A stretch of 51,406 nucleotides of DNA from Octopus bimaculoides (Eukaryota), in the NCBI RefSeq assembly GCF_001194135.2, contig NC_068989.1, positions 68,325,421-68,376,826 on the forward strand. The letters run 5' to 3'. Each line of letters opens with the position of its first letter. Positions within the stretch are counted from its first letter, which is position 1. Of the stretch, positions 1-51,406 are shown piece after piece. The notes under the pieces were generated by a model. It was given only the letters and a program-made list of their open reading frames with translations, was not told where the DNA came from and did not search any database. The translations under genes and the position numbers were made by a program.

Positions 1-24132: not shown

Positions 24133-26073
24133 AACGAGAAGCGACAATTGGTCGATAAGGGACCAATAGGAAAATTGAAAAATGATGAATTCGATGCAGC
24201 CTATTGGAATACCGACAGCAAAAATATGAATAAAAGACTTTCAGATTCCGTGAAAGATTTACCAATTGGAATGCACGTGCTACATAGAAAAAGAAGTTTC
24301 GACTCATTAGGTGGAGCATTTATGCCAGGTGGAAAAAGAAACTTCGACTCATTAGGTGGGGCATTTATGCCAGGTGGAAAAAGAAACTTCGATTCATTAG
24401 GTGGGGCATTTATGCCGGGTGGAAAAAGAAACTTCGACTCTTTAGGTGGAGCATTTATGCCAGGTGGAAAAAGAAACTTCGACTCTTTAGGTGGAGCTTT
24501 TCTGCCAGGTGGAAAAAGAAACTTCGACTCGTTAGGTGGGGCATTTATGCCAGGTGGAAAAAGAAACTTCGATTCATTAGGTGGGGCTTTTATGCCAGGT
24601 GGAAAAAGAAACTTCGACTCTTTAGGTGGAGCATTTATGCCAGGTGGAAAAAGAAACTTCGATTCCTTAGGTGGGGCTTTTATGCCAGGAGGAAAAAGAA
24701 ACTTCGATTCATTAGGTGGGGCATTTATGCCGGGTGGAAAAAGAAACTTCGACTCATTAGGTGGAGCTTTTATGCCAGGTGGAAAAAGAAACTTCGACTC
24801 ATTGGGTGGAGCATTTATGCCAGGAGGAAAAAGAAACTTCGATTCATTAGGTGGGGCTTTTATGCCAGGAGGAAAAAGAAACTTCGATTCACTAGGTGGG
24901 GCATTTATGCCGGGTGGAAAAAGAAACTTCGACTCATTAGGTGGGGCATTTATGCCAGGTGGAAAAAGAAACTTCGACTCATTAGGTGGAGCTTTTATGC
25001 CAGGTGGAAAAAGAAACTTCGACTCATTGGGTGGTGCATTTATGCCAGGAGGAAAACGTACTTTCGATTCCTTGGGTGGAGGAATTTTACCAATTGAAGG
25101 TAGTATTGATCTAACGAGTGGTTGCTTGGGAAAACGTTCATGCCATTCATTAAGTGGAAGACGTCTATCTGCTGGGAGCAGTGCTGATTCATCGGATGAT
25201 TCCGATGGAAAACGTTCATTTGATTCCTTAGGAGGAGCGTTTATGCCAGGTGGAAAGCGTACTTTCGATTCCTTGGGTGGTGCTTTCATGCCAGTTGGAA
25301 AGAAAAACTTTGACTCGTTAGGGGGTGCTTTTATGCCAGGTGGAAAACGTACTTTCGATTCCTTGGGTGGTGCGTTTATGCCAGGTGGAAAGAGGAACTT
25401 TGACTCTTTGGGTGGAGCTTTTATGCCAGGTGGTAAAAGAAACTTCGACTCGTTAGGTGGGGCATTTATGCCAGGTGGAAAACGTACTTTCGATTCATTA
25501 GGTGGAGCATTTATGCCCGGTGGAAAACGTACTTTCGATTCCTTGGGTGGTGCTTTTATGCCAGGTGGAAAAAGGAACTTCGACTCATTAGGTGGAGCTT
25601 TTATGCCCGGTGGTAAACGTACTTTCGATTCCTTGGGTGGTGCTTTTATGCCAGGTTCAAAGAAGAACTTTGATTCATTAGGTGGCGCTTTTATGCCAGG
25701 CGGAAAGAGACAATCTGATTCGTTAGGGGGTGGAAAGAGACAGTTTGACTCATTAGGGGGAGCATTTATGCCTGGTGGAAAGAGACAGTTTGACTCGTTA
25801 GGCGGAGCATTTATGCCTGGTGGAAAGAGACAGTTTGACTCGTTAGGCGGAGCATTTATGCCTGGTGGAAAGAGACAGTTTGACTCGTTAGGCGGAGCAT
25901 TTCTACCAAATATAAAGAGACAAGATGACAGGCCATATTTATGGCAACCATTTGACTCGTTAGGGGGAGCATTTCTACCTGGTGGAAAGAGAGACTCTGA
26001 CTCGTTAAGTGGCGCGATTTTGACAGAATCAGCTGAAAAACAAGGTAGTGGTGATTCAGACCTGAAAAACTAA
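24133..26073 (+). CDS. Terminal coding exon of a multi-copy neuropeptide precursor (FLGamide/orcokinin-B-like, FCAP-related; xFDSLGGAFMPG-amide peptides)
   Basis: Stop-free 646-codon frame with a 45-nt/15-aa repeat, each unit ending in G-K-R (amidation Gly plus dibasic site). Variation between units is mostly synonymous. The track's start at 24127 is a TTG inside a polypyrimidine tract ending TTGCAG (AG 24131-24132), so the exon starts at 24133 in phase 0. Stop TAA 26071-26073. No Met or signal peptide at its N-terminus. Confidence 0.93.
   Translation, partial: NEKRQLVDKGPIGKLKNDEFDAAYWNTDSKNMNKRLSDSVKDLPIGMHVLHRKRSFDSLGGAFMPGGKRNFDSLGGAFMPGGKRNFDSLGGAFMPGGKRNFDSLGGAFMPGGKRNFDSLGGAFLPGGKRNFDSLGGAFMPGGKRNFDSLGGAFMPGGKRNFDSLGGAFMPGGKRNFDSLGGAFMPGGKRNFDSLGGAFMPGGKRNFDSLGGAFMPGGKRNFDSLGGAFMPGGKRNFDSLGGAFMPGGKRNFDSLGGAFMPGGKRNFDSLGGAFMPGGKRNFDSLGGAFMPGGKRNFDSLGGAFMPGGKRTFDSLGGGILPIEGSIDLTSGCLGKRSCHSLSGRRLSAGSSADSSDDSDGKRSFDSLGGAFMPGGKRTFDSLGGAFMPVGKKNFDSLGGAFMPGGKRTFDSLGGAFMPGGKRNFDSLGGAFMPGGKRNFDSLGGAFMPGGKRTFDSLGGAFMPGGKRTFDSLGGAFMPGGKRNFDSLGGAFMPGGKRTFDSLGGAFMPGSKKNFDSLGGAFMPGGKRQSDSLGGGKRQFDSLGGAFMPGGKRQFDSLGGAFMPGGKRQFDSLGGAFMPGGKRQFDSLGGAFLPNIKRQDDRPYLWQPFDSLGGAFLPGGKRDSDSLSGAILTESAEKQGSGDSDLKN
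24295..25992 (+). repeat. Coding tandem repeat, 45-nt unit, in three sub-blocks
   Basis: 17 units at 24295-25059, divergent spacer 25060-25215, 11 units at 25216-25710, Q-starting block 25711-25992. Confidence 0.95.
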
Positions 26074-26085
26074 AACAGCATTATC

Positions 26086-26091
26086 AATAAA
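26086..26091 (+). promoter_or_regulatory. Candidate polyadenylation signal AATAAA
   Basis: AATAAA 12 nt after the precursor stop codon. The hexamer is common in AT-rich DNA, so its use is unproven. Confidence 0.35.
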
Positions 26092-26646
26092 TGTTGCCCT
26101 GTGGAATGGATTAACACATAATAACTTGAGGAACAGTTGATATTTACAATACTGTTTCAACGAAAATTGAAAACAAAGCCTTTCTTTATTATCCCTTCAA
26201 GAGTAGAGGAAGTTTTCTCACAATCACATACACTTACTATCAAATACATTCAGAACTTCAACTTCTGTTTTGATTTATTTACTGCTAATAATATCAACAG
26301 AAATGTAAAAGATCTACTCTTTCTAAAGATGTACTCTTAATACAACATCTCTGATAACAATTCACAACAGCTACGTCTGAATCAGCGAGAGCAATGAAAG
26401 AAAACAGTACTGTGTTTTTGGCGTTCGAAACCAGTAATGAAAGTTCGCGAAAGACTTTTGAAGTTTCTATCACTATTTTTTCCCAACACAGTTGCTTCAT
26501 TTTCCTTCATGTCCTTATTTTTAAAATTTTTTTTCTAATAAATCCTAACTGTTATTAATGGCATCGTAGTTAGTGTCTTGATCTATTTTTGTTCTGGAAT
26601 TGAAAAAAAAACCTTTTCATTAGTGAATTTCCCGTATATGTATATG

Positions 26647-26710
<64 letters not shown>
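26647..26710. repeat. (GT)n microsatellite
   Basis: Seen directly, about 570 nt downstream of the precursor stop. Confidence 0.97.
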
Positions 26711-26713
<3 letters not shown>

Positions 26714-28450
26714 TTTACTCAGACACGTTTATATGAGGCAGAACGATAATTATTAATCATAGAAGTGACATATTTAGTGTGAATCTTTTCTTATTGTTAC
26801 AAAGAAGACAGTGATCATTGTACTGTTATCGTTTGGCAAAAGAAACGGCAGAATCTCAAAGGAACTGAGTGAAAAATTCTAATCGAGAACATGTGATAGC
26901 TTTCTCGAAAGGTATATTTAATATTGGTATCTGATGCCTTCATATCACATAATTTTAACCTTTTCAAGTGTACCCAAATGTAAAGTACTACTGTGTATAA
27001 TTTACTGAAATATTAAGTCATGGGTATACAATTGAAATATATCCAGCTAAAATATCTTTCGTGTGCACCTAACAACAAAATAACTGCGCTGAAGGAAGCC
27101 AGCTAAATAAAACTTGCTGTATTAAGTTTACCGAATATTCTCGCTACTATACTGTTGCAAAACAATTATATCAATTAGATCAATGTATTGCTTTGAAATA
27201 AGATAAGATATATATTACTGGATTCAGTAATCAAAATAACCTATAGACTCTTTAAATTCATATAACAATTGTCAATAGGAGACATTGTTTTCTACTATGA
27301 CAAGAAGGAATAAATATCATTATGGTTAGTTACGATTTTTATCACTAGTTTTACTGAACGTAACCGAAGAATTAATTTTCTCCTGTAAAGTTCTTAGAGA
27401 CATTTTGTTTATGAGCAAGTATTTATATAAGTCCGATGTGAATACAGAAAGCTCACAGACAAAATTTATCAAACTTTATCGCAATTCAGACATTATAACT
27501 ATTCTACCTAGTGTGCTGAAATGAAAAAAAAATCGTACTTGCATATTTAGTCACCAATTTCTCTATTATAGACAACTTGATAAACAACAAGGTAACGTTA
27601 CTGGAAGAAATATGAAGCAATAGAATCATCATTCCTTCGTTTCAACATATTCAACATTCTCAGGCATTTGGTGTCAATATTTGCATTCATATCGTCTGCA
27701 GGTTTCATTGATTGTTTTAGTAACTGTCCTGGAAATATATTTTTAAAAAAATCTGAAATTAGGTAACCCCCAGTTTTCTTTTCCTCTGATTACTAAGCTA
27801 AGCACTTTTTGTTTTCTTCTGATGCTGTTCTCTTTTTATACAATATTTGAGTATATACTGCTAGAGTAATGGGTTATGCGGGTAAAATTTGTAACACGAA
27901 AATCAGATAAGGCACATACGAAAAGGGAATGCAATAGCAATATAGTATTTACGAAAATTGAATGCAATAGAAATAAGGTATACATGGAAATCAAAATATA
28001 TTAGAAACGTATAGTTTCATAATTAAAAGGAGTTGTTTTTTTAATATTGTTGCCTATAAAACTTACTGGTGCAACTAATGCTCAAACTTGTTCTTGTTCT
28101 CATTAACGTTCTAGCTGATATTGTGTCGAACACTCCTTTGAAACAGAAGGGGGAAAGCAGATATGTAACGCAGTTTCTATTATTGTAGAGGGGTCTGATA
28201 ATAAAACATTCAAGCTTTCTTCATGTACACAATGAAAGGAAATAGAGGGAAAATGATTTCAAAAAAGGATTAAAATCAAAATCACATTGCTCTTTCAAAT
28301 TTGAAAGTCTTCTATTATTCAGCGTTCTTCGCCACAATCGAAGTAAATACATTTAATTATATTGTTAATATTTTAGGACATTTTTCTAAGGAATTTTTAG
28401 TTACTCTCTAGTAATATTTTCCTGTTACAAATCACCATATTAGCGAAAGT

Positions 28451-28662
28451 TTTGGGTTTCAAATTTTGGCACATGGGTAGCAATTTCGGGGGAAGGGATA
28501 AAACGATTTCATCGATCCCAGTAATCAACTGGTACTTATTTTATCGACCCCGAAAGGCAAAGACGACTTCGACAGCATTTGAACTCAGAATGTAATGACG
28601 GACGAGATGCTGCTAATTATTTTGGCCGGCGTGTTAACGATTCTACCAGTTCGTCGCCTTTG
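28451..28662 (-). mobile_element. Full-length SINE family A with 11-bp TSD
   Basis: Complete reverse-complement head and body. Identical TTAGCGAAAGT at 28440-28450 and 28663-28673. Confidence 0.9.
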
Positions 28663-28779
28663 TTAGCGAAAGTATTAAAATACCTAAACTTTTACTTCTG
28701 ATTTTATTGTTAACACATCTTATGACAAATCAACTAAAAATAACACATTTATAAAATCCCATGCAGTTTTATATTTGGC

Positions 28780-28780
<1 letters not shown>

Positions 28781-28876
<96 letters not shown>

Positions 28877-28878
28877 AA
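28781..28878. repeat. (CT)n microsatellite
   Basis: Seen directly. Confidence 0.97.
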
Positions 28879-30494
28879 GCTGCATACATCTATTTAATTT
28901 GTAAGCAATAGAAATTTTAGGACTCTCTCCCTGGACACTTTTGAAAGTAATTTTCATTTGCGTAAAATACCTTTTTATTACCACTGTAATTTCGATTGAT
29001 AAAAAAATCATATCTCACTTATCAGAATCAATATTTTAGGCTGCATTTAACTCTGTGTTTTATGTGCAAAAAACAATCATTTTGGAAATTTTCTGCTAAT
29101 ATGATTTTAATTCAACTGAGCGGTGAATTATTTTCTCAGGAACAACTTATATTAGTCACTGTAAGTTAGAGGTAGCTGTGGATTGACTATACTCCGATGA
29201 AGGAACACAACTGAATGGAAACATTCCCGGGAGTTTTCTCCAACAATCTAACTCATACCTGTCTCTTACATATCTCCATCAAATTTTTGGTCAGTTGGAA
29301 CTTCTGAAATTCTCTCTCGTCCTTTTTCAAGGTATCTTTCATTAACGCTAATGTTCTCTCTTCACATTGTGGTTATTTTAATTTCACTTAATTAAACATT
29401 ACTTTTGATTTCCCCATACTAAGTAGAGTACGCGAAACTTAAAGATTATACTTTGCTGTTGGTATTGGTATCTGCCGCAGTAAAAAATAAAATCATTCTC
29501 GTGAAAATTTAAATTTCTTTATCCGAGAAAGTAACACTAAATAACTTCTATATAAAAAGAACTCTTATTCTCATTAGTGGAATGTTCTTCCAAATTTTAA
29601 TGATTCCATTTACTAAAAAAGTGTAGAGATAAGTGTAGGTAGCCATACATTATTAGTGACAATATCACATTTTAAGACAACATATTTCGTCGTAAATTAA
29701 TATAGGCTCTTGAAATAGCCTAAGAGAAAAATACTTATGGAGTGGTACTTGTAATATTTTATATCGGAGAAATATCTCAGTAAAACTTATGAGATAAAAA
29801 CACAGGGCTTCGCCCAGGAAGCTGGTTAATTAACAGACAAAATATTTCAACATTCAGGGAGATATATACCGGATACTCTGATTGAAGGCAAAAATGCATG
29901 TTCCGAAATAAAGATCTGTAAATGAGACATTTACCGACTGTACGAAAGCTAACCAGTCTTGGATTAAATTAAGACAGCTTTTCATTTAGTAGCTTGTCAG
30001 CCCAGTTGACAGAGAAGAGGTTCAACATATAATCCGAATGAATCGAATGGGCTGTCATAATCTTCAGCTGGATCTAACAAAGTCACACCTGGAATCTAAC
30101 CAAATAAACGAACTTCTACTGATGCATTTATAAGCCAACGGTATTTAATAATCTAATAATACGCTCAATCTAGTGGTTCATTTAATTACAGCTGAATACT
30201 TCAATCTGTAATGTACAAACAATATGGCTCAAGTATTTTGCTTCGCAAAAGAAGAAATGGCTACTTATGATATGCATGTATTTCCTAAAACTAGTGTAAG
30301 TAATTTTAAAATATTTTATCAAATCAAATTCCAACCGCTAGTACGATACTTCAAAGCTTACCTTTACCCTGAAACATCACGCAATTTACAGTCTTATAAC
30401 ATTTCCAATATATCTCCTTCTACACTGACGTATGCTGCAGACTGTTATTTTCTTGATATGTATCTGAATTATAGATTTATTGAAAACTATTTCT

Positions 30495-30592
30495 TGTCAT
30501 ATTAACAATTTTGTTTTAGCAATGGAGACTCTCAAATTCTGCAAACACCTAAAGTTGGCATTCGTTCCTCGAGTATACTAGTTTAAAGAAAT
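30495..30592 (+). repeat. Diverged direct copy of 22775-22887 (acceptor plus putative micro-exon)
   Basis: 7 mismatches over the first 68 nt by direct alignment, then a 15-nt indel and about 30 more alignable nt. Confidence 0.8.
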
Positions 30593-31737
30593 CGGCATAT
30601 ATTACCAAAAGAAATATTTTTAAAACTCTTTTTACCAAACATATTTTTAAAATTTTAAATCCCATACTTTTCATATTTTGAGAAAGAGCATCTGTTGCAT
30701 TTATTCATAACAAGAGCATTCTGAAATGCATATAGAAACGTCAGGACCATTTTATTTTTTAAAGAAACACATAGAAATGTTCATATTCTCTCAACCATCC
30801 GATGTAAGCCTCTAAAACATGTATGATAATATAAATATTAGCCCCAAGAGTTTATTAAAATCTGGAGTATAACTTCAGTTTCATATTATTTTAAGCAGGA
30901 TATAATTGAATCTTGTCCGAAATAGGAGTGCAGTTACAATGCTAGAAGATACGGCCAATACTTCGATAAAGTGCACTGAAGTGTGCAGAAATAAATGCAC
31001 TGTCCATTAAAAATCCGAAATGGTATTTTACCTTAAATCTTACGAGATGCAAATCCAATAATGGTTCCAGTAGACCATTTCAATTCTACTCAAATTACTA
31101 AGTATAAGAACAGTTACACATTAAATACGACTGTACGCTACTGTATATCTATATAATGTATCGTCAATCACAGGTTTAAGTTGTTTGATTTTATTTATTA
31201 AAAGTAATAAACAGACTGGACCAATAATGAAATAGATTAAATATTAGTGTTTCAAATAAGCGAGCACTGTAGTAGAAGCGAAAGAAATTCCTCGGAATGT
31301 CAAGGAGCGCGAGTAGATCTATGGAGTATCAAACTTAGTTACTGTTCTCAATTGTGTTAAATTTTATTTGCTTCATCGCTGTTTCAGGAAGAGGCAAGAA
31401 TATACCACACTGCTTCCCTCATCGTATTAATTTTCAAATGAGTGGATGTTGACTTTTGATTGCTATGATCACCAGCTACAAGTAATTGATTTTATCGCAC
31501 TTCATGAAACACTGTGCACTTAATGGTAACCAATGCAAGAATATACAGCAAATATTATTCCTTCTCTTAAATTGTCTTCTGTGGTTGGACAATGTAGGCG
31601 AAATTTATCAATGGTTTACTAATTTGATGTCACCCACATTTAAGATGCTGTGAAAGTCGTGAACGGATGGTGGGTTGGGTGATATTTACATATTTCCGGT
31701 CTGCTTCGTGACTGTACAGCTTCAACCTATAAATCAT

Positions 31738-31782
<45 letters not shown>

Positions 31783-32740
31783 NNNNNNNNNNATATATAT
31801 ACATATACATGTATTTATTGTTGAAGCAATGGACGTTACTATAAAAATTACAATTTATTATGCTATACATCGCTACTGTAGAATATACTACAGTTCATAA
31901 GAAGAAAGTATTGGTGGTGAGTATATCATTGATCATAGGTTTGCTCAGTCAAGCTTGATATGGGGCTCGGCACTAACAATACAATAATAATAAGCCATCT
32001 CACGCGAACTGAGAAGTTTGTACTCAGTGGCTCAGTTTGCAAAAAATAGGTACCAAATTCCTCCCGAATCAAACATTAGCTATTGGAATTTATATAAAAA
32101 AAAAACAAGACCTCTCAACAATTAATTCTAGGTATGTAAAATTCGGGATAGTTACGGCTGGAACGCCTTTGTTTATATGATTGGTTGATCAGAACTGGCA
32201 TAGTGCCAATCACCAGTAAAAAGACTACAATAACATAATTCTATAGGATGGTTTTATTGATGACATACAGAAGTAGAATGTTTTTTGTAGTATCTTTTCG
32301 ATCACAACTTTTCTATTAGAATTTCCTGTAAATCTACAATGATCTGTGTGTGCTGAGTTAGCGGCCACGCTTCGATTGCATTCATTTTATTTCCTATTTT
32401 ATCTCCTGTTGCCACCCAAACCAAATATTTTCCAAGTAAAATGAAAGTTAGTTAAAATACAGCTAATTCGTAAAAGAAATTTGATCACTATATAGCACTA
32501 GGCGTATAAATAATTGTAGGAAACGAATAGCGGAGGAATCTCCGACGAAAAATCTTGAAAGTAGTAATCCAATAGATCTGCCGTTTTTATCTGACGCCTA
32601 GATAAAATGAGACTAGTAAAACTGAGATTCTTCTGAACAACAAACTTGAATGATGAAGTAATTTTCAGAGGAACGGAATCGATAACTCAGACGCAATAAT
32701 TGACTGCTACCACTGCTATTTTTACTGCTGCTGCTGCTGC

Positions 32741-32796
<56 letters not shown>

Positions 32797-33500
32797 ATTG
32801 AGGGGCACTGGTGCCAGTATATTCTTCGAAGTTGAAAAGTTGATGTAGACCAAGCAACAACCCATCAATGGTTGAGAAGTTCAAGACTGAATGTAGAGAC
32901 AGAAGGTTTCATTTGGCGGCATAAGATCAAAGTCTGCTTACCAGAAACTAACAGGATAACGTTCTTCAAAACGGTTCTGACATTGAATGCAGATTCTGAG
33001 ACACATTTGACGAAACAAGAGACCATCACGTTTCGGGATGTCGTTTGCTGATACCAAACGAATACAAGAATCGCCACGGTAGGGTAGGACAGTATTTACA
33101 TTGGGAAATATCTAAACACTACAAAATCGGCACTCCTGTTTAATGATATGAACATCATCCTGAGCCAGTCGTTGAAGGTAAAAATGTCACTCTCCTCTGG
33201 GATTTTCCAGTCAACACCGACAGAACGTTCCAGTCTAATCGACCAGACATAATTATTAAAGACAGGGAAGAATATACTTGTAGACTAATCGATGTAAGTG
33301 TTCCCACTGATAGAAATGTATCTGTAAAGGAATTTGACAAATTAAGTAAATATAAGGACTTGGAAATTGAAATACAAAAGTTGTTGCATCTTAAAGATGT
33401 GGCATCTTAATATCCTGTTATTGTAGGTGCCATAGGTATGATAAGAAGGGTATGTCAGAAACATCTAGATAATATCCCAGGGAAACCATATCTCAAAGCT
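32797..33500 (+). mobile_element. Degenerate R4/Dong-type LINE 3' portion
   Basis: HQWLRSSRLNVETEGFI, EYKNRHGRVGQYLHWEI, HHPEPVVEGKNVTLLWDFPVNTDR, NRPDIIIKD, LIDVSVPTDRNVSVKEFDKLSKYKDLEIEI. Follows a (TAG)n tract. Confidence 0.88.
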
Positions 33501-33829
33501 GGCACATCCGGCGCAACATACTATCAATTCAATAATAAAACCTAAACAAAACAATCCACAAACACAACACACTCTATATAGCAAATATCCAATGAAATAA
33601 ACTACCACCAGCAAGTTAGATACACAACGCATGACACACACAACACACAATACAAACACTAGTACAACAAAAGACTGCACCACACCATGAAAAAAGAAAA
33701 AAGAAACTGACGCGCAATACAATACCAGGAAGAGTTTGCACACAACTAACAACAAAAAAGAATATACAGCCAGCAACACGGACGTTTAGAAGCTGATGCT
33801 GTAGAAATTTGCCTGAAAATACAAAATGT

Positions 33830-33992
<163 letters not shown>

Positions 33993-34306
33993 NNNNNNNN
34001 NNNNNNNNNNNNNNNNNNNNNNNNNNNNNNNNNNNNNNNNNNNNNNNNNNNNNNNNNNNNNNNNNNNNNNNNNNNNNNNNNNNNNNNNNNNNNNNNNNNN
34101 NNNNNNNNNNNNNNNNNNNNNNNNNNNNNNNNNNNNNNNNNNNNNNNNNNNNNNNNNNNNNNNNNNNNNNNNNNNNNNNNNNNNNNNNNNNNNNNNNNNN
34201 NNNNNNNNNNNNNNNNNNNNNNNNNNNNNNNNNNNNNNNNNNNNNNNNNNNNNNNNNNNNNNNNNNNNNNNNNNNNNNNNNNNNNNNNNNNNNNNNNNNN
34301 NNNNNG

Positions 34307-35335
34307 ACACAGACAGACTGTACGTACCAAGAAAAGAGGAGGAAGAGGACTTATTGGATGCGAACACAGAATTAGATGAGAAGAAAACAACATAGTATGG
34401 TATGTAAAAAGTGCTACAAAACCGCTATTATGAGAAGTAAGAAGTTCAGGCTTGTGTAGGATGAAAGATTGCAAGGATAAAGCACTATACAATAAATTGA
34501 AAACGAATGAAACTGAAAATAGGTGGGTAAAGAAAAGAATGCATGATTATATGGATGTTGAAGATCAGACAGAGAAAAAAGATGGCTGTGGATGACTAAA
34601 AGTGATTTAAAACCGGAAACGGCGACTCTAATCTGTGCTGCCCAAGAGCAAGCGCTAAGAACAAACTACATAAAATACAGAATTGACAACACTGCAGAAA
34701 GTGATAAGTGCAGAAGCTGTGGACAAATTGGTGAAACCGTATGGCATATTACCAGCCAATGTACGCCACTAGCCCAGAAGGAATATAAGAGACGACACGA
34801 CAATATAGCCAGGCTTGTCCATTGGACATTTTGCAACAGGTATGGACTTGAGAGAGCAAAAAATTGGTACGACCACAAACTTGAAGGCATCGTCGAAAAT
34901 AGAAATGTAATGATCCTATGGGATTTTATGATTCAGTGCAGCCATGAGATAGAGAGTAGGAAGCCGAGAATGAAAAAAAAAACTATGCTGGTTCATAGAT
35001 ATAGCATTCCCAGCTGACAACAAGGTATGCGATAAGGAAGAAAGAAAAGTCGATAGATATGACAGGTTAGCTTGGGAAATTAAGGAGTTGTGGTCTATGA
35101 GAAAGGTAGCAGTAGTACCAATAATTGTCGGAACCCTGGGAACAGTGAGAAAAATTCTCGAAAATTACGTGGAACAAATAGGGGCTGCAATAAGCGTGGA
35201 GCACTGGCAGAAAACTGCTTGGAACCACTCGATTTCCCCGGAAGGTGCTCGAAAATAAGAGGTATTACCTTAGTTCACTGGTAGTGAACAGCTGAAACTG
35301 TAGTACATCTCCAGCGTTAGAAGCTGTGCAAAGGC
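34307..35335 (+). mobile_element. Degenerate R4/Dong-type LINE 3' portion
   Basis: DRLYVPRKE, LKPETATLICAAQEQALRTNY, CRSCGQIGETVWHITSQC (CX2CX8HX4C), EYKRRHDNIARLVHW, VMILWDF. Ends in (AAT)n. Confidence 0.9.
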
Positions 35336-35895
<560 letters not shown>

Positions 35896-49388: not shown

Positions 49389-50411
49389 GCATATATACAT
49401 GCATATATGTATACGTATATACATATATACATATATATNNNNNNNNNNNNNNNNNNNNNNNNNNNNNNNNNNNNNNNNNNNNNNNNNNNNNNNNNNNNNN
49501 NNNNNNNNNNNNNNNNNNNNNNNNNNNNNNNNNNNNNNNNNNNNNNNNNNNNNNNNNNNNNNNNNNNNNNNNNNNNNNNNNNNNNNNNNNNNNNNNNNNN
49601 NNNNNNNNNNNNNNNNNNNNNNNNNNNNNNNNNNNNNNNNNNNNNNNNNNNNNNNNNNNNNNNNNNNNNNNNNNNNNNNNNNNNNNNNNNNNNNNNNNNN
49701 NNNNNNNNNNNNNNNNNNNNNNNNNNNNNNNNNNNNNNNNNNNNNNNNNNNNNNNNNNNNNNNNNNNNNNNNNNNNNNNNNNNNNNNNNNNNNNNNNNNN
49801 NNNNNNNNNNNNNNNNNNNNNNNNNNNNNNNNNNNNNNNNNNNNNNNNNNNNNNNNNNNNNNNNNNNNNNNNNNNNNNNATCTTCTTTTCAAGTGAAATT
49901 CTTCACTGATATCGAAAAGGTGAAAACAAGCAATGTTAATTCTCTAAATGAAGTATTAACAGTAACTGCACGATAAAGTGTAGTATATTGCCACTTAAGT
50001 GTGGCTGACCCCTAGGGGTGGATGTTACTGTTGCTTTTAGCCCCAGGAGGACATCTCCTCCAGCTGGCTTATCGACACACGACTGTGTCCTGTTTGCCAA
50101 GGGTAGTTATCCCTCTCACCATATATATATACATATATATATACATATATATATACATATATATACACACACATACATAAAGTACTCCTGAAAATATACA
50201 AATACTTGAAACTATCGGACTCTGTTTTGTTGTCTATGAGTGACATTGTAAAATAAACAGAAGACACGTTTTCATGTTTCCTTGCATCTAGTGAAGATAT
50301 TTAATTTAGGAATTCAGTAAAGGCTTTAAGCTTTAGGTTATACACAATAGTATATGTACATGTATAAAATACTTGAATTTATATATATCTATATATAGAA
50401 CATTATTTCAT

Positions 50412-50455
<44 letters not shown>

Positions 50456-51406
50456 TGAGAATGAGAGGGAGACAGTGTGAGTCAGGGAGATAAATAAGTG
50501 AATCGTTGTTTATCACATATACATAATATCATAATAACCACTTAGTAGAGTATATTCTATGAAACCAGATAGTAGATGAATACAAAACATGTTATTTTGT
50601 AATTTTCTAGCTATGAAACTAATACCATAGCTTTCAACCTGCAGTAGCTTTATAGACATATGAAGCAAGCCCCTCGATATTTATTTGTAAAAGAAAGGTT
50701 AATAGCTTGTATATATTGACACAAATACGCATACACAACCTCCGCCCCAAAACAAATACATACAAACACGCAACACTTGCACACGTATAACTGGATAGAT
50801 AGACAGTTAGATAGCGATATAGACGAGTAGACAAATAGATAATTTAAAAGAGAAATTTGAGATTGATAGATAGATAGATAGATAAGCAGACAGACGGAGA
50901 GAACGAGATATCTATAGACAGATATATAGATATGAATTTCAATTAATAAGAAAATACACATACGTAGAGTTGAAAATACACACAACATAGATTACATTTT
51001 TACATACATATATATGTACTTATGTTCGTATAGCGATATAATAATCCGTGTGAGTGAGTGGGTGTTTAGAAACTATTAACCTTTCCTTTACAAATAATTA
51101 TTGAAGGGATACACTCATCAGCGTAAGCAACTAAGCACAATGAAAACTATGGTATCAGTTTCATAGCCGGAAAATTACAAAATAACAAGACGCTTTGAAT
51201 TCAAATACTATCCACTTACTTCTTCTATGTACCGTTAAAATGGGGCTTATATATGTATGGCTGTGAGAAAGAATTATTTAGACAGGTTGTTTATGAACGC
51301 CAACACTCATTCCGCTATATATATACATATATATATAAATATATATATGTTGTATATATATATATATATATATACATATATGTATGTATATTATATATAT
51401 ATATAT

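What the first reader, a model, noticed from the sequence alone, without database searches (positions are those of the whole stretch)
24133..26073. Highly amplified xFDSLGGAFMPG-amide neuropeptide precursor (34 FDSLGG units in one exon)
Seen: 34 FDSLGG-containing units; 20 would give the identical NFDSLGGAFMPG-amide, plus SFD (2), TFD (3) and QFD (3) versions with the same C-terminus. Known: G-K-R is the convertase/PAM amidation signature, and the DSLGG core is shared with Sepia FLGamide (renamed orcokinin B-like), Aplysia FCAP (xLDSLGG) and insect orcokinin B. Inference: this is the octopus member with an FMPG-amide instead of an FLG-amide ending. That could mean a lineage-specific peptide; I do not know its receptor.
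Basis: partly seen in the sequence, partly recalled or inferred. Interest (0 to 1): 0.78.

Follow-up and report, generated by a model that had tools for sequence, protein, structure and literature searches.

The report
Octopus FCAP neuropeptide precursor exon
This is the large final exon of the gene for feeding circuit-activating peptide (FCAP, also called orcokinin-B-like or FLGamide-like), which encodes 34 tandem copies of a short brain peptide; the repeat is real and under selection, but the peptide has already been reported from Octopus bimaculoides, so it is a known gene.

Summary
Positions 24133-26073 (+) form one open exon with a strong splice acceptor. It holds 34 FDSLGG units: 20 NFDSLGGAFMPGG, and 3 T-, 3 Q- and 2 S- variants, all flanked by KR or KK.

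The repeat codes for protein. The 33 in-register 45-nt units differ from their consensus by 121 synonymous and 21 non-synonymous codons. The 20 units with identical amino acids have 16 different DNA spellings.

The best true homologues are molluscan FCAP precursors: Plakobranchus 'feeding circuit activating peptides', Wirenia and Acanthochitona FCAP (about 55% identity), and Aplysia FCAP (34%).

[quoted passage not shown] The gene has also been used as an in-situ marker in octopus brain, optic gland and arm nerve cord.

Three small residues remain. The genome shows more copies (20 of the major form, 28 ending FMPG-amide). Standard processing of GGKR predicts a 12-mer Gly-amide, not the published 11-mer. 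No signal-peptide exon was found in the 24 kb upstream, and read data were not available. The receptor is unknown.

The parts
24114..24132 (+). Polypyrimidine tract and 3' splice acceptor (ttttcttttttaattgCAG); the intron is phase 0
   Evidence: Sequence read. The in-frame stop TAA at 24124-24126 means the coding frame can only be entered by splicing at 24132/24133. The splice is inferred and not confirmed by reads.
24133..24294 (+). N-terminal propeptide part of the exon (54 aa: NEKRQLVDKGPIGKLKNDEFDAAYWNTDSKNMNKRLSDSVKDLPIGMHVLHRKR), with KR and RKR cleavage sites and no hydrophobic signal sequence
   Evidence: Translation. An early dibasic site after the signal peptide is also seen in gastropod FCAP precursors.
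24295..25059 (+). Repeat block A: 17 units of 45 nt (1 SFDSLGGAFMPGGKR, 15 NFDSLGGAFMPGGKR, 1 NFDSLGGAFLPGGKR), 90-95% identical over 300-nt windows
25060..25215 (+). Divergent unit and spacer: TFDSLGGGILPIEGSIDLTSGCLGKR, SCHSLSGRR, and the acidic spacer LSAGSSADSSDDSDGKR
   Evidence: the coordinates are derived from the unit starts.
25216..25710 (+). Repeat block B: 11 units mixing S/T/N first residues (including TFDSLGGAFMPVGKK and TFDSLGGAFMPGSKK), about 83% identical to block A at the DNA level
25711..25992 (+). Q block: QSDSLGGGKR, 3 QFDSLGGAFMPGGKR (98% identical DNA), QFDSLGGAFLPNIKR, and the N-terminally extended QDDRPYLWQPFDSLGGAFLPGGKR
25993..26073 (+). C-terminal peptide DSDSLSGAILTESAEKQGSGDSDLKN and the stop codon TAA (26071-26073)
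26086..26091 (+). AATAAA, a candidate polyadenylation signal 13 nt after the stop (a second AATAAA lies at 26537-26542)
   Evidence: Sequence read. This is inferred only.

Best explanation
Positions 24133-26073 are the last, peptide-bearing exon of the cephalopod FCAP gene (feeding circuit-activating peptide, the same family that Sepia workers call FLGamide / So-orcokinin B). A signal-peptide exon further upstream, not found in this window, is spliced to 24133. The proprotein enters the secretory pathway. Prohormone convertases cut after each KR/KK, a carboxypeptidase removes the basic residues, and peptidylglycine alpha-amidating monooxygenase uses the last Gly as the amide donor. One precursor molecule would then release 28 near-identical 12-mers, x-FDSLGGAFMPG-NH2 (20 with N; 3 T; 3 Q, probably pyro-Glu; 2 S), plus about 8 variant peptides. 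The array grew by unequal crossing-over of 1-4-unit blocks and is held constant at the peptide level by purifying selection. Shown here: the exon, the frame, the repeat anatomy, the selection pattern and the homology. Taken from the literature: transcription in octopus optic gland, brain and axial nerve cord, and the peptide core NFDSLGGAFMP in O. bimaculoides. Inferred: the processing steps, the exact mature C-terminus, and action through a still unknown receptor on feeding and/or reproductive-tract circuits, by analogy with Aplysia FCAP and Sepia FLGamide.
For: One open frame of 646 codons follows a good acceptor. There are 34 FDSLGG units, each 13 residues plus a dibasic pair. Across 33 in-register units, differences by codon position are 19/14/135, with 121 synonymous and 21 non-synonymous codon differences. 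The 20 amino-acid-identical units have 16 distinct DNA versions. A HMMER scan of 1.84 billion representatives finds as true homologues P0003 (E 8e-39, 49% identity), P0004, P0008, P0012 and P0014, among others, all with x[LF]DSLGG units between KR sites. P0003 is named 'feeding circuit activating peptides [Plakobranchus ocellatus]'. BLASTP against published sequences gives Wirenia FCAP 54.5% over 398 aa (2e-79), Acanthochitona FCAP 55% over 240 aa (2e-69) and Aplysia FCAP 34% over 424 aa (3e-33). These are better than the octopus paralogous families: orcokinin-A-like 1.6e-25 and pedal peptide 1.7e-22. [quoted passage not shown] FCAP mRNA has been reported in the unmated optic gland, in the peduncle complex and optic lobe by ISH, and in the O. 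bocki axial nerve cord by HCR. PMC9410093 equates the O. bimaculoides 'FCAP-like' XP_014768639.1 with Sepia So-orcokinin B.
Against: No signal-peptide exon with a phase-0 donor was found in 1..24100. It may lie beyond the window's 5' end or in one of the N-runs. No reads could be laid on the window, so neither the splice nor expression is shown for this locus. No cephalopod protein is present in either protein database, and the published FCAP sequence is illegible in the held text. Identity with the published octopus gene therefore rests on the 11-residue peptide core, not on a full alignment. The published count of the major form is 16 against 20 here. The species of the window was not verified. 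No mature peptide has been detected by mass spectrometry in any paper I could read.
Confidence: 0.9

Rival explanations
1. It is a second, silent or decaying copy (pseudogene or unexpressed paralogue) of the FCAP gene that lacks its signal-peptide exon, and the expressed gene lies elsewhere.
For: No signal-peptide exon was found in 24 kb upstream. The copy number of the major form differs from the published transcript-derived sequence, 20 against 16. Expression of this locus was not testable.
Against: The frame is intact over 646 codons, with an intact acceptor and an AATAAA. Synonymous changes outnumber non-synonymous ones 121 to 21, and no unit is disrupted. Short-read transcriptome assemblies commonly collapse such repeats, which would explain 16 against 20. 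No second copy lies in the window.
Confidence: 0.05
2. The antisense ORF 24201..25289 (362 aa, a PPGINAPPNESKF repeat) is the real product, a proline-rich repeat protein.
For: It is open for 362 codons and shares its third codon position with the + frame, so third-position variation alone does not discriminate between them.
Against: In that frame the same substitutions give 91 synonymous and 64 non-synonymous changes and 20 distinct units, against 121/21 and 9 distinct units in the + frame. It is open over block A and the spacer (24201-25289) but closed by a stop at the start of block B. It has no homologues, whereas the + frame matches named FCAP precursors.
Confidence: 0.01
3. It is a non-coding minisatellite whose open frame is fortuitous.
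For: It is a 45-nt tandem array in a microsatellite-rich, AT-rich region.
Against: Variation is concentrated at third codon positions (19/14/135). Amino-acid-identical units have up to 22% DNA divergence. The dibasic and Gly amidation sites are conserved in every unit. The non-repetitive flanks are also in frame. There is homology to FCAP precursors.
Confidence: 0.01

Closest known systems
Octopus bimaculoides FCAP prepropeptide (optic-gland transcriptomes; bioRxiv 10.1101/2023.11.27.568875, Suppl. Fig. [quoted passage not shown]
   Same: The peptide core NFDSLGGAFMP is identical and is the major repeated form. Both are multi-copy amidated precursors. I take this to be the same gene or its ortholog in a close species.
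   Different: The published text counts 16 copies of the major form and calls it an 11-residue amide. The window has 20 copies (28 ending FMPG-amide, 34 units in all), and canonical processing of GGKR predicts a 12-mer ending Gly-NH2. A full alignment was not possible, because the sequence is illegible in the held text and is absent from the protein databases.
Sepia officinalis FLGamide / So-orcokinin B precursors A and B (PMC9410093)
   Same: Both have the FDSLGG core, a Gly-amide C-terminus, the same length after the core (the antibody epitope FDSLGGGSFLG-NH2 against FDSLGGAFMPG-NH2), and some N-terminally extended forms. The Sepia gene is expressed in the CNS. The Sepia peptides were detected by MS and are myoactive on the oviduct and nidamental gland.
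   Different: Sepia has 7-8 copies of the main amidated form plus PYY-ended peptides and a DSLGGG motif. Here there are 28 copies, mostly DSLGGA, the ending is FMPG rather than SFLG, and there are no PYY peptides.
Aplysia californica FCAP precursor (NP_001191518.1; Sweedler et al. 2002, cited)
   Same: Both carry many tandem 13-residue peptides x[LF]DSLGG... between KR/KKR sites. Identity is 34% over 424 aa, E 3e-33.
   Different: The Aplysia peptides end in FQVHGW and have no C-terminal Gly in the precursor (HGWKR), so no amidation is predicted from the sequence. Acidic spacers separate many units.
Aplacophoran and chiton FCAP precursors (Wirenia argentea, Gymnomenia pellucida, Acanthochitona crinita; PMC6425005 Suppl. 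Note S4)
   Same: These give the highest identity (about 55%). The units are back to back without spacers. Solenogasters share the S/G-AFMP core, and chitons have a predicted amidated end (FAIHPGKR).
   Different: The solenogaster peptides end in D/E/Q and are not amidated. Chiton peptides end in HP-NH2. Copy numbers are lower.
Lottia gigantea FCAP precursor, 28 copies, the maximum reported in PMC6425005
   Same: It shows extreme tandem amplification of one peptide form.
   Different: This exon has 34-36 units, so it is at or above the published upper range of 6-28. The Lottia peptide sequence is GLDDLGGVNVHGF.

Membership tests
FCAP (feeding circuit-activating peptide) precursor, Lophotrochozoa | Multiple tandem copies of a peptide of about 13 residues, bounded by dibasic cleavage sites | tested here: met
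   There are 33 in-register units of 13 residues plus KR/KK, and 3 divergent units. PMC6425005 states that FCAPs are usually 13 aa long, with 6-28 copies.
FCAP (feeding circuit-activating peptide) precursor, Lophotrochozoa | Conserved N-terminal motif x-[FL]-D-[ST]-L-G-G in each peptide | tested here: met
   FDSLGG x34 and DSLGG x35. The same motif occurs in Aplysia, chiton, solenogaster and scaphopod FCAPs.
FCAP (feeding circuit-activating peptide) precursor, Lophotrochozoa | Sequence similarity to bona fide FCAP precursors greater than to the paralogous repetitive families (pedal peptide/orcokinin A-like) | tested here: met
   BLASTP gives Wirenia 2e-79, Acanthochitona 2e-69 and Aplysia 3e-33, against O. 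vulgaris orcokinin-A-like 1.6e-25 and pedal peptide 1.7e-22. The best true library hit is named FCAP. E-values are inflated by repetition, because unrelated proteins with a 15-residue period also score. The motif, not the E-value, carries the argument.
FCAP (feeding circuit-activating peptide) precursor, Lophotrochozoa | N-terminal signal peptide (secretory precursor) | tested here: inconclusive
   The exon itself has none. No ATG, hydrophobic core and phase-0 donor combination was found in 1..24100. A weak candidate at 11417 (MMCRMMLSSIDLLMILISIF|GTAAGA) is not convincing. In one search the FCAP entry is illegible in the held text; a signal peptide is stated only for the other precursors (FMRFamide, FxRIamide, myomodulin).
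FCAP (feeding circuit-activating peptide) precursor, Lophotrochozoa | Neuronal or neuroendocrine expression and processed peptides detectable | not testable with these tools
The literature shows octopus FCAP mRNA in the optic gland, peduncle complex and axial nerve cord. I found no MS evidence for the octopus peptides.
Cephalopod FLGamide / So-orcokinin B (Sepia) | Hexapeptide DS(L/I)GGG | tested here: inconclusive
   Only 2 units carry DSLGGG (TFDSLGGGILP..., QSDSLGGG); 33 carry DSLGGA. The motif definition comes from PMC9410093.
Cephalopod FLGamide / So-orcokinin B (Sepia) | C-terminal FLG-amide or PYY ends | tested here: not met
   The ends are FMPG-, FLPG- or FMPV-amide, and there is no PYY peptide. 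The relation is one of orthology with a changed C-terminus. This is not the Sepia peptide type in the strict sense.
Arthropod orcokinin B | Encoded with orcokinin A by alternative splicing of one gene; DSLGGG-containing peptides | not tested
   No orcokinin-A-type (xFDxIxxxxF) units occur in the window. Insect DSLGGGHLI-type precursors do appear among the weaker hits (P0010 Homalodisca). The relation between FCAP and orcokinin B is a published proposal that I did not resolve here.

The most novel reading that the evidence does not exclude
The genomic locus may show that octopus FCAP is more amplified than the published transcript-derived sequence (34 units, 28 of them identical at the C-terminus, against 16 of the major form). 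That would be the largest FCAP array on record. The true mature ligand may be the 12-mer x-FDSLGGAFMPG-NH2 rather than the published 11-mer. If copy number varies between individuals or species, and this ligand acts through a still unidentified receptor in the optic-gland/feeding switch, the locus would be a handle on dosage evolution of a neuropeptide tied to octopus maternal fasting.
Probability: 0.25. Interest if true: 0.45.

Novelty: already known. Interest (0 to 1): 0.2.

Why it matters
FCAP is one of the neuropeptide mRNAs that fall sharply in the octopus optic gland when females switch from feeding to brooding, and it serves as a marker of peptidergic neurons. The genomic exon adds a clean reference for that gene. 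It gives the full unit count, the three sub-blocks that record how the array grew, and clear evidence of peptide-level purifying selection. It also gives exact predicted masses for peptidomics, and it flags a discrepancy over the mature C-terminus (12-mer Gly-amide against the published 11-mer amide). It does not reveal a new kind of molecule. The receptor of the FCAP/orcokinin-B group remains unidentified in the literature I could search.

Tried and rejected
1. The search for homologous proteins with the whole ORF and with the N-terminal 84 aa returned nothing. The word index seems to miss this family, so I give this absence no weight.

2. The look-up of encoding contigs with the exact ORF found nothing on record.

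I did not try to reach read data by any other route.

4. The top hits of the representative scan (P0001, P0002, P0005, P0006, P0009, P0016) are unrelated proteins with repeats of about 15 residues. I rejected them as periodicity artefacts.

5. Three scans for a signal-peptide exon, with increasingly relaxed thresholds, found only microsatellite-encoded '[12 protein letters not shown]' ORFs and weak candidates at 1444, 2408 and 11417. None was accepted.

6. Pfam has no model that matches the precursor.

7. I searched for a paralogous DSLGG-type gene elsewhere in the window and found none.

8. Rfam and tRNA scans of the window were empty.

9. The supplements of PMC9410093 and PMC9815951 and the optic-gland preprint hold no usable sequences. 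PMC6757975 (Aplysia FCAP) is not held.

10. PMC6425005 lists FCAP in six of eight mollusc classes. Its Suppl. Note S4 lists no cephalopod, and its supplements contain no 'FMPGG'. That paper therefore missed the cephalopod gene.

Full report
**Observation**

The + strand carries a single long ORF, 24127..26073. Directly before it lies an in-frame TAA (24124-24126), followed by a polypyrimidine tract ending in CAG at 24130-24132. The stop is TAA at 26071-26073, and an AATAAA follows 13 nt later.

Counting on the translation gives 34 FDSLGG, 35 DSLGG and 36 DSL[GS]G motifs. Splitting at dibasic sites gives:
- 20 NFDSLGGAFMPGG
- 3 TFDSLGGAFMPGG
- 3 QFDSLGGAFMPGG
- 2 SFDSLGGAFMPGG
- single variants with FLPGG, FMPVG, FMPGS and FLPNI ends
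- an N-terminally extended QDDRPYLWQPFDSLGGAFLPGG
- a long TFDSLGGGILPIEGSIDLTSGCLG
- a short QSDSLGGG

Tandem Repeats Finder sees a 45-nt period with 31 copies at 77% nucleotide matches, plus higher-order periods of 90 and 135 nt.

**Is it coding, and on which strand?**

I placed the 33 in-register 45-nt units against their consensus.
- Differences fall 19/14/135 on codon positions 1/2/3.
- There are 121 synonymous and 21 non-synonymous codon differences.
- The 20 units that encode the identical 15 residues exist in 16 different DNA versions (mean pairwise identity 90%, minimum 78%).

This is the signature of purifying selection on the peptide. It is not the signature of a homogenised satellite.

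The antisense ORF 24201..25289 (a PPGINAPPNESKF repeat) happens to share its wobble position with the sense frame. In that frame the same substitutions are 91 synonymous and 64 non-synonymous, giving 20 distinct units. It is also closed by a stop at the start of block B. The other four frames contain 27-61 stops. The + frame is therefore the real one.

**Anatomy**

| Coordinates | Content |
|---|---|
| 24133-24294 | 54-residue non-repetitive propeptide with KR and RKR sites and no hydrophobic leader |
| 24295-25059 | Block A: 17 units, 90-95% identical DNA |
| 25060-25215 | Divergent unit plus a Cys-containing piece and an acidic spacer |
| 25216-25710 | Block B: 11 units with S/T/N first residues, about 83% identical to block A |
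| 25711-25992 | Q block, three units 98% identical, plus one extended unit |
| 25993-26070 | C-terminal peptide |

Exact duplicates at offsets of 4 and 7 units, and the 90/135-nt super-periods, indicate growth by unequal crossing-over of multi-unit blocks.

**What it is**

Neither word-indexed protein search found anything. The exhaustive HMMER scan of 1.84 billion representatives gave 216 hits.
- The top few hits are unrelated proteins with repeats of about 15 residues. E-values are therefore inflated by periodicity.
- The next group are unmistakable homologues with x[LF]DSLGG units between KR sites: P0003, P0004, P0007, P0008, P0011, P0012, P0014 and P0015, among others.
- P0003 is named 'feeding circuit activating peptides [Plakobranchus ocellatus]'. 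P0004 is from Elysia and P0012 from Lymnaea.
- P0010, a weaker hit of the DSLGGGHLI type, is from the insect Homalodisca.

I ran BLASTP against sequences printed in Supplementary Note S4 of PMC6425005.

| Subject | Identity | E-value |
|---|---|---|
| Wirenia FCAP | 54.5% over 398 aa | 2e-79 |
| Acanthochitona FCAP | 55% over 240 aa | 2e-69 |
| a neomeniomorph FCAP | 53% | 2e-52 |
| Aplysia FCAP | 34% over 424 aa | 3e-33 |
| O. vulgaris orcokinin-A-like | not recorded | 1.6e-25 |
| O. vulgaris pedal peptide | not recorded | 1.7e-22 |

The last two are the octopus paralogous repetitive families, and they score lower. The unit length of 13 residues before the dibasic pair is the canonical FCAP length. 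The locus is therefore an FCAP precursor.

PMC9410093 argues that cephalopod 'FCAP-like' proteins (O. bimaculoides XP_014768639.1, Loligo) and Sepia FLGamide are the same thing, and renames them orcokinin B. The Sepia epitope FDSLGGGSFLG-NH2 has the same length as FDSLGGAFMPG-NH2.

**Already described?**

Yes. No paper's main text contains 'DSLGGAF' or 'FMPGa'. [quoted passage not shown] The prepropeptides there were predicted from optic-gland transcriptomes. The sequence itself is illegible in the held copy.

Octopus FCAP has also been reported in other contexts:
- It is enriched in unmated optic glands and drops after mating.
- It was mapped by ISH in the peduncle complex and optic lobe.
- It was used as an HCR marker that is abundant in the O. 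bocki axial nerve cord.
- A Loligo 'FCAP-like' transcript marks epidermal clusters.

**What is left that is not in the literature I could read**

1. The genome holds 20 copies of the major form, 28 FMPG-amide peptides and 34-36 units. That is more than the published 16 and at or above the family's reported range of 6-28. The difference may be transcript-assembly collapse, a species difference or a polymorphism.
2. With GGKR, orthodox processing (convertase, carboxypeptidase, PAM; established knowledge) leaves ...MPG-NH2. That is a 12-mer of [M+H]+ 1211.551, not an 11-mer amide of 1154.530. No MS data exist to decide between them.
3. The AFMP core is shared with solenogaster FCAPs, and predicted amidation is shared with chiton FCAPs. 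The C-terminus is therefore not an octopus invention.
4. No receptor has been reported.

**Gaps**

- No signal-peptide exon with a phase-0 donor exists in 1..24100. It probably lies beyond the window, or less likely in one of five upstream N-runs.
- Read data were not available for this window, so splicing and expression of this very locus are inferred.
- The species of the window was not verified. The identical 11-residue core ties it to Octopus FCAP.

**Verdict**

This is a real, well-preserved and ordinary member of a known neuropeptide family, already reported in Octopus. Interest is low.

Noticed in passing
window 24201-25289 (-): A 362-aa antisense ORF (PPGINAPPNESKF repeat) runs through block A. 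Its third codon position coincides with that of the sense frame, so the usual 'variation at position 3' argument cannot separate the two strands. Only the synonymous/non-synonymous counts do (121/21 sense against 91/64 antisense).
   Followed up: yes
bioRxiv 10.1101/2023.11.27.568875 Suppl. 2, compared with window 24295-25992: The published prediction of the mature peptide (the undecapeptide NFDSLGGAFMP-amide, 16 copies) differs from what the genomic GGKR sites imply under standard amidation (a 12-mer ending Gly-NH2, 20 copies of the N-form).
   Followed up: partly
window 3621-3840, 8049-8190, 15168-15688, 18522-18697, 19445-19953, 33993-34305, 42135-42272, 47400-48037, 49439-49879 and four short runs: There are thirteen N-runs of 10-638 nt (3200 N in all), almost all embedded in microsatellites of 8-9-nt period ('IYIYIY/CVCVCV' in translation). 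They produce spurious long ORFs and spurious perfect inverted repeats in the tools.
   Followed up: partly
window 16626-17021 (+), 20322-20618 (+), 34562-35255 (+): Several stop-free stretches have related motifs (…PDIVVKDHEEKKCFLIDVSIPADDNV…, …CRSCGQIGETVWHITSQC…). From memory they look like C-terminal parts of non-LTR retrotransposon ORFs. Pfam gave no hit.
   Followed up: partly
window 3882-4553 (-): Two adjacent open stretches (…LVTGDEKWNFYRN…, …EFYIDGIKKCVNRWKEVIDNQGKYIDD) resemble a decayed mariner-type transposase, from memory. Pfam gave no hit.
   Followed up: partly
window 12487-12650 / 21748-21911; 28559-28663 / 42553-42657 / 43229-43398 / 46034-46203 / 37468-37581: A dispersed repeat family of 105-170 nt (75-86% identity, in both orientations), probably a SINE-like element. 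The copies translate to recurring '…RPRKDERQSRL…NLNSE…' strings.
   Followed up: no
window 26649-26711: A perfect (TG)31 microsatellite lies about 600 nt downstream of the stop codon.
   Followed up: no
(library hits P0001, P0002, P0005, P0006, P0009, P0016): With a 15-residue tandem query, HMMER's best E-values (1e-43 to 1e-25) went to unrelated proteins that merely have repeats of similar period. The true FCAP homologues ranked third and lower.
   Followed up: yes
PMC6425005 Suppl. Note S4: The broad mollusc survey reports FCAP in six of eight classes. Its Suppl. Note S4 lists no cephalopod sequence, although it included O. bimaculoides proteins and an O. vulgaris transcriptome. The cephalopod gene was evidently missed there.
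   Followed up: partly
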